Assembly (NCBI GenBank): GCA_003221005.1
Contig: QHTZ01000079.1
Location: 13,750 to 77,749, forward strand
Direction of reading: 5' to 3'
Source of the DNA: Gemmatimonadota bacterium
GTDB lineage: Bacteria > Gemmatimonadota > Gemmatimonadetes > Gemmatimonadales > GWC2-71-9
Length of the DNA stretch: 64,000 nt
Under the pieces are notes generated by a model that saw only the letters and a program-made list of their open reading frames with translations, ran no database searches and had not been told where the DNA came from. Both the position numbers and the translations under genes were made by a program. Positions 1 through 64,000 of this stretch are shown one piece after another (positions within the stretch are counted from its first letter, which is position 1; the number at the start of each line of letters is the position of its first letter).

Positions 1-338
1 GCGCCCACGTCGAACGCCGCGGCGTTCGTCGCGCCGAGCAGCGCCTGCAGGTCGCACGCCTGGGAGGGGAGCAAGCGGTCGGGCGAGCACGTCGCCACGA
101 CAATCGCATCGAGGTCGAGGGGCGTGAGGCCGGTGTCCGCGAGCACGTGCTTGGCGGCGGCCTGGGCCATGCAGGCGTTCGTTTCGCTTGGGCCGGCCAC
201 GCGGCGCTCGCGGATGCCGGTGCGGTCGCGGATCCATTGGTCGGACGTAGCGAGGAGCTTCGAGAACTCGTCGTTGGTGACGACGCGCGGCGGCGTGTAG
301 CTGCCGGTACCCACGAGCTCGACAATGGGTCGCCTCAC
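1..338 (-). CDS. fabH: 3-oxoacyl-ACP synthase III (5' part; runs off window)
   Basis: Manual translation from GTG 338 (overlaps plsX stop): MRRPIVELVGTGSYTPPRVVTNDEFSKLLATSDQWIRDRTGIRERR; TSDxWIxxRTGI motif; follows plsX. Confidence 0.93.
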   Translation of the reverse strand, partial: MRRPIVELVGTGSYTPPRVVTNDEFSKLLATSDQWIRDRTGIRERRVAGPSETNACMAQAAAKHVLADTGLTPLDLDAIVVATCSPDRLLPSQACDLQALLGATNAAAFDVG

Positions 339-1342
339 GCGACCGCGCCCCCCCGGGCGAACTCGGCGCCGATGTCCTGGTTCAGGTTGCTCTGCACCAT
401 CTGGGCCGCGACGCGGACCGCGCTCATGATGGCCCGCGCGGGCGAGGCGCCGTGGCAGATGATGGCGACGCCGCGCACGCCGAGCAGCGGCGCGCCCCCG
501 TACTCGGAGTAATCGAGGAACTTGAACAGCCGCTTCACCTCGGGCCGGGTCACGACGTCCGGGAGCGCGCTCTGCAGCATCTCCGCGAACATGCGTCCCG
601 CCGACTCGTAGAACTTGAGGATCGCGTTCCCCACGAAGCCGTCGCACACCACGACGTCGATCCGCCCCCTCTTGCAGGCACCCGCGAGAATGTCCCGCCC
701 CTCAACGTTGCCGAGGTAATGCACGCTCCGGGCCGCCTTGAGGAGCTGGTGCGTTTCCTTGACGACGGCGTTACCCTTCTCGTCCTCCTCACCTACGTTG
801 AGGAGCCCCACGCCGGGCTCCGGGCGCCCCAGCACGTCGCGCGCGTACACGGAGCCGAGATGCGCGAAGTTCACGAGCTCGCGGGCGTCGCAGTCCACGT
901 TGGCGCCGCCGTCGATGACGACCACCGGATGCGCGGCGGTCGGGAACGCCGCGGCGATGGCGGCGCGCTGCACGCCGTGGTGCAAGCGCAGCAGCAGCGT
1001 CGCCGCCGCCATCACGGCGCCGGTGTTGCCCGCGGAAATGAATGCATCGGAAGCGTGCTTCTTCTGCAGCCCGAGACCCACCGCGATCGAGGAGCCAGGC
1101 TTGCTCTTGACGGCCGCGAGCGGCTTCTCGCCCATGCCCACCACCTGGGGCGCCTCCACGATGTCCAGCCGGCTGCGGTCGAGTTCGCCCTGCTTCTTGA
1201 GCGTGGCCTCGATGTCGGCCGTGCGGCCGACGAGCTGGATGCGAAAGGTCGGAGGCAGCTCGCGCAGCGCCAGCACCGCCCCTTCCACCTCCACCTGCGG
1301 AGCGTTGTCTCCGCCCATGGCGTCCAGCGCGATGCGAATCAC
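335..1342 (-). CDS. plsX: Phosphate acyltransferase PlsX
   Basis: IALDAMGGDNAP, SAGNTGA, VVVCDGFVGN, YGGAPLLG motifs; rpmF-plsX-fabH synteny. Confidence 0.97.
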   Translation of the reverse strand: MIRIALDAMGGDNAPQVEVEGAVLALRELPPTFRIQLVGRTADIEATLKKQGELDRSRLDIVEAPQVVGMGEKPLAAVKSKPGSSIAVGLGLQKKHASDAFISAGNTGAVMAAATLLLRLHHGVQRAAIAAAFPTAAHPVVVIDGGANVDCDARELVNFAHLGSVYARDVLGRPEPGVGLLNVGEEDEKGNAVVKETHQLLKAARSVHYLGNVEGRDILAGACKRGRIDVVVCDGFVGNAILKFYESAGRMFAEMLQSALPDVVTRPEVKRLFKFLDYSEYGGAPLLGVRGVAIICHGASPARAIMSAVRVAAQMVQSNLNQDIGAEFARGGAVA

Positions 1343-1343
1343 G

Positions 1344-1526
1344 TCACGTGTCCTCGACGGCCACCCGCTGCACGTCGCCGTAGTAGCCGCAGGTGGGACA
1401 GACCCGGTGCGGCCGCTTGAGATCGTGACAGCGCGGGCACGGCTGCAACGTCGGCATCTCCGCCTTGTAGTGCGTGCGACGCGCGCGCTTCTTGCGCTTG
1501 GACGTCCTTCGCTTGGGTACCGCCAT
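1344..1526 (-). CDS. rpmF: 50S ribosomal protein L32 (Zn-binding type)
   Basis: MAVPKRRTSK, CPRC...HRVCPTCGYY. Confidence 0.98.
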   Translation of the reverse strand: MAVPKRRTSKRKKRARRTHYKAEMPTLQPCPRCHDLKRPHRVCPTCGYYGDVQRVAVEDT

Positions 1527-1537
1527 GCTCTACCTCG

Positions 1538-2047
1538 TCAGAAGCGCAGTTTGTCCTTCAGCGCGGCGAGCGGCCGCCACCGGAGGTCGGCGGCCGGCGC
1601 GCAGCCGCAGGGGGCCGCGTTCAAGTCGTGGCCGCAGCGCGGGCAGAGCCCACGGCAATCTTCGTGGCATAACACGTACCGCGGCACCGCGAGAATCAGC
1701 TCCTCCCGGACCGCGGGGGCGACGTCGATCAGGGTCGCGTCCCGCGCCAGCGGGTAGGACTCCGGGTCTTCCAGCGCCTCGGGATCGGGGGTGAAGAGGG
1801 CCCCGATGTCGGCTGCGACGTTGACCGCCACCGGCGCCAGGCAGCGGCGGCATTGCTCGGTCACCTGCGCCGAAAGCCGGCCGTGCCAATAGAATCGCCC
1901 CTCTCCCGCGGCTTGCAACCGGCCCCGGACCTGCACCGGGCCGGCCAGGACGAAGTCCAGTCCCGCAAAGAGGGGGTAGTTCCCGGCCAGCTCCCCCGCT
2001 ATGTCGACCGGCCCGCGGGCGAGCTCCCGGATATCGACTTGCAACAT
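1538..2047 (-). CDS. yceD: YceD/DUF177 protein
   Basis: CRRCL and LCHEDCRGLCPRCGHDLN...C.C, D.RW..L motifs; upstream of rpmF. Confidence 0.93.
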   Translation of the reverse strand: MLQVDIRELARGPVDIAGELAGNYPLFAGLDFVLAGPVQVRGRLQAAGEGRFYWHGRLSAQVTEQCRRCLAPVAVNVAADIGALFTPDPEALEDPESYPLARDATLIDVAPAVREELILAVPRYVLCHEDCRGLCPRCGHDLNAAPCGCAPAADLRWRPLAALKDKLRF

Positions 2048-2055
2048 GCGCTGCG

Positions 2056-2084
2056 AAGCTAAACCCTTGTGGGACTTGCGTCAA
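2056..2084 (-). promoter_or_regulatory. sigma70-like promoter of yceD-rpmF-plsX-fabH
   Basis: Minus strand TTGACG-17nt-TAGCTT, ending 8 nt before ATG 2047. Confidence 0.7.
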
Positions 2085-2092
2085 CCCAACTG

Positions 2093-2521
2093 TTACTGAC
2101 CCGAGCGGAGCTGCGCCAGCTCGGCGTCGGGGAAGAAGAACCTGACCTCCTGCAGCGCGTTCTCCGGAGAATCGGAGGCGTGGATCGCGTTCCGCTCCTT
2201 GGACTGCGCGTACAGCTTGCGGATCGTGCCCGGCTTCGCCTCGGCAGGATCGGTCGCGCCGATTACGTCCCGGAGCACCGCGACCGCGTCCTCCCGCTCG
2301 AGGGCGAGCGCGAGCGCCGGGCCCGAAGTCATGAAGGTCACGAGCGAGCGGAAGAACGGGCGCTCCCGGTGCACGGCGTAGAACTCCTCGGCACGGCGGG
2401 TGGTGAGCCGCACCAGCCGCGCCGCGCGGACGGTAAAACCCGCCTGCTCGAGGTGGGCTAGGATCTTCCCGCTCGCGCGGGCCGCGACGGCGTCGGGCTT
2501 GATGATCGCAAGAGTGAGCAT
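2093..2521 (-). CDS. ndk: Nucleoside-diphosphate kinase
   Basis: TLAIIKPDAV, PGTIR, NAIHASDS catalytic His motif. Confidence 0.97.
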   Translation of the reverse strand: MLTLAIIKPDAVAARASGKILAHLEQAGFTVRAARLVRLTTRRAEEFYAVHRERPFFRSLVTFMTSGPALALALEREDAVAVLRDVIGATDPAEAKPGTIRKLYAQSKERNAIHASDSPENALQEVRFFFPDAELAQLRSGQ

Positions 2522-2540
2522 CGGGTGTCGGGCTCGGATA

Positions 2541-3449
2541 TCAGGTGGCGATGAGACGACGGATCAAGTCCGCCCGCGTAAGAAAGCCGACAACGCGGCC
2601 TTCGCGCACCACGGGAAAGCGGTCCACGTCCTTGCTGCTCATGAGACTGGCGACGTCGCTCAGGGTCTGGTCCTCGGCCACGCACAGCACCGTGCGCGCC
2701 ATGGCTTCCTTGACCGGGATCTGTCGTGGTTCGGCTGACGCTCGCTGGAGCTGACTCTTGGTCGGAGCGCGGAACTCGCCGCTCTTGGTGCGCTGCAGGT
2801 AGTCAGGGATGAGGTAGCGCAGCAGCTCGTGGTGGGTCACCATGCCGAGGAGCGATCCCGCGTCGTCCACCACGGGGAGGGCGCGTACGTCGCGCTCGAC
2901 CATCAGCTGCGCGACCTCGCCGAGGGTCGTCTCGGGTCCGACGCTGAAGACGTGGCTCGTCATCACGTCCCGCACCAACAGGTGGCTCGGCAGGTCGATC
3001 TGCGCGAACACGGCGAGCCCGACGACCTGGTCCGCCGTGCGCGCCGCGTGCAGCGCGCCGAGCGTGTCGGGATCCGAGAGGGCCCGGGCGAAGGCGCCGA
3101 TGACCTGGAGGTACGTCGGCGTCTCGCGCGGCGGCGCGACGATGAGAATCACGACGCGCGCGGACCGGTTCGGGTCCTTCTCCGAGTGGAGCGGCTCGGG
3201 CGCGACGCCGATCGCCGTCAACAGCTGGCGGACCGCTTCCGTGCGGAAGTGGGGCAAGAAGGTGTAGTCGCCGACGCTCACCAGCTCCTCGGGCCGGGCG
3301 TTCTGGATGACCGCCCGGAGGCGGTGCGGCTCGGTCACGGCGCCGCTGTCGATGAGGCGCGCCGCGAGCTGCTCGGTCGCCTCCTTCACGGTGCTGGCGC
3401 GGAGCGGGACGATCACGTGGTCCGGCCGCAGCATGTCGCGAAGCTTCAC
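2541..3449 (-). CDS. PTS EIIA-like (PtsN/fructose type) domain fused to tandem CBS domains
   Basis: GTG 3449 overlaps sucD stop; N-terminal LPHFRT (EIIA PHxR motif); C-terminal LLVRDVMT...LPVVDD and VKEAM...[19 protein letters not shown] pair. Confidence 0.8.
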
Positions 3450-4315
3450 AGCCGCTCCTTGAGGAGGGGGACGACGTCGGCGGGCCGCTGCATGACACCG
3501 ACGCCGGCACGTTCCAGGGCGGCCATCTTCTCGGCTGCGGTGCCCTCGGCGCCGGAGACGATCGCGCCCGCATGGCCCATACGACGACCGGGTGGCGCGG
3601 TCTGACCCGCGATGAACCCGACGACGGGCTTGGTCATCGCCCGCTGTACGAACTCGGCGGCCTGCTGCTCGTCCGTGCCGCCGATCTCGCCGATCAGCAC
3701 GACGGCGTCGGTCTCGGCATCCGCCTGAAACGCGGAGAGGCACTGGATGAAACTCGTTCCGACAATGGGGTCGCCGCCGATGCCCACGCAGGTGGACTGT
3801 CCAAAGTCGTGTCCCGATAGCTGATGGATGATCTCGTAGGTGAGCGTGCCGCTGCGCGACACGACGCCGATCCGGCCGGGCTTACAGATGTTGCCCGGAA
3901 TGATCCCGATCTTGCACTTCCCCGGGGAGATCAGGCCCGGGCAGTTCGGGCCGATGAGGCGCGCCCCGCGCTCGTGGAGGAACGGCGTGACGCGCGTCAT
4001 GTCGAGGACGGGGATGCCCTCGGTGATGCAGACGATGAGCCCCAACCCCGCGTCCGCCGCTTCGAAGATCGCCGACACGGCGGCCGCCGCCGGGACGTAG
4101 ATGACGGCCGCGTTCGGCTGCGTCTCGCGCACCGCGTCGGCGACGGTGTCATAGACCGGCACGACTCCCTCGAACAGCTCGCCACCTTTGCCAGGCGTGA
4201 CACCGGCCACCACCTTGGTCCCATAGCCGATCATTTGCCGCGTGTGGAACGACCCGTCGCGCCCCGTCACGCCCTGCACGAGCAGGCGGGTGCTCTGATC
4301 GATGAAGATGCTCAC
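3446..4315 (-). CDS. sucD: Succinyl-CoA synthetase alpha subunit
   Basis: [36 protein letters not shown] motifs. Confidence 0.98.
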
Positions 4316-5463
4316 GGCCGTCCCGCCGCGAGCGCCACGGCGCGCTGCACCGCCTCGTCCATGTCTGTCAGGGCCGAGAAGCCGGCCCGCGTGAGGATCT
4401 CGACCGCTTCGGCTTCATTCGTGCCCGTGAGCCGAATGACGAGGGGGACTTTGAGGGAGAGCTGCGTCGTGGCCTGCACGATGCCGTTCGCCACGTCATC
4501 GCAGCGCGTGATCCCCCCGAAGATGTTGAAGAGAATCGCCTTCACCGCTGCGTCGCCCGTGATGATCTCGAGCGCCGCGACGACCTTTTCGGGATTCGAG
4601 CTGCCGCCGATGTCCAAGAAATTGGCCGGCGCTCCCCCGTAGAGCTTCACCAGGTCCATCGTGGCCATCGCCAGCCCGGCCCCGTTGACGCAGCAGCCGA
4701 CCGACCCGTTCAGCTTGATGAACGACAGCCCCGCGGCCCGCGCCCGCTCTTCTGCCGGCGCTTCGGTGGAGAGATCGCGCAGCGCCGCGATCTCCGGCCG
4801 ACGACCTAGCTCGCTGTCGTCGATCACGATCTTCGCGTCGAGGGCGACCAGGCGGCCGGCGGGCGTCGTGGCGAGCGGGTTGATCTCGGCGAGCGACGCC
4901 CCCACGCCGTAGAACGCAGCATAGAGCCGCTGCATGACGTCCGCCGCGGCGCGCACCTGCGTCACGTCGCGATACAGCCGGAATCCAAGCGCTATCGCCT
5001 GGTGCGCGAGCAGGCCGTAGCGCGGGTCCACCCCCAGCCGGTGAATTTGCTCCGGCGAGCGGGCCGCCACTTCCTCGATGTCCACGCCGCCAGCCGGGCT
5101 GACCATGAGGACGGGACGCTGCGCCGCGCGGTCCACGATCACGCCGAGGTAGCTCTCGGAGGCGATGTCGACCGCCGCGGCGACCAGCACCTTGCGAACG
5201 GCGAGGCCACGGATCGTGAGACCCAGGATGCGGGCGGCGTGCTCCGCTGCTTCGGCCGGGCTATTGGCGAGCGTCACGCCTCCGGCCTTGCCGCGCCCGC
5301 CGGCGTGCACCTGCGCCTTCACGACGACTCGGCCCGCGCCGCCCTTGCCGAGCCGCTGCGCGATGGCCCGGGCCTCGTCCGGCGTCGCGGCGACCTCGGC
5401 GGGCGGGAACGAGATGCCGTAGCGCTGCAGCAGCTCGCGCGCCTGGTATTCGTGCAGGTTCAC
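4312..5463 (-). CDS. sucC: Succinyl-CoA synthetase beta subunit
   Basis: [43 protein letters not shown]. Confidence 0.98.
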
Positions 5464-6356
5464 CCGCGCTCCGCGGTGATCGTGGTGCCCGTCTCACCCC
5501 GGAGTGCCGCGAGCCCGCGCTCGAGCGCCGCGATTACCGCACGGCGACCGCCCCCGCCCCCGCCCCCGCCCCCCCCGCTCCCCCGGACGAAGTCAGCCGC
5601 CGCCTCCACCTTGGGTCGCATGCTGCCGACGCCTAGCTCATCTCCCGACAGCAACGCTTCGGCCTCGGCGAGGTCCATGCGCCGGATCGCTCGCTGCCCC
5701 GGCGTGCCGTAGGCGCGGTACACGGCGTCCACGTTTGTCAGGATGAGGAGCACGTCGGCCGCGACGCCGTGTCCCAGGATCGCCGCGACCCGATCCTTGT
5801 CGGCCACCGCGTCGAGGCCTTCCAGACGCAGGCGCGGGTCGTCGTACACCGGCGGGCCGCCGCCACCGCAGGCGATCACGATGTGCCCGGCGGCCACGAG
5901 GTGACGGATCGTGTCGCGCTCCACCACGGCAATCGGGCGCGGGCTGGGCGCGAGGCGGCGCCATCGACCTGGCTGCTCTTCCACGACGGGCACGCCGCGG
6001 GCTCGGAGACGGGCGACGCCCGCGGGGTCGAGGGGGTGCCCGATCGGCTTCGTGGGGCGGGGCAGATCGGGGTCACGGGCATCGCATAGAGTTTGGGTGA
6101 TGACGGTAACAACAGGACGTTCCACCCCGGCCCGGGCGAGGGCGTTCTGGAGGGACTGCTGAATCATGTAGCCCATCCAGCCCGCGGTCGCGGCGACCAG
6201 CACGCCGAGCGGCAGCGGCTCCAGCCGGTCGCTCGCGAGCTCGTTGCGCGCCAGCTCGTCGCCCACCTGGGGGCCATTGCCGTGCACCAGCACGATATGC
6301 CAATCGGCGCGGGCCAGATCGACGCCGAGCGCCACGACGATCGTTTCCGGACGCAC
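5460..6356 (-). CDS. arcC: Carbamate kinase with in-frame deletion of the GGNAL segment and a poly-Gly insert
   Basis: HGNGPQVG, PTKPIG, CGGGG.P, AVADKD, GSMRPKVEAA, GTTI motifs; N-terminus reads VVALG|VDLARA. Confidence 0.88.
   Translation of the reverse strand: MRPETIVVALGVDLARADWHIVLVHGNGPQVGDELARNELASDRLEPLPLGVLVAATAGWMGYMIQQSLQNALARAGVERPVVTVITQTLCDARDPDLPRPTKPIGHPLDPAGVARLRARGVPVVEEQPGRWRRLAPSPRPIAVVERDTIRHLVAAGHIVIACGGGGPPVYDDPRLRLEGLDAVADKDRVAAILGHGVAADVLLILTNVDAVYRAYGTPGQRAIRRMDLAEAEALLSGDELGVGSMRPKVEAAADFVRGSGGGGGGGGGGRRAVIAALERGLAALRGETGTTITAERG
5546..5586 (-). repeat. (GGGGGC)n run encoding Gly10 in arcC
   Basis: Plus strand cg(ccccc g)x3 cccccccc gctc cccc; translates GSGGGGGGGGGG. 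Confidence 0.85.
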
Positions 6357-6364
6357 GGCGGCCG

Positions 6365-6393
6365 AACCTAGCGGCGGCTGCGGGTCGGAGCAA
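6365..6393 (-). promoter_or_regulatory. sigma70-like promoter upstream of arcC-sucCD
   Basis: TTGCTC-17nt-TAGGTT, ending 8 nt before GTG 6356. Confidence 0.55.
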
Positions 6394-8783
6394 GCTTGCG
6401 GCCGGCGCCGAGCAGCCGCCGCAGCTCGCCGTCGAGCCGGCTGAAGCCCTCGAGATCGCCCACCCTCAGGGCGCTGTCCGCTCGAGCCGCGAGCCGCCGC
6501 GCGCTCTCCCAGCGGGCGGCGAGGGATGTGTCCGCGGGCAGCGCGCGAGCGCCTGAGGCGAGCAGGTTGTGCAGCGCCGCGGCCACGGTCGGGCCTTCGC
6601 CCTCGCGCTCGCCCCACGTGAGATAGACCTGCGTCGCCCGGTGCGGCGCGCCGTCCGTCGACGGTTCGTCGAACAACGCCTGGGCAGTGGCGAACGCCCC
6701 GTCCGCGGTCCACAACCGCAACACGCCCGGCGCGGTCTGGGGCGAGCCGAGCAGCTCCGCTGGGAGCGGCAACGGAGCGCTCGGACTCCACAGGAACAAC
6801 CGCGGGCCCCCCGGCGACATCGTCCCGGCGAGGAGCGCGGCAAGCTGCGTCGGCGCGCCCGTGGCGAAGCCCTGCGCCATCCACAGCCCACGCAGTCCGT
6901 CCGAGTCCCCCGGGCGGGGAGCCGCGAGCTCGTAGGGCTCGCGCGGCTCCGGGCGCCAGGGGGCGGAGTCGTTCCGTTCGCGGAGCACGAGCTCGACCGC
7001 CAGCCGGAACCCCTCCCTGGGGAATGGCAGCTGGCGGCGGAGCTCGGGCGGGAGGCTGTCGAGCGGTCGCACCAGCGGCGCCGACAGCCGCGCCCAGGCC
7101 GTCGCCAGAGAGTCGGCGCCGGGAGTAGCGGATAGGCGCATCACCGCCGGGCAGGGTGAGCGTGCGCACCAGGGGGAACGCGCCGCCCGCCACGTAGCCG
7201 TAGGAAATCCACCACGGCGTGCCGCTCGCCAGGAGCGGCGTGGGCGCCTCGAAGCTCGCGAACGGGGCGAGCCGCTCGAGTCGGTCGGCGACATCGCGGC
7301 GCCACAGCAGCACCAGCCCGTCAGTCTGGGCGCGCGCCAGGTCGGGGCTCTGGAGCACCCAGGCGAGTGCGGTGCGCCGCCACCACCCCGCGAGGGGAAT
7401 GCCCGCGGCTCGTGCTTCCGGCCAGGTGTCGGGGGCGGCCACGGCGAATTCTCGGAACCCCGCTCCGAACCAGAACGTGGAGTCGCGCGTCGCCGCAGCG
7501 CTCAGGGCGAGTCCTGAGTCCGCTTCGATCGCCACGACCGCGCGGCCGGCGCGGGCGCGCGCTCCGCGATGCAGCTCGGTCCAGCTACGCATGCTGTCCT
7601 GGCCCGCGCCTTCCGGCGCGCTCGCTCCTCCCCCGGGTGCGGGGACCACGAGCCAGGCGGGCCGCACGTCCTCCGGGCGGGCCGTGAGAGCCACGCCCCC
7701 CACGGGGGCGCGCGGGCTCCACAGATGCGCTCGGCGCGCGACTGCGGCGACGCGGTCCGCGTCCCACACGGGGAGCGCCGTCGCCGCGGCAGCGATGCTC
7801 GGGAAGCCCCGCGGGGGTGGTACCTGGGTCCAGCCGGCGCCGAACGCTAGTTGCTCAAGCCGGTCCCGCTCGATCTTGCCCCCGGGCACGGGAGAGGGAC
7901 CCCGTGCGACGCCCGGGGCCACGACGTACGCGGCGAGTGACCCCAGCACGAGCGCGCCCCAGGCGACGAGCAGCGCGCGGGTCGTATCGCGCAGCCCCCA
8001 CGCCAGGCTCGCGAGCACGGTGGCGACGCCGAGCACTTCGACCAAGCGCGCTCCCGGGAGGCGGACCGCCACCATCGCCGCATCCACACTCCCGTGAAAC
8101 CCGGCTACCGCCTCTGCCGGATCGAGTGCTGCGCCGCGTACCAGGGCCAGCGCGAAGAGGGCGAGGAGAAAGCCGAGATGCCCCCGGGCGTGCGGACTCG
8201 TCACAGGACGCCAGCCGCTCCATCGCAGCGAGCCGATCCCTACGTACAGGAGACCGACGACGAGCGTGGCGGTCGTGGTCGCCCGCAGCGCGAAGTTTTG
8301 GCAGGTGACGGCCCAGGGCAGCTCGCCCACGTAGTAGCCGAGATCGCGCTGGAGCACCGGCTCCACGACGCCGAAGTGGGGCGGTCGCGACGCGAGCACC
8401 GCCTGCAGCCACCAGTCGCCCGTGCCCAGCGCCAGGAGCAAGCCGTACACGAGGCCGCTCGCCACGGTTGCCGCGAGCAGCACGCGCTGCGGCACCGCCT
8501 CCACGATCTCGAGATCGCCCAGCCGGCGCGGCAGCTGGACGGAGCCGATGGTGCGGTACACGTAATACAGGTTGCCGGTGCCCCAGCCGATCGCGAGCAG
8601 CAGGGTGAGCCCGTGGATCAGCCGGGCCAGGTCGCGCGCCTTCAGGTAGACCTCGCCTCCGGTCACGCTTGTGGCCCAGGCGCGCTCGGCCGTCTCGATC
8701 GCCAGCCAACGTCCGCCCACGAGCAGCGCCACGACGACCGCGAGGCCGACGAGTAGGGTACCGCGGCGCGGGCTCGGCCTCAC
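6368..8783 (-). pseudogene. UPF0182 (COG1615) membrane protein, frameshifted at about 7124
   Basis: N-terminal TM region with FGVVEPVLQRDLGYYVGELP; RDVADRLERLAPF; frame changes after IRY; continues as PGADSLATAW to stop 6368. May be an assembly error. Confidence 0.75.
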
Positions 8784-10110
8784 GGGCGGACGCCGGCCGC
8801 CCGCAGCCAGTCCTCCACCTCCTGCCGGTTGGCGGCGAGGGCCTGCTCGCTCTGTGCCTCGAACCGCAGCACCAGCACCGGTTGGGTGTTGGAGGCGCGG
8901 AGCAGGCCCCACCCGTCGGGGAACGTGATCCGCACGCCGTCGAGCCGCGACACAGGATAGCTCCGGCTGAAATGCGCGGCCGCCTGCTCGACGATGTCGA
9001 ACTTGCGATCGTCGGGACAAGCGATGCGGATCTCGGGCGTGGAGACTGTGGTTGGAAGGTCCGCGAGCAGGCGCGAGAGCGGGCCGCCCCGCTCCGCGAG
9101 ATAATGGAGGAGACGCGCGGCCGCGAAGAGCGCGTCGTCGAAGCCGTACCAGTCGCCGCCGAAGAACATGTGACCGCTCATCTCGCCGGCGAGCGGTGCG
9201 TTGAGCTCCTTCATCTTCTGCTTGATCAGGGAGTGGCCTGTCTTCCACATCACAGGCCGGAGCCCGGCGCGCTCGAGCTCGCGCCGCAGCACGTCCGAGC
9301 ACTTCACGTCGAAGATGACCGGGTGGCCGGTGCCCTGCCGCTGCACGAGGTCGCGTCCCAACAACACGAGCAGCTGGTCGCCAAACACCACCCTCCCCTG
9401 TTCGTCCACCGTGCCGATGCGGTCACCATCGCCGTCGAAGGCGATCCCCAGCTCCGCGCGCTCCCGCGGCACGGCTGCCTGGAGATCGCGCAGGTTCTCG
9501 AGCACGGTGGGGTCGGGATGATGGTTCGGGAACGTGCCGTCGGACTCCGCGAACAGCGGTACGACCTCGGCACCGAGCCGGCGCAGCGTCTCGATCGCCA
9601 CCAGACTAGTCACACCGTTGCCGCAGTCCACGACCGCTTTGACCCGCCGCGCCAGGGGCGCGTTGCGCTCGACGATGGCATCGGCGTAGCGCCTCAGCAG
9701 CCCGGGATGCGCCTCCCGGCGGCCACCTGGGCGGTCCGGGATTTGGCCGCCCTCGATCAGCCCGCGCAGCCCCTGAATGTCGTGTCCGTGGATCGCCTCG
9801 CCCGCGAGAACCATCTTAAAGCCATTGAACTCGGGTGGGTTGTGGGATCCGGTGATCTGGATGCCCCCGTCCACGTCGACGGTGTGTGTCGCGAAGTAGA
9901 GCGCCGGGGTGGGTACCGTGCCGACCTCGATGGCAAGCCCTCCGGCGCGCGCGATGCCGGACGCTACCTGGGGCGCGAGCTCAGTCGTTCCCAGGCGAAC
10001 GTCGCGAACGCCTTTCCGATGGCGTGCGCGGCCTCCCCCGTGAGCTGGTCGCCCACGGTGCCGCGGATGTCGTATTCGCGGAAGATGACGGCGGGGAGGC
10101 GGAGGTTCAC
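8780..10110 (-). pseudogene. Phosphomannomutase/phosphoglucomutase, frameshifted at about 9982
   Basis: IFREYDIRG in one frame; ITGSHNPPEFNG, FDGDGDR, GEMSGH, RASNTQP in another; the VGRD.R segment is missing. May be an assembly error. Confidence 0.85.
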
Positions 10111-10134
10111 GGCGGCCACCGGTGGGCCCCCCGC

Positions 10135-11664
10135 TCAGCTGCCCTTCGTCGACAGCGAGGCGGGCGGCGTGTTGGGGAGGACGCCCGCCGGGCGGACGCT
10201 CTCGCCGCTGGTACGCGCCACATCCAGCAGGCGGCTCGGCTGCACGCCCAGGACCAGCAGCCCCGCCACCGCCGCGACCACCACGGCGCCGGAGAAGCGC
10301 CCGAGGCGCACTCCCGCGTGTGCTTGCTCCGACGGCTCGGCCTGCATGTACATAGCCATGATGACGGGGAGATAGTAACCCGCCGAGATTACGCTGGCGA
10401 CGACGAGGAGCGTGGCCAGCACGGCCTGCCCGGCGTTGGCCGCGGCGATCAGGATGTACCACTTCCCGATGAAGCCGGCCGTGCCCGGGAAGCCTAGCAG
10501 GGAGAGCATCGACACCGCGAGGGCGAAGGCGAGAGCGGGGTGACGCTGGCTCAGGCCGGCGAGATCGTCGATGACCACGTCTTGCTCGCCGTTCCGGCCC
10601 TTCGCGGCGAGCAGCGCGAACGCGACCACGGTCGTCAGCGTGTAGGCCACGAGGTAGAACACGAACGACGCCGCGCCGAGCGTGCTTCCGCTCGTGACCG
10701 ACACGAGGAGGTAGCCCGCGTGGGCGACCGACGAGTACGCGAGCATGCGCTTCAGCGTGCGCTGCGCCAGGGCGATCAGGTTACCGACGAGCATGGTGAC
10801 CGCCGCGAGCCACCACACGATCTGGTGCCAGGCGCTGACGCCCGAGAACGCTTCGGCCAGCACGCGGAACAGCGCCGCGAATCCGGCGGCTTTCACTGCC
10901 GCCGCCATATAGGCGGTGACGGGCGTGGGCGCGCCGTCATACACGTCGGGTGCCCACATGTGGAACGGGACCGCCGCGACTTTGAATCCGAACCCGATGA
11001 GCAGTAGCCCGAGGCCGAGCAGCAGCATCGTGCTGTGGGCGAGCCCCAGCATGCGGACCTGCACGCCGACGAGCGTCAGGTTGGTCGTCCCGGTGGCCCC
11101 GTAGGTGAGCGCGATGCCGTACAGCAGGAACGCCGAGGCGAACGCGCCGAGCAAGAAATACTTGAGCGCGGCCTCGGCGGCCTTCGGGCTGCGGCGGTTG
11201 ATCCCCGAGAGCACGTACACGCACAGCGACATGAGCTCCAGTCCGAGAAACACGACCGTCAGGTCCTCGCCGCCGCCGAGCAGCATCATCCCCAACGTCG
11301 CGAGCAGGAGCAGCACGTAGTACTCGGGCGCGAGCAGCTGCTCCCGCTCGAGGTAGTCGAACGAGAGCATCACGGTGAGGACGGCCGTCGCGAGGAACAG
11401 CAGATCGGTGACGAAGCGGAATCCATCCAGGGCGATCATCGTGGCGAGCCCGGCGGGCCGCGCGCCGCTCCACCAGAGCCAGCACACCGCTCCTCCCGTC
11501 GAGACGAGGGCGACGAGCGCGAGCCAGCCGGCGAGCCGCAGATCGCCTGCCGTACGGTGGCGCACGGCCACGACCAGTAGCAGCACCAGCGCCCACGCCG
11601 TCAGCACCAGCTCGGGGAGCAGCGCCGTCATGAGGTCGCGGTACTGCGACAGGTCGAGGCTCAT
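10135..11664 (-). CDS. nuoN: NADH-quinone oxidoreductase subunit N
   Basis: EAALKYFLLG, FKVAAVPFHMWAPDVYDGAP, KRMLAYSSVAHAGY; ATG 11664. Confidence 0.96.
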   Translation of the reverse strand: MSLDLSQYRDLMTALLPELVLTAWALVLLLVVAVRHRTAGDLRLAGWLALVALVSTGGAVCWLWWSGARPAGLATMIALDGFRFVTDLLFLATAVLTVMLSFDYLEREQLLAPEYYVLLLLATLGMMLLGGGEDLTVVFLGLELMSLCVYVLSGINRRSPKAAEAALKYFLLGAFASAFLLYGIALTYGATGTTNLTLVGVQVRMLGLAHSTMLLLGLGLLLIGFGFKVAAVPFHMWAPDVYDGAPTPVTAYMAAAVKAAGFAALFRVLAEAFSGVSAWHQIVWWLAAVTMLVGNLIALAQRTLKRMLAYSSVAHAGYLLVSVTSGSTLGAASFVFYLVAYTLTTVVAFALLAAKGRNGEQDVVIDDLAGLSQRHPALAFALAVSMLSLLGFPGTAGFIGKWYILIAAANAGQAVLATLLVVASVISAGYYLPVIMAMYMQAEPSEQAHAGVRLGRFSGAVVVAAVAGLLVLGVQPSRLLDVARTSGESVRPAGVLPNTPPASLSTKGS

Positions 11665-13142
11665 CGCTTCACCGTATCGATGAAGTGCTGCGCCGCCGGC
11701 TCCATGCGCTCGAGGAAGGGCTTCGGGTACACCCCCAGCCAGACGATGCATGCGAGCAGCGGCACCAGCACGGCGAGCTCGCGCGGCGTCAGGTCGAGCA
11801 GCGTCTCGTTCTCTTTCTTGTCGAGCGGATTGTAGATCACGCGCTGCAGCGCCCATAGGAGATAGGCGGCAGCGACGATCACGCCGGACGCCGCCACGAT
11901 GGCGGCGACCGGATGGGTCTGGAAGGCACCCAGCAGCACTAGCAGCTCGCCGACGAAGCCGTTGGTGCCGGGCAGCCCGATCGCCGACAGCGACACGACC
12001 GTGAGGACCGCGGCGAACATCGGTACCACGCGCGCGATGCCGCCGTACGCTTCGATCAGGCGGCTGTGGCGGCGCTCGTAGATCATTCCCACTAGGAAGA
12101 ACAGCGCGCCGGTCGAAATGCCGTGGTTGATCATCACGAGCAGCGCACCCTGGACGCTCTGAAGCGTGAGCGCCCAGATCCCGAGCATCACGAACCCCAG
12201 GTGCGCCACTGAGGAGTAGGCGATCAGCCGCTTGAAGTCGGGTTGCACCATCGCCACGAGCCCGCCGTAGATGATCCCGACCAGCGACAGCACCACGATT
12301 CCCGCCTGGATCGCTGGGTGGAGGGCCACCGCCGGAAAGAGCGGGAAGGCGAACCGGAGGAAGCCGTAGGTGCCCATCTTGAGCAGCACGCCCGCGAGGA
12401 TCACGGAGCCCGCTGTCGGCGCCTCGGTGTGCGCGTCCGGGAGCCAGGTGTGGAACGGGAACACCGGCACCTTGATCGCGAAGGCGAGGAAGAACGCAGC
12501 GAACAGCCAGTAGGCGAGCGGCCCGAGATTGCCCAGCCCGGCCATGAGCTGCTCGTAGGAGAAGGTGTAGATGCCGGTGCGCCGGCCGACGACGAGCACG
12601 AGGGCGAGGATCGCCACCAGCATGAGCAGCGAGCCGAGCATCGTGTAGATGAAAAACTTGATGGCCGCGTACAGCCGCCCCTCCCCGCCCCAGACCCCGA
12701 TGATGAAGTACATCGGGATCAGCATCACCTCCCACATCACGTAGAACAGGAACAGGTCAAGGGCGACGAACACCCCGATCATGCCCGACGTGAGCAGGAG
12801 CAGCAACGCGTAATAGCCGCGCTCCCGCGTCGCGATGGCGCTGTAGCTGCCCAGCACCGAGAGTGGCACGAGGAAGGTCGTCAGGAGCACGAGAAACAGC
12901 GAAATGCCGTCCACGCCTACGGTGTAGTGGATGCCCCACGTCGGCATCCAGGGCGCGTCGAGCCGGAACTGCATCCCCGCCTGCGGGACAAAGGTCCACC
13001 ACATGGGGACGGAGATCGCGAACTCGATGAGCGCCACGCCGAGGGCTAGGTGCTTGGCCCAGCGGGCCGGCGCGAGGAGGACGGCGAGCGCGCCCACCGC
13101 GGGCCACGCGAGCAACGCCGTGAGGACCCAGGGCTCGTACAT
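11661..13142 (-). CDS. nuoM: NADH-quinone oxidoreductase subunit M
   Basis: FYVMWEVMLIP, KVPVFPFHTWLPDAH, HGISTGALF. Confidence 0.97.
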   Translation of the reverse strand: MYEPWVLTALLAWPAVGALAVLLAPARWAKHLALGVALIEFAISVPMWWTFVPQAGMQFRLDAPWMPTWGIHYTVGVDGISLFLVLLTTFLVPLSVLGSYSAIATRERGYYALLLLLTSGMIGVFVALDLFLFYVMWEVMLIPMYFIIGVWGGEGRLYAAIKFFIYTMLGSLLMLVAILALVLVVGRRTGIYTFSYEQLMAGLGNLGPLAYWLFAAFFLAFAIKVPVFPFHTWLPDAHTEAPTAGSVILAGVLLKMGTYGFLRFAFPLFPAVALHPAIQAGIVVLSLVGIIYGGLVAMVQPDFKRLIAYSSVAHLGFVMLGIWALTLQSVQGALLVMINHGISTGALFFLVGMIYERRHSRLIEAYGGIARVVPMFAAVLTVVSLSAIGLPGTNGFVGELLVLLGAFQTHPVAAIVAASGVIVAAAYLLWALQRVIYNPLDKKENETLLDLTPRELAVLVPLLACIVWLGVYPKPFLERMEPAAQHFIDTVKR

Positions 13143-13146
13143 TCGC

Positions 13147-15126
13147 CTATCGCACCGCCGCGCCGAGCACGACCACGACGCCGGCGACGAACAGCATCAC
13201 GTAGAACCCCAGCTCGCCCGTCTGCAGCTGGCTCCCGACCCAGCCCAGGGCGCGGGACACGCGCGCGGCCCCGTTCACACCCACCTCGTCCACGAGGCGC
13301 TGGTCCACGAGCCGCCACAGCACCTCGCGCGACATCCACACGACCGGGCGGACGATCAGGGCGGCGTACAGCTCGTCGATGTAGTACTTCTTCCACAGGA
13401 GCCGGCCGAGGCCGCGCTCGGGCGGCGCCAGCCGCGCGGGTACGAGCCGCTCGAGGTCGAGCAGTCGCCACGCGCCCACCAGCCCGGCGAGCGCGACGGC
13501 CACCGCGACCCCGATCAGCAGTCCTTCAATACCGGGTGCGGGCGACAGCACCGGTGCGAGACGCGCCGCACCCTCCGTCACCGGCTCGAGCCAGTGCTCG
13601 AGACGCTCGCCCCCGCCCAGGAGCGGCGGCAGGTTCACCACGCCGCCCAGCGTCGTGAGCACGCCGAGGACGAGGAGCGGGCCCGTCATGACCCACGGGC
13701 CCTCGTGCAGCTGGGCGCGCTCGGCGTCGCCGGTGCGGTTCGGCCCGTGGAAGGTATAGAGCATCAGCCGCGTCATGTAGAACGCCGTGCACAACGCAGC
13801 CACGAGGCCTAAGCCCCAGAAGACATACCACGCGGGCTGGGCGGCGCCCCGCGCGAACGCCGCGCCCAGGATCTCGTCTTTCGAGAAGAACCCCGACAGC
13901 GGCGGCACTCCCGCGATGGCGAGCGTCGCGATCCACATCAGCCCACACGTCCAGGGCAGGTGCGCCTTGAGCCCGCCCATGTTGCGCATGTCCTGCGCGT
14001 CCTCGTGCGAGTGCGTGGCGTGATAGGCGCGGTGCATCGCGTGGATCACGCTCCCGGCGCCCAGGAACAAGAGCGCCTTGAAGAACGCGTGGGTCGTGAG
14101 GTGGAAGATCCCGGCGGCGTACGCGCCGCTGCCCACGCCGAGGAACATGTAGCCGAGCTGGGAGATGGTGGAATACGCAAGCACCTTCTTGATGTCCCAC
14201 TGCTTGAGGCCGATCGTGGCGGCGAACAGCGCCGTGAGCGCCCCGACACCGGCCACGACCGCGCTCGCAACGGGGGACAGGGCGAACAGCACGGCGCAGC
14301 GAGCCACCAGGTAGACGCCTGCCGTCACCATGGTGGCCGCGTGGATCAGCGCCGAGACGGGGGTCGGGCCCTGCATGGCGTCCGGGAGCCACGTGTACAG
14401 GGGGATCTGCGCGGACTTGCCGGTGCACCCTAAGAACAGGAGCAGGGTGATCGCCGTGATCGTCCGGTCGCCTGCCGTGAACGCCGTAGGCGCCCTGGCG
14501 AAGACATCCGTGAAGTCGAGCGACCCGGTGTGGCGGAAGATGAGGAGCATCGCCACCAGGAACCCAAAGTCCCCGATCCGGTTGACGATGAACGCCTTGA
14601 ACCCGGCGTCGGCGTTGATCTTCTCGTTGAACCAGAAGCCGATGAGGAGATAGGAGCACAACCCCACACCTTCCCACCCGACGAACATCACCGGGAAGCT
14701 CGCGCCGAGGACGAGCGTCAGCATGAAGAAGACGAACAGGTTCAGCTCCGCGAAGTAGCGGGCGTATCCCGGGTCGTCCTGCATGTAGCCGACGCTGTAC
14801 AAGTGGATCAGGGCACTGATCCCCGTCACCACGAGGAGCATCACGCCCGAGAGCGGGTCGAGTTGGAGCGCGTAGTCGATGCGCAGCGGCCCGACCGGCA
14901 GCCAGGGCCAGTAGTGGAACACGAGCGGCGCTTCCGGGTGCAGCCGGGCGAGCTCGAACACGACCGCGACGGCGAGCGCGAACGCCGCGGCGAGCACGCC
15001 GACGCCGATCACGGACACCGCCCGTTTGCTCGCGGGACGCAGCAACGCGAGCGCGCCGTTCAGGACGAAGCCGGCGAGGGGCAGCGCCGGTACGAGCCAC
15101 ACGAATGCGAGGATGGAGCTGGGCAT
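13147..15126 (-). CDS. nuoL: NADH-quinone oxidoreductase subunit L
   Basis: GWEGVGLCSY, GKSAQIPL..WLPDAM.GPTPVSALIHAATMV, HAFFKALLF; ATG 15126. Confidence 0.97.
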   Translation of the reverse strand: MPSSILAFVWLVPALPLAGFVLNGALALLRPASKRAVSVIGVGVLAAAFALAVAVVFELARLHPEAPLVFHYWPWLPVGPLRIDYALQLDPLSGVMLLVVTGISALIHLYSVGYMQDDPGYARYFAELNLFVFFMLTLVLGASFPVMFVGWEGVGLCSYLLIGFWFNEKINADAGFKAFIVNRIGDFGFLVAMLLIFRHTGSLDFTDVFARAPTAFTAGDRTITAITLLLFLGCTGKSAQIPLYTWLPDAMQGPTPVSALIHAATMVTAGVYLVARCAVLFALSPVASAVVAGVGALTALFAATIGLKQWDIKKVLAYSTISQLGYMFLGVGSGAYAAGIFHLTTHAFFKALLFLGAGSVIHAMHRAYHATHSHEDAQDMRNMGGLKAHLPWTCGLMWIATLAIAGVPPLSGFFSKDEILGAAFARGAAQPAWYVFWGLGLVAALCTAFYMTRLMLYTFHGPNRTGDAERAQLHEGPWVMTGPLLVLGVLTTLGGVVNLPPLLGGGERLEHWLEPVTEGAARLAPVLSPAPGIEGLLIGVAVAVALAGLVGAWRLLDLERLVPARLAPPERGLGRLLWKKYYIDELYAALIVRPVVWMSREVLWRLVDQRLVDEVGVNGAARVSRALGWVGSQLQTGELGFYVMLFVAGVVVVLGAAVR

Positions 15127-15421
15127 CAGCCCTTGAGGAGGTTGATGCGCTCGAGATTGAGCGTCGCGCGGTGGCGATAGATGGCGAGGATGATCGCGAG
15201 ACCTACGGCCGCCTCGGCCGCGGCGACGGCCATGACGAAAAACACGAAGATCTGGCCCGCGACGCCGAGGGTTTGGGCGAGCGCGATGAAGGTCAAGTTC
15301 ACGGCGTTGAGCATCAGCTCCACGCACATGAAGATCACGATCGCATTGCGCCGCAGCAGCACGCCGGCGACGCCCAGCGTGAACAGCACCGCGGACACGA
15401 ACAGCGAGGGACCGAGCAGCA

Positions 15422-15422
<1 letters not shown>
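15126..15422 (-). CDS. nuoK: NADH-quinone oxidoreductase subunit K
   Basis: [27 protein letters not shown]. Confidence 0.96.
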
Positions 15423-15943
<521 letters not shown>

Positions 15944-15946
15944 CGG

Positions 15947-16453
15947 CTACTCACCGCTGGGATCCGACGGATCCCACAAGGTCGACACCGGGTGCGTCTG
16001 CGCGCACAGCCGCTCGAGGTCGTACACGAAGCGGTCACGCGAGCATTCGGAGTTTTCGTAGTGCACCCCCACGTGGATCGCCTCCTCGGGGCAGACCTCC
16101 TGGCAGTAGCCGCAAAAAATGCAGCGAAACTCGTCGATCTCGTAGATGAGCGGATAGCGGTTCCCCTCCTCGTCTTCCCCCGGCACCAGCTTGATGCAAT
16201 TGGCGGGACAGATCTGAGGGCACAGCCCGCAGGCCACGCACTTGGCGCGGCCCTGCTCGTCGGTGAGCATGCGATGCGTGCCGCGCCACCGCGGGGAGAT
16301 CGTCCAGTCCGTGCTGCTCTTCTCCTCGGGGTACTGCATCGTGACCTTGGGCCGGAGCAGATGGCTCAGGGTGAGCGCCATCCCCTTGAGGGTCGCGCGC
16401 AGGTACGAGGTCTGGGCGACCGGCCGCTTGAGGACTTTCACGCCGATGGCCAT
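15947..16453 (-). CDS. nuoI: NADH-quinone oxidoreductase subunit I
   Basis: Two ferredoxin motifs CVACGLC...CP and [12 protein letters not shown]. Confidence 0.97.
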
Positions 16454-17622
16454 CAGGCGCCCCCCTCAGCGACCGAGCTCGCGATCAGGTGCCCGCGATC
16501 CAGCACGAAGAACAGCGGGATGGCGAGCAGGACGTTCAACCCGCACAGCGCGAGGGCGAACCGGCTGTCGTACGTCCACCCGAGCCGGTCATGCAGCACC
16601 CAGATCGCGGTGGCGAGCAGCGCGATGTACACCAGCGCGAGCGGCAGCATCACCTTCCAACCGAGCGCCATGAGCTGGTCGTAGCGGAAGCGGGGCAACG
16701 TCCAGCGCACCCAGATATAGAGGAAAAGGAAGCAGCACACCTTGAGCGCGAAGACGCCCAGCGTGGCGAGGGTCTTCGCGACTGTCCAGGGCGGCGCGTC
16801 GTCCCAGTGGGTGAACGGAATGTCCCAGCCGCCGAAGAACAGCGTGGCCATGAGCGCGGACGCCGTCACCATGTTGGCGTATTCCGCGATGTAGAACATC
16901 GAGAACTTCATCGCGCTGTACTCGGTGTGGTAGCCCGCGATCAGTTCGGCTTCGGCCTCCGGCAGGTCGAACGGCAAGCGGTTGGTCTCCGCGAACGCCG
17001 CTACCGTGAAGATGAAGTACGCGAGTCCGAGCGGGAACACGTTCCACGTGAAGAGCGACTGCTGCTGGCGCGCGACGACGTCCGAGAGCGTGACGTTGCC
17101 GGCCAGGAGCAGCACGGCGACCGTGCTCATCCCGAGCGCGATCTCGTACGAGATCATCTGTGCTGAGGAGCGCAGGCCCCCGAGCAGCGCGTACTTGTTG
17201 TTGGATGACCACCCCGCGAGCACGACCCCGTACACCCCGAGCGAGCCGATCGCGAGAATGTAGAGGAACCCCACCGGCAGGTCGGCCACCACGAGCGGCA
17301 CATCGCCCCACGGGGTCGGCAGCGGGGCGCCGAACGGCACCACCGCGATGGCGAGCAGCGCCGGGACGAAGGCGAGCGCGGGCGCCAGCACGAACAGCAG
17401 CCGGTCGGCTTGCCCGGGCAGCGTCTCTTCCTTCAGCAGGTTCTTGAGGCCGTCGGCGGCGGGCTGGAGCAGGCCCTCGGGGCCGACGCGGTTGGGCCCG
17501 AGCCGGTCTTGTATCCAGGCGCAGATGCGCCGCTCGGCGAGCGTGAGCAGCGCCACGCCGACCATGATGACCGTGAACACCACGAGGATCTTCACGATCG
17601 AAGCGACGAGGAAGAAGGTCAC
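16453..17622 (-). CDS. nuoH: NADH-quinone oxidoreductase subunit H
   Basis: RLGPNRVGP, QMISYE, ETNRLPFDLPEAE, PRFRYDQLM; GTG 17622. Confidence 0.97.
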   Translation of the reverse strand: MTFFLVASIVKILVVFTVIMVGVALLTLAERRICAWIQDRLGPNRVGPEGLLQPAADGLKNLLKEETLPGQADRLLFVLAPALAFVPALLAIAVVPFGAPLPTPWGDVPLVVADLPVGFLYILAIGSLGVYGVVLAGWSSNNKYALLGGLRSSAQMISYEIALGMSTVAVLLLAGNVTLSDVVARQQQSLFTWNVFPLGLAYFIFTVAAFAETNRLPFDLPEAEAELIAGYHTEYSAMKFSMFYIAEYANMVTASALMATLFFGGWDIPFTHWDDAPPWTVAKTLATLGVFALKVCCFLFLYIWVRWTLPRFRYDQLMALGWKVMLPLALVYIALLATAIWVLHDRLGWTYDSRFALALCGLNVLLAIPLFFVLDRGHLIASSVAEGGA

Positions 17623-19214
17623 GCCGGCACCCCCGCATCCGCGCCGATCACCCGGCCGCCGAGCCCGAGGTTGGCGTAGCTCAGTCCGGCAAACGCCGGC
17701 ACCGACGCCGCCAGGCGGTCGAATACCTCGGCTGCGCTCGCGGGCGCGGTGCCGCGGCCGAGGCGCGCGCCGAGGGCGCCCAGCACCCACCACGCCGGTT
17801 GTGCCATTCCCGGCGCCGGCTTCGCCTGGACGTAGCGCTGCACACGCCCGTCGCGGTTCACGAACGTCCCTTCTTCCTCCGCCACGTTCGCGATCGGGAG
17901 CACGAGTTCCGCACTCCGCAGCGTGCCGTCTGCCCCCGGGTCGCTCCCATCCTCGGGCGGAACCGTGCCGAGGTAGATCAGCGCCCCCGCGGGTCGCACA
18001 GCGGCCTGGGGATCGTCGAGCACCAGCACGACGGCCGCCTGCTCGGCAGCCCGGAGCGCGGCGGCGTAGTCGGGGCCGTACCCCAGGAGATCCGCGCCGC
18101 GCGCGTTGGGTGCCCGCTCCGCGCGGAGCGCCAGGTCCGGCACGCCGGCGAGCGGCGCTTCCTCCCCCATCACTAATTGATACGCTCCCGTCCACTCGAA
18201 GCTTGCAAGCAGCTCGCGCGCGAGAAACAGGGCCTCGGTGGATACGCGGGGGGAGATGAGGGCCACGGCCGCGCCCCCGGCGCCGCGCAGGATGGCGGCC
18301 GCGCGCTCGAGCGCCTCGTCCCAGTCCACGGCGCGTGCGGTGCCGTCGGGCTGGCGGACGAGCGGTGCCTCGCTCCGGTCACCGCGGTTCATCCAGCGGT
18401 AGTTCATGCGCCCGTGGTCACAGATGAAGTAGCGGTTGACGGCGAGATTGGGGCGCGGCCGGATCCGCACTACCACGTCGTCCCGCGTGTCGAGCGTGAT
18501 GTTGCAGCCCTGAGAGCACCCCGTGCAGATCGACGCGGTCTTGTCCAGCTCCCAGGCGCGCGCCTTGTGGAGGAAATCCTTCGACAGGAGCGACCCGACG
18601 GGGCAGAGGTCCACCACGTTGCCAGCCCAGGGATGATCGAGTCGCGCGTCAGGGTGGATCCCGATGTAGGCCCGGTCGCCGCGCTCCGAGACGTTGAGGA
18701 CCGGCTCCTGCGCCACGTCCTCCATGAAGCGCACGCAGCGCGTGCACAGGATGCAGCGGTTCGGCACAAAGAGCACGTCGGGCCCGAAGTCCTCCACCGG
18801 ATTGAAGCGCTTGGCGTAGGCGGGGCTGTAGCGCGTGGCGGGGCGGCCCTCCTGGAACGTGAAGTCCTGGAGCTCGCACTCGCCCGCTTGGTCGCAGATG
18901 GGGCAGTCGAGCGGGTGATTGATCAGCAGCAGCTCGAGCACGCCCATGCGCCCGTCCCGCGCCTGGCGCGACTGCGTGTGCACCACCATGCCGTCCGTCA
19001 CCGGCGTCGCGCAGGCAATCTGGAGCTTGGGAGCCTTCTCGATCTCGACGAGACACATGCGGCACACGCCGGCCACGGGGAGGCCGGGATGGTAACAGTA
19101 GTGCGGCACGAGGATCCCCGCTTGCTTCGCAGCCTCGATGACGAGCGTGCCCTTGGGGACGCTCACGGGCGCGCCGTCGATGGTCAGATTGACGAGACCG
19201 TTGGGATCGGGCAT
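17619..19214 (-). CDS. nuoG: NADH-quinone oxidoreductase subunit G (short form)
   Basis: CYHP...CRMC, HPLDCPICDQAGECELQ, RCILCTRC, CTGCSQGC. Confidence 0.95.
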   Translation of the reverse strand: MPDPNGLVNLTIDGAPVSVPKGTLVIEAAKQAGILVPHYCYHPGLPVAGVCRMCLVEIEKAPKLQIACATPVTDGMVVHTQSRQARDGRMGVLELLLINHPLDCPICDQAGECELQDFTFQEGRPATRYSPAYAKRFNPVEDFGPDVLFVPNRCILCTRCVRFMEDVAQEPVLNVSERGDRAYIGIHPDARLDHPWAGNVVDLCPVGSLLSKDFLHKARAWELDKTASICTGCSQGCNITLDTRDDVVVRIRPRPNLAVNRYFICDHGRMNYRWMNRGDRSEAPLVRQPDGTARAVDWDEALERAAAILRGAGGAAVALISPRVSTEALFLARELLASFEWTGAYQLVMGEEAPLAGVPDLALRAERAPNARGADLLGYGPDYAAALRAAEQAAVVLVLDDPQAAVRPAGALIYLGTVPPEDGSDPGADGTLRSAELVLPIANVAEEEGTFVNRDGRVQRYVQAKPAPGMAQPAWWVLGALGARLGRGTAPASAAEVFDRLAASVPAFAGLSYANLGLGGRVIGADAGVPA

Positions 19215-20497
19215 CACGCCACCATCGCCCTGCGCCGCCCCGCGATGTAATCCTCGAACTCGCCCCGGAACTTCTTGATCCCGCTCACGACCGGCGCGGC
19301 GCACGAATCGGACAGCACGCAGATCGTCTTGCCCGTCATATTCTCCGCCAGATCGAGCAGCAGGTCGAGGTCCTGCATCTTCCCCTGCCCCGCGAGGACC
19401 CGCTCCAGGATCTTCGTGGTCCAGGCCGTCCCTTCACGGCACTGCGTGCACTGAGCGCACGACTCGTGCGCATAGAAGCGCGCCAGCCGCATGATCTGGT
19501 AGACCATGTCGGCGGAGTCGTCGAACACGATCACGCCGCCCGAGCCGAGCAGCGTCCCTTCCGCGACGCAGCCTTCGTAGTCGAGCAGGCAGCGCTCCGT
19601 CTCCTCGCGGTTCAGGATCGGGACGGACGAGCCTCCCGGGATGCACGCCTTGAGCGTGCGGCCGGGCCGCATCCCGCCAGCGAGCTCGTACACGAGGTCC
19701 TTCAGCGGGAAGCCCATCGTCACTTCGTAGTTCCCCGGCTTCTGGATGTGCCCGCAGACCGAGAACAGCTTTGTCCCGGTGCTCTTGGGGCTGGAGAGAG
19801 ACATCGCCTTGTGCCACGCCGCCCCATGTGTGATGATGTGCGGCACGACGGCGAGTGTCTCCACATTGTTGATCGTCGTCGGCATACCGAAGACGCCGAA
19901 GGCGGCGGGGAACGGCGGCTTGATGCGGGGGTTACCGCGCTTGCCCTCGATCGAGCTCATGAGCGCCGTTTCTTCGCCGCAGATGTACGCTCCCGCGCCC
20001 TTGTGCAGGTAGATCTTGAACGTTCCCAGCGCCTTGGCGGCGGTCGCCTCGGCGAGGGCCTGTTCCATGACGGCGAACGGCTCGGTGAACTCCCCGCGGA
20101 TATAGATGTAGGCGACGTCCGCCTGGATCGCGTGCATCGTGATGAGCGTGCCCTCGAGCAGCGCGTGCGGTGTCCAGCGCATGATCTCGCGGTCCTTGAA
20201 CGTCCCGGGCTCCGACTCGTCGGCGTTCACACACAGGTAGTGCGGCTTCTTCTTGTCCTTCTCCTTGGGCATGAACGTCCACTTGAGGCCCGTGGGGAAC
20301 CCTGCGCCGCCCCGGCCGCGCAGCCCCGACTCCTTCACGACGTCGGTCACCGCCGCCGGCGGCATCGCGAGCGCCTGCTGCAGCGCCTCGTAGCCGCCGC
20401 GCTTCACCCACCCCTTGTAACTGCGCGCCTCAGGGTCGCCAAAGTACTGCGATAGGAGCACGGTCTCGCGAGCGTGAGGGTTGTGGGGGAAGCCCAT
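19214..20497 (-). CDS. nuoF: NADH-quinone oxidoreductase subunit F
   Basis: GLRGRGGAGFPTG, NADESEPG, GAYICGEETAL, ESCAQCTQCREG. Confidence 0.98.
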   Translation of the reverse strand: MGFPHNPHARETVLLSQYFGDPEARSYKGWVKRGGYEALQQALAMPPAAVTDVVKESGLRGRGGAGFPTGLKWTFMPKEKDKKKPHYLCVNADESEPGTFKDREIMRWTPHALLEGTLITMHAIQADVAYIYIRGEFTEPFAVMEQALAEATAAKALGTFKIYLHKGAGAYICGEETALMSSIEGKRGNPRIKPPFPAAFGVFGMPTTINNVETLAVVPHIITHGAAWHKAMSLSSPKSTGTKLFSVCGHIQKPGNYEVTMGFPLKDLVYELAGGMRPGRTLKACIPGGSSVPILNREETERCLLDYEGCVAEGTLLGSGGVIVFDDSADMVYQIMRLARFYAHESCAQCTQCREGTAWTTKILERVLAGQGKMQDLDLLLDLAENMTGKTICVLSDSCAAPVVSGIKKFRGEFEDYIAGRRRAMVA

Positions 20498-20498
20498 G

Positions 20499-20993
20499 CT
20501 ACTTGTACTTCCTCACAATCTCCGGCACCCGCTCCGGCGTGACCGACTCGACGAAGTCGGCGTTCACGAGCACCGGCGTGGCGAAGCCGCAGGCGCCGAG
20601 GCATTCCACTTCGGTGACGGTCCACGCTCCATCCGGGCTGGTGGCGCCGAGTTCCCTGGCGCCGGTATGCTCGAGGAAGGCCTGGACGACGTCCTCAGCC
20701 CCGCAGAGGTTGCACGGTGACGTCGTGCAGACCTGCACGAAGTTCCGGCCTACCGGGTGCTGGTGAAACATCGTGTAGAACGTGACCACGCCGCGCACGT
20801 GCGCCGGCGTCACGCCGAGCAGCTCCCCCACTTCCACCATGCTGCGGTCGGAGACCCAGCCGCGCGCTTCCTGAACGAGCCACAACGCCGGCAGCATGGC
20901 GGCAGCCTTGGTGGGATAGCGCGTGAAGATCTCGCGCAGGCGATCGAGGGTCTTTCCGGTGAAGACCGGCTGGTACTCCTCCACCACGCTCAC
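20499..20993 (-). CDS. nuoE: NADH-quinone oxidoreductase subunit E
   Basis: VTFYTMF, VCTTSPC, VECLGAC. Confidence 0.97.
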   Translation of the reverse strand: MSVVEEYQPVFTGKTLDRLREIFTRYPTKAAAMLPALWLVQEARGWVSDRSMVEVGELLGVTPAHVRGVVTFYTMFHQHPVGRNFVQVCTTSPCNLCGAEDVVQAFLEHTGARELGATSPDGAWTVTEVECLGACGFATPVLVNADFVESVTPERVPEIVRKYK

Positions 20994-22255
20994 CGGTCGA
21001 CCTCGCCCATGACGATGTCCACCGACGCGTTGATCGCGATCAGGTCGCTCAGCAGGTGTCCCTGGGCGAGCTTCGGCAGCACCGAGAGGTTAATGAACGC
21101 GGGCGGGCGGATGCGCCAGCGCACCGGCTTCGCGGTGCCGTCGGAGACGAAGTAGTTGCCAAGCTCGCCCTTGGGGTTCTCGATCCCGACATACGCTTCG
21201 CCGACGGGCGCCTTCACGCCCTCCATCACCTGTTTGAAGTGATAGATCATCGCCTCCATGTCGCTCATGGCACGGGACTTGGGGGGAAGGATGACGCGCG
21301 GGTCCGCGACGTTGATCGGGCCATCTGGGAGCCGCTCGAGCGCTTGCGCCAGGATGCGGTTCGACTGCCGGCACTCCTCGAGCCGCACGAGGTATCGGTC
21401 GTACACGTCCCCGTGCTCGCCTACGGGCACGTCGAAATCGTATGTCTCGTAGTCGAGGTACGGCTTGTCCTTGCGGAGATCGTACGGCACGCCGCTGGCG
21501 CGGAGCATCGGCCCGGAGAGTGAATGACTGACGGCGTCGGCGGCGCTGATCACGCCTACGCCCTGCGTGCGGCCGGCCCACACGGCGTTGCGCGTCAGGA
21601 CGCGGTCGATCTCGTCCAGTGTCTTCGGAAACGTCTGCGTGAACTCGCGCAGCCCCGCGGCGAAGCCGTCCGGGATGTCGGCCATGAGGCCGCCGACGCG
21701 GGTGAGACTGGTCGTGAGACGCGCCCCGGTCCACATCTCCTGCAGGTTATAGATCCGCTCGCGCTGCTGGAATGCCCACAGGAACGGCGTGAAGGCGCCC
21801 AGGTCGATCGACGTCGTGCCGAGCCAGACGAGGTGGGAGATGATCCGGCTCATCTCACAGGCGATCAAGCGCAGCACCTTGCAACGGGGCGTGATCTCGA
21901 TCCCCATGAGCACTTCGGCCGCGAGCGCGACGCCCACGTTGTTCGCCATCGGCGCGAGGTAATCCGTGCGGTCTGTGAGCGGAATGATCTGGTTGTAGTG
22001 ACGGTATTCGCCGAGCTTTTCGAACCCCGAGTGGAGGTAGCCGATGTGCGGGATCACCCGCACCACGGTTTCCCCGTCAAGCTCGACGACGAGTCGTAGC
22101 ACGCCGTGGGTGGCGGGATGCTGAGGCCCGAGATTGATGAGCATGTGCTCGCCGGCGAGGTCCGGCTCCGCCAGCCCGACGGGAACGCGAGTGGGCCGGC
22201 CCTGCGCGTCGATGCCGGGGGTCGCGAGGTCGAGCTCGACGGTGCGCTTGCTCAT
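20990..22255 (-). CDS. nuoD: NADH-quinone oxidoreductase subunit D
   Basis: GPQHPATHGVLR, GYLH, ENPKGELG, DIVMGEVDR; ATG 22255. Confidence 0.97.
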   Translation of the reverse strand: MSKRTVELDLATPGIDAQGRPTRVPVGLAEPDLAGEHMLINLGPQHPATHGVLRLVVELDGETVVRVIPHIGYLHSGFEKLGEYRHYNQIIPLTDRTDYLAPMANNVGVALAAEVLMGIEITPRCKVLRLIACEMSRIISHLVWLGTTSIDLGAFTPFLWAFQQRERIYNLQEMWTGARLTTSLTRVGGLMADIPDGFAAGLREFTQTFPKTLDEIDRVLTRNAVWAGRTQGVGVISAADAVSHSLSGPMLRASGVPYDLRKDKPYLDYETYDFDVPVGEHGDVYDRYLVRLEECRQSNRILAQALERLPDGPINVADPRVILPPKSRAMSDMEAMIYHFKQVMEGVKAPVGEAYVGIENPKGELGNYFVSDGTAKPVRWRIRPPAFINLSVLPKLAQGHLLSDLIAINASVDIVMGEVDR

Positions 22256-22872
22256 TCGGAGTGCGGCAGCTTGCCACGCTCGCCCCGCTCGAGGCGCTCC
22301 TTCATGTCGCGCGGCAGCTCGTCGTATGCCTCGGCGATCGAGAGCTCTTCCAGGGAGTAGTGCGCTTCGGGGTTGGCAGCCAGCGCCTGTCGCACCTGTT
22401 CTGCGCGGCTGAAGCGCCCGCGCAAGGGAAAGTCCTTCCGGAGCGGATAACCTTCTGCGTACGTCTCCCACATCAGAATACGCCGCAGGTCGGGATGTCC
22501 ACGGAACGTGATCCCGAACATGTCGTACACTTCGCGCTCGAGCCACTCGGCGCCGGGCCACAGCGGCACGACCGAGTCCACCGCGAGCTCCCCGCGGGGA
22601 TCGAGCTCGACCTTCACCCGCAGGTCCACGCGCCGCTCCAGCGATCGCAGGAAGTAAATGACCTCGAGCGGGCGCTCGCGGTCGCGGTACTCGACCGCTG
22701 TCACGTCCACCAGGTAGTCGTACCGCTCGCCCGGCGCGTCGCGCAGCCACTGCATCACTTCCCGCAACTGCTCGGCGCGGACGCAGACGAGGGTCTCGCC
22801 GTCGCGCGCCACGGCGGCGCGGCCGATGGCGGTGCTGAAGGTCGCTCGCAGGGCGTCGACGGAGGGGTTCAC
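22252..22872 (-). CDS. nuoC: NADH-quinone oxidoreductase subunit C
   Basis: [29 protein letters not shown]. Confidence 0.97.
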
Positions 22873-23474
22873 GCCGACCGGAACTGGTGAACCGAGTTGC
22901 CGAACGGCTCCGAGATCTCGTCGATCTGATCAGGGGGCAGCCGCAGGCCCTTGTCGTCGAGGGGATGCTCCTCCCGCAGCGCGCGATCGCTCAGCGACTC
23001 GCCTTTGATCTTCTTGTGGAGCAGCAGCACGCCGTAGAGGAGGCCTTCAGGTCGGGGAGGGCAGCCGGGGACGTACACGTCCACCGGGACGATCGTGTCG
23101 ATTCCCTGCACCATTGCGTAATTGTCGAAGATGCCGCCGCTCGAGGCGCATGCGCCCATCGAGATTACCCACTTCGGCTGCGGCATCTGGTCGTAGACCC
23201 GGCGGATGACGGGGGCGAGCTTGAAGGGCAGCCGGCCGGCGCAGATCAGCACATCGGCCTGACGCGGGCTGAACGCCTGGCGCTCCATTCCGAAACGTGC
23301 GAAGTCGAACCGGCTCGCCGCTGTCGCCATGAACTCGATAGCACAGCATGCCGTCCCGAACGGCATGGGCCACAGCGAGTTGGCCCTGGCCCAGTTCACG
23401 AGGTCGTCGAGTCGCGCGAGCAGCCAGTTGGGGCTCTGACCCGCGATCTCCTTCGTCTCCACCATATGTTTCAT
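22869..23474 (-). CDS. nuoB: NADH-quinone oxidoreductase subunit B
   Basis: [27 protein letters not shown]; start 23474 or 23465. Confidence 0.97.
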
Positions 23475-23481
23475 TCTGTGA

Positions 23482-23865
23482 TCAGTCCCAATCGAAGGCG
23501 CCCCGCTTCCACACATACACGTACCCCACGAACAGGATCGCGAGGAACACCAGCATCTCGGCGAGCAAGAACCCCATGCCGGGCCCCGTCCCCCCCGCCC
23601 CGTCTCCGCTGAAGTAGATCGCGCCCCACGGGATCAAGAAGACGGTCTCGATGTCGAATACGATGAACAGCATCGCGACCAGGTAAAACTTGACCGAGAA
23701 CCGTTCGTGGGCGTCCCCCAGCGGCGGCATGCCGCTCTCGTACGGCTCGAGCTTCGAGGGGGTGGGTCGCCGCGGCGCGGCGAAATGCGAGACACCGATC
23801 AGAAGCGCGGCGTTCGCGACCACGAAAACCGCGTATAGGAGGAAGGATACGTAGGGTTCGCGCAT
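23482..23865 (-). CDS. nuoA: NADH-quinone oxidoreductase subunit A
   Basis: [24 protein letters not shown]. Confidence 0.96.
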
Positions 23866-23877
23866 GCGATGCGACGG

Positions 23878-23946
23878 AAAATCACGCTTTGGTATGGGCT
23901 TGTCAACCGAACCGAGTGGCGTAAGTGCCGATGGGGCCGATATATT
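23878..23946. promoter_or_regulatory. Divergent nuoA/dcd promoter region
   Basis: Minus strand TTGACA (23901-23906) with weak -10 GATTTT 17 nt away; plus strand TATATT (23941-23946) 8 nt before the dcd ATG. Confidence 0.5.
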
Positions 23947-23954
23947 GCGCGCCC

Positions 23955-24515
23955 ATGTCCATCAAGTCCGACCGCTGGATCCGCCGCATGGCGCGCGAGC
24001 GGCGGATGATCGAGCCGTTCGCCGACCGCCAGGTCACGGCGGGGGTCATCTCCTTCGGGGTGTCGTCGTACGGGTACGACATGCGCGTCGCACCCGAGTT
24101 CCGGATCTTCACGAACGCGCTCTCGGCGGTCGTCGACCCCAAGCACTTCGACCCTCGCTCGTTCGTCGAGTTCGCCGGGGACGTCTGCATCGTGCCGCCC
24201 AACTCGTTTGCGCTCGCCCGCTCGATCGAGTACTTCCGCATCCCGCGGAACGTCCTGACCGTGTGCGTGGGGAAGAGCACCTACGCCCGCTGTGGGATCA
24301 TCACCAACGTGACGCCGTTCGAGCCGGAGTGGGAGGGCTTCGTGACCCTCGAGATCTCGAACACGACACCCCTCCCGGCCAAGATCTACGCCAACGAGGG
24401 GATCGCCCAGGTACTGTTCTTCACGGCGGACGAAGGCGACGAGTGCGAGCAGAGCTACGCCGACAAGCGCGGCAAGTACCAGGCCCAGACGGGCATCACC
24501 CTGCCCAAGCTGTAG
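23955..24515 (+). CDS. dcd: dCTP deaminase
   Basis: [36 protein letters not shown]. Confidence 0.97.
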
Positions 24516-24525
24516 TCCCCGCCCC

Positions 24526-26094
24526 TCAGCGCTCCAGCAGCTCCAATCCCTCGACTCGCAAGGCCGGCCGCCCCCGCGCACGCAGCGCTCGGAGATCCGC
24601 TGCCGCCTGAGCGGCCTCCAACGCCCCGAATGTGAACGGCCTTCCCGGGATTGCCACGTCCTCCCGCGCGGCCTCCGTGATCTGGAGGAAGTGGCCTCCC
24701 GGGGGGCCGCCCTTGTGCAGCTGACCCGTCGAGTGAAGCAACCGTGGGCCGTAGCCGAGCGTGGTCGCCACCTTGAGCCGGTCGCGCAGCCGCAACCGGA
24801 TCGCCTCCAGGCGGCGATCGTATTCCGCGGTCGGCGGGAGGTAGGCCATCAGCGCGAGGTAGTCCCCCGGCCGGATCGCGGCGAGAAATGCTCGCAGCTC
24901 CGCCGCGCTCGAGGGAACGGGGGGCGCCGGCGCCACACGGCTCGCGAGCGCCGCGGTCGTGTTGGCCTTGGTCTCGGCGACATTCGGCTGGTCGAACGGG
25001 TTGATTCGGAGGATCGCGCCCGCCACCGCTGTCGCGAACTCCCAGCGGAAGAACTCCTGGCCCACATCGTAGGGGTCTGCGAGCGTGAGGCGCACCAGCG
25101 GATGCCCCGCCCCTTCGAGCGCAGCGAGGCGTGTTGCCACAGTGCGGTCTTCCTCTCCCGCGAGCGTGAGGGCGACGAAGACCCGGTCGCGCCCGTGTAC
25201 GTCGGGCGCTCCGAGGGGCTCGCCCACGACGGGCAGAATACCCTTCCCTTCTTTGCCGGTGCTCTCGGCGATGAGCTGCTCCGCCCACAGACCGAGGCTT
25301 GCGATCCCGGGCGACAGGACGAACGTGAGCTTGTCCCGCCCGTCCATCGCCGCGGCTCCGAGGATGGCGCCGAGCCGGGCGGCGGGGTTGTCGACCGCGG
25401 GCACCTCGCGGGCGCACGCCTCGGCCACCCGCTGCGCCCGCTGCAGCAGCCGGCGGACGTCGATGCCGAGGAGTGCGGCGGGGACGAGCCCGAAGTACGA
25501 GAGCGCCGAGTACCGGCCCCCGATATCGGGCGGGTTGAGGAACGCCTGGCGGAACCCGGACTCCCGGGCCAGCCGGGCAAGCGGCGTATCGGGATCCGTG
25601 ATCGCAACGAACTGGTCCCCGCGCCCTCTTGCGCGCTCCCAGAAGTAGCGGAAGAAGCAGTCCGTCTCGAGCGTGGTCCCCGACTTGCTCGAAACGAGAA
25701 ACAGGGTGCGCGTGAGATCGCCGGCCGCTGCCGCGGCGACGGCCCGTGGGTCGGTGCTGTCGAGCACGACGAGCGACGGGTGGCCGCGCGCGCTGCCGAA
25801 GGTACGCCGCAGCACTTCGGGAGCGAGGCTCGAGCCGCCCATGCCGCACAGCACGACGCGATCGCAGCTCGCCCGGATCTCGGCGGCAAACGCTGTTAGG
25901 GTCGCCGTCTCGTCGAGCATCGCCCCGACAACGGTCAGCCACCCGAGGCGATCCGCGATCTCCGGCGTCCCGGGGTCGTCCTTCCACACCGTGGGATCCC
26001 TGTCCCAAATGCGGCGAGGCACGTGCGCGTCCTCGAGCTGGGCGAGGCGCTGCGCCACCGCGGTGTCGAATGCGCCGGCTGTGGCCTGCTTCAG
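24526..26094 (-). CDS. pgi: Glucose-6-phosphate isomerase (Tal/Pgi-type Pgi half); start uncertain
   Basis: RLGWL, GMGGSSL, SSKSGTTLET, GGRYSALS, EQLIAESTGKEG, FDQPNV, HSTGQLHKGGP. Confidence 0.9.
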   Translation of the reverse strand: MKQATAGAFDTAVAQRLAQLEDAHVPRRIWDRDPTVWKDDPGTPEIADRLGWLTVVGAMLDETATLTAFAAEIRASCDRVVLCGMGGSSLAPEVLRRTFGSARGHPSLVVLDSTDPRAVAAAAAGDLTRTLFLVSSKSGTTLETDCFFRYFWERARGRGDQFVAITDPDTPLARLARESGFRQAFLNPPDIGGRYSALSYFGLVPAALLGIDVRRLLQRAQRVAEACAREVPAVDNPAARLGAILGAAAMDGRDKLTFVLSPGIASLGLWAEQLIAESTGKEGKGILPVVGEPLGAPDVHGRDRVFVALTLAGEEDRTVATRLAALEGAGHPLVRLTLADPYDVGQEFFRWEFATAVAGAILRINPFDQPNVAETKANTTAALASRVAPAPPVPSSAAELRAFLAAIRPGDYLALMAYLPPTAEYDRRLEAIRLRLRDRLKVATTLGYGPRLLHSTGQLHKGGPPGGHFLQITEAAREDVAIPGRPFTFGALEAAQAAADLRALRARGRPALRVEGLELLER

Positions 26095-26519
26095 GGTGGA
26101 GGGGTCGTCACGCCGCGCCACGCCCCGCCGGAGAGGGTGATGACTGTCGTAGCGAGGACGAGGACGGCGACGTCCAGGCGCCATCCGAGCTCGGTGGCGG
26201 GCGCAGCCATCTGCACGAAATAGAGCACGAAGTCGAACAGCCCGACGAGCAACCCCAGCAGCAGGGTGCGCTGCAGCGGCCGCCCGAGCCGCGCCAGCAC
26301 GCTTCCCGTCACGAGGGCGACCGCGCCCTGCCCGGCCGCAAGCGCCAACGCTGTGACCGCATCGCTGAACAGCGTGTGCATCAGGCCGGCACGGTTCGGG
26401 ATGTAGCTGAAGAACCAGGTGTGGATCAGCGTGATCGCAAGCCCCGCCGCCGCGGCGCAGAGCACCGTCCACACGGCGTAATACACGACGATCTTCATCC
26501 GGTCACCCGCGTCCGGCAT
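26091..26519 (-). CDS. Hypothetical 4-TM membrane protein
   Basis: Four hydrophobic segments; fills the gap between M28 peptidase and pgi. Confidence 0.7.
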   Translation of the reverse strand: MPDAGDRMKIVVYYAVWTVLCAAAAGLAITLIHTWFFSYIPNRAGLMHTLFSDAVTALALAAGQGAVALVTGSVLARLGRPLQRTLLLGLLVGLFDFVLYFVQMAAPATELGWRLDVAVLVLATTVITLSGGAWRGVTTPPP

Positions 26520-26569
26520 CAGTTCGGACCTCCGTCGTCCGCAAATCTGTGCGGGCCCGGGGCCGGGCG

Positions 26570-28672
26570 CTAGCGGAGCGCGGCAGTCGCCTGCTCGACC
26601 GCCTCACGCGCCTGGTCCACGTGGTTGACGAGATCGGCCAGCTCGCGCTCCGCGGTGGAGGGGTCCGCGAAGCGAATCGCCTCGTTGACCGAAGGGAAGG
26701 CCATCGTCGAGTACCCGTTGTCCACGTCCGACGCGAACTCAAGGCTCCGGTTCCAGGGGCGGCTGACGAGGCCCTGCGGGCGGGTGAGGCGGCGCTCCAC
26801 CTGCATCAGCCACCGGTTGACCTGGGCGGCCCGCACCGCCGGGAGGTCGTCGGCGAGCGCGCTGTCCCGCGCCGCGGCGAACGCCTGCCCCGCGGCCGCC
26901 AACCTCGTGAGCGCGGTTAGGAGCGCCGCCGTGGGAACGCTCCAGTGCCGCGCCGCGAGGTTGCTGTCGAGGTCGGTCACGTACCCCGCGAGCTCGCCGC
27001 CCAGCGCCGCGCAGTCGAGCGGCAGAATCGGCGCGTTCGCCAGCCGTGCCACGGCCAGGCTGACGAGCTGCGCCACCGCGCGGTGCGCGCGGTAGCCGCG
27101 ATCGCCGAAGCGCGTCATCCACGCATACGAGTCGTACATCGAGTGGTACACTCCGTTGAGACTGCCGAAGGAGACTGAGGCGGAGGGGATGCCGAGATGA
27201 TGGGTGAACGCCGCGAAATCCGACCCGCCACCCAGGTTGTCGAGCCGCAGCGCGCTGGTGTCGCTCAGCCCCTCCCGGAGCCACGCGTCATACACTGTGC
27301 CGTGTCCCCCGGGCTCGGGAACGTAGTGCGTGAGATCGCGGATGAGCGGCTTGAGCGAGGGCGACGCCGCGGCCGCGAACCGTGTCCCGCTTGCGACGTC
27401 GTCCTCGTTGATGTAGGCGACCACGTGGGCGTTGACGGAGTCCTCCAGCTCCTCCACCCACTCGGTCGACCCCATCAAGCCCCATTCCTCGGCGTCCCAC
27501 GTGACGAAGACAACCGTCCGCGCCGGCCGCAGCGCCGCTCGCGCCAGCGCCGCGAAGGCCCGGGCCGTCTCCAGCACGGTGACGGTTCCGCTCACGTTGT
27601 CGCCGGCGCCTGGGGACCAAGCGTCGCGATGTGCCCCCACGACGACCCATTCGTCAGGGTAGGTGGTCCCCCGGATGATGCCGAACGTATTCCAGATGGG
27701 ATGCAGCGCCCGCGCACCCCGCTCGCTCCTCACCTTCAGCCGCAGCCGCGCGGGGCCCGGACCGACTCGGTACTGAAACGGCAGCCCTCCCTGCCACCCC
27801 TCGGGAGCCGCCGGACCGGCCAGCTTGGCAAGGAAGCGGCGCGCGTTCCCGTATCCCATCGGGATCACCGGGATCCGCGGCACGGGGAGGGAATCCTCGG
27901 GCAGGCGGACGGCGCCCGCGGTGGACGGGGCGCCGGGCGTGGTCGGATCACCGCTCGGGTTCATCACGGTGCCGCGCTGGATGCCACCCGGCGGCCGCAT
28001 CGGTCCGCGGGGGTAAACCTCCCCGCGCACGTAGCCGTCGTCCAACGGGTCCGAGTACAGGATCAACCCCACGGCGCCGTGATTCTCCGCCTCCCGCGCC
28101 TTGATCCCCCGGAAGGATCGGCCGTAGCGCGCCACGACAATGCTGCCGCGCACGCTGACGCCCAGGGAGTCGAGGGTCCGGTAGTCCGTGCCGAGCCCTG
28201 TATTGACGTACACGACGGGCGCCGTCACGTCGCCGTCGTGGCCGTACGCATTGAAGGGCGGCACTTGCGGCCCGGCGCTGGTGCGATCGCCCCGCACCGC
28301 CGGCTCGTCGAGGTTCAGCCGCACCGCGGTCGACCCCGGGCCGGTGGTGAGCCAAGCGCTCACGACCTCCGGCTGTGGCAGGTAGACCAGGTACTCCTTG
28401 GTCCACGTCTCGAGACCCCACGATCGCAGCTGCGCGATCACGTAATCCCGCGTCGCGGCCTGGGCCGGGGTACCGGCCATGTGGGGACTGGCGCTCAGAG
28501 TGCGGGTCATCAACCGGGCACTCGCCGTGTCAGGGATAGTGAGGAGACGCGCTTCGAAGCTTGCCTCGGTGGCGCCCACGGATGGGGCGACGCCCGTTTG
28601 GGCGGATAGCCAGGCGGGCGCAGCGGCGGTCACGAAACAGGAGAGCAGCGGGGCGTAGCGGCGCGGGGGCAT
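26570..28672 (-). CDS. M28 peptidase, glutamate carboxypeptidase II/TfR-like, secreted
   Basis: Signal peptide, PA domain (RYG..FRG.K), GAHRDAW, DNVSG, WDAEEWG, YHSMYD, TfR-dimer-like tail. Confidence 0.92.
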   Translation of the reverse strand: MPPRRYAPLLSCFVTAAAPAWLSAQTGVAPSVGATEASFEARLLTIPDTASARLMTRTLSASPHMAGTPAQAATRDYVIAQLRSWGLETWTKEYLVYLPQPEVVSAWLTTGPGSTAVRLNLDEPAVRGDRTSAGPQVPPFNAYGHDGDVTAPVVYVNTGLGTDYRTLDSLGVSVRGSIVVARYGRSFRGIKAREAENHGAVGLILYSDPLDDGYVRGEVYPRGPMRPPGGIQRGTVMNPSGDPTTPGAPSTAGAVRLPEDSLPVPRIPVIPMGYGNARRFLAKLAGPAAPEGWQGGLPFQYRVGPGPARLRLKVRSERGARALHPIWNTFGIIRGTTYPDEWVVVGAHRDAWSPGAGDNVSGTVTVLETARAFAALARAALRPARTVVFVTWDAEEWGLMGSTEWVEELEDSVNAHVVAYINEDDVASGTRFAAAASPSLKPLIRDLTHYVPEPGGHGTVYDAWLREGLSDTSALRLDNLGGGSDFAAFTHHLGIPSASVSFGSLNGVYHSMYDSYAWMTRFGDRGYRAHRAVAQLVSLAVARLANAPILPLDCAALGGELAGYVTDLDSNLAARHWSVPTAALLTALTRLAAAGQAFAAARDSALADDLPAVRAAQVNRWLMQVERRLTRPQGLVSRPWNRSLEFASDVDNGYSTMAFPSVNEAIRFADPSTAERELADLVNHVDQAREAVEQATAALR

Positions 28673-28788
28673 GGCGAGATGACGGGCAAATGAGGAGTTC
28701 AAGATCCGCCTCGGCGAGGGGCCGCGCCACCCCGCGACTGTTTGCGCGTCGCGCGTCGAAACGCGAAATTGGGCGAGGCACGGTCCGC

Positions 28789-30631
28789 ATGACCCTGCAG
28801 CGTGGGCTCAGTCTGCGTAATCTGCTGCTGCTGCTGTTCCTGGCGGCGGCGCTCTATGCCGGTGCCTTGCCCGTCTATCTGTTCGTCCGCGTGGGCGCGG
28901 CTGCCGCCGTGCTGGCCCAGGGCACACAGGGTGTCGTGCGTCTGGTCGTGGACCTGCGGCAGCGCGTCGAGGCTGCGGAAAATGCGGTGGGGCTCGCGCG
29001 GCGAGCCGTGGCCACCCGGGCGTCGCTTCCTGGCGACTCGATTCGTACCCTCGCCGCGCGCGCTGCCGCCCCGTCGCCCGCGGCCGAGCCCCCGGCCGTG
29101 TCGGCGGCGCTCGGGACAGAAGCGGCGCGCGTCCACGGTTCGCTGTCGGAGCTGGCGCGCGACGTAGTTGCTGCGGCCCAGCTCATAGAGCGACGCCGCT
29201 GGCCCGACGCGGCGCGCGGCGTCGCGCTCGTGGATTCCCTCAACACCCGGGCGCGCGAGCAGCTGCTGGTCGTGAGCCGTCTCGCGGGGGACGATCTCCT
29301 GGAGCGCGTGGCTGCCGTGGTAGCGGCCACCGCCGAAGTGCGTCGCGACTCCGCGCTCTGGCTCGTGTTCGGTCTGTTTCTGACCTGGCTGGGTCTCATC
29401 ACTATCCGGCGGCGCATCCTGCAGCCGCTCAGCGCGCTCGAGACCGGGTTGACGCGCGTCTCCGAAGGCGACCTCAACACCCCCGTGCCCGTGCTGCGGA
29501 TGGACGAGGCGGGCCGGCTCGCGGCTCACTTCAACGAGATGACGCGCGTGCTCCGCAACCGGGCGGAGGAACAGGGCCGGTTCGCAGCGGCGGGCGAGCT
29601 GCTCGCGGGCGTGGCGCACGAAGTGAACAACCCGCTGATGGCGATCGCGGCACACGCCGAGAACCGCCTCGCGGACCCCGCGATCACGCCGGAGCAGCGG
29701 GACGAGATGCAGCAGGTGCTGCGCCAGGCGCAGCGGGCGACGAAACTGCTGCGCGGACTGCTGCGCTTCGTCCGTGCCACTGAGCGGCAGATGACCAGCA
29801 TCAACCTGAACGACGTGGTGCGTGGCGCCCTCGACCTCGTGTCGTACCGGTTCGGCGTGGACGAGATTACCGTGGGCGGCCGCCTCGACCCGAACCTGCC
29901 GCCGGTGCAGGGTGACGCCATCCGCCTCGAGCAGGTGGTCGTCAACCTGCTGTCGAACCGTGTCCGTCGCGGTCAGCGACAACGGCCTCGGCGTCCCAGC
30001 CGAGATCGCGGACCGGCTGTTCCGGCCTTTTGCCACGACGAAAGGGCGCCAGGGGACGGGCCTCGGGCTGTACGTCTCGCGCCAGATTGCCCGAGAATCC
30101 GGGGGCGATGTCGTCCTCGCGCGGGACGCCGACGGGGGGCGAGGGACGGGCGCACGCTTCGTGATGACTCTGCCGACCACCGCGCGGGAGCAACCGGCGC
30201 CGGAGCGGGCTGCCGCTCCCCCAAGTGACGGTGCCCCAGCGGCCCGCCTGGCGGGCGTGTGCGTCCTGATCGTGGACGACGAGGCCCCTGTCCGCCGGCC
30301 GATGGCGCGATTTCTGATCCGGCGCGGTGCTCAGGTCTACGAGGCGGGGGACGGGGCCGAGGCCCTGGAATGGCTCTCGGCTCGAAGCGCCGACGTGATC
30401 CTGGTCGACCTCCGCATGCCTCGGATGAGCGGCATCGAGCTGTTCGCCAAGCTCGAGGCGACCCACCCCGAGCTCGCCGCCCGGGTCCTGTTCCTCTCGG
30501 GGGACGTCTCCCAGCTGGCCGAGCCCGGCAACACGCCCGTCCCACGGGAGCGCGTGCTCGTGAAGCCGGTGGAGCTGGCGGCTCTGGAGGAGCGAGTCGC
30601 CCAATTGGTCGCGGAGCGGACAGCCCTATAG
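28789..30631 (+). pseudogene. Hybrid sensor histidine kinase (TM-periplasmic-TM-HAMP-HisKA-HATPase-REC), frameshifted at about 29958
   Basis: AHEVNNPL, EQVVVNLLSN in frame 1; DNGLG, PFATTK, GTGLGL, LIVDDE, DLRMP, KP in another frame. May be an assembly error. Confidence 0.85.
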
Positions 30632-30670
30632 CTGGCCAGGAACGCGGGACAGCGATAGGATGGAGGGGGC

Positions 30671-30937
30671 ATGCTGATCGTCGTCGTGCTGCTCATCACT
30701 GTGCTGATGCGGTTCGCGATCGTGACTGCGGCCGTGTACCTCCTCCTGCCTGCCGGTCCGCTGTGCCCCCATTGCAAGATCGACATGGTGCCGATCAAGA
30801 ACTGGTTCTTCGATCGGTTGCTCCCGGCGCTGCAGCGGCGCTGGTGTCTCTCCTGCGGCTGGAATGGCGTAGTCCGCCGCGTGCGGTCGGCGCCGAAGCG
30901 TACCGGGAAGCGGAGCCCCCGCCCTATCCCTCGGTGA
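30671..30937 (+). CDS. Small membrane-anchored Zn-ribbon protein
   Basis: SD GGAGG; N-terminal TM; CPHC...WCLSCGW. Confidence 0.65.
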   Translation: MLIVVVLLITVLMRFAIVTAAVYLLLPAGPLCPHCKIDMVPIKNWFFDRLLPALQRRWCLSCGWNGVVRRVRSAPKRTGKRSPRPIPR

Positions 30938-32252
30938 TCAGCCGCGAGGCGCGCTCGTAGAAGAAGTAATCCCACGCCCAGTTGAGCAGCACGAACAGCT
31001 TGTTGCGGAAGCCGATCAGCTGGATGATGTGCACCGTTAGCCACACGACCCACGCGAGGAAACCCTTGAACGCCACGCCGTGGACGTACGCCACCGCGGC
31101 GTTGCGGCCGATGGTGGCGAGGGACCCCGGGTCACGATAGTGGAACGCGATCGGCGCCGCGCCACGCAGCTGGCGGGCGATGTTCGCGGCAGCCGTCTCC
31201 GCCATCTGGATCGCCACGGGCGCCATCATCGGCAAGGGCTGCCCGTCCGCCTCGAGGTAGGCGGCGTCTCCGATGACGAAGACCTCGGGTCGACCGGCCA
31301 CAGCGAGCGTGGGTTCGACCACGACTCGTCCCTGACGCGCCGTCGGCAGCCCGAGGCGTGTCGTGAGTGACGCCGCCTGGGCTCCCGCAGCCCAGACGAG
31401 GGTCCGCGCGGGGATCACTTCCCCGCTCTTGAGCGAGAGACGGCTGCCGTCGTAGTCCTGGACCGCTGCCCCGAACCGTACCTCGACGTGCTTGCGCCAC
31501 AACGTTTCCGCCGCCGCGGCGCGCAGCCGCGCTGGCATCGTGCCGAGCAGCCGATCGGTCGCTTCGAGCAGCAGGACGCGCACGTCCTTGATGTTGAGGC
31601 GCGGGTAATCCTTCACCAGCACCAACCGGATCAGCTCGGATAGGGCTCCCGCCATCTCGACGCCGGTGGGTCCGCCGCCCACGATCGCGAACGTGAGCAG
31701 CGCCCGGCGCCGCTCGGCGTCGGGCTCGAGCACGCCACGCTCGAAACAGCTCAACACGTGGTTCCGGATCGCTACGGCCTCGGCTGTGTCCTTGAGCCCG
31801 AACCCGTGCCGCCGGATGCTCTCGAGCCCGAAGTAGTTGGTCTCGCCACCCAGCGCGAGGATGAGGTAGTCGTAGGGGATCGGGCCGTCGCCCGTGAGCA
31901 CGCGTTTGCCCGCGAGGTCGAGTCCCGTCATTTCGGCCATGCGAAACTCGAACCGCGGCTGGCCCCGGAGAATCGCCCGCACCGGCCGTGCGATGTGCTC
32001 GGGTTCGAGGCCCGCCGTGGCCACCTGGTAGAGCAGCGGTTGGAACAGGTGATAGTTGTGGCGGTCGAGCAGTACCACGTCCACCGGCGCTCGTTTGAGT
32101 GCGCGGGCGGCGCGCAGCCCGCCGAACCCGGCGCCGACAATGACAACGGTCGGTCGTCCGGTGGAGGGCCGCTCAGCCACCGCCGCGTCGTCGCGGGGGA
32201 TCGCCTTGGGCGGCGTGGAAAGGGTTGCGTCGCGCGTGCGGGCTTCGTTCAT
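30924..32252 (-). CDS. ndh: Type II NADH dehydrogenase family oxidoreductase
   Basis: GAGFGG, HLFQPLLYQVAT, GGGPTGVEMAG, WAAG, IGDAA, G.LATIGRN.AV. Confidence 0.92.
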   Translation of the reverse strand: MNEARTRDATLSTPPKAIPRDDAAVAERPSTGRPTVVIVGAGFGGLRAARALKRAPVDVVLLDRHNYHLFQPLLYQVATAGLEPEHIARPVRAILRGQPRFEFRMAEMTGLDLAGKRVLTGDGPIPYDYLILALGGETNYFGLESIRRHGFGLKDTAEAVAIRNHVLSCFERGVLEPDAERRRALLTFAIVGGGPTGVEMAGALSELIRLVLVKDYPRLNIKDVRVLLLEATDRLLGTMPARLRAAAAETLWRKHVEVRFGAAVQDYDGSRLSLKSGEVIPARTLVWAAGAQAASLTTRLGLPTARQGRVVVEPTLAVAGRPEVFVIGDAAYLEADGQPLPMMAPVAIQMAETAAANIARQLRGAAPIAFHYRDPGSLATIGRNAAVAYVHGVAFKGFLAWVVWLTVHIIQLIGFRNKLFVLLNWAWDYFFYERASRLITEG

Positions 32253-32300
32253 CGTACCCCCGCGGCACGGTAGCGCTTGTCGGGTCGCGCGTCTAGGCCG

Positions 32301-32639
32301 CTACTCCAGCACGACGGCCGTGCCGTAGCAGAGGACTTCAGTCGCCGAGGCGCGGGCGGCGACCTCGGAAGCGTCGAAGGCCACGCCGACCACTGCGTTG
32401 GCGCCGAGCTCGCGGGCGTGCTCGAGCATCAGATCGTACGCCGCCTGGCGCGCCTGCTCGCACATCTCGGTGTATGCGCCGATGCGGCCCCCCACGATGC
32501 TCTTTAGGCCGCCGAGGATCCCCTGCGCGATGGTGGGCGCGCGCACGGTGATGCCGCGGACGACCCCTTTGTACTCGCGGATCCGGCGGCCTTGCACGTC
32601 GTACGTCGTCGAGACGACCAGCGCCGATTGGATGGCCAT
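32301..32639 (-). CDS. YbjQ/UPF0145 family protein
   Basis: G.V.G, VGG....Y, GANAVVG, YGTAV motifs. Confidence 0.92.
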
Positions 32640-32735
32640 CGCTTCCTCCCGTCGTGAAGTGTGCGCGCGCCTTGCTTGCCCGCCCGTCGTGCAGGTATCA
32701 TCACCCCGTCCCTGCCCTCGCCCCCCGGAGCCCTG

Positions 32736-33413
32736 ATGCGCCGGCTGCTGAGCCTATCGCGCTCGGTTGTAGGCAAAAAGGTCATCATGGCCGTGTCCGG
32801 CCTGATCCTGTTCCTGTTCGTCGTGGGGCACCTGCTCGGGAATCTCAAAGTGTTCGAAGGGGCGGAGAAGTTCAACGCGTACGCCGAGGGCCTGCGCACC
32901 GTCGGGGCACCGTTCTTCGGGCGCGGCCAGCTGCTGTGGATCGCGCGGATTGCGCTGCTCGTTTCTCTGGTGGCGCACGTGTGGGCGGCACTCGGCGTCA
33001 CGCTCGCGAGCCGCCAGGCCCGGCCGGTGGGGTACCGTTACCTCGAGACCAGCGAGACCACCTACGCAGCGCGCACGATGCGCTGGGGCGGCGTGCTCAT
33101 CTTCCTCTACGTCGTGTACCACCTGCTCGACTTCACGTTCGGCCGGCTCAACCCCAGCTTCGAGCCGGGGAACGTGTACCACAATGTGCTGGCGAGCTTC
33201 GCCCGCTGGCCGGTCTCCGCCGTGTACATCGCAGCGATGCTGGTGCTGGGACTCCACGTCTACCACGGTGCCTGGAGCGCGTTGCAGACGCTGGGCTGGC
33301 ACCGCCCCCCCACCGACCGGTGGCGCCGCGGTTTCGCCGCCGCCGTCGCCGGGGTGATCGCGGGGGGCTACATCACGATCCCGGTCGCCGTGCTCGCGGG
33401 GGTGCTGCGGTGA
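32736..33413 (+). CDS. sdhC: Succinate dehydrogenase cytochrome b subunit
   Basis: KK.IMAVSG, HLLGNL, heme-ligand His residues, HG.WSA.QTLG; precedes sdhA. Confidence 0.93.
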
Positions 33414-35329
33414 CGTCGGCGCTCAACGCAAGAGTGCCCGCCGGGTCGCTCGAGACCAAGTGGACGCGACACCGGTCCGAGATCCGGCTCGTGGCCCCGG
33501 CCAACAAGCCCAAGCACCACATCCTGGTGGTCGGCTCGGGGCTGGCGGGCGCTTCGGCGGCGGCATCGCTCGCGGAGCTGGGCTACGGGGTTTCGTGCTT
33601 CTGTTTTCAGGACTCGCCCCGGCGCGCGCACTCGATCGCCGCGCAGGGGGGGATCAACGCGGCCAAGAACTATCAGAATGACGGCGACTCGATCTTCCGG
33701 TTGTTTTACGACACGCTGAAGGGGGGAGACTTCCGCGCGCGCGAGGCGAACGTGTATCGCCTGGCGGAGCTGAGCGTCAACATCATCGATCAATGTGTGG
33801 CCCAGGGGGTCCCCTTCGCGCGCGAGTACGGCGGCCTGCTCGCGAATCGCTCCTTCGGCGGCGTGCAGGTTTCGCGGACTTTCTACGCGCGCGGCCAGAC
33901 GGGGCAACAGCTGCTGCTCGGAGCCTATCAGGCCCTGTCGCGGCAGATCGGCCGCGGCAAGGTGCGGATGTACTCGCGCCACGAGATGCTCGACCTGGTC
34001 GTGCTCGACGGAGCGGCCCGCGGGATCGTGGTGCGCGACCTCGTGAGCGGGAGGCTCAGTTCCCACGTGGCCGACGCCGTCGTTCTGGCGACGGGTGGCT
34101 ACAGCAACATTTACTATCTCTCCACCAATGCGAAGGGCTGCAACGTCACCGCCATCTGGCGGGCCCACAAGCGTGGCGCCGCGTTCGCGAACCCCTGCTT
34201 CACGCAGATCCATCCGACCTGCATCCCGCCCACGGGTCACCACCAGGCCAAGCTCACCCTGATGAGCGAGTCGCTGCGTAACGACGGGCGCATCTGGGTG
34301 CCGCGGAGTCGGGGCGACGGCCGGGCGCCGAACGAGGTCCCCGACGCAGAGCGGGACTACTACCTCGAGCGGCTGTACCCGAGCTACGGCAACCTGGTGC
34401 CCCGCGACGTCGCCTCGCGGCGGGCCAAGGAAGTCTGCGACGAGGGGCGCGGCGTCGGTCCGGGGGGTCACGGTGTGTACCTCGACTTTCGCGACGCGAT
34501 CGCGCGTCATGGCCGCCACGTGATCGCGGAGCGCTACGGCAACCTGTTCGAGATGTACGAGCGGATCACGGGCGAGGACCCGTATCAGGTCCCGATGCGC
34601 ATCTACCCGGCGCCCCACTACACGATGGGCGGCTTGTGGGTGGACTACAATCTCATGAGTGCGATCCCCGGGCTGTTCGTGATCGGCGAGGCGAACTTCT
34701 CCGAGCACGGCGCCAACCGCCTAGGTGCCAGCGCGTTGATGCAGGGTCTCGCCGACGGCTACTTCATCCTCCCCTATACGATCGGCGACTATCTCGCGCA
34801 GGCGAAGCTCGCGCCCGCCGATGCGAGCCATGCCGCGTTCCGCCAGGTCGAGCGCGAGGTCGACGAGCGCGTCCAGAAGCTCCTGGCGGCGCAGGGCCGG
34901 CGCAGCGCCGACCAGTTCCACCGCGAGCTCGGCCGCCTGATGTGGGACCACTGCGGCATGTCGCGCAACGCCGCCGGGTTGCGCCAGGCAGTGGAGCGCG
35001 TGCGCGCGCTGCGTCAGGAGTTCTGGGAGGACGTATACGTCGGCGGTGTCGGGGCCGATTTCAACCAGGCGCTTGAGCACGCGGGACGCGTGGCCGATTT
35101 CTTCGAGTTCGCCGAGTTGATGTGTCACGACGCGCTGCACCGGGAGGAGTCGTGCGGCTGCCACTTCCGCGAGGAGTATCAGACCCCGGAGGGTGAAGCG
35201 AAACGGGACGACGAGCGCTTCGGCTACGTGGCGGCGTGGGAGTTCACCGGGGTCGGCAACCCGCCCGTGCTGCACAAGGAGCCGCTCACGTTCGAGGTCG
35301 TCCACCCCTCGCAGCGGAGCTACAAGTAG
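33410..35329 (+). CDS. sdhA: Succinate dehydrogenase flavoprotein subunit
   Basis: [47 protein letters not shown]. Confidence 0.97.
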
Positions 35330-36108
35330 TGGATCTGACCCTGCACGTGTGGCGCCAGGCGGGCGCGGCCACCGCGGGCCGGTTCGTCCGCTATGAGCTC
35401 GGGGACGTGAGCCCCGACATGTCCTTTCTCGAGGTGCTCGATCTCCTGAACCAGCAGTTGATCGGACGGCGCGAAGAGCCGGTCGCCTTCGATCACGACT
35501 GCCGCGAGGGCATCTGCGGCGCGTGCGGTATGGTGATCAACGGCCGGCCGCACGGGCCCCGCGCGGCCACGACGGCCTGCCAGCTCCACATGCGGCATTT
35601 CCCGGAGGGCGCGGAGATCTGGGTCGAGCCATGGCGGGCGCGGGCGTTCCCCGTCGTGAAGGACCTCGTCGTTGACCGCAGCGCCTTCGACCGCATCATC
35701 CAGGCTGGAGGGTTCATCACCGCGCGGGCGGGCAGCGCGCCCGAGGCGAACGCCATTCCCGTGCCGAAGGGCGACGCCGACCGCGCGATGGACGCCGCGG
35801 CGTGCATCGGTTGCGGCGCCTGCGTCGCGGCCTGCCCCAACGCCTCGGCGATGCTGTTCGTCGCGGCGAAAGTGTCCCACCTCGGGCTGCTGCCGCAGGG
35901 TCAGCCCGAGCGGGCGCAGCGCGTCCTCCGGATGGTCGAGGTGATGGAGGCCGAGGGGTTCGGCGCCTGCAGCAATCACGGAGAGTGCATGGCCGCGTGT
36001 CCGAAGGAAATCAGTATCGACTTCATCGCGCGGCTGAATAGAGACTATCTCACGTCGGTCTTCAGACATCAGCCATCAGAGGAGGGCCCCGACCCCGCTG
36101 AGGGCTGA
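35329..36108 (+). CDS. sdhB: Succinate dehydrogenase iron-sulfur subunit
   Basis: [34 protein letters not shown]. Confidence 0.97.
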
Positions 36109-36111
36109 CGT

Positions 36112-37041
36112 CTAGATCTTCACTGCCGCCATCGACTCGTTTACCTGCTCGGCAGATTTTCTGAGCGCCGCGCGCTCATCCGCCGCGAGCTCGATCTCGA
36201 CGATCTGCTCGAGCCCCCCGCGCGCGAGCTTGCAGGGCACGCCCACGTACATTCCCGAGAGGCCGTACTCTCCCTCGACCCACGCGGCGCAGGGAAGCAG
36301 CCGGTGCTTGTCGCGCACGATCGCCTCCACCATCTGCACGACGGCGGCGGACGGCGCGTAGAACGCCGACCCGGTCTTCAAAAGACCCACGATCTCGGCG
36401 CCGCCGTCCCGCGTACGCTGCACGATTTGGTCGAGGGTTGCGCGGTCGAGCAGCTGCGCGACGGGGATACCGGACACAGTCGTGTGGGAGATGAGCGGCA
36501 CCATCGTGTCGCCGTGGCCCCCCAACACCATGGCGTCGATGTCTTCCACGGAGACTCGCACCGCGTCGGCGAGGAAGGCGCGGAACCGCGCCGTGTCCAG
36601 CACGCCGGCCATCCCGATCACGCGCTCGCGCGGGAACCCCGTCACCTGCTTCGTCACCCAGCACATCACGTCGAGCGGGTTCGACACCACGACCACGATC
36701 GCCTGGGAACAGTGCTGCTTGAGCTGCTGTGCCACCTGCTTGACGATTCCGGCGTTGGTGCGCGCGAGGTCGTCGCGACTCATCCCGGGCTTGCGCGCGA
36801 TGCCGGCCGTCACGACCACCAGCTCGCTGCCCGCGGCGACGCCGTAGTCGTTCGCGCCTACCACGCGGGTGTCGAACCCCTCGATCGGTCCCGACTGCCA
36901 CTGGTCGAGGGCCTTTCCCTGGGGCAGGCCTTCGACCACGTCGACCATTACGACCGTGCGAGCCAGCTCCTGCTCGGCGAGCCGCTGGGCCACCGTGGCA
37001 CCGACGTTGCCCGCGCCGACGACGGTGATCTTGTTCAGCAT
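36112..37041 (-). CDS. mdh: Malate dehydrogenase
   Basis: [35 protein letters not shown]. Confidence 0.97.
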
Positions 37042-38069
37042 CACCCCCCTCGAGTGTGCATCTCCCGGTGCGGGTCGGCTCGCAACCCCTCGATCTGGTA
37101 CAGCGCGCCTCGCTCGGGCAGCGCCAGCCGCTCCTCGGCGCCCCGGTCTGTGCGCTCGCCCCACGCCCGGGTGATGGTCGCCGCGAGCTCGGCGTCCGTC
37201 GCCCCACCACGCAGCGGTTCGCGCAGGTCGATGCCGCGCTCGGCATAGAGACACAGGAACCAGGTGCCGTCGGCCGTGAGCCGGCTGCGGTCGCACGTCC
37301 CGCAGAACGGCGCGGTCACGGAGGCGATGATGCCGAAGCCCGTCCCGTCGCTGAGCCGGAATCGCTCTGCTGGGGAGGCGTGCCGCTCGAGCGCCTCGAT
37401 CGTGCCGTACCGGCGGGACAGCGTATCGAGGATCTCGCGCCGTGTCACGACCTGATCGCGCGACCAGCGGGTCGCTCCCCCCACGTCCATGTACTCGATG
37501 AACCGGATCTCCACGCCCGCGGTGCGGCCCAGCTCGAGCAGGTCCACCAGCTCGTCGTCGTTGAAGCCGCGTACCACCACGGTGTTGACTTTCACGGCCT
37601 GGAACCCAGCGCGTCGCGCCGCCGCGATCCCCGCCAGGATGTCCCCGTGGCGCCTGCTGCGGGAGAAGGCGACCAGACGCTCGGGACGCCGGGTGTCGAG
37701 GCTGACCGTGACGCGGCCGAGGCCAGCGGCGCGCAGTGCGTCGGCGTGGCGATCGAGGAGGATGCCGTTGGTGGTAAGGGAAAGGTCAGCGATGCGCGCG
37801 TCGCGGCGCAGCAGGGCAACCAGGGTGGCCAGGTCCTGCCGCAGCAGCGGCTCGCCGCCTGTGAGGCGCACTTTCCCGACGCCCAGTCCTGCGAACACGC
37901 CGCTCAGCCGCGCGAGCTCCTCGAACGTGAGGATCGCCTCGCGCGGCAGCCAGACGTAGTCCTCCTCCGGCATGCAGTAGCGGCACCGCATGTTGCAGCG
38001 ATCGGTCACCGAGATGCGGAGACTCCGGAGCGGCCGGCCCCAGGCGTCGGCAGGTGATGGAGGCGTCAC
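37041..38069 (-). CDS. moaA: GTP 3',8-cyclase
   Basis: [31 protein letters not shown]...CL, C-terminal GG. Confidence 0.97.
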
Positions 38070-38503
38070 TGCGGTCCGGCGGGAACCGGGTGCCCAGAGG
38101 GATCCACCCAGATGGCGGTGCCGTCGTCCCGTAGCTCCTTCTTCCAGACGGGCACCCGCTGCTTCACGGCTTCAATGATGTAGCGACAGGCGGCGAACGC
38201 CTCGGCGCGGTGCGGGGCGGCGACCGCGATGCCGATGCTCGCCGCGCCGACCGGCACGAGCCCCAGCCGGTGACGCACGGCGGCACGGGCGGCCGGCCAG
38301 CGCTCGCGCACCTCGGCGATGATGCGCGCGAACTCCGCCTCGACCATCTCCTCGTAACCCGAGTACTCGATGCCCGTCACCCCGTGTTCGTCGGCGCCAT
38401 TGCGCACCGTGCCGAGGAACACGCAGGTGCCGCCCAAGCCCGGACATGCGGCGTCGGTCAGCAGCCGCTCGATCGCGATCGGGTCACGCGTCAGGTAGGT
38501 CAC
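38066..38503 (-). CDS. moaE: Molybdopterin synthase catalytic subunit
   Basis: FLGTVR, HRLG, APHR..AF, K..VPVWKKE. Confidence 0.95.
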   Translation of the reverse strand: MTYLTRDPIAIERLLTDAACPGLGGTCVFLGTVRNGADEHGVTGIEYSGYEEMVEAEFARIIAEVRERWPAARAAVRHRLGLVPVGAASIGIAVAAPHRAEAFAACRYIIEAVKQRVPVWKKELRDDGTAIWVDPSGHPVPAGPQ

Positions 38504-38811
38504 GCCGTTTCGTACAACGTAGCGTCGTAGCGTCGGGCAACGGGGCCAGACCCCCCTGCCAGCGGGGGCAGCAGCGCCACTTCGTCGCCATCCTTCACGT
38601 AGCTGTCCAGCTTCACGTGCTTCGAGTTGACGGCCGCGAGCGGGCGCTCGGGGAGGTCGTGCGCGCCGGGGAGCTCGACGCGCAGGCGGCGCACCACCTC
38701 TTCCACGGTCGCAGGCAGCGAGACGGTAAGGGCCGTCTCCTCCCTGCCCACGAGCTCCGCGTAACGCGCGAAGAAGCGGACGCGCACCGTTCCCGGCGTC
38801 CCGTCCCGCAT
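38500..38811 (-). CDS. moaD: Molybdopterin synthase sulfur carrier with 16-aa extension after GG
   Basis: VRFFA, AVN, GDEVALLPPLAGG followed by SGPVARRYDATLYETA*. Confidence 0.9.
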   Translation of the reverse strand: MRDGTPGTVRVRFFARYAELVGREETALTVSLPATVEEVVRRLRVELPGAHDLPERPLAAVNSKHVKLDSYVKDGDEVALLPPLAGGSGPVARRYDATLYETA

Positions 38812-38833
38812 CGTACGCAGATAATAGCCCGGT

Positions 38834-40642
38834 TCAGCCGCCGGTGGTACCGGCGGCGAGTCCCTGCCAGATCTTGGCCTGCTTCGCCGTGGGCGTGGCA
38901 TTGCGTGACAGCCCGAACGTGGTGCCGCTGCGCTCCTGGACCTTGGTGTTGAGCGTGATGGTGCGGCCGTCGCGCTCGACGGTCAGCGCCAGCGGCGCGC
39001 CGGCCTGCCCCTGGTAGCGGCGGCGGAACGTCACGCTCCAGTCCTCGTCGTTGCGCACGGCGATGTCGCCGATCTTCAGCAGCACGTCCCCGGGCGCGAG
39101 ACCCGCGGCCTCGGCGGCGCTCCCAGGCTCCACCACCTGGGCCACCCAGCGACCCTGATCCGAGAGTGGCGCGTGCACGCCGAGGAACGGGACGCTCGTG
39201 ATCTGGCGGTTGACGGCGATGCCCGCCTTCGCGAACGCGGCCTCGTACGGGAACGGCTCGCGTCCGTTGATATAGCGCTGGTAGAAGCCGTCCAGGTCGG
39301 GCATCCCGAATTCGCGCAACAGGGCCAGCAGGTTCTCGGTGGTGAAGCCCTTCCCCTGCTGGTAGTAGCGCGTGTACAGCGCGCGGATCACGTCGTCCAG
39401 GCTGCGCGTGTTGTTGGACGCGTCCCGCAGCGCGATATCCAGGAGCATGCCTGTGACAGCGCCTTTCGGATAGTAGAGCTGCGAGCTGTTGACGAAGACC
39501 TCGTTGATCCACGTGGCGACGCTGCCGTCCTCCTCGCTCCACGGCTCCGGGGCGGCTTCCACCTGGTCCATGTCCGTCGCCGTATTGTGTAGGAACTGGT
39601 CGACGCTCCACAGCCCCGAGCGCAGGTTCGTCAGGTCGGCGTAGTAGTCGGTCACTCCTTCTGACCACCACAGGAGCGGCGTGTACTGCTCCGCGTGGTA
39701 GTCGTACGGCCACATGCCGCTGGGACGGATGCGCTTCACGTTCCACAGGTGGAAGTACTCGTGCGACATGAGCGGGACCATGAAATCACCCAGGTTGCCC
39801 GCCAGGTCCACGAAAGCGCTCGCCGGCATGATGTCGTATTGTGCCGCACTGTGCTCGAGCCCTCCGCCGAAGCTGATCGGGTCATGGATGACGTTGAAGA
39901 ACACGGTGTACGCGTCGTACGGTGGGCCACCCATCAGCCGGTTTTCGGTCTGCGCGATCTTCTCGAGACTGCTCCGCATGTTGCGTGCGACGGCGGGCGT
40001 GTAGGCGTCCGCCGGCCACACGGCAATCCGCAGCCATTTCCCGTCCACCTTGAGCGAGTCGACGCTGTAACGGCCGACGAACGTCTCCGCGTCCGCCAGC
40101 TCATGATAGTCGGCGGCGGTGTACGGTCCGCTTCCCGATCCCTTGAGCGCCGTCGTCACCTGCCATCCGGCCGGCAGCGCGAACCGCACCTCGGCCGGAC
40201 GGTCGAGCCGCCCCGGCTGATACAGGAACAGGTTCGTGCCGAGGAATTGGCCGAAGTCGGCGCGGAGCCGGGCGATCGAAAGGTCGATGGTATCGGCGAG
40301 ATAATCGAATGCGACCGTGATGCCGCGCTGCTTCCCCGTCGCGACCCGCCACGTCTCCTTGTCGGCCCGGTCCCAGAAGAGCGGCTGGCCGCTCACCCCG
40401 GTCGCGCTGAAATGGCGCACGTAGCGCGCGTAGTTCTGAATCTCGTAGTTGCCGGGACTCCACGCGGGCAATGCGAGGTACAGCGTGTCCTTGCCGTCGC
40501 TCGGGAACTCAGCCTTCACATGAAACAGGTGCGCCCCGGGGGACAGGACAGAGACTTCGTAGCGAACGACTTGCGCCGTCGCACCGCGCGACGCGAGCGC
40601 CCACGTCGCGACGAGCGCCACGCCCAGCCGGCGACCGCCCAT
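38834..40642 (-). CDS. M61 glycyl aminopeptidase with PDZ domain, secreted
   Basis: PAWSPG.Y, GGGLEH, HEYFHLWNVKRIRP, EGVTDYY, YYPKG, C-terminal PDZ. Confidence 0.93.
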   Translation of the reverse strand: MGGRRLGVALVATWALASRGATAQVVRYEVSVLSPGAHLFHVKAEFPSDGKDTLYLALPAWSPGNYEIQNYARYVRHFSATGVSGQPLFWDRADKETWRVATGKQRGITVAFDYLADTIDLSIARLRADFGQFLGTNLFLYQPGRLDRPAEVRFALPAGWQVTTALKGSGSGPYTAADYHELADAETFVGRYSVDSLKVDGKWLRIAVWPADAYTPAVARNMRSSLEKIAQTENRLMGGPPYDAYTVFFNVIHDPISFGGGLEHSAAQYDIMPASAFVDLAGNLGDFMVPLMSHEYFHLWNVKRIRPSGMWPYDYHAEQYTPLLWWSEGVTDYYADLTNLRSGLWSVDQFLHNTATDMDQVEAAPEPWSEEDGSVATWINEVFVNSSQLYYPKGAVTGMLLDIALRDASNNTRSLDDVIRALYTRYYQQGKGFTTENLLALLREFGMPDLDGFYQRYINGREPFPYEAAFAKAGIAVNRQITSVPFLGVHAPLSDQGRWVAQVVEPGSAAEAAGLAPGDVLLKIGDIAVRNDEDWSVTFRRRYQGQAGAPLALTVERDGRTITLNTKVQERSGTTFGLSRNATPTAKQAKIWQGLAAGTTGG

Positions 40643-40663
40643 GAGGATCTCCTGAGAACGCAC

Positions 40664-40691
40664 GCGGCTCCGACGGAACCGCCGGAGCCGC
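40664..40691 (-). terminator. GC-rich hairpin downstream of HU gene, probable terminator
   Basis: GCGGCTCCG...CGGAGCCGC perfect 9-bp stem, extendable by G-U pairing; about 30 nt after stop 40723; weak U-tract. Confidence 0.5.
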
Positions 40692-40722
40692 AAGTTGTTA
40701 GTTCGTTCTGCCGAGGCGCCGG

Positions 40723-41037
40723 TTAGGAGCTGACGCGTTCGCTCGCGTCCGCCACCATCGCGCGCAACTCCTTGCTGGGCTTGAAGACAGGAACCGGACG
40801 CGCGGCGACCTCGACCGGATCTCCGGTGCGCGGGTTGCGCGCCATCCGGGTCTTACGCTGGCGGATCTTGAACGTTCCAAACCCGCGTATCTCAATGTTA
40901 TGCTGCTCCGATAGCGCGGCTTTGACCGCGTCCAGGAAGGAATCGACCACGCGCGCGCAGTCCTTCTTTGAAATGAGGGGACCGGCGGTGCGGGCGATTT
41001 GTGCGGTGACTTTTTCGACGAGATCGGCCTTCGTCAT
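40723..41037 (-). CDS. HU/IHF family DNA-binding protein
   Basis: MTKADLV, IEIRGFGTF, ARNPRTG, FKPSKEL. Confidence 0.95.
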   Translation of the reverse strand: MTKADLVEKVTAQIARTAGPLISKKDCARVVDSFLDAVKAALSEQHNIEIRGFGTFKIRQRKTRMARNPRTGDPVEVAARPVPVFKPSKELRAMVADASERVSS

Positions 41038-41080
41038 CCGTGCCCCCTGAAACGCTCCACGGGTTGCAAAGCCGGGGGCC

Positions 41081-41109
41081 AACATACGGGCTTACCTATT
41101 GAGTGTCAA
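41081..41109 (-). promoter_or_regulatory. sigma70-like promoter of HU gene
   Basis: TTGACA-17nt-TATGTT on the minus strand. Confidence 0.75.
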
Positions 41110-42175
41110 GGGCTTGGAGGAACTGTCGAAAGTGCCCTTGCGCGTCATGCGGACCGGGTGATGCCTCGGGATGGTACTGCACAGCGAAGATGGGGTACTC
41201 GCGGTGGCGCACTCCTTCCACGGTGCCGTCGTTGAGGTTCAGATGAGTGACTTCGAGCGCTGTGGCGCCGGGCACGCCCCCTGGGTCGCCGCGCACCGCG
41301 AAGCCGTGGTTTTGTGAGGTGATAAGTACTTGTCCCGTCGCGAGATCGCGAACAGGGTGGTTACCCCCCCGGTGGCCGTAGGGAAGCTTGACCGTCTCTC
41401 CGCCAAGCGCCAGACCCAGGAGCTGGTGGCCGAGACAGATCCCGAAGATCGGGATCGCGCCATCGGCGAGGTCTCGGATCGCGCGCACCGCGTACGTGAC
41501 CGCTGCGGGGTCGCCGGGGCCGTTCGAGAGAAAGATTCCGTCCGGCTCGAGCTCCCGCACACGTTCGGCCGGCGTTTCCGCGGGGACCACGGTCACGCGA
41601 CAGTCGTTCTGTGCGAACAACCGGAGAATGTTGCGCTTCATGCCGTAGTCGTAGGCCACGACGTGATAGTGTGCGTCCGCGGACCCTTGGACGTATTCCT
41701 GTCCGATCGTCGCGGCCGTGGCGAGATCAAGCCCGTTCATCGAGGGGCTGGCAGCGAGCGCGGCGCGCACCGCCGCGGTGGGCTCTACGCCAAGGGCCGC
41801 GACGCCCCGCATGGCGCCCCGCGAGCGGATGTGGCGGGTCAGCTGACGCGTGTCCACGTCTGTGACGATCGGCACGTTGGCACCGGCCAGCCACTCCGCG
41901 AGCCCGCCGGTGGCGCGCCAGCTCGACGGCTTGAGGGCGAGCTCGCGCACCACAACTCCCGCGACGCGCGGGCGGTCGGACTCCACGTCTTCCGGATTGA
42001 TCCCGTAGTTGCCGATCATCGGCGCCGTCATCACAACGAGCTGGCCGAGATACGAGGGGTCGGTGAAGACCTCCTGGTAGCCGGACAGATTGGTGGTGAA
42101 CACGACCTCGGCATACACGGGCTCGAAGGGAAACGGCGCGGTTCCGGAGAACCAGGCTCCGTCCTCGAGAAGCAC
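41096..42175 (-). CDS. carA: Carbamoyl-phosphate synthase small subunit; true start unclear
   Basis: [45 protein letters not shown]. Confidence 0.95.
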
Positions 42176-42191
42176 GTAGGCCGGGTGCGTG

Positions 42192-42545
42192 TTAGGGATT
42201 CTTGGGGCTCGGAGAAGGTGAGGGGCTGGGTTGCGGCGCGGTCTGGAGCGGCAACGGAGCCGGTGGGGCGGCCGGCTGGGGAATGGTGCCCTGGAGCGCC
42301 GACCGCGGTGCGCCGCTTTGCGACGACATGATCGCGAGCGTAAGCGCGAGGAACAGAAAGATGCCGGCGCACCACCACGTCACTTTGGTGAGCAGCGTGA
42401 CCGCCTGGCGGCCGCCCATGAAGACCTCGGTGCCGGATCCACCGCCGAGCGACGCTAGGCCACCCCCCTGCCCCGCTTGGAGCAGCACCGCGGCGGCGAG
42501 CAGAATCGCGTCGAGCAACAGCAATACGAGCAGAACGGTGTACAT
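42192..42545 (-). CDS. secG: Preprotein translocase SecG
   Basis: Two TMs, VLLQ.G.GGGL...GGG, L.K.T; follows tpiA. Confidence 0.92.
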
Positions 42546-42559
42546 CGCGCGGATAATAC

Positions 42560-43309
42560 TCAGGTGGCGGGCGCCTGCACAAGTTGCGCCCACGCTTCGG
42601 GATCGAGCGAGGCTCCGCCCACGAGCACGCCGTCGAGCTCGCGCTCGGCGAGGAGCTCCGCGATGTTCTTGAGGTTCACGCTCCCTCCGTAGAGCACGCG
42701 GCTCCGCGGCACGCCCCGCGCGGTGAGCCAGCTCCGGATCTCCTTGTGCACGGCGCCCGCATCCTGCGGCGTCGCGTTTCGGCCGGTACCGATCGCCCAC
42801 ACCGGCTCGTACGCGATGATGACGCGGGCCAGGGCCGCTCCGTCCAGAGCGCCGAGGGCGCCGGAGAGCTGGCGGTTTACGACGGCCAACGTGTGGCCCG
42901 CGTCGCGCTCGGCGAGCGTTTCGCCGACGCACAGCATCGGCACGAGGCCGGCCGCGAGCGCCGCGGTCAGCTTTTTGCGCGTGTCCTCGTCCGTTTCGCC
43001 AAACACGTGCCGGCGCTCGGAGTGGCCGATCAGCGCCGCTTTGGCGCCAGCCTGCGCTGCGAGCGGCGCGGAGATGGCGCCGGTGAACGCGCCCTTCGGC
43101 TCCCAGTGGATATCCTGCACGCCGACGAGCAGGTCGGCGCGCTCACGCGCGGCCTGGGCGGCGGCTTCGAGCGACACGGCGGGGGGGAAGAACCAGGCCT
43201 CGCGGCGCTCATGGCGGTTGTAGCGGGCGCGAAAGGTCTTCATGTAGGCCCGGGCGTCGTCGGGGCCGAGATTCATCTTCCAATTGGCCGCGAAGAGGAG
43301 GTCCCTCAC
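42560..43309 (-). CDS. tpiA: Triosephosphate isomerase
   Basis: [35 protein letters not shown]. Confidence 0.98.
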
Positions 43310-44487
43310 GCGGCTTCGAGCGCGGCGACGCCGGGAAGCGTCTTCCCCTCCAGGAAGTCGAGCGACGCCCCGCCGCCGGTCGAGACGTGAGTGAATTTCT
43401 CCTCAAGGCCCCGGACCGCGGCTGCGGAGTCGCCCCCGCCAACCACGGTGATGGCGCCCCGCTTCCCGGCCTCGATCAGCGCCTCGGCCACCGCGCGGGT
43501 GCCCTCATCGAACGGCGGCGTCTCGAACACACCCATGGGACCGTTCCAAACCACGGTCTTGGCGCGGAGAATGTGCGCGCGGAAGTCGAGTTGCGTCGTG
43601 TGATCGATGTCGAACACGGCGCAGTCGGCGGGGATGCGGTCGCAGGGGACTTCGCGGCGCTCGTCGCGGCGCTCGAGGCTCGGGGCCACCACGGCGCCGC
43701 GAGGCAGGATCAACTTCGAGCCCGCCTTGGCGATCAGGGCTTTGGCGAGGTCCACCTTGTCCCGCTCCACGAGCGACTTGCCGACCGTAAAGTCGACCGC
43801 GAGAAAGAACGTGTTCGCCATCGCGCCGCCGACCAGGATCTGGTCCACCCGCGGCAGCAGCGCTTCGATCACGTCGATCTTCCCCGAAATCTTGGCACCG
43901 CCGAGCACGGCGAGGAACGGCCGCTTGGGGTGCTGGAGCGCGTCGCCGAGGTAGCGCAGCTCGCGCTCCACCAGGAATCCCGCCACGGCCGGCTTAAGGA
44001 GATGGGCCACGGCTTCGGTGGACGCGTGCGCGCGGTGCGCGGTGCCGAACGCGTCGTTCACGTAGAAATCCCCCAGCGCGGCGAACGTCCGGGCGAGCTC
44101 GGGATCGTTCTGCTCCTCGCCCGGCCAGAAGCGCACGTTCTCCACGAGCGCGACGCCGCCGCGCGGCAGCCGGCGCGTCGCGGCAATGCCCGCCGCCGGA
44201 TCGGGGATGAAGTCCACGGGGGTGCCGAGCAGCTGCTCGAGGGTGCGGACGATATGCCGCAGCGACAGCGTCGGGTCGGGACCCGTCGGACGGTCTAGGT
44301 GCGACAGCAGGATGACGCGCGTCCCCTTGTCGCGCAGATACTTGATGGTCGGGAGCGCGGCGCGGATGCGCGTGTCGTCAGCTACGCCGCTGTCCTTCGC
44401 CAGGGGGACGTTGAAGTCCACCCGCACCAGCGCCCGCTTGCCGTCGAGCGCCTCCGCGGGAAGGTCTCGTAGGTTGCGCGGACTCAC
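43306..44487 (-). CDS. pgk: Phosphoglycerate kinase
   Basis: [40 protein letters not shown]; GTG 44487. Confidence 0.97.
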
Positions 44488-45494
44488 CGCCGCCCGGCGA
44501 TGTACGCGAGCAGATCGAGGCAGCGCGCCGAGTACCCCATCTCGTTGTCGTACCACGACGACACGTGGACGAAAGTGCCGTCGATCACGTTGGTGGACAG
44601 GGAGTCCACCACGCTCGAGTACAGGCTGCCGATGTAGTCGACGGACACGAGCGGCTCGTCGCTCACATCGAGGATCCCCCGCAGCGCGCCCTGCGCGGCC
44701 TGCTTGAAGGCAGCGTTGACTTCCGCGATCGTCGTCTTCTTCTCGACCTCGGCGGTGAGATCGACCACGGAGACGTCCGGCGTAGGCACGCGCAGCGCGA
44801 TGCCGTCGATCTTGCCCTTCACCTCAGGGATCACGAGGCTCGTGGCTTTGGCGGCACCCGTCGTGGTCGGGATGATGCTCAGCGCGGCCGCCCGGGCGCG
44901 CCGCAAGTCCTTGTGGGGTAGGTCGAGAATCGCCTGATCGTTCGTGTAGCTGTGCACCGTGGTCATGAAACCGTGGCGAAACCCCCAGTTGTCGATGACC
45001 ACCTTGACCACCGGAACGAGGCAGTTCGTCGTGCACGACGCGTTGGAGATGATGTGATGCTTGGCGGGGTCGTACTTCTGATGATTCACGCCCATCACGA
45101 TGGTGATGTCTTCGCCCTTCGCCGGCGCCGAGATCACCACCGTCTTCGCGCCCGCCGCCAGGTGTTTGCAGGCGGTCTCGCGGTCGGTGAAGCGGCCCGT
45201 GCTCTCGAGCACCAGCTCCACGCCCAGGTCCCGCCACGGCAGCTTCTCAGGCTCCTTGATGGCAGTCACTCGAATGGTCTTGCCGTCCACGATCAGGGCG
45301 TCCTCGCCGACCTCGACCTTGGCCGGAAAGCGGCCGTGGATCGAGTCATACTTCAGGAGATGTGCGAGGGTCTTGGGGTCGGTGATGTCGTTTACCGCGG
45401 TGAACTCGACCGCGGTCTGTTTGGTCACCAGCGCGGCGCGCAGCACGTTCCTGCCGATGCGACCGAACCCGTTGATCCCGACCCGTACCGCCAT
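44484..45494 (-). CDS. gap: Glyceraldehyde-3-phosphate dehydrogenase type I
   Basis: [25 protein letters not shown]. Confidence 0.98.
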
Positions 45495-45504
45495 GCACGG
45501 CTCC

Positions 45505-46287
45505 TTATGAGGTGAAATCCGGAATGGTGGCCCGCCCGAACGTGACGGCCATGACGGACCGCGCGCCGGCAGCCTCCAGGGCCTGGGCCGCGGCCCCCAG
45601 AGTCGCGCCCGTCGTGAAGACGTCGTCCACCAAAATCAATGTGGAATTCGGAATGCGGAATGCGGAATCGACCGCGGACAATTCATTCCGCATTCCGCAT
45701 TCCCCATTCCGCATTGCAAACGCCCCCGCCACATTCGCTAGACGCGAGGCCGGTGTCAACGTCGTTTGGGTTACCGTCTCGCGGGTCCGGACCAGCAGCT
45801 CCGCCACGGGGTGCCCCCAGCGCGCGCCGAGGCCGCGGGCGAGGAGCGCGCTCTGGTTGTAGCCCCGTGTGCGCTGCCGCCGCGGGCCGAGCGGGACGGG
45901 GACGAGGACAGCTGCGTGGCCGTCAGGAATCGGCAGGGTCACGCGCGCCGCCGCCGCAGCCAGGTCATCGGCCATGCGGGGGAGACCGCCGTACTTGAGG
46001 GCGTGGACCGCGCGCCGGGCCGCCGCGTCCAGCCAGACCGCCGACCGCGCGCAGCGGAGGGCTGCGGGCCAATCGGCGCAGACCCGGCAGCGCCCGAACA
46101 GGGGCTCGGGGTGCCCGCAGCGCTCGCACCAGGGAGGTACGACGGGACGCCAGCGGTGCCGGCACAGCAGGCAAACGAGGTCAGGGGAGCGATCGAACGG
46201 CAGCAACGCACGGCACAGCAGGCATTCGGCCGGGAACAGCAGCTGTTCGAGAGCCCTAGCGGCGGAGCTCCCGGGCGAGGGCGGCAC
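45505..46287 (-). CDS. comF: ComF family protein (Zn-finger plus PRTase) with in-frame repeat insert
   Basis: C..C pairs, [26 protein letters not shown]. Confidence 0.9.
45643..45717. repeat. Palindromic heptamer repeat (GGAATGC)n/(ATTCCGC)n inside comF
   Basis: Arms 45643-45668 and 45685-45710 are reverse complements at 24/26 positions; 16-nt loop. Confidence 0.93.
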
Positions 46288-47077
46288 GCATCACCTCCGT
46301 AGGGGCCTGAGCCTCGGGGAAGAATCGTCCGAACGCCGCGACGCCCTGCTGGAGCAGCATTTCCCGGCCGTCCTGTGCCGCCACGCCAGCCGTGCGGAGC
46401 GTGCGCACCCACCGCGTCTCCCCCGCGGCGTAGACGAGGTCGAGGGCGGCGCGCAGCCGCGGGGCCTTGGCGGGCTCGAGCGGCAGGGGATCGCCCTCCC
46501 TAAGGCCCAGCGGCGTCGTGTTGATCGCCACGTCCGTCTCGAGGGCGCCGCGCGCCGCGCGGGCCTGCGCGCCGCGACTCGTGGCCCAGGCGGCGAACGT
46601 CTGGGCGCGCGCCGCGTCGCGCGACAGCACTTGGAGCTCGGCCCGCGCCTGCGCTGCCGCGACGGCGATGGCGCGGGCCGCGCCCCCGGTACCGATCACC
46701 AGCCAGCGGTCGGCGCCGTCCGCTCCGAGCTGCTTGAGCGAGGCGAGTACCCCCGCGACGTCCGTGTTGTCGCCCACGAGCGTCCCCTGCTCGCTCCAGA
46801 ACGTATTGCACGCGCCCACGCGGGCGCACAGATCCGTTTTCCGCGTGAGGCATCGTTCCGCCGCCTCTTTGTGCGGCACGGTCACGTTCCCTGCTGCTCC
46901 CACCGCCGCGCAGGCGGAGAGCAACGCCGGCAGCGCGGTGGCGGGACACCGCAGTGCCACGTAGACGGCGTCGATCCCCAGCGCGCGGAACGCGGCGTTG
47001 TGCATCGCGGGAGACAGCGAGTGTTCGACGGGATCGCCGATCACCGCCAGGAGGCGGGTGCTAGCGCTGATCTCCAC
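46256..47077 (-). CDS. aroE: Shikimate dehydrogenase
   Basis: HSLSPAMHN, NVTVPHK, NTD, GTGGAARA, NTTPLG, DG..ML..QG. Confidence 0.95.
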   Translation of the reverse strand: MEISASTRLLAVIGDPVEHSLSPAMHNAAFRALGIDAVYVALRCPATALPALLSACAAVGAAGNVTVPHKEAAERCLTRKTDLCARVGACNTFWSEQGTLVGDNTDVAGVLASLKQLGADGADRWLVIGTGGAARAIAVAAAQARAELQVLSRDAARAQTFAAWATSRGAQARAARGALETDVAINTTPLGLREGDPLPLEPAKAPRLRAALDLVYAAGETRWVRTLRTAGVAAQDGREMLLQQGVAAFGRFFPEAQAPTEVMRAALARELRR

Positions 47078-47537
47078 GGCCCGCCTCCGTGACGATGCGG
47101 TCCACCGCCGCGGCGACGAGCGTCGCGAGCTCGGTACAGGTGTCGCGATACACGTCGAGGTCGCCGCCGAACGGGTCGCTGACTTCGGCCCCCTCGGGTC
47201 CGCGACCCACGTACTCGCCGATCACGAACACCCGTCCCTCACCACCCAGCTCGTCCACACGCGCGCGGTGGTGGCGTGCCATCGTGAGAATGAGATCGGA
47301 CTGCTCGACCAGATCCCGCGTGAGCAGACGGGCGCGGTGACCGGAGAGATCGAGCCCTTGCTCCAGCCCTACCAGGTAGGCGCCCTCCGACGCCGGCGCG
47401 CCGTCCCAGGCCCCGGTGCCCGCGGAGGACACCTCGATCCCGTCCACCGCCCGCTCGGCGAGCGCGCGCTGCATCAGCGCCGCTGCGAGCGGGCTGCGGC
47501 AAATGTTTCCGGTGCATACCAAGAGAATCTTTTTCAT
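47061..47537 (-). CDS. Low-molecular-weight protein phosphatase (Tyr/Arg, YwlE-like)
   Basis: VCTGNICRSP P-loop, SAGT, DPFGG. Confidence 0.92.
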   Translation of the reverse strand: MKKILLVCTGNICRSPLAAALMQRALAERAVDGIEVSSAGTGAWDGAPASEGAYLVGLEQGLDLSGHRARLLTRDLVEQSDLILTMARHHRARVDELGGEGRVFVIGEYVGRGPEGAEVSDPFGGDLDVYRDTCTELATLVAAAVDRIVTEAGRGDQR

Positions 47538-47541
47538 CGAA

Positions 47542-48195
47542 TCATGGCGCCAGCCGCCCCGCCGTGCGTCGCAGGTCCGCCAGCGTGAGCGCCCCCTCGC
47601 GCACGAGGCGCGGCGTCGGCCGCGTGCAGTCAACCACGGTGGAAGGGGGGGAGTTCCCGAGGACCCCGCCGTCCAACACGAGCAGCGTCCCGTCGGCCAC
47701 GGCCCAGCCGAAGTCGCGGACGATCGCCGCGGCGCCAGGCGCCGGCGGCATGCCCGGGAGGTTGGCCGAGGTGGAGGTGAGGGGCTCGCCCAACGCCGCC
47801 ACGAGCCGCGCAGTTCCGTGATGCGAGGTCCAGCGCACCGCGATTCCGCCCTCGGGCCCGCGAAGCTCGTTGGGGAGCCGTCCTCCGCCCCCCGGCAGCA
47901 CCAGTGTGAGCGGGCCGGGCCAGAACGCCCGCGCGAGCGCGTTCGCCGCTTCGCTGAAGGCGAGCCCGTGCGCCTCCGCCATGGAGCGGTCGCTCACGAG
48001 CAGAAGGAAAGGCTTGTCGGCCCGCCGACCCTTGAGGCGGGCGAGCGCCAGCACGTCGGGGAGCCGGGCGCGCGAGCCGAGGCCGTACACGGTTTCGGTG
48101 GGATAGGCGAGCAGGCCGCCGGAGCGGAGGTGGGCCACGATGCTCGGCAAGGCGGCGTCGATCTCGTCGGCGCGTGCGAAGGGAAGCGGGTTCAC
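47542..48195 (-). CDS. tsaC: Threonylcarbamoyl-AMP synthase (Sua5/TsaC)
   Basis: PTETVYGL, KGR...KP, WPGPLT, TSANL, PSTVVD. Confidence 0.93.
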   Translation of the reverse strand: MNPLPFARADEIDAALPSIVAHLRSGGLLAYPTETVYGLGSRARLPDVLALARLKGRRADKPFLLLVSDRSMAEAHGLAFSEAANALARAFWPGPLTLVLPGGGGRLPNELRGPEGGIAVRWTSHHGTARLVAALGEPLTSTSANLPGMPPAPGAAAIVRDFGWAVADGTLLVLDGGVLGNSPPSTVVDCTRPTPRLVREGALTLADLRRTAGRLAP

Positions 48196-48899
48196 CGCAG
48201 CTCACGCGCTAGCGCCTCAGCGATGCGGAAATCGTCGCTCGTCGTCACCTTCAGGTTGTGTGGGGAGTCCGCCACCACTTCCACCGCGAAGCCGGCGCGC
48301 TCGCACAGCTCCGCGTCGTCGGTGGGGAGGGCGTTGTCGCCCCGCAGCCGGCTGTAGGCCTGCTCCAGCATGCTCCGGGGGAAGCCCTGCGGCGTTTGCG
48401 CCCGCCACAGACGGTCGCGTGCCACGGTGTGTGCGACGCGGTTCCCGTCCACCACTTCCTTGATCGTGTCGCTCATCGGCACCGCCGCGGCGGCGCCCAC
48501 GCCGGCGCGGGCGCGGGCGATCACCTCATCGATCGTCTCACGGCTCACGAAGGGACGCGCGGCGTCGTGGATGAGGACTACGGTCGTTTCGACGGTGAGC
48601 GCCGCCAGTCCCGCGCGCACGGAGTCCGGGCGCGTGGCGCCTCCCGTCACGAGCGCCAGCCGCTCGCCCCGCAGCTTGCCGAGCCACTCCGGTGGCCGCT
48701 CGGCGAACCCGGGGGGGAGTGCGACCACGACCTGCCCGACGTCGGGATGCGACGTGAACGGCCGCAGGGCCCGCAGCAACATCGGAATGCCGAAGATGGA
48801 GCGGAACTGCTTCGGGTCGCCGGGGCCGGCCCGCACCCCCGCGCCCGCGGCGACGACGATCACCCCGACCTCAGGCAGCGAGCTGGCCGGCGAGCTCAC
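48192..48899 (-). CDS. ispD: 2-C-methyl-D-erythritol 4-phosphate cytidylyltransferase
   Basis: AAG.G.R...PKQF, GGATR..SV, HDAARP, QTPQGF, TDD, NLKVTT. Confidence 0.96.
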   Translation of the reverse strand: MSSPASSLPEVGVIVVAAGAGVRAGPGDPKQFRSIFGIPMLLRALRPFTSHPDVGQVVVALPPGFAERPPEWLGKLRGERLALVTGGATRPDSVRAGLAALTVETTVVLIHDAARPFVSRETIDEVIARARAGVGAAAAVPMSDTIKEVVDGNRVAHTVARDRLWRAQTPQGFPRSMLEQAYSRLRGDNALPTDDAELCERAGFAVEVVADSPHNLKVTTSDDFRIAEALARELR

Positions 48900-50232
48900 C
48901 GATCCCTGCCATCCCCACGACTACGATGCCTTCCGCCGCGACGGACGAGCGCGCCGACACAAACGCGCGGTGGAACCCCTGTCGCGCGGCCTCGGCGAGT
49001 CGCCGCTCGATCGCGGCCACCGGCCGGATCTCGCCACCCAGGCCCACCTCGCCCAGGAACAGCGCATCGGCGGGGACCGGTCGGTTGGCCACGCTCGACA
49101 CCAGAGCCGCGGTCACGGCCAGGTCGGTGGACGGCTCGAGCAGTCGCACGCCACCCGTCACGTTGACGAACACGTCCAGATCCCGGAACGGCATCCCGCC
49201 GCGCCGCTCGAGCACCGCGAGCAGCAGCGCGAGGCGGCGGTGGTCGAGGCCCGTGGCCACGCGCTGCGGCGTCCCGAATCCGGCCTTGGTCGCGAGCGCT
49301 TGGACCTCGACCAGCATCGGCCGCGTGCCCTCCATCAGGGCCGTGACCGCGGAGCCCGAAATTCCGGTCACCCGGCTCGCGAGGAACGCGGCCGCCGGCT
49401 CCGCCACCGGCTCGAGCCCCGACCCGGTCATGCGGAACACGCCCACTTCGTCCACCGACCCGAAGCGATTCTTTACCGCGCGCAGGATGCGGTGGTCGAG
49501 GCTGCTCTCGCCCTCGAAGTAGAGTACGGTGTCCACGATGTGCTCGAGGGTCCGTGGGCCCGCGATGCCCCCGTCCTTGGTGACGTGGCCCACGAGCAGC
49601 ACGGCGGGCCCCGATTCCTTGGCGAACCGCATGAGTCGCGCGGCGCACTCGCGCACCTGGCCAACGTTGCCGGGCGCGCCCTCCAACGCCTCGGTGTAGC
49701 TGGTCTGGATCGAGTCCAGGAACAGCACGCGCGCGCCGAGCGCCGCCGCGTGATGCAGGATGGCCTCGAGCCGGGTTTCGCCGAGCACGTGCACCTGGCC
49801 GGGGTCGTCCGCGAGGCGATCGGCGCGGAGACGCAGCTGCTCGGGGGATTCCTCGCCCGACACGTACAGCGTCGTGACGCCGGCGCGCTCGAGGCGGGCG
49901 GCGCACTGCAGCAGCAGCGTCGATTTCCCGATCCCCGGCTCGCCGCCGACCAGGACGACAGATCCGGGGACCACGCCCCCGCCGAGCACGAAGTCGAACT
50001 CGGCGAGGCCCGTCCGCCACCGCCCTACCCCGCCCCCTTCTACGGCGGACAGGCGGACGGGCGGTCTGCCGGTCAGATCACCGGACCGCCCGACCGCCCG
50101 ACCGCCTGGCCGCCCCGTGGGCTCTTCAACCAGGGTGTTCCAGGCCCCACACGCGTCGCAGCGCCCGCCCCATTTGGGCTGCTCCGCACCGCACTCGCTG
50201 CACCGGAACACCGAGCCAGCCTTAGCTGCCAC
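48871..50232 (-). CDS. radA: DNA repair protein RadA/Sms
   Basis: C..C...C..C finger, GGEPGIGKST, DSIQT, KNRFG motif. Confidence 0.97.
   Translation of the reverse strand: MAAKAGSVFRCSECGAEQPKWGGRCDACGAWNTLVEEPTGRPGGRAVGRSGDLTGRPPVRLSAVEGGGVGRWRTGLAEFDFVLGGGVVPGSVVLVGGEPGIGKSTLLLQCAARLERAGVTTLYVSGEESPEQLRLRADRLADDPGQVHVLGETRLEAILHHAAALGARVLFLDSIQTSYTEALEGAPGNVGQVRECAARLMRFAKESGPAVLLVGHVTKDGGIAGPRTLEHIVDTVLYFEGESSLDHRILRAVKNRFGSVDEVGVFRMTGSGLEPVAEPAAAFLASRVTGISGSAVTALMEGTRPMLVEVQALATKAGFGTPQRVATGLDHRRLALLLAVLERRGGMPFRDLDVFVNVTGGVRLLEPSTDLAVTAALVSSVANRPVPADALFLGEVGLGGEIRPVAAIERRLAEAARQGFHRAFVSARSSVAAEGIVVVGMAGIGELAGQLAA
50044..50115. repeat. Palindromic octamer repeat (GGCGGWCN)4-loop-(GACCGCCY)4 inside radA
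   Basis: GGCGGACA GGCGGACG GGCGGTCT GCCGGTCA / GATCACCG / GACCGCCC GACCGCCC GACCGCCT GGCCGCCC. Confidence 0.85.
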
Positions 50233-51637
50233 GGGTCGCCTCAGGCGGCGCGTCGCGCGGCGAGTAGTTGTCGAAGCGGGTGTACTCCTTCTTGAAGAAC
50301 AGCTTCACGGTCCCGGTGGGCCCGTTGCGCTGCTTCCCGATGGTCAGCTCCGCCAGCCCCTCGATGCTTTCGTTGGTCTTCGGATCCACCGGACCGTCGT
50401 AGAACTCCTGGCGATAGATGAAGCAGACGACATCGGCGTCCTGCTCGATCGCCCCGGACTCTCGCAGGTCGGAGAGCTGCGGGCGCCGGTGCTCGCCCCC
50501 GCGCTGCTCCGGCGCCCGCGACAGCTGCGACAGCGCGACGACCGGGATGTCGAGCTCCTTCGCGAGCGCTTTGAGCGCGCGGGAGATGTAGGAGATCTCC
50601 TGTTGGCGGCTCTCGGCATCGGTGGGGCCCTGCATCAGCTGGAGATAGTCGACAACGAGCATGCCGATGTTGTGCTCCGCCTTGAGGCGCCGGGCCTTGG
50701 AGCGCATGGCCAGGGGAGTGAGGGCGGCCGAGTCGTCGATCCAGATCGGTGCGGTGCCGAGCAGGCCAGCGGCGCGCGCGAGCTTCGGATAGTCGTCGTC
50801 CCGCAACTGGCCGCGCCGCAGCCGCTGCGCGTCCACCAGACCCTCGGAGCAAAGGAGACGCTGCACCAGCTGGTCCTTCGACATCTCGAGCGAGAAGATT
50901 CCCACCCCGACGCTGTGCTCGATCGCGGCGTGCTGCACCACGTTCAGAATGAAGGCCGTCTTCCCCATCGACGGACGCGCCGCCACGATCACGAGGTCCG
51001 CGCGCTGGAACCCGGCGGTCAGACGGTCGAGGTCGGTAAACCCCGTGGCCACTCCCGTCACCGCCCCGTGGCCGCTCTGGAGCTGCTCGATCCGCTCCAT
51101 CGTCGGCCAGATGAGCTCCTTGAGACGAATGAACTCCTCGGTGCGGCGCAGCTGGGCCACCTGGAAGATCCGGTGCTCGGCGTCGTCCAACACTTCGCTC
51201 GGCAGGCCGCGTCCCTCGTACGCTTCCTGGGCGATGTGGGTGGCGGCCTCGATCAGGCGCCGCAGCAAGGCCTTGTCCCGCACGATCCGGGCGTGATACT
51301 CGACGTTCGCGGCGGTCGGCACCACGTCGATCAGGGAGCCGAGGTACTCCATCCCCCCGGCGCGATCGAGGTCGCCGCGCTTCCCCAGCTCCTCGCGCAG
51401 CGTGACAGGATCGATCACGTCGCCGCGCTCGGTGAGGGCCGTCATCGCCCGGTACAGCAGGCGGTGGGCCTCCCGGTAGAACATCGTGTCGTCGAGCAGC
51501 TCGGCGGCCTTGAGGGCCGCATCCTGGTCGAGCAGCATGGCGCCGAGCACGGCCTGCTCCGCCTCGCTGCTCCAGGGAGCCTGGCGGCCGGCGTAGTCGC
51601 GCTCAGTCGAGGAGGCGGCGGGCGATACGGACGTCAT
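50222..51637 (-). CDS. dnaB: Replicative DNA helicase
   Basis: EAEQAVLG, AARPSMGKT, FSLEM, DYLQL, LSQLSR, DLRESGAIEQDAD, KQRNGP. Confidence 0.98.
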   Translation of the reverse strand: MTSVSPAASSTERDYAGRQAPWSSEAEQAVLGAMLLDQDAALKAAELLDDTMFYREAHRLLYRAMTALTERGDVIDPVTLREELGKRGDLDRAGGMEYLGSLIDVVPTAANVEYHARIVRDKALLRRLIEAATHIAQEAYEGRGLPSEVLDDAEHRIFQVAQLRRTEEFIRLKELIWPTMERIEQLQSGHGAVTGVATGFTDLDRLTAGFQRADLVIVAARPSMGKTAFILNVVQHAAIEHSVGVGIFSLEMSKDQLVQRLLCSEGLVDAQRLRRGQLRDDDYPKLARAAGLLGTAPIWIDDSAALTPLAMRSKARRLKAEHNIGMLVVDYLQLMQGPTDAESRQQEISYISRALKALAKELDIPVVALSQLSRAPEQRGGEHRRPQLSDLRESGAIEQDADVVCFIYRQEFYDGPVDPKTNESIEGLAELTIGKQRNGPTGTVKLFFKKEYTRFDNYSPRDAPPEATRGS

Positions 51638-52352
51638 CCCAGGTTGGTCGCTTCCAGTTGGGGTTTCGCAGCAAGGCAGCAGGATGATAGGTAACGATCA
51701 CGGGAATTCCGCGGAATCGGTGCACCTGGTTCCGCAGCGACCCGAGGGATTGCCTGGTGTCGAGCAGGGTCTGCGCCGCCGTGCCGCCCATGGCGAGGAT
51801 CACCTTGGGCTTGAGCAGCTCGACTTGACGGTGCAGGTACGGCAGGCAGGCGGCGATCTCGTCGTACTGCGGTAGGCGGTTTTCGGGCGGCCGACACTTC
51901 ACGACGTTGCAGATGAACACCCGCTCGCGCGGCAGGTCGATCGCGCCGAGGATCTTGGTCAACAGTTCCCCAGCCTTGCCGACGAACGGCCGGCCGGTCT
52001 CGTCTTCCACACGCCCCGGTCCCTCGCCGACGACCACGAGCCGTGCGTCGTCCGGGCCTTCCCCGGGCACGGTGTTGGCCCGACCTTCGCACAGGCGGCA
52101 CTTCGTGCATTCCGCGACCAGCGCCGCGACCGCCTGGAGCGTGGCCGCCTGAGAGACGGGATCCGCGGCAAAGAGATCGGCGCTCGGTGGATCGTAGGAG
52201 ACGCCGGGAGGTGGAAGATCGGCGGATTGGCGGTCAGGCGGTTGAGCAGTGGGAGGCGCAGCGTGGCTGGCGGGCCCGGTGACCACCGGGTTGCCGCCGA
52301 GCAGTCGTTGCTGTTCCAGGTATTCGCGCGCCAGGGCCCGCCCGTCGCTCAC
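51603..52352 (-). CDS. Uracil-DNA glycosylase family 4
   Basis: C..C.L, GEGPG, GRPFVG.AG, NVVKCRPP.NR, TYHPAA. Confidence 0.95.
   Translation of the reverse strand: MSDGRALAREYLEQQRLLGGNPVVTGPASHAAPPTAQPPDRQSADLPPPGVSYDPPSADLFAADPVSQAATLQAVAALVAECTKCRLCEGRANTVPGEGPDDARLVVVGEGPGRVEDETGRPFVGKAGELLTKILGAIDLPRERVFICNVVKCRPPENRLPQYDEIAACLPYLHRQVELLKPKVILAMGGTAAQTLLDTRQSLGSLRNQVHRFRGIPVIVTYHPAALLRNPNWKRPTWDDVRIARRLLD
52221..52252. repeat. Degenerate octamer repeat in UDG N-terminal linker
   Basis: GGCGGATT GGCGGTCA GGCGGTTG AGCAGTGG; same unit as the radA repeat. Confidence 0.6.
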
Positions 52353-53566
52353 GAGAGCGCTTGCTCCACCTCGTCGAGGATCCGTTCCGCCACGTCCCGC
52401 TTGGACAAGAGCGGCAGCTCTGTCGGAGCACCGCTGTTCCGTACGATCGTCACGCGATTCGTGGGGACCTCGAACCCCGCGCCGGGCTCGAGCGCGTCGT
52501 TCAAGATGACCAAATCAAGCGCCTTATCTTGCAACTTCTGGCGTGCCCGCGCAACGCCGTCGCCCCCTTCGCCGTCCCGCCCCCCGGTCTCGAGGGCGAA
52601 ACCGACGGCGAGACATCCCTTCGGCCGCTTCAGCGAGCCGAGGATGTCGGGCGTGGGTTCGAGCTTGAGCGTGAGATCGCCGGCGGAGCGGGCGCGCTTC
52701 GTGGCGGCCGGGGCGGCGGGCCGGTAGTCCGCCGGCGCCGCGGCCATGATGAGCACGTCGGCGCGCTTCACGAGCGTCTGGAGGGCGCGCTGCATCTCCG
52801 CCGTCGTCTCGACGCGGTGCGTCACCGCGCCCGTGGGGACCGGGAGGTCGGTCGGCCCCACCACGAGGATGACCTCCGCCCCGCGCGCGAACGCGGCTTC
52901 GGCCAGCGCGTATCCCATGCGACCGCTCGAGGGATTCGTGATCACCCGCACCGGATCGAGATGCTCGCGCGTGGGGCCCGCGGTGACGAGCACAGTCTTG
53001 CCCTTGAGCCGGCCGGGCGGTGCCAGTAGTCGTGCTGCGGCAGCGAGGATCGTCTCGGGCTCGCTCATCCGGCCCGGGAGCTCGCTCGGTCCTTCGGCGA
53101 GTGCGCCGGTCTCGGGACCGACGAACGTCCACCCGCGCTCCGCGAGCGTCTTCAGGTTTGCCCGCGTGGCGGGGTGGGCGAACATCGCGTCGTTCATCGC
53201 CGGAGCGCACAGCACCGCGCCCGTGCGGGCGAGCAGCAGCGCCGTGAGCAGGTCATCCGCCATCCCCTGTGCGGCGCGTGCCAGGAGGTGCGCGGTAGCG
53301 GGCGCCAGGATCACGAGGTCCCCCTGCTTCGCGAGCTCGATATGGGCGAGCGCCCGGCCTCCCCCGCGCTCCCACAGGGAGGCGAGCACCGGGCGCCCCG
53401 TCAGCGCTTCGAAGGTGAGCGGGCGGACGAACTCGCCGGCCGCGGCTGTGAGGACGACGTCTACTTGCGCGCCGCTCTCGGTGAGCCGCCGGGCGAGGGT
53501 GCAGCTCTTGTAGCAGGCAATCCCGCCCGACACGCCGAGGACGACGTGCCGGCCGGCGAACGGCAT
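52349..53566 (-). CDS. coaBC: Bifunctional phosphopantothenoylcysteine decarboxylase/ligase
   Basis: GVSGGIACYK, APAT, PAMN, TAGPT.E..DPVR...N.SSG.MG, AAA.ADY, VGFALET. Confidence 0.96.
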   Translation of the reverse strand: MPFAGRHVVLGVSGGIACYKSCTLARRLTESGAQVDVVLTAAAGEFVRPLTFEALTGRPVLASLWERGGGRALAHIELAKQGDLVILAPATAHLLARAAQGMADDLLTALLLARTGAVLCAPAMNDAMFAHPATRANLKTLAERGWTFVGPETGALAEGPSELPGRMSEPETILAAAARLLAPPGRLKGKTVLVTAGPTREHLDPVRVITNPSSGRMGYALAEAAFARGAEVILVVGPTDLPVPTGAVTHRVETTAEMQRALQTLVKRADVLIMAAAPADYRPAAPAATKRARSAGDLTLKLEPTPDILGSLKRPKGCLAVGFALETGGRDGEGGDGVARARQKLQDKALDLVILNDALEPGAGFEVPTNRVTIVRNSGAPTELPLLSKRDVAERILDEVEQALS

Positions 53567-53778
53567 CAGCCCTCCTGGCGCCGCCGCCGCACCAACCGGT
53601 ACTTGAGCCGGGCCGCCACCAGCTCCTCCATCGCGCGGGTGGTGAGCTTCTTCTCGAGCTCGACCGAGCGGTCGCGCGGAAAGTCGTTCACAAAGCGGGC
53701 GAACTTCGCCGCGACGAGCACACCCAAATACTTGTTGCCCGTCTGGGAGGCGACTTCGACCGGGGTGACAATCCTCAT
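53566..53778 (-). CDS. rpoZ: RNA polymerase omega subunit
   Basis: NKY..V.VAAK.AR, K.TT.AMEEL; gmk-rpoZ-coaBC synteny. Confidence 0.88.
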   Translation of the reverse strand: MRIVTPVEVASQTGNKYLGVLVAAKFARFVNDFPRDRSVELEKKLTTRAMEELVAARLKYRLVRRRRQEG

Positions 53779-53788
53779 CAGTATCTCC

Positions 53789-54436
53789 TCAAGCGCCGTG
53801 CCGAAGGCGATCCGCCTCCCGCACGAGCTCTTCCACCAGGTTGTTTACGCGTTCGCCGTGGGGACGATGCGGTATCGCGCCGTCCGCGTCGATGATTTTC
53901 GAGACTTCCTCCACCGCTCGATCGAGATCGTCGTTGATCACGATGTGACGCCAGGTGCGCGATTGCCGTATCTCGGCAATCGCCTGTTCTAAACGCCGCG
54001 CCAGCGCAACCGGCGATTCCGTTCCGCGACCGAGCAGCCGCTCGGTCCAGGCCGCGGCGCTCGGCGGGAGAATGAAAATCCCGATGGACTGCGGCGCCGG
54101 GTAGCGTTGCTCGACCTGACGGGCGCCCTGGATCTCGATGTCGAGCACCACGTGCTTGCCGGAGTGAAGCACGCGGTCGACTTCGCTCTTCAGAGTCCCG
54201 TACCACTCCCCTGCGTATTCGGCCCACTCTACGAACGCGCCGGCGTCGCGGCGCCGGGCGAACTCGTCGCGGGTCAGGAAGTGGTAGGCGACGTGATTCT
54301 GCTCCCCCGGTCGCGGTCGCCGGGTCGTCGCCGACACCGAGAATCCCACGTCCGGGCGTCGCGCCAGCAGGGCCTTCGTGATCGTCGTTTTCCCGCCGCC
54401 CGATGGGGCGGACAGCACGACGACCCGTGACGTCAC
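53789..54436 (-). CDS. gmk: Guanylate kinase
   Basis: SAPSGGGKTT, SATTRRPRPGE, YGT, LDIEIQGA, NDDL. Confidence 0.97.
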   Translation of the reverse strand: MTSRVVVLSAPSGGGKTTITKALLARRPDVGFSVSATTRRPRPGEQNHVAYHFLTRDEFARRRDAGAFVEWAEYAGEWYGTLKSEVDRVLHSGKHVVLDIEIQGARQVEQRYPAPQSIGIFILPPSAAAWTERLLGRGTESPVALARRLEQAIAEIRQSRTWRHIVINDDLDRAVEEVSKIIDADGAIPHRPHGERVNNLVEELVREADRLRHGA

Positions 54437-55320
54437 TCCAGATTCTCGAGTTGCTCGCGGAACCTCTCGAGCTCGCCTTTCATAGCGATCACCGCCTGGG
54501 TGATCGCGGCGTCATTCGCTTTGGAGCCGATCGTGTTCACCTCGCGCAACAGCTCCTGCGCCAGGAACCCGAGCTGCTTTCCCACGCGCCCGTCCCCCGC
54601 CAGCGCCTCGCGGCAGGCCCCGAGATGGGTGCGCAGCCGCACCAGCTCCTCCGTGATGTCCACCCGGTCGGCGAGCAACGCGATTTCCAGCGCCAGGCGT
54701 TGCTCGTCCACCTGCACGCCGGCGGCAAGCTCGGCCACGGCGTGCTTGAGCCGATCGTGTTCCGCCACGAGCCGTACCGGCGCACGTGTCTCCACCGCGC
54801 GCGTCTGCTGCTCGATTGCCTCGAGCCGCCCGAGCAGGTCCGCGGCAAGCGCCTGACCCTCACGTTGCCGCATCGCCAGCACATCCTGAGCTGCACGATC
54901 GAGAATCGGTTGCACCTCGGCCCACGCGGTGGCCCCGCCCCCCTCGCCTTCGCCGTTCGCCTGCAGCGAGAGGACGTCGGGGTGGCGCGCCACGAACGCC
55001 AGGTCCGGGTCGCCCTTCAGGTGGAGCTTCTTCTTCAATTCCTTAAGCGCCGCCACCACCTGCCGCGCGCGCGCGACGTCCACTACTACTGCCCCCGCGG
55101 TCTCAGGGGGCTCGAGCCACCGGGCGGACACCGCCACGTGGCCCCGGTCGAGCAGCTGGCGCAGGTGCTCCCGGATCTGGTTGTCCGTCCCCGCCAGCTC
55201 GAACGGGAGCCGGAGTTGCGGATTGTAGTAACGGTGGTTGACGGTGCGGATCTCGATCCGCAGCCTCCCGCCCTGAACCGTCCCTTCGGCCAAGCCGAAG
55301 CCCGTCATGCTGCGCGGCAC
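54433..55320 (-). CDS. yicC: YicC/YloC family endoribonuclease
   Basis: SMTGFG, VNHRY, DITEELVRL, QE..RE.NTIGSK, REQLENLE. Confidence 0.95.
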   Translation of the reverse strand: MPRSMTGFGLAEGTVQGGRLRIEIRTVNHRYYNPQLRLPFELAGTDNQIREHLRQLLDRGHVAVSARWLEPPETAGAVVVDVARARQVVAALKELKKKLHLKGDPDLAFVARHPDVLSLQANGEGEGGGATAWAEVQPILDRAAQDVLAMRQREGQALAADLLGRLEAIEQQTRAVETRAPVRLVAEHDRLKHAVAELAAGVQVDEQRLALEIALLADRVDITEELVRLRTHLGACREALAGDGRVGKQLGFLAQELLREVNTIGSKANDAAITQAVIAMKGELERFREQLENLE

Positions 55321-55328
55321 AGTCTTTA

Positions 55329-55357
55329 AGTCTAACCGCTCAAGGCACTTAGGTCAA
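55329..55357 (-). promoter_or_regulatory. sigma70-like promoter of yicC-gmk-rpoZ operon
   Basis: TTGACC-17nt-TAGACT, ending 8 nt before GTG 55320. Confidence 0.75.
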
Positions 55358-55363
55358 TTGGCG

Positions 55364-57166
55364 TCAATTCGTGAAGCGCCAGCGCACGCCGTAGAACTGA
55401 TCGTTCCGGATGTAGCCCAGCTCGGGGACGTAGCTCCTGGTGGAGGAGCGCGCGTTGCGGATCACCCAGAAGATCGTCACCCCCGCGATGCGGATCTGGA
55501 GATTGAAGTCAACGAAGGTGGCGCCCACGAGCTCGTGGACCGTGCTCGTGCCGGTGGTGGTGTCGCGGAAGACTCCTCCCTCGGTGCCCCCGCTCCACGA
55601 TTCGACCGCCGTTTCCGCCCGGAAGGCAAAGACGCCGCTCTTGTAGGTGCGCCAGAACTTGGAGTAGAACGTCGCGCCGTAGCGGCCGTGATGCGGCGGC
55701 TCGAAGTCGCCGCCGCCGCGCACGGGATGGAAGTACCACCCCCACAGCTCGAGCCCCGGAAGCGGTCGCAGGCGAGCCTGGATGGCGAGGTAGTTCGTGG
55801 CAGGCGTGGGGCTGAGGGCGTTCACGGTCCCGAGTCCCGCGAGAAACTGGGGAGGGGGTGAGAAGGGATCGCGCCGCGCCCCCCCGACCTCGAGCGTCGT
55901 CCACGAGCGCTGCCACCGGATCGCGCCGTAGAGATCGTTGGTCGTCTGCACGGAGTCGCCGCTCCGCGCCGGCGCCGCGAGGTCGCGCCCCCATGCCACG
56001 TCGCCGTGCGCGGAGAATCCCAGCGGCAGCACGAGGCCCGCCGCGAGGTGCGCGCGGTCGCCGCTCCGGTCCAGCGCGTATTTCGTGTGGCGGGCGTCCA
56101 CGCTGATGGTGAGCAGGTCGAGGGGACTCCATGAGGCCTGGCCCTCGAGCTGGGACGGGCGGCGTTCACTCCCTGCGAGTCGCGCGACCACGCCCGCCAT
56201 GGCGCGCGGGGCGGCTGCGGAGAGCTCCAGGGTCGCCTGCGACAGGGTGCGGTCGGGCACCGCCGAGTCACGGCTCGTCGTGGCGGTGGCGAGCGTGAGG
56301 TCGAGCCGCGGTCCGAGTCCGTCGGAGCGTGCGCCCCACGCGAACCGCACCAGCTGGTCGACGCGCTTGGTCCGCACCGCGGCCACGATGGGCGACGTGT
56401 TGCCGCTGCGGTTCCAGTCGGAGCTCACGATCTGATACGACACGCCGAGCTTCGGGGTGGGGATATAGAGGGCCGAGAGCCACAGGTCCACGTCGTGGAA
56501 CGGCGTGCTGGAAGATCCCGTCTCGCCGCTGATGTCGTTCCAATCGGCCACGAGGGACAGGCCGAATCCGGAGCGCCAACGCTTGAGAAACGCGGCCCGG
56601 TAGCCCGCCGTGCCGAGGAATCCGGTGGTGATGCCGATCTCCGTCGCCGGCGCGGTGGACTGCTGCCGCGACGTGACCAGGTAGACTCGCAGCGCCGCCG
56701 GGAGGACGACGACGTCCACGCGCTCGAGCGGCGCGAGCGGAATCCGCGCCGGGTCGAGGTACACAGAATCGCGGCCCAGCGGCAGATACGGCACGCCATC
56801 CCAATAGACCTCGAGCGCAGCGGGCCCGCGGCCGCCGTACAGCACGCCTTCGGCCTGGCCGAAGACCCCGCCGCGTGCCACGTACACGCCGGGGATGCGG
56901 GCGAGCAGGTCGCTCAGCGTCTTCGTGTCCGAGAAAGCGAACGAATCCGCGGTGAACGTGAAGCGCGCGCCGCGCGGCAGCGGCCCCCGTGGGATCGCTG
57001 CCGGGAGGACGGGGAGGTAGCGCGGCAGCGTGTCGCGCGTCGTGTCGCGTCGCGCCGTCGTGTCGGGCGACGGCGGACGCCGCGCGCTCGTGTCCACCTG
57101 GGCTCCCGCGCGCCGTGGGAGAGCGAGGGCGAGCAGGACTGCGGCGGCGCAGGCGCCGCGAGTCAC
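55364..57166 (-). CDS. Exported protein with TonB-receptor plug-like domain and probable beta-barrel
   Basis: Signal peptide; TLSDLLARIPGV, VYWDGVP, IPLAPLERVDV plug motifs; aromatic alternating C-terminus (FYGVRWRFTN). Confidence 0.7.
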   Translation of the reverse strand: MTRGACAAAVLLALALPRRAGAQVDTSARRPPSPDTTARRDTTRDTLPRYLPVLPAAIPRGPLPRGARFTFTADSFAFSDTKTLSDLLARIPGVYVARGGVFGQAEGVLYGGRGPAALEVYWDGVPYLPLGRDSVYLDPARIPLAPLERVDVVVLPAALRVYLVTSRQQSTAPATEIGITTGFLGTAGYRAAFLKRWRSGFGLSLVADWNDISGETGSSSTPFHDVDLWLSALYIPTPKLGVSYQIVSSDWNRSGNTSPIVAAVRTKRVDQLVRFAWGARSDGLGPRLDLTLATATTSRDSAVPDRTLSQATLELSAAAPRAMAGVVARLAGSERRPSQLEGQASWSPLDLLTISVDARHTKYALDRSGDRAHLAAGLVLPLGFSAHGDVAWGRDLAAPARSGDSVQTTNDLYGAIRWQRSWTTLEVGGARRDPFSPPPQFLAGLGTVNALSPTPATNYLAIQARLRPLPGLELWGWYFHPVRGGGDFEPPHHGRYGATFYSKFWRTYKSGVFAFRAETAVESWSGGTEGGVFRDTTTGTSTVHELVGATFVDFNLQIRIAGVTIFWVIRNARSSTRSYVPELGYIRNDQFYGVRWRFTN

Positions 57167-58671
57167 GCCCCCGCGCGCTTGAGGATGAATTCGCTGAACA
57201 GGCGGACGCCGACCGCCGTGGGGCCCTTGGATTGGTACGGCGCCTCGCTCTCGGTGTAGGCGGTGCCGGCGATGTCGAGATGCACCCACGGGTATCCGTC
57301 CGCGAACTCCCGCAGAAACCAGCCGCCGGCGATCGTCCCGGCGCCCCGGCCGGCGGAGTTCTTCACGTCGGCGACGTCGGACTTGAGGAGGTCTCGGTAC
57401 TCGTCCCACAGCGGCAGCGGCCAGCAACGCTCGCCGGCGCGCTCGCCCGCCTCGCGCACCTCGCCCAGCAGCGCCTCATCCGTCCCCATGATGCCGATCG
57501 CGGCGTGGCCGAGCGCCACGACGACGGCGCCGGTGAGCGTCGCCGCATCGAGCACAGCCACGGGCTTGAAGCGGCGGGCGTACGACAGCGCGTCGCACAG
57601 AATCAGCCGCCCTTCGGCGTCCGTGTTGATGATCTCGATCGTCTTGCCGGAGAGGCTCCGGATCACGTCCCCGGGCTTGACGGCGGTGCCCGATGGAAGA
57701 TTCTCGGTTGCGGGGATCAGCCCCACCACGTTGATCTTGGGCTTGAGCCGGCCCAGCGTTTCGAACGTGCCGAGCACGGCGGCCGCGCCCGACATGTCGA
57801 ACTTCATGTCCTCCATGTTCTGCGCCGGCTTGATCGAAATGCCCCCGGAGTCAAACGTCACGCCCTTGCCGACGAGCACGACCGGCGCCGCGTCACCACC
57901 GCCCCCCCCCCGGTACTCGAGCACGATGAAGCGTGGCTCCTGCGCGCTTCCCTGTGCGACGGCGAGCAACGCCCCCATCCCCTGCTTTCCGATCTCCTGC
58001 CGGTCGAGGGTGGTGGCCGTAAACCCGTACGCGTCCGCGAGCCGCTGTGCCTCGTTGGCGAGGTACGCGGGGGTGCACACGTTGCCGGGTTGCACCTGGA
58101 GGTAGCGGGTAAGCCGATGGCCGGCGGCGATCGCGTCGCCCACGCGCCGGCCTGCCTCGGCGTCCTTCGACTCGCGGTCGTCGCACACGATGACGATGGC
58201 GGCGACCTCGGGGCGCGGGTCATCGGGCGCGGCCTTGAGCTCGGTGAAGCTCCAGGCGCCCTGCGCGGCGCCTTCGACGATCGCCTGACCCAGATCCCGC
58301 GCGGTCGTGCCGTTGCGTGCCTCGGTCGCGACGGCGCAGGCGAGCTGCGTGGCGCCGAGCGCCCGGGCGCGCTTGCCGCCGACGGCGGCGGCGCGACGCA
58401 GGGTGTTGCGGGTCACGTCGCCCGCCTTGCCCATGCCTACGAGGAGCACGCGCTGCGCCTTCCCACCCGCCGGGTAGAGGAGGCTCGTCTCGTCGCGCTT
58501 CCCCTTGAAATCACCGCTCGTGATGGCGCGCGTCAGCACGCCGCCCGCAGCCTGGTCCAGTGCCGCGAGGGAAGCAGGGACGCTGGTGCCCTCGGCGAGC
58601 GCCACGGCCAAGAGGGGCGTTTCGATGGCGGCGAGAGGCGTTGTGACGACGCTGCTCGCGGGCTCAGACAT
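57163..58671 (-). CDS. pepA: Leucyl aminopeptidase (M17)
   Basis: [39 protein letters not shown]. Confidence 0.97.
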
Positions 58672-59866
58672 GCTCGATTATGCAGTCGGCGAAGGTAGAG
58701 GTCGAGACCTCGGTGGCGTTGGGCATGAGGCGCGCGAGGTCGTACGTGACCCGGCGCGCTTTGATCGCGCCGGCGAGCCCGCGCACGATCGCGGCCGCGA
58801 CGTCGCTCCAGCCCAGCTCCTCGAACATCATGGCCCCCGACAGAATTACGCTGCTGGGATTGATCTTGTTCAGGTTCGCGTACTTCGGGGCGGTGCCGTG
58901 CGTCGCCTCGAACACCGCGTAGCCGTCGCCCACGTTGCCGCCGGGAGCGAGCCCCAGCCCGCCGACCTGCGCTGCAGCGGCGTCCGAGAGCAGGTCGCCG
59001 TTCAAGTTGGGCGCCGCGATCACCGAGTAGTCGTCGGGGCGCAGGACCAGCTGGGCGAACATAGCGTCCGTGATGCGGTCCTTGATGACCACTCGTCCCC
59101 CGTCCCCCTTCCCCCTTCCCGGGTCTTCCTCCGGAACCGTCTGCTCCCCGAACCGCTGCTTCGCCACCTCGTACCCCCACTCCCGGAAGCCGCCCTCGGT
59201 GAACTTCATGATGTTGCCCTTGTGCACGAGCGTGACGGACTTCCGACCCGACTGGATGGCGTACTGGATCGCCTTTGCCACCAGTCGCTGGCTGCCAAAC
59301 TTGGACATGGGCTTGATGCCGATCGCGCTCCCCGGGCGGATCTTGGCCTTGAAGTGCTCGGTGAGGAACTCGATCACGGCGTCGGCTTCGGAGCTCTGGG
59401 CGCGGTATTCCACGCCCGAGTAGACGTCCTCGATGTTCTCGCGGAAGATCACGACGTCGAGCTTCTGGGGCTCGCGCATCGGGCTCGGTACGCCCTCGAA
59501 GTAGCGCACCGGCCGGATGCAGGCATAGAGGTCGAGCAGCTGGCGCAGGGAGACGTTGAGCGAGCGGATCCCGCCACCGACCGGGGTGGTCAGCGGGCCC
59601 TTGATCGCGACGCGGTGCTGGCGGATGGTGTCGAGGGTGGCATCCGGGAGCCAGCTGCCCACCGTCTTGAACGCCTTCTCGCCGGCGAGCACCTCCAACC
59701 ATTCGACGCGGCGCTTGCCGTCCGACACCTTCTGGACCGTCGCCTCGAACACGCGGCGCGCCGCCCGCCAGATGTCAGGCCCGGTGCCATCCCCCTCAAT
59801 GAAGGGAATCACCGGGCGGTCGGGCACGATCCAGCGGCCGTCGCGGAAGTCGATGCGATCGCCCAT
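58664..59866 (-). CDS. icd: NADP-dependent isocitrate dehydrogenase
   Basis: [54 protein letters not shown]. Confidence 0.97.
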
Positions 59867-59918
59867 CTCTCGACACTCCTATCGGGAACGCGGTGCAGTC
59901 TACACGGTGGCGGCGGGG

Positions 59919-59947
59919 TTGCGCCAGCGGAACGCGGCAGTCATACT
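59919..59947 (+). promoter_or_regulatory. sigma70-like promoter of the porin cassette
   Basis: TTGCGC (59919-24)-17nt-CATACT (59942-47), 9 nt before ATG 59957; no SD. Confidence 0.55.
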
Positions 59948-59956
59948 ATTGCCTGC

Positions 59957-60307
59957 ATGCGTCGTCATCGCGCACCGTACCGCGCTGTCTTCTGGCTCGC
60001 CGCCACCTGTTGGTTGGCTGCCGGCCCCGGCGGCGTGGTGGTGCAGGCGGCCATCGCCTGCCGCCACGCCGCGATGCAGATGCCCGGGGACACTCGCGAA
60101 GGCCACCACATGCCGCCGGGTGGCCCATGCTTCTGTAGTCAGATGGTCGGCGCGTTCGACCACGTGCTGTCGGCGGCGGTGCCGGCGGTGGAGCCGGAGA
60201 GCAGTGTAATCCCGAGCCCGGTTCTGGCCGCGACCGACCTATCCCCCATCCCTCTTCCCCCTTCCCCCGCTTTCGCTCCGGAGCCCCCTCCCCCGATCGT
60301 CGCGTAG
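59957..60307 (+). CDS. Small exported Cys/His/Met protein with C-terminal polyproline; CutF/CruR (DUF2946)-like leader ORF
   Basis: 116 aa: basic plus hydrophobic N-terminus, ACRHAAMQM...GHHM..GPCFCSQM, Pro-rich tail ending APEPPPPIVA*. Confidence 0.75.
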   Translation: MRRHRAPYRAVFWLAATCWLAAGPGGVVVQAAIACRHAAMQMPGDTREGHHMPPGGPCFCSQMVGAFDHVLSAAVPAVEPESSVIPSPVLAATDLSPIPLPPSPAFAPEPPPPIVA

Positions 60308-60346
60308 GCTGAGCTCGCAGCTTCTCAACCTACAGTCTTCGGGAGG
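60287..60346 (+). promoter_or_regulatory. Putative SD-sequestering mRNA structure
   Basis: CCTCCC (60287-92, Pro codons) is complementary to GGGAGG (60341-46, SD); inner stem GTAGGCTGAG (60304-13)/CTCAACCTAC (60324-33) pairs 9/10. Confidence 0.6.
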
Positions 60347-60351
60347 AACAC

Positions 60352-61410
60352 ATGCGCAGTGCACTGTGGTGTGCTCTGCTGTGCGGGGTCACGGCGGAGC
60401 TGGCCGACGCGCAGGGCGTGCCGGTCACATTTGAGGAACCGCAGCCGGTCACCGTTTCGGGGTTCGCTGTCGGCACGGCGGAGTACCACCGCCTGGAGCG
60501 TATGAACACGCTCGGCGCCGGCAAGCTCGCGGTAAGTGTGTTCAAGCCGGTCGGCGAGACCTACTTCTTCGGGCAGCTCACCACGGCCCTGGAAGGCGGG
60601 GAGGCGTCGACCGAGATCGACAATCTGCTCGTGAGCTGGACCCCATCGCACGCGAGCCAGTGGTCGTTCGCCTTCGGTCGCTTCGACGCGCCGCTCGGCT
60701 TCGAGCGCGACGACGAACCGCTCAACCTCACGCCCTTTACGTCCTTCAACTTCGAGCTCGCGCGGCCCGCAAAATTCACCGGGGCCATCGTGCGCTACAC
60801 GGCGTCGCGCCATCTCGCCTTCGCGGCGGCCATCACGAACGGCTGGAACGTGACGGAGGACAACAACCGGGGGAAGACCGGCCTGCTGCGCGCCGAGTGG
60901 ATTGCGACGGAAGGGCTAACGCTCGGTGTCGCCTGGGTGTACGGGCCGGAGCACGACGGCACCGACGCTTTTCAGCGGAGCCTGTTGGCGACGGACCTCA
61001 CCGTGCAACGTGGCTCTGTCATCGTGGGGGCCGAGTTCAATCTGGGAGGGGAGCGCGACGCCATGGGTGGCAGTCTCCGGTGGGTGGGCGGCGCGGTGAC
61101 GGGATTCTACCGCCTGACGCGCTCGCTCGGGTTTAGCGCCAAATACGACCATCTCGACGACACGCACGCGGTGGTGTCGGGCGTGCCGCAGGTGCTGCGC
61201 TCGTTCACCATCGGGCCGATGTGGTTCTATAGCAGTGCTCAGGAAGGCATCTTCTCGAACGTCGAGCACACAACCTTTCACATCCCCCGGATCGCGGTGC
61301 GGGCGGCGCTGCACGTGCACTATTCGACCGAGCCGTTCTTCGCGAACGACCAGGGTGGCCTCGAGCGGCAGGACACGCACGCGGTGCTCGAGGTGTTCTA
61401 CGTCTTCTAG
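60352..61410 (+). CDS. Outer-membrane beta-barrel porin (BBP2/OprO-like)
   Basis: Signal peptide (ADA|Q), FGRFDAPLGFE, NGWN...DNN..KT, amphipathic strands, terminal Phe (VFYVF). Confidence 0.82.
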   Translation: MRSALWCALLCGVTAELADAQGVPVTFEEPQPVTVSGFAVGTAEYHRLERMNTLGAGKLAVSVFKPVGETYFFGQLTTALEGGEASTEIDNLLVSWTPSHASQWSFAFGRFDAPLGFERDDEPLNLTPFTSFNFELARPAKFTGAIVRYTASRHLAFAAAITNGWNVTEDNNRGKTGLLRAEWIATEGLTLGVAWVYGPEHDGTDAFQRSLLATDLTVQRGSVIVGAEFNLGGERDAMGGSLRWVGGAVTGFYRLTRSLGFSAKYDHLDDTHAVVSGVPQVLRSFTIGPMWFYSSAQEGIFSNVEHTTFHIPRIAVRAALHVHYSTEPFFANDQGGLERQDTHAVLEVFYVF

Positions 61411-61418
61411 GAGGCGCG

Positions 61419-61970
61419 ATGCTCTACGATCTGCGACGAGCTGACGCCAGGGTGAAGTGGCTCGTCACCTGTCTCCTCGCCACGCTCGGGCTCGGCTACC
61501 TATTCGGCTCGTGGATGGTGGGGCTCTTCAGCGGATTCACTCCGCAGTCCGTGGCCGTCACGTTCGCGTCGCCCGAGATGCACATGGCGATGCCGCCCGC
61601 GAGCACAATGGTGATGGAGCATCCCATGACGCTCCAGGAGTTCGGAGCGCACGACCACTACACGGTGGACCGTAACCTGCTAGTCCAGGACACGCACGTG
61701 CACGTGCCGATCTACGGCATCATCGCGGCTGCGCTGTCGCTCGTGGTTCTGGGACTCGACCTGGCGCGTCGTTGGGGCTATGCGCTGATCACCCTGCTCT
61801 TCGCCGCGCCGTGGCTCGATTTCGCGGGGATGTGGCTCACGAAGCTGGTGTCGTCCGGGTTCGCCGTGCTCACGGTGGCCGGCGGGTGGGCCATGGGGTT
61901 CGCGTACACGATTGTGACCGGCGTCGCGCTGTGGCAGATGTGGCGGCCGACGCCAGGAGGTGTGCCATGA
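61419..61970 (+). CDS. 4-TM inner-membrane protein with Met/His-rich loop and THVH motif
   Basis: SD GGAGG; TM1, loop EMHMAM...MVMEHPM...HDH, QDTHVHVP, three more TMs. Confidence 0.8.
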   Translation: MLYDLRRADARVKWLVTCLLATLGLGYLFGSWMVGLFSGFTPQSVAVTFASPEMHMAMPPASTMVMEHPMTLQEFGAHDHYTVDRNLLVQDTHVHVPIYGIIAAALSLVVLGLDLARRWGYALITLLFAAPWLDFAGMWLTKLVSSGFAVLTVAGGWAMGFAYTIVTGVALWQMWRPTPGGVP

Positions 61971-62509
61971 GACAACTACTCGCGAGCGCGGTCGCGGCCG
62001 CGCTCCTCCATATCAGTCCGACCGTGATTCTGGTGAAGCGCCCCGATGCCGTGCAGCAGCTGCTTCCCGGCGCGGACCGGTTCCTGGCGCGGGAACTGCA
62101 CCTGAGTGCGCACGACGCGCACCGATTGCACGAGGTAGTCGACTGGAGCCCCGAGGACGGTGTGCTGACATTCTTTGTCGGTAAGGACGGTGGGAAGGAC
62201 GTCGGCACGCTCGAGTTCGTGCGCGTGGACACGCCGCACGGCCCGCTCGAGGTCGCAGTGGGCTTTACGCCGGAGCGCACCGTGCGCGGGGTGATCGTCA
62301 CCAAGGCCACGGTGGAGAGCAAGCCATGGGTGCTCGCGGCGCTCCAGGCCGGGCTTACGGAGCATTACCGCGGCCTGAAGCTCGCGGACGCCCCAGGCGG
62401 AGCGGCGGCCATCAAGAATCGCATCGCTGATCTCCCGGCCTACATGGCGCAGGAGGTGGACAAGGGAGTCGCGCGCGCCCTTGTGGCGTACCGCGATTTC
62501 TACCGGTGA
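61967..62509 (+). CDS. Exported FMN_bind(RnfG-like)-fold protein, His-rich, lacking the SGAT flavinylation motif
   Basis: ATGA-coupled; signal peptide; DTPHGPLEVAVGFTPERTVRGVIV resembles FMN_bind strands; C-terminal helix EVDKGVARAL. Confidence 0.6.
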   Translation: MRQLLASAVAAALLHISPTVILVKRPDAVQQLLPGADRFLARELHLSAHDAHRLHEVVDWSPEDGVLTFFVGKDGGKDVGTLEFVRVDTPHGPLEVAVGFTPERTVRGVIVTKATVESKPWVLAALQAGLTEHYRGLKLADAPGGAAAIKNRIADLPAYMAQEVDKGVARALVAYRDFYR

Positions 62510-62514
62510 GCTAA

Positions 62515-62877
62515 CTAGAAGGCGCTCGCGAGGTACTCTTCGTTCCAGGCGATGTCGAACAGCCCGTTGCACCGCTGGCACCGCAGGTTGGTCGGTCGCC
62601 CGTGCACGGGAGCACGATCGCGGCAGCTGGGGCAGACGGCGTAGTACGGTCCCCAGGTTGCCGGGAGCCGGGGGGCGTTGTCGGGCCGCGGGACCACGGT
62701 CCAGCGCTGCGGAGGGATGGCGAGGATCTCGACGAATGGGCGGGGCACTGGTGTCGGATTGCCCTTCACGTCCACGACGACTTCCAATGGAGCGGCCCTG
62801 AGCAGCCGGTACCACGCGCCGCGGCGCAAGTCGCAGTTGACGTCCGCCCGCAGCCGTGCCCACTGCCGCTCCGCCAT
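62515..62877 (-). CDS. Hypothetical protein with C-terminal Zn ribbon
   Basis: SD GAGG upstream; YAVCPSC...LRCQRC. Confidence 0.7.
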   Translation of the reverse strand: MAERQWARLRADVNCDLRRGAWYRLLRAAPLEVVVDVKGNPTPVPRPFVEILAIPPQRWTVVPRPDNAPRLPATWGPYYAVCPSCRDRAPVHGRPTNLRCQRCNGLFDIAWNEEYLASAF

Positions 62878-63153
62878 CGCCGCACCTCACCAGAGGAAGG
62901 AGAATCGTGCAGGTGTGGAAACTGACGTAAAGACGCAGGCGCCGCCACGCGAGTAACCCCGGCAGTCGGCGGCGGACCGCGTCGGGCGTTGGAAATGTCC
63001 GTCGCTGTTGAGGTTGGCGTGTGGCGTCCAGGCATCACCCGATGTGGCGGCGACGCATCGGGGGCTGTGGATGCACCAGTCCGCCCGCCTGACGGGGCCC
63101 GTCGCCGGACCGCAGATTGGGCGCTCCTGGCAACACTCACTGAGGGGGTGGTG

Positions 63154-64000
63154 GTGGGAGTGCCTGCGGACCTGGTGATCGCGAAGGGCACCTGCTTTCC
63201 GGTCTTTGCCTACGAGGTAGCCCAGGCGATCGACCTCGACGCCGCCGAGCGCCGGCTGCTTGCGGGTGCGGAGCGCCAGACGATCAAGCACAAGCGCCGC
63301 GCCCCGGCGTACTTCGAGTACGAGCCCGCGCCGCTGCGCGTCGCCCGTCAGGCGGAGGAGCACGCGCTCGCCAGCTACCGTACCAGCCCGGGGGTCGAGC
63401 TGGTGCTGTACGACTTCGGGGCGGTGTCGGTGAGCTACGCGATCCCGCTCGCGGGGTCCCTCGCCAGCGCTGCCGGGTTGGCGTCGGAGCTGTGGGGGAA
63501 CGAGCGGCTGCTGGCGGACTCGCGCGGCCACGTGGAGCGGCTGCTTCAGGACCTGGGTGACGCCGCGGTGCGGCCGCGGATCGCGGATTTCGTGGAGGAC
63601 TATTCGATCTTCTTGGTCGAGGCGTTCACCGATACCTGCGACGCCGCGGCGCTCTGGACCGAGTATGCCCCGCAGGTCGCGCAGATCCTCCGTGCCGAGC
63701 CGCGGACGCTATCACAACAGGAGATCGGGGACGCCACGGGGTCTCGCCTCTCGTTCGGGCCGGATGACGCGACGTTCATCGATACCGACGCAGCCCTGGT
63801 ATTCGATCCCGAGGGCGACGACGTGCGGGCCGTGCTCGAGTTCGCGAACACCCAGCTGCTCGAAATGCGCTTCCTCGACCAGCAGCTCGACAAGGCGCTC
63901 GATCGGGTCTACGAGAGCCTGTTGCGGCGTCCGGAACGCCCGTGGGCCGTCGGCTCGTACGGTGCCGAGCTGCGGCGCATCGCCCGGCTGCAGCTGGACG
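63154..64000 (+). CDS. RMD1/DUF155-like hypothetical protein (runs off window); start uncertain
   Basis: Open frame to window end: FAYEVAQAIDL...LYDFGAVS...EDYSIF...LEFANTQLLEMRFLDQQLD; SD GAGGGG at 63142. Confidence 0.65.
   Translation, partial: MGVPADLVIAKGTCFPVFAYEVAQAIDLDAAERRLLAGAERQTIKHKRRAPAYFEYEPAPLRVARQAEEHALASYRTSPGVELVLYDFGAVSVSYAIPLAGSLASAAGLASELWGNERLLADSRGHVERLLQDLGDAAVRPRIADFVEDYSIFLVEAFTDTCDAAALWTEYAPQVAQILRAEPRTLSQQEIGDATGSRLSFGPDDATFIDTDAALVFDPEGDDVRAVLEFANTQLLEMRFLDQQLDKALDRVYESLLRRPERPWAVGSYGAELRRIARLQLD

Follow-up and report, generated by a model that had tools for sequence, protein, structure and literature searches.

A four-gene block in the genome of a soil bacterium, represented by a Gemmatimonadales MAG, raises the question of whether the small protein encoded at its head could sense metal outside the cytoplasm while it is still being synthesized, and of what the genes behind it would then do. 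To our knowledge, leaders that sense extracytoplasmic metal via the nascent chain have been studied in two cases alone, CruR and CutF, both of which are DUF2946 proteins of Proteobacteria. On balance, we lean towards the view that the first gene product, ORF1, would be a metal leader of the CruR/CutF kind that sets the translation of a TonB-independent uptake route.

Organization and Conservation of the Locus

The window, that is, the whole stretch of 64,000 nucleotides analyzed, contains four co-oriented genes on the + strand. ORF1 (59957-60307, 116 amino acids), the first gene of the block, is followed by ORF2 (60352-61410, 352 amino acids), a BBP2 porin, by ORF3 (61419-61970, 183 amino acids), a membrane protein with four transmembrane helices and Met and His residues, and by ORF4 (61967-62509, 180 amino acids), a protein of the FMN_bind fold. 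The tight spacing noted in the first-pass annotation is correct: 44 nt separate ORF1 from ORF2 and 8 nt separate ORF2 from ORF3, while ORF3 and ORF4 overlap by 4 nt (ATGA), an overlap type seen in most loci listed. The block was also rightly considered accessory, because ORF4 occurs in just 3 of 41 related genomes.

Sequence and conservation suggest a promoter-like hexamer pair, TTGCGC and CATACT with a 17-nt spacer (59919..59947, + strand), the second hexamer of which ends 9 nt before the ATG of ORF1. The pair, in the form TTGCGC/TAnACT and located 7-9 nt 5' of the ATG, is kept in the 48 type-A loci compared (see below); a scan of this region with the strict sigma-70 consensus gave zero matches. 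Judged from this layout, the ORF1 mRNA would be leaderless or near-leaderless.

The porin and ORF3 are adjacent in all 80 related loci of other genomes, and ORF4 is present in 79 of them. The four-gene arrangement is far beyond chance. Upstream of the porin, an ORF1-like gene, always in first position, is found at 72 loci, with 75 of the 80 loci having sufficient upstream sequence for this assessment; these locus counts overstate the evidence, as kin are not independent. The first-pass annotation had made its reading dependent on ORF1 being retained upstream of homologous porins and on the conservation of the CxC/PPP and His/Met residues. ORF1 is retained as described, the Cys residues are kept together with Pro-Pro and the distance between them, so are the Met and His residues of ORF3, and the gene neighborhood is likewise conserved. 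By these data, the cargo of porin, ORF3 and ORF4 is tightly coupled and co-inherited.

A type-A ORF1 is encoded in 22 of 151 sampled genomes of the family. It is followed by the porin and ORF3 in 18 genomes (17 if the unpublished genome G299 is left out), and by a TonB receptor in 3, the remaining 1 being unclear. Within one genus and at the same icd-adjacent site, ORF1 heads a TonB-dependent receptor gene in G003, G005, and G006; this site is unoccupied in G001 and G004. The cargo behind ORF1 is thus interchangeable. The receptor of these sister genomes is a generic one; its assignment as a copper-type TonB receptor was rejected, with TIGR01778 scoring 20 bits, well short of its cut-off of 472. 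Among the conserved neighbors of the cassette there are zero metal-related genes, and an efflux pump and an oxidase are likewise absent.

ORF1, a Candidate Leader Peptide

ORF1 contains 5 His, 5 Met, 4 Cys, and 20 Pro residues, including a CFC motif at residues 58-60, and its basic N-terminus leads into a hydrophobic segment some 13 residues long. This N-terminal layout, which by eye suggests export, is present in all aligned type-A and type-B sequences. The C-terminus reads PEPPPPIVA, so that three residues follow the prolines; the first-pass annotation had described the CFC motif and the PEPPPP stretch properly, and erred solely in placing PEPPPP at the very end, since IVA follows.

The ORF1-like sequences are conserved across many genomes in 118 clusters and fall into two types, A and B, whose relationship is confined to the Cys region (hhalign 74%). 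In type A, C35, C58, C60, M63, P112, and P113 are invariant and H37 is nearly so (29 sequences aligned), while in type B C52 is invariant and C24, C53, H33, and H45 are nearly invariant (11 sequences). From the last Cys to the last Pro-Pro there are 51-53 residues in type A, exactly 51 in 35 of the 48 sequences, and 47-48 residues to the Pro-Pro in type B (n = 11). Behind the Pro-Pro, 34/48 type-A and 6/11 type-B sequences have four residues, and the middle portion of about 50 residues is variable in sequence and fixed in length. The arrest-like motif is PPPP or APP, not RAPP.

Membership of ORF1 in DUF2946 (PF11162), which the first-pass annotation had proposed to check, was rejected. The Pfam profile search gave no match at E ≤ 1, a six-frame search of the own genome returned nothing at E ≤ 10, and the matches in five cassette genomes were just sub-threshold ones located away from ORF1. 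Profile-profile comparison with eight canonical DUF2946 genes of the same phylum reached a probability of 5% for type A and 1.4% for type B (hhalign), and none of the 118 clusters carries a precomputed Pfam family. Taken by its sequence, ORF1 is best read as a leader that arrests the ribosome and senses metal through its nascent chain, rather than as a usual protein-coding gene.

Predicted Pairing of the Proline Codons with the Porin Shine-Dalgarno Region

The Pro codons of ORF1 contain a putative anti-Shine-Dalgarno element, CCCCCUCCCCCGA (60286..60298, + strand), assigned by complementarity and folding. It pairs in both the minimum free energy fold and the centroid fold with positions 60338-60348, where the Shine-Dalgarno (SD) region of the porin, UCGGGAGGAAC (60338..60348, + strand), is predicted by the same two approaches to be sequestered. 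The last 36 nt of ORF1 contain CCUCC in 66 of 72 loci. Windows taken elsewhere have it far more rarely, at 88 of 4475 for ORF2-4 and 29 of 604 for the remainder of ORF1. CCT accounts for 31% of the Pro codons in the ORF1 tail, for 10% in the rest of ORF1, and for 4% in ORF2-4. The longest perfect complement between ORF1 tail and porin SD, on average 7.5 nt, is 6 nt or longer at 59 of 66 loci versus 39 of 487 control windows, and the types use different complementary pairs, namely CCUCCGAA:UUCGGAGG and GCCCCUCCAC:GUGGAGGGGC.

In RNA folding, pairing between the SD and the ORF1 tail has a probability above 0.5 at 62 of the 69 loci. Counting against a specific fold, the mean SD pairing of 0.83 compares with 0.58 for shuffled C-rich tails. 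The fold of the ORF1-porin junction was no more stable than that of its shuffles (z = 0.58), and RNAalifold found no consensus structure on the MAFFT alignment. The CCUCC enrichment, the CCT bias and the SD complementarity indicate that the ORF1 tail is under selection at the RNA level, and the regulatory part of the reading is well supported by the sequence comparisons.

The Putative Cargo Proteins

The porin-like barrel suspected for ORF2 is borne out by a match to the Pfam family BBP2 (PF07642) over residues 82-291 (E 1.7e-16; 60.8 bits against a cut-off of 26.2), which makes ORF2 an OmpL-like β-barrel porin. An acidic motif, F-E-R-D-D-E-P-L-N (residues 117-125), is invariant among 72 sequences, in which no conserved His, Met or Cys was found.

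ORF3 has 11 Met and 6 His residues, of which M54, M56, M58, H93, and H95 do not vary among 16 homologues, in line with the Met/His clusters described earlier. M-x-M-x-M-P-P lies in a periplasmic loop, H93-x-H95 at the start of the second transmembrane helix, and D134 in the third; the HxH motif and the aspartate are invariant even among distant relatives. The assignment to PF27139 (Aq_1264_TM) rests on the precomputed Pfam label of 120 listed homologues and of Atlas clusters, the model being absent from the local Pfam copy. ORF3 and its relatives share this label of a family that lacks a described function, and a literature search for aq_1264 and PF27139 gave no paper. The AF2 model comprises four helices (mean pLDDT 66) and has no fold match in the PDB at E ≤ 0.001. 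CxxCH haem motifs are present in the periplasmic loop of 9 of 14 distant relatives and in none of the Gemmatimonadales ORF3 sequences. Some distant relatives adjoin genes which, by eye, are cytochrome c maturation-like.

ORF4 consists of a short N-terminal hydrophobic helix and an RnfG/NqrC-like (FMN_bind) fold, modeled with a mean pLDDT of 93.2 (AF2) and matching RnfG by Foldseek at E 5.7e-6 with a TM-score of 0.57. At the profile level, the match to RnfG is weak (E 0.014), and there is none to Pfam, including PF04205, at E ≤ 1 and none precomputed on 120 listed homologues, so that the proposed PF04205 relationship holds by structure only. Its Atlas cluster counts about 3,000 members. To call ORF4 His-rich with a Met/His cluster was an overstatement, given that its 180 residues include just 7 His and 2 Met, though H15 and H91 are invariant, together with D88, T115, and E117. 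In RnfG/NqrC (PF04205), ORF4 finds a counterpart for both fold and N-terminal helix; it differs in having no Pfam match, no canonical flavin acceptor, and as partner a protein of four transmembrane helices unrelated to Rnf/Nqr subunits.

The flavinylation acceptor motif of FMN_bind proteins is [S/T]GA[S/T] (PMC8238504). It is absent from the acceptor position of ORF4, the nearest sequence being the conserved T112-K-A-T115, which aligns with the strand preceding the ETPG loop of RnfG. The acceptor-equivalent region (D165-K-G-V-A-R-A171, or G-x-L/M-P before the last helix) has no Ser or Thr. ApbE was not found in the own genome (G000, 93.9% complete); a flavin on ORF4 would be possible because ApbE is encoded in 5 of 5 other cassette genomes, in none of them linked to the cassette.

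The predicted pair of ORF3 and ORF4 scored 0.46 versus 0.00 for the best control. Of the solved complexes, 58 of 80 attain this mark, as do 2 of 110 mismatched pairs; with scores of up to 0.60, however, it is attained by just 7 of the 80 solved complexes and by both passing mismatches. The prediction runs share at least 61% of the contacts, with a partner pLDDT of at least 82. These models weakly suggest that ORF3 may bind ORF4. MxMxMPP and HxH of ORF3, H15/D88/H91/E117 of ORF4 and ERDDE of the porin look like metal ligands.

Comparison with Known Leaders

CruR of Bordetella pertussis (Bp2923, DUF2946) carries an export signal, to which the export-like N-terminus of ORF1 may correspond, and is, like ORF1, encoded first in its operon, bp2923-bfrG-bp2921, the cargo of which, as here, opens with an outer membrane channel and closes with an inner membrane protein (PMC9426467). 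Both leaders carry a Cys metal motif at a fixed distance before a Pro-Pro arrest motif near the stop codon, and in the three sister genomes ORF1, too, heads a TonB-dependent receptor, as CruR does in that source (PMC9426467). In CruR, CXXC precedes RAPP by 45 residues, with RAPP located 3 residues from the C-terminus (PMC9426467); in ORF1, CxC...M is combined with PPPP or APP at a spacing of 51 or 47 residues, and there is no PF11162 match. The intergenic gap measures 162 nt in CruR and 34-57 nt in most type-A loci, Rho-dependent termination contrasts with the predicted pairing of SD and Pro codons, and the cargo is a TonB-dependent receptor there and a porin here.

CutF of Rhodobacter capsulatus (cutFOG) would share with ORF1 the exported nascent peptide with Cys ligands (bioRxiv 10.1101/2025.02.05.636593; PMC9973294). 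Stalling on its C-terminal PPP is described there as melting a stem-loop by which the SD of the following gene is shielded, and copper as inducing the cargo (bioRxiv 10.1101/2025.02.05.636593). CutF differs as a DUF2946 member with CxxxC and a copper-induced multicopper oxidase as cargo, whereas in ORF1 the anti-SD strand would be formed by the Pro codons, and the cargo resembles a route of uptake. The same source describes SecM-secA and other arrest leaders, where a stall near the C-terminus of the exported leader exposes the next SD and a pulling force on the nascent chain relieves the stall (bioRxiv 10.1101/2025.02.05.636593); SecM senses export capacity, not metal.

The earlier comparison with CruR and CutF thus stands feature by feature, without the PF11162 membership. 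It is strengthened, because the Pro codons complement the porin SD and because ORF1 also heads a TonB-dependent receptor in sister genomes. By these features, ORF1 would represent the CruR/CutF design without a DUF2946 match and with an undescribed cargo.

Proposed Mechanism and Alternatives

ORF1 would be translated from its leaderless or near-leaderless mRNA and exported cotranslationally. Once the ribosome has come to Pro-Pro, some 4 codons short of the stop codon, the Cys/His/Met motif about 51 residues upstream would have just passed the ribosome tunnel and the Sec channel and could meet periplasmic metal. The Pro codons (CCUCC) would pair with the porin SD; a ribosome paused on them would keep the porin ribosome binding site open, and upon run-through the hairpin would close. 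Metal on the nascent chain would alter the length of the pause and, in this way, set the translation of the porin, which that of ORF3 and ORF4 would follow by close coupling. Most likely, the metal would be copper or another soft metal, and the polarity would be that of CruR, with metal ending the pause and switching the operon off. The cargo would then comprise an acid-lined outer membrane pore, in the periplasm an FMN_bind-fold protein whose site consists of His/Asp/His/Glu, and in the inner membrane a small Met/His protein. A more specific version, which is less likely than not, is that of a three-part TonB-independent copper or soft-metal route of Gemmatimonadales, in which the pore is an acid-lined BBP2 protein, the periplasmic metal binder a flavin-less protein of the FMN_bind fold, and the permease a Met/His four-helix protein of the uncharacterized Aq_1264_TM family, the route being switched by a new, Pfam-invisible family of nascent-chain metal sensors whose arrest Pro codons serve as the anti-SD strand on a leaderless mRNA.

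The polarity might be reversed, so that metal lengthens the pause and turns the operon on. In this case the cargo would guard the envelope against a surplus of metal through sequestration, redox chemistry or release rather than through import. The Met-rich loop of ORF3, which we take to resemble periplasmic Cu(I) resistance proteins, would fit such a role, and a pause that opens a shielded SD is precisely the layout established for CutF (bioRxiv 10.1101/2025.02.05.636593). A porin would be an odd component of detoxification, though, and neither efflux pump nor oxidase is among the conserved neighbors, while the cargo behind ORF1 in the sister genomes is an importer, the TonB-dependent receptor; CutF polarity is rather unlikely in our opinion. 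The CxxCH motifs of ORF3 relatives and the redox-protein fold of ORF4 point in another direction, to electron transfer rather than transport, in which case ORF3 and ORF4 would form an extracytoplasmic module, for instance a metal reductase, and envelope redox chemistry would be the process regulated. The cytochrome c maturation-like neighbors of some distant relatives and the ApbE genes of the other cassette genomes would agree with this. The Gemmatimonadales ORF3 proteins are, however, devoid of CxxCH, ORF4 lacks the motif at the acceptor position, and ApbE was not found in the 93.9%-complete own genome and is unlinked to the cassette elsewhere, which renders an electron-transfer module improbable.

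Similarly improbable is that ORF1 is a stable exported metal-binding protein, acting as chaperone or anchor with the Pro-rich end as a spacer, and that the SD complementarity reflects ordinary translational coupling. Its 116 amino acids with conserved Cys, His and Met residues, its long Pro-rich tail and the spread of its 118 clusters would be compatible with such a protein. It would, however, hardly be expected to vary in sequence and not in length over its middle 50 residues, to keep the distance from Pro-Pro to the stop codon fixed and favor the rare CCT codon there, or to serve two unrelated cargoes. Furthermore, CruR and CutF are similar in size to ORF1, and CutF is not detectable in cells (PMC9973294).

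Significance

Summarizing, with ORF1 read as a metal leader, the CruR/CutF design would now be encountered in another phylum and in a family that is missed by current profiles, which suggests that the mechanism extends beyond what a census of DUF2946 reveals. With the Pro codons themselves acting as the anti-SD strand, the mechanism would be unusually readable. A first testable role, in metal handling, would be assigned to a subgroup of BBP2 porins, to PF27139 and to a flavin-less family of the FMN_bind fold. Finally, the presence of either a TonB-dependent receptor or the porin set behind one and the same leader would constitute a natural experiment on trace-metal import with or without TonB.

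Organization and Distribution of the Cassette

The cassette lies in a metagenome-assembled Gemmatimonadales genome (assembly completeness 93.9%) and comprises four genes on the plus strand: the candidate leader-peptide gene ORF1 (59957-60307, 116 aa), the porin gene ORF2 (60352-61410, 352 aa), ORF3 for a Met/His membrane protein (61419-61970, 183 aa), and ORF4 (61967-62509, 180 aa). The co-oriented, tightly spaced arrangement described in the first-pass annotation is present, with 44 nt between ORF1 and ORF2, 8 nt between ORF2 and ORF3, and a 4-nt overlap of ORF3 and ORF4. The isocitrate dehydrogenase gene icd (58664-59866, opposite strand) flanks the ORF1 side. Directly downstream of the cassette, at 62515-62877 on the minus strand, a 120-aa, zinc-ribbon-like protein with two CxxC pairs is encoded; in another genome, G015, two tandem copies of this two-CxxC protein (locus L005, 3927-4310 and 4357-4788) adjoin the cassette.

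Scanning a single genome of each species revealed ORF3 in 125 genomes, from which 80 loci, nearly all labelled Gemmatimonadales or Gemmatimonadota, were kept. The neighbourhood survey suggested in the first-pass annotation revealed clear co-conservation: the porin gene is located upstream of ORF3 in all 80 loci, ORF4 downstream in 79 (the one exception is ended by a contig edge), and a small ORF1-like gene precedes the porin gene in 72 of 75, five loci with too little upstream sequence being left out. The small gene ends 34-97 nt from the porin gene in nearly all of the 72 loci, and the ORF3 stop overlaps the ORF4 start in most loci. ORF4 was found in 3 of 41 related genomes. Recurrent neighbours, identified via position and sequence likeness to the genes of the window and not via Pfam, are icd and the aminopeptidase gene pepA only, both upstream; no known metal gene recurs among the neighbours in the 80-locus set.

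Upstream, across the antisense strand of icd, the ORF1 frame continues for 600 codons without a stop, and this longer version (58505-60307, plus strand) was rejected as a high-GC artefact; the true start is placed at 59957 because of a conserved promoter and an MR-rich N-terminus. Position 59919, from which the first-pass annotation had counted the cassette, marks the beginning of a TTGCGC hexamer, followed 17 bases on by CATACT and then by 9 nt to the ATG. When the 60 nt upstream of ORF1 were compared in loci L006-L082 (59919-59956 being the part in the window), TTGCGC and TAnACT-like hexamers, 17 nt apart, were found to be kept in loci with the ORF1 sequence type of the window (type A); those with the second type (type B) have a TATAAT-like hexamer. 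In either case the hexamers end 7-9 nt before the ATG. A strict sigma-70 scan found no promoter. A space of 7-9 nt is too short for a Shine-Dalgarno (SD) sequence, so that the operon is probably transcribed into a leaderless or near-leaderless mRNA. Two soil metatranscriptome runs from one study contain four 151-nt contigs on the porin gene and ORF3 with at least 99% identity (60330-60619, 61240-61390, and 61502-61652). These are compatible with transcription of the cassette, but may also stem from DNA carry-over; cassette parts that they do not cover are uninformative.

Anatomy of the Candidate Leader Peptide

Type A ORF1 products consist of a basic N-terminus, a hydrophobic CWLAAGPGG stretch, C-x-H-H, a His-rich run, and P-C-[FWY]-C-x-x-M, followed by a variable spacer and S-P-S-F-x-P-x-P-P-P-P-N-x-x-x-stop. 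In type B, H-A-C-P-x-H and H-C-T-C-P-Q-A-C-C-P precede the spacer, which leads to L-L-P-F-A-L-A-P-P-x-x-x-x-stop. The two types can be aligned over the Cys region only (hhalign 74%). While the sequence of the spacer varies, its length is held: the distance between the final Cys and the final Pro-Pro is 51-53 residues in type A (n = 48; exactly 51 in 35) and 47-48 in type B (n = 11), and in these genes usually four residues remain between Pro-Pro and the stop. A lipobox reading of C18 was ruled out, as that Cys is missing from several homologues.

The Pro Codons as a Probable RNA Element

The proline codons at the end of ORF1 are unusual also at the nucleotide level. In this high-GC lineage, CCT accounts for 31% of the Pro codons within the 12 terminal codons of ORF1, compared with 10% in the rest of ORF1 and 4% in ORF2-4. 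The final 36 nt of ORF1 contain CCUCC in 66 of 72 loci; among control windows, it is present in 88 of 4475 taken from ORF2-4 and in 29 of 604 taken from the remainder of ORF1. The loci counted here and below come from related genomes and are thus not independent samples. Nearly all loci have GGAGG as the porin SD. When the final 39 nt of ORF1 are matched against the 18 nt preceding the porin start, the longest perfect complement has a mean length of 7.5 nt; it reaches at least 6 nt in 59 of 66 loci, compared with 39 of 487 windows from elsewhere in these ORF1 genes. Different sequences serve the pairing in each type: type A has CCUCCGAA against UUCGGAGG, type B GCCCCUCCAC against GUGGAGGGGC. 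Partition-function folding gives a probability above 0.5 for pairing of the SD with the ORF1 tail in 62 of 69 loci, and a mean pairing probability of 0.83, compared with 0.58 when the tail is shuffled. For the window, the predicted fold pairs CCUCCC(CC)GA (60286-60298) with UCGGGAGG (60338-60345). The junction fold is no better in energy than shuffles (z = 0.58), and folding energy is therefore not counted as evidence. RNAalifold on a MAFFT alignment of 29 junctions yielded no consensus pairs because the SD had been misaligned, and alignment-free counts were used instead.

An Alternative Cargo behind ORF1

Type A ORF1 was found in 22 of 151 sampled genomes of the family. It is followed by the porin gene and ORF3 in 18 (17 without the unpublished genome G299) and by a TonB-dependent receptor gene in three, the remaining one being a weak, unclear match. 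The three receptor cases (genomes G003, G005, and G006, of the same genus; loci L107-L109) occupy the same icd-adjacent site, from which the porin set is absent. In G003 (L107, G003:C139:83600-88882), the ORF1 homologue (189-527 of the locus) and the receptor gene (676-2682) are separated by ~148 nt; the homologue is 54% identical, carries the same Cys motif, and ends in PETPPPILA. The receptor is generic, no copper-type NCBIfam assignment being obtained. In the minimum-energy fold of L107, GGAGAC, immediately ahead of the Pro codons, is paired with GUCUCC, immediately behind the receptor start codon (z = -0.84, not significant). Two further genomes of the genus have no ORF1 or cargo match beside icd. 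In one of these, G001, icd abuts the desaturase gene that elsewhere comes after the cassette.

Relation to CruR and CutF

CruR of Bordetella, as described in PMC9426467, possesses an export signal, a CXXC motif 45 residues before RAPP, and RAPP three residues from its end; it is the first gene product of a copper-regulated operon that includes a TonB-dependent receptor. For CutF of Rhodobacter, bioRxiv 10.1101/2025.02.05.636593 and PMC9973294 describe a CxxxC motif and a C-terminal PPP, at which stalling opens a stem-loop over the SD of the next gene. The comparison with both leaders drawn in the first-pass annotation holds for the anatomy: in ORF1, as in CruR, a Cys motif stands at a held distance (51-53 or 47-48 residues; 45 in CruR) before a Pro-Pro near the stop. 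Membership of ORF1 in DUF2946 (PF11162) was rejected: neither Pfam, NCBIfam, nor six-frame PF11162 searches matched ORF1, no Pfam label was attached to any of 118 ORF1 clusters, and hhalign with a profile of canonical Gemmatimonadota members gave 5% (type A) and 1.4% (type B) and no alignment. Canonical DUF2946 genes do occur elsewhere in Gemmatimonadota, above the Pfam cut-off in 5 of 201 genomes; those in L091-L094, L096, L097, L100, and L101 show CxxC, ~45 residues, RAPP, 3-6 residues, and the stop. Judged by its sequence, ORF1 thus appears CruR/CutF-like in every architectural feature tested, yet is not demonstrably of that family. The strongest link to CruR is the apparent interchangeability of the cargo, since the ORF1 homologues of G003, G005, and G006 head a TonB-dependent receptor gene, as in the CruR operon.

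The Cargo Proteins

ORF2 is an OmpL-like β-barrel porin (Pfam BBP2, PF07642, 1.7e-16), as had been anticipated. Its 72 homologues share an invariant acidic stretch, F-E-R-D-D-E-P-L-N, along with numerous other acidic residues, and no His, Met, or Cys is conserved in them.

ORF3 belongs to PF27139 (Aq_1264_TM) and is predicted to have four membrane helices (AF2, low confidence, pLDDT 66). With this low-confidence model, Foldseek found no similar solved structure at E <= 0.001, and a sequence-profile search of the PDB gave nothing below E 0.19. Three elements are invariant: M-x-M-x-M-P-P in the loop that joins helices 1 and 2, Q-D-T-H-V-H at the start of helix 2, and a D within helix 3. Distant relatives from other phyla retain HxH and D, and have loops of two kinds, one rich in His, Met, and Asp, the other with a haem c motif (CxxCH), the latter in 9 of 14 aligned (P0323, P0346, P0347, P0352, P0361, P0362, P0364, P0366, and P0367, in the periplasmic loop). 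The context of the distant relatives was read by eye in 19 mostly short metagenome loci; some haem-motif relatives (L113, L114, and L118) adjoin cytochrome c maturation-like genes, and in L118 the relative comes after an outer-membrane barrel gene. Ten longer ORF3 relatives, searched for domain fusions, yielded no Pfam family. One protein, P0321 (379 aa), contains ORF3-like and ORF4-like stretches with low-complexity sequence between them; it is probably a frameshifted gene call and not a true fusion.

The model of ORF4 shows an RnfG/NqrC FMN-binding fold after a short hydrophobic N-terminal helix (pLDDT 93.2; Foldseek E 5.7e-6), and its Atlas label is 'FMN-binding protein family'. The likeness is one of fold; ORF4 matches no Pfam family, including the previously suggested PF04205, and none is assigned to the 120 homologues listed for it. 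Nor is the protein His-rich, as had been thought, having 7 His and 2 Met among 180 residues. At the position matching the flavin acceptor motif [S/T]GA[S/T] (described in PMC8238504), no Ser or Thr is found. The invariant residues include H15, D88, H91, T115, and E117, which the order of strands in the model would place at one sheet edge. A complex of ORF3 and ORF4 was predicted with a score of 0.46 (best control 0.00), with contact agreement between runs of at least 61% and partner pLDDT of at least 82. Of 80 solved complexes, 58 attain this score level, as do 2 of 110 mismatched pairs; 7 of the 80 and both passing mismatches score 0.60 or under. The prediction weakly supports binding of ORF3 to ORF4.

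Proposed Regulation and Role

A leader mechanism is considered rather likely, in which a ribosome pausing on the ORF1 Pro codons would leave the porin SD accessible, and the duration of this pause would be set by whether the putatively exported Cys/His/Met motif has bound metal. Together, the ribosome tunnel and the Sec channel are spanned by roughly 50 residues, so that a ribosome occupying the prolines would have brought the metal motif just as far as the periplasm. By analogy with CruR and CutF and from the Cys/Met/His chemistry, the metal sensed would most likely be copper.

Of the two polarities, 'off with metal' is favoured, together with an uptake function of the cargo, because the alternative cargo, the TonB-dependent receptor, is an importer; the polarity of CutF is a real rival. 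The cassette may also have a redox role, for which the haem motifs in distant ORF3 relatives and the redox-protein fold of ORF4 speak, as does ApbE, which is present, unlinked, in all five other cassette genomes. ApbE was not found in the genome of the window (93.9% complete); given those five genomes, this absence is no evidence for a flavin-less ORF4.

The first-pass annotation had regarded the gene set as uncharacterized, and the literature accords with this. No description was found of aq_1264 or PF27139, of the gene set among the matches listed for PF07642, BBP2, or OmpL-like proteins, or of any porin gene that follows a CruR-like leader, while family lists or SSN clusters supplementing the CruR and CutF papers may name relatives; in PMC9973294, neither 'porin' nor 'gemmatimonad' occurs. 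Summarizing, the regulatory logic of the preferred leader mechanism is already known from CruR and CutF; new are the ORF1 leader family, the anti-SD within its Pro codons, and the cargo set.

Follow-up and report, generated by a model that had tools for sequence, protein, structure and literature searches.

Pairing of polyproline codons with the Shine-Dalgarno sequence of an outer-membrane channel gene in Gemmatimonadales

Introduction

Can the codons of a candidate polyproline arrest motif themselves mask the ribosome-binding site (RBS) of the next gene? The question is raised by a locus of a Gemmatimonadota bacterium (assembly GCA_003221005.1, contig QHTZ01000079.1), in which an open reading frame (ORF) ending in a run of four Pro codons precedes a porin gene. 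The original prediction, made within a window of 64,000 nt, held that a ribosome paused on these codons covers an anti-Shine-Dalgarno (anti-SD) sequence and frees the porin gene's Shine-Dalgarno (SD) sequence. The background that it gave, a stem-loop over the cutO RBS and EF-P-dependent stalling, agrees with the literature; stalling at PPP of CutF in the cutFOG operon of Rhodobacter capsulatus melts an SD-masking stem-loop, as shown experimentally (Ozturk et al., 2021, 2023, 2025). The present locus is read as arrest-peptide or coupled RBS control in which polyproline codons double as the anti-SD. No description of polyproline codons in this role was found in a literature search, outside which most subscription journals lay.

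A four-gene operon with a channel gene in second place

The genes of the locus and the block upstream of them are as follows.

59898 to 59949, + strand: conserved upstream block, a candidate promoter by conservation (AGTCTACAC at 59898-906, -35-like TTGCGC at 59919-24, -10-like TACTAT at 59944-49)
59957 to 60307, + strand: first ORF, 116 aa, by ORF call; ends in PEPPPPIVA-stop
60352 to 61410, + strand: porin gene, 352 aa, BBP2/OmpL-like outer-membrane beta-barrel with a signal-peptide-like N-terminus (PF07642)
61419 to 61970, + strand: mp183, third operon gene, a 183-aa membrane protein with a Met/His-rich loop
61967 to 62509, + strand: p180, fourth operon gene, a 180-aa protein

The porin is a member of the BBP2/OmpL-like family by the Pfam cut-off (E 1.7e-16; 60.8 bits, cut-off 26.2; residues 82-291 covered). 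The first ORF, mp183, and p180 have no family match in Pfam or NCBIfam, and all 120 matches listed of the 963 found for p180 are without a Pfam domain and are unnamed or called "hypothetical protein." The gene order icd, first ORF, porin, mp183, and p180 is syntenic across relatives. A porin is encoded second at 29 of 34 genome loci, and a TonB-dependent receptor takes this place at the other five. The locus is a four-gene operon that is specific to Gemmatimonadales and has an outer-membrane channel gene as its second gene. The spacer between the first ORF and the porin gene is 44 nt in the window and 34-58 nt at most loci.

The -10-like TACTAT ends 7 nt 5' of the ATG of the first ORF, and when 100 nt of upstream sequence were compared, the blocks were found to be common to 29 loci at constant spacing. 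Because a strict sigma-70 and terminator consensus scan found 0 sites, it is this conservation that suggests a promoter, one that would give a leaderless or near-leaderless mRNA. Three soil metatranscriptome runs yielded 151-nt contigs at 60330-60658 and 61240-61390, at depth 2, with none over the first ORF; this coverage is too thin and is therefore silent on co-transcription and expression of the locus.

The first ORF encodes a conserved His/Cys protein that ends in polyproline

The ORF lies upstream of the porin gene, as its earlier label "uORF" says, but with 116 residues (59957-60307) it is not the short leader that the label implies. The third positions of conserved Gly and Pro codons vary, which indicates that it is translated from its ATG. 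It was found in 6 of 40 relatives at E ≤ 1e-15, at 33 genome loci and in 278 metagenome stretches. At its N-terminus the protein has a hydrophobic segment; a His/Cys/Met motif (C35, HH, GPCFCSQM) and a Pro/Ser-rich tail with C-rich coding follow. Its start (MRRHR, a hydrophobic stretch, and AIA-C) resembles a signal peptide by eye, with an unusually conserved core, CWLAAGPGG. Residues W19, L20, G23, P24, C35, C58, C60, M63, P108, P112, and P113 are invariant in 29 sequences. The family C-terminus reads PPP[NI]xx[AG]; PPP is followed by 3-4 further residues. PP is invariant, and in 77 of 81 loci 3-4 codons separate PPP from the stop; in the window PPPP stands 4-7 residues from the end of the protein. 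By analogy with known systems, the product is probably a small, sensor-like, exported protein.

Pairing of the Pro codons with the porin SD

Three RNA elements span the junction of the two genes.

60284 to 60296, + strand: PPPP codons as anti-SD, CCC-CCT-CCC-CCG (codons 60284-60295), from sequence, fold, and relatives
60304 to 60333, + strand: predicted hairpin of 9 bp and one mismatch with the stop TAG in its 5' arm (RNAfold)
60339 to 60354, + strand: porin RBS with SD GGGAGG (60341-46) and ATG (60352-54), from sequence and fold

The hexamer CCTCCC (60287-92) within the PPPP codons and the SD GGGAGG, 5 nt before the porin ATG at 60352, were both read directly in the sequence, as had been claimed, and the Pro codons share their reading frame with the stop TAG (60305-07). 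The 16S rRNA is not assembled in this genome; its anti-SD was therefore read from relatives, where the 3' ends carry CACCUCCUU in 4 of 4 cases and are canonical. Folding of 60250-60370 (RNAfold) left the SD not single-stranded but with its G residues paired at a probability of 1.00 to two decimals. The predicted pairing of anti-SD and SD is thus present in the fold; its register differs, however, since 60289-96 rather than 60287-92 pairs with 60339-47, with A60344 bulged.

The same fold contains the stem over the stop codon, and here the original prediction was borne out in both sequence and fold: 60304-13 (GTAGGCTGAG) and 60324-33 (CTCAACCTAC) form base pairs at 9 of 10 positions. The stop codon is paired with the intergenic region at a probability of 0.998 in the window, against 0.47 for shuffled intergenic sequence. 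This hairpin is strong in the window and recurs in 45 of 75 loci. An intrinsic terminator at this position was rejected, there being no T run 3' of the hairpin. A riboswitch or other known RNA family was likewise rejected, with no Rfam match (701 nt, E ≤ 1).

By itself, the pairing pattern in the window is not beyond chance. The z-score of the minimum free energy (MFE) for 60250-60370 is -0.21, with 73 of 200 shuffles folding as well; the window ranks at 0.19 among its own synonymous recodings; and 77 of the 257 PPP runs (~30%) in the long ORFs of this genome contain CCTCC.

Across relatives the pattern is clearly beyond chance. The comparison set comprised 81 distinct orthologous Gemmatimonadales loci, 75 of which have the next start within 60 nt. 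RNAalifold on a MAFFT alignment of 30 sequences gave 0 consensus pairs, after which a user-specified structure was tested and register-free scripts were used. In the MFE folds, read by eye, the SD is paired with the Pro tract in 30 of 30 relatives. The probability that the SD core pairs with the last 36 coding nt is 0.92 as observed and 0.52 after synonymous recoding, and 18 of 30 loci rank within the top 5% against their synonymous recodings. The ORF tail matches its own SD over 7.24 nt and the SDs of other loci over 6.72 nt, a difference exceeded in 0 of 5000 permutations of loci that are not independent. A perfect complement of the SD of at least 7 nt exists in 57 of 75 loci.

A rare Pro codon is fixed opposite the SD

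CCT is a rare codon (4-6% of Pro codons), with 6.3% of 40,201 Pro codons genome-wide. Among the orthologous loci, its share of Pro codons is 3.9% of 622 in the downstream ORFs, 11.4% of 430 in the body of the first ORF, and 33.9% of 115 in the terminal run. CCT encodes the middle Pro of PPP in 20 of 29 aligned sequences but the last one in 0 of 29; elsewhere in this alignment, the columns of the seven other conserved Pro residues show T in 1-4 of 25-29 sequences. In the full set, 58 of 81 loci use CCT as the penultimate Pro codon and 0 of 81 as the final one. CCT is under synonymous-site selection across the 81 loci.

CCT occurs within the terminal Pro run in 68 of 75 loci. Three loci have an all-G SD, and CCT is absent from all three (Fisher 5e-4, for loci that are not independent). 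This U-A to C-G change between CCT and the A of the SD answers the proposal that covariation be sought in homologues. The four remaining loci without CCT have a CTCCG match to the SD, and in three of them TCT, a rare Ser codon, supplies the 5' CT. Since every locus is an orthologue of the same single locus within one order, the counts lack independence, and the Fisher and permutation values are overstated. The SD is paired, the pairing is conserved, and the synonymous sites that form it are under selection; the claim that the Pro codons act as anti-SD is supported by the constraint on CCT, the covariation, and the predicted pairing in 30 of 30 relatives.

A modelled ribosome at the end of the first ORF partly relieves the RBS

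The fold was repeated under the footprint of a stalled ribosome. The probability that the SD is unpaired rose from 0.05 to 0.14, and to 0.31 with all of the 5' RNA also blocked; in the window the SD re-paired with upstream C-rich codons at a probability of 0.94. The cost of opening the RBS fell from 16.7 to 13.3-11.1 kcal/mol. For a terminating ribosome, the corresponding values are 13.6 and 11.3 kcal/mol, against 13.3 and 11.1 kcal/mol for a stalled one. Relief of the RBS is as great under termination as under stalling, and the fold therefore needs no pause. The expectation that a footprint frees the SD thus held in part: the SD is mostly still paired, and termination does about as well as stalling. 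In these models and by comparison among loci, the SD of the downstream gene appears to be sequestered by a pairing that a ribosome at the end of the ORF would disrupt, with partial relief. A stall-dependent unmasking of the porin SD is what we infer by analogy with known arrest systems.

Comparison with known arrest systems

CutF and the first ORF product resemble each other in design. Each is a small protein that carries a Cys/His motif and, close to its stop, a C-terminal PPP; CutF is exported and, by analogy, the present protein probably is too. The intergenic region is short (40 nt in cutFOG, 44 nt here), and RNA structure masks the downstream SD, for which unmasking by EF-P-opposed stalling is proposed. 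In contrast, there is no detectable sequence homology between the two proteins; CutF has CxxxC where the first ORF has C-x-C and a His run, and CutF regulates a multicopper oxidase instead of an outer-membrane channel. Moreover, the stem-loop, including its anti-SD, lies in the cutF-cutO intergenic region by the published description, whereas here the PPP codons are the anti-SD.

The first ORF was rejected as a CutF homologue or DUF2946 member by Pfam, hhalign, and motif comparison. DUF2946 (PF11162) has no match at E ≤ 10 for the first ORF and none in the whole genome, and 0 of 68 family representatives match it at E ≤ 0.01. In hhalign, the 29-sequence family and 15 DUF2946-like ORFs of the same phylum gave a probability of 0.8% over 11 aligned columns. 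The family has C58-x-C60 with C35, a His run, and a PPP ending; the DUF2946-like ORFs of the phylum have CxxC and SRAPP. "CutF-like" ORFs were selected by a length of <150 aa, PP in the last 15 residues, a same-strand downstream gene within <1000 nt, and a Sec signal peptide cleaved by signal peptidase I (Ozturk et al., 2023). The first ORF has the size, PP position, and neighbor of this class (116 aa, PPPP 4-7 residues from the end, porin 44 nt downstream). In 8 kb of supplement text of the same paper, neither Gemmatimonadota nor porins are mentioned.

The CruR-BfrG system of Bordetella pertussis consists of a DUF2946 uORF with a RAPP motif, Rho-dependent termination, and an unstructured spacer of 162 nt, with copper relieving the arrest (Roy et al., 2022). 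It shares with the present locus an upstream ORF for a Cys-motif protein, exported in CruR and probably so here, an arrest motif (here a candidate one) close to the end (3 residues in CruR), C-rich sequence at the 3' side, and a downstream gene for uptake across the outer membrane, which is a TonB-dependent receptor gene in 5 of 34 relatives here. It differs in that the present locus has PPP, a short structured spacer, and a paired SD; the canonical DUF2946-like genes of the phylum, which end in SRAPP, do not align with the first ORF family.

In SecM-secA, MifM-yidC2, and VemP-secDF, translation of an exported protein arrests close to the C-terminus of the nascent chain, and the ribosome stalled there opens a stem-loop that hides the SD of the next gene. 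Their arrest is by specific peptide motifs that report the activity of the export machinery, whereas the candidate motif here is polyproline, with the same nucleotides as anti-SD. In mgtL/mgtP of Salmonella, the EF-P-dependent speed of Pro-codon translation in a leader ORF decides a choice between RNA structures for the genes downstream; these are very short cytoplasmic leader peptides, in contrast to a putatively exported protein of 116 aa whose Pro codons pair with the SD. The leader ORFs mgtL and mgtP act on transcription elongation of the downstream genes.

Proposed mechanism and alternatives

The explanation that we consider best, with slightly better than even confidence, is a sensor-like ORF whose Pro codons serve as anti-SD, so that channel synthesis is tuned by the ribosome and its pause. 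The helix that the Pro codons form with the SD would close, usually over the small hairpin that holds the stop codon. A ribosome on the last ~8 codons of the first ORF would take the anti-SD inside it and make the porin RBS easier to open, and a pause at PPP would prolong the open period. EF-P and pulling by Sec would counter this pause, and metal binding to the nascent periplasmic His/Cys domain might tune it. The pause would thus set the amount of channel protein made. That the protein is exported and binds metal, that the ribosome pauses, and in which direction the system responds is what we infer by analogy with CutF, CruR, and SecM; because there is no homology to DUF2946 or CutF, it is the composition of the protein that hints at metal sensing.

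The pairing and its selection fit plain translational coupling equally well. In such coupling, the helix would tie translation of the channel to full translation of the first ORF with no regulated pause, and whatever the protein itself does in the periplasm would account for PPP and the His/Cys motif. The footprint folds, in which terminating and stalled ribosomes relieve the RBS equally, are in its favor. EF-P normally resolves PPP, and an efp gene is present in the genome. However, the invariant PP at its near-constant distance from the stop has the fixed place typical of arrest motifs, which elsewhere also lie near the end (RAPP 3 residues from it in CruR, PPP 2 residues in CutF), and the protein layout follows the same rules as that of CutF-like sensors. 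Coupling without a pause is judged rather unlikely. The least probable reading by far is that the complementarity has no selected RNA function: Pro-rich coding in a high-GC genome is C-rich and therefore pairs with any GGAGG, the window itself is unremarkable by z-score, rank, and CCTCC frequency, and after synonymous recoding the SD is still paired to the coding tail at 0.52. This by-product reading is already disfavored and would be a considerable surprise, because a rare codon is fixed at one column and not at the seven other Pro columns that share the same tree, CCT is never last in the run and is lost along with the A of the SD, and ORF tails match their own SDs better than those of other loci.

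Attenuation in the manner of CruR would act on transcription: the C-rich, G-poor 3' third of the ORF would load Rho, arrest at PPP would block Rho, release would lead to termination before the channel gene, and the SD pairing would be auxiliary or a second layer. A C>G bubble is indeed present (C 0.51, G 0.17 in 78-nt windows centered 30-50 nt before the stop, mean of 77 loci; C 0.53, G 0.19 at the locus studied here), the same signature as reported for cruR, and the TonB-dependent receptor in the regulated position at 5 of 34 genome loci recalls CruR-BfrG. On the other hand, CruR is described as requiring unstructured RNA and an intergenic region of 162 nt, where the spacers here are mostly 34-58 nt, and the C-rich tail is predicted to pair with the SD. 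A rut site also leaves unexplained both CCT at one fixed codon and its covariation with the A of the SD. Attenuation is regarded as improbable, though far from absurd.

Implications

The locus is a clean natural case of dual coding: six to nine nucleotides are under two constraints at once, as Pro-Pro, the candidate arrest motif, and as partner of the SD. Its mark can be measured, namely a rare codon that is fixed at one site and covaries with the SD. On the preferred explanation, control of the CutF/CruR type by a nascent exported protein would extend to this phylum, to a protein family unlinked to DUF2946 by homology, and to porins.

Because CCU-CCN mimics the 16S 3' end, polyproline arrest motifs would be natural anti-SDs. 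A broader proposal, speculative and doubtful, is that evolution has made wide use of this. The stalling codons, and not a separate arm in the intergenic region, would then mask the next RBS in many upstream ORFs that end in PPP, be they CutF-like, DUF2946, or others, and the Gemmatimonadales family would be the first documented case as well as a DUF2946-independent origin of outer-membrane metal-uptake control of the CutF/CruR type. If so, sensing and switching would both fall to a single ribosome on a single hexamer. A simple screen for switches of this kind would combine PPP-ending upstream ORFs, use of CCU, and complementarity to the next SD.

The analysis also corrects the annotation of the first ORF. 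Its protein atlas entry begins at residue 28 and thus misses the conserved N-terminus. The atlas matches are unnamed Gemmatimonadota clusters and one weak lead to DUF6660.

Locus organization and distribution

The upstream ORF (uORF) of the original prediction is present, though its length is 116 aa. The features of the region are as follows.

58664-59866, minus strand: isocitrate dehydrogenase gene (icd; PF00180), divergent from the ORF
59957-60307, plus strand: 116-aa ORF, between icd and the porin gene
60352-61410: BBP2/OmpL-like porin gene, 352 aa (PF07642, E = 1.7e-16)
61419-61970: third gene, a 183-aa membrane protein with a Met/His-rich loop (EMHMAMPPASTMVMEHPM), conserved in the operon
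61967-62509: fourth gene, a 180-aa protein, conserved in the operon
62515-62877, minus strand: 120-aa ORF converging on the operon end, with weak zinc-ribbon matches

The N-terminus of the 116-aa protein is basic and leads into a hydrophobic segment; a middle part rich in His/Cys/Met (C35, HH, GPCFCSQM) and a Pro/Ser-rich tail terminating in PEPPPPIVA-stop complete it. In the family alignment W19, L20, G23, P24, C35, C58, C60, M63, P108, P112, and P113 are invariant. Codon alignment shows freely varying third positions at the conserved Gly/Pro codons of the N-terminal segment, so translation of the long ORF begins at the ATG at 59957. A public protein atlas starts the ORF only at residue 28, read as M (window 59957-60037); this is probably a start-site miscall of automatic annotation, because it would remove the invariant segment containing W19, L20, G23, and P24.

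The ORF is kept in 6 of 40 related genomes (E <= 1e-15). A pattern scan of species-representative genomes yielded 33 loci, 32 of them labelled Gemmatimonadales, Gemmatimonadetes, Gemmatimonadota or Gemmatimonadaceae, and a metagenome scan yielded 278 stretches with the ORF, of which 80 were taken (47 new and distinct in the compared stretch, 30 identical to earlier loci, 3 cut). A profile search of 1.84 billion representatives matched only 69 clusters, so the family is narrow and lineage-specific. Twelve separate stretches of a 2253-aa protein (P0057) match the family profile, the best of them at profile positions 15-77; the hydrophobic and His/Cys module may be repeated in this protein, or the matches may be an artefact of low complexity.

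The neighbourhood is syntenic, in the order icd, ORF, porin, 183-aa membrane protein and 180-aa protein. The porin is replaced in 5 of the 34 genome loci by a TonB-dependent receptor (Plug and barrel domains, E <= 1e-18) that starts 52-151 nt downstream of the ORF (loci of relatives L010:2988-4991, L022:1403-3421, L030:2923-4914, L031:2898-4898, and L042:320-2341). This group includes the two loci, L010 and L042, that lack pairing by CCT or TCT near a close SD.

Predicted pairing of the terminal proline codons with the Shine-Dalgarno sequence

The sequence elements proposed for the window were found as described: CCTCCC in the Pro codons (60287-92), the porin Shine-Dalgarno sequence (SD) GGGAGG (60341-46), and a 9/10 stem (60304-13/60324-33) containing the TAG stop. 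RNAfold of 60250-60370 reproduced both the stem and the SD/Pro-codon pairing, but in a slightly different register from that predicted: in the MFE structure 60289-96 pairs with 60339-47 and A60344 is bulged. To the two decimals printed, the pairing probability of the guanines in the SD is 1.00. The pattern in the window alone is no more than chance. Fold stability shows no excess over shuffles (z -0.21), CCTCC occurs in 77 of 257 PPP runs in long ORFs of the same genome, and tail/SD pairing is 0.80 vs 0.65 for synonymous recodings (rank 0.19).

Comparison across loci gives a different weight to the pairing, which is very probably real and selected. CCT accounts for 33.9% of codons in the terminal Pro run (n = 115); its share of Pro codons is 11.4% in the ORF body (n = 430), 3.9% in the downstream ORFs (n = 622) and 6.3% genome-wide (n = 40,201). 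In the codon alignment, CCT encodes the middle Pro of PPP in 20/29 sequences and the last in 0/29; at seven other conserved Pro columns, in the same sequences and sharing one tree, T occurs in only 1-4 of 25-29. The run's penultimate codon is CCT at 58 of the 81 distinct loci and its last codon at none, as CCU-CC pairing demands; a pause caused by a rare codon would make no such demand.

Where the next start lies within 60 nt (75 loci), CCT is present in the Pro run of 68. Four of the seven exceptions have a CTCCG match to the SD, and in three of them TCT, a rare codon (2.8% of Ser codons), supplies its 5' CT; in locus L026 the match sits further upstream in the ORF tail. The remaining three are exactly the loci with an A-less SD (GGGGG), and in them the Pro run is C-only and complementarity is kept (CCCCC, CCCCCAA, TCCCCCG); the loss of CCT with the A-less SD gives a Fisher value of 5e-4, uncorrected for phylogeny. 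Covariation in homologues, proposed as a check, shows in the absence of CCT from 3/3 all-G-SD loci. In one of these, L047, the Pro-run CCU of its TAG-stop kin (L044, L048, L049) is CCC and an all-G SD replaces GGGAGG/GGAGG, which on our own reading would be a U-A to C-G double change.

The longest perfect complement reaches at least 7 nt in 57/75 loci and often runs past the SD core into the Asn or Ile codon after PPP. Tails match their own SD over 7.24 nt vs 6.72 nt for the SDs of other loci (exceeded in 0/5000 permutations), with duplex energies of -15.6 vs -14.9 kcal/mol (matched in 6/5000), figures that are inflated by the relatedness of the loci. In partition-function folds the mean probability of pairing between the SD core and the last 36 coding nt is 0.92 vs 0.52 for synonymous recodings, ranking in the top 5% of its own recodings in 18/30 loci, and SD/Pro-tract pairing is visible by eye in 30/30 MFE folds. 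RNAalifold predicted no structure on the MAFFT alignment, a negative result, though one attributed to register shifts and gaps; a user-specified structure on this alignment is 77% paired, vs 25-48% when slid by 1-3 columns. The 3' end of 16S rRNA, read in relatives since the 16S gene is not assembled in the window's genome, is CACCUCCUU in 4/4.

The predicted hairpin that contains the stop codon recurs in many loci, though not in all. In the window its stem has a probability of 0.998 vs 0.47 with shuffled spacers (rank 0.017); across loci the mean is 0.61 vs 0.41, with values of at least 0.5 in 45/75 and in the top 5% in 31/75. It occurs as GGCUGAC/GUUAGCC with a TGA stop and as GUAGGCUGAG/CUCAACCUAC with a TAG stop.

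Predicted effect of a ribosome at the ORF end

Folding was repeated with a ribosome footprint of assumed size: Pro-Pro was placed in the P and A sites, and positions -15 to +14 relative to the P-site codon were blocked.

Predicted accessibility of the SD: probability that the SD core is unpaired; cost of opening SD to start
Free RNA: 0.05; 16.7 kcal/mol
Stalled footprint: 0.14; 13.3 kcal/mol
Stalled footprint, all 5' RNA blocked: 0.31; 11.1 kcal/mol
Terminating ribosome: 0.11; 13.6 kcal/mol
Terminating ribosome, all 5' RNA blocked: opening cost 11.3 kcal/mol

The proposal that a ribosome paused on PPPP frees the SD holds in part: the opening cost is lowered (in the window 15.9, 12.2, and then 8.1 kcal/mol), but the SD core is predicted to stay mostly paired, and in the window with the footprint the SD re-pairs with upstream C-rich Pro/Ser codons (probability 0.94). 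In the footprint folds a terminating ribosome gives about the same relief as a stalled one; by the RNA design a ribosome at the ORF end would therefore aid the porin RBS, and a pause is not required per se. The pairing probably ties porin translation to the presence of ribosomes at the end of the ORF. That a regulated PPP pause tunes this translation is favoured only slightly. The case for it is circumstantial, consisting of the invariant PP, fixed 3-4 codons before the stop in 77/81 loci, the presence of an efp gene, and a layout matching CutF/CruR.

Relation to CutF and CruR

According to Ozturk et al. (2021, 2023, 2025), CutF of R. capsulatus is a DUF2946 protein with a Sec signal and a CxxxC motif, ending in PEPEGPPPRL. 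A stem-loop in the 40-nt spacer between cutF and cutO masks the SD of cutO, and it melts when ribosomes stall at PPP; this stalling depends on Cu and is counteracted by EF-P. For CruR of B. pertussis, Roy et al. (2022) describe a DUF2946 uORF that carries CXXC and RAPP motifs, lies upstream of a TonB-dependent transporter and acts through Rho at a C>G bubble. The present family has the rule-based layout in common with both, whereas every test of homology to DUF2946 failed: PF11162 matched neither the ORF, nor the whole genome, nor 68 family representatives, and hhalign gave a probability of 0.8% against a set of 15 DUF2946-like ORFs from this phylum, in which CxxC and SRAPP are present. The last ~80 nt of the ORF (window 60215-60305; 77 loci) also form a C>G bubble (C ~0.51, G ~0.17) like the Rho-loading signature reported for cruR. 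A Rho component is therefore a live rival explanation, or would add a layer of control.

No description of polyproline codons as an anti-SD was found in the literature searched. According to a 2025 preprint, pyrimidine tracts resembling the aSD inhibit RBSs over long distances, and genes are depleted of them, which makes their fixation here notable. The system would place RBS control of the arrest-peptide or coupled type in a protein family without an earlier link to it.

DUF2946-like ORFs at or near the family cut-off occur elsewhere in the phylum (loci L124-L144; 9/301 genomes above cut-off) and have CxxC as well as an SRAPP motif at the C-terminus. The spacers that follow them appear long, with no obvious start in most of the 100-odd nt, and CCU at their APP codons is inconsistent (~4/17 by eye).

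Upstream region and remaining genes

The 60 nt 5' of the ORF (window 59898-59956) are strongly conserved among 29 loci, in the order AGTCTACAC, GGGTTGCGCCAG, an 18-19-nt spacer and TAnACT ending 7 nt before the ATG. A strict sigma-70 consensus scan gave no site; the block is arranged like a promoter, which would yield a leaderless transcript beginning at or beside the ATG, and may include an operator.

No Pfam/NCBIfam family was found for the 183-aa and 180-aa proteins; the latter has 963 homologues, and the 120 listed are unnamed or "hypothetical protein". Outer-membrane channels as the regulated genes and the composition of the Met/His-rich loop hint at metal traffic. The 120-aa ORF matches a SprT-like zinc ribbon below the cut-off (E = 1.8e-4), and is also seen beside the operon in L026 and L035.
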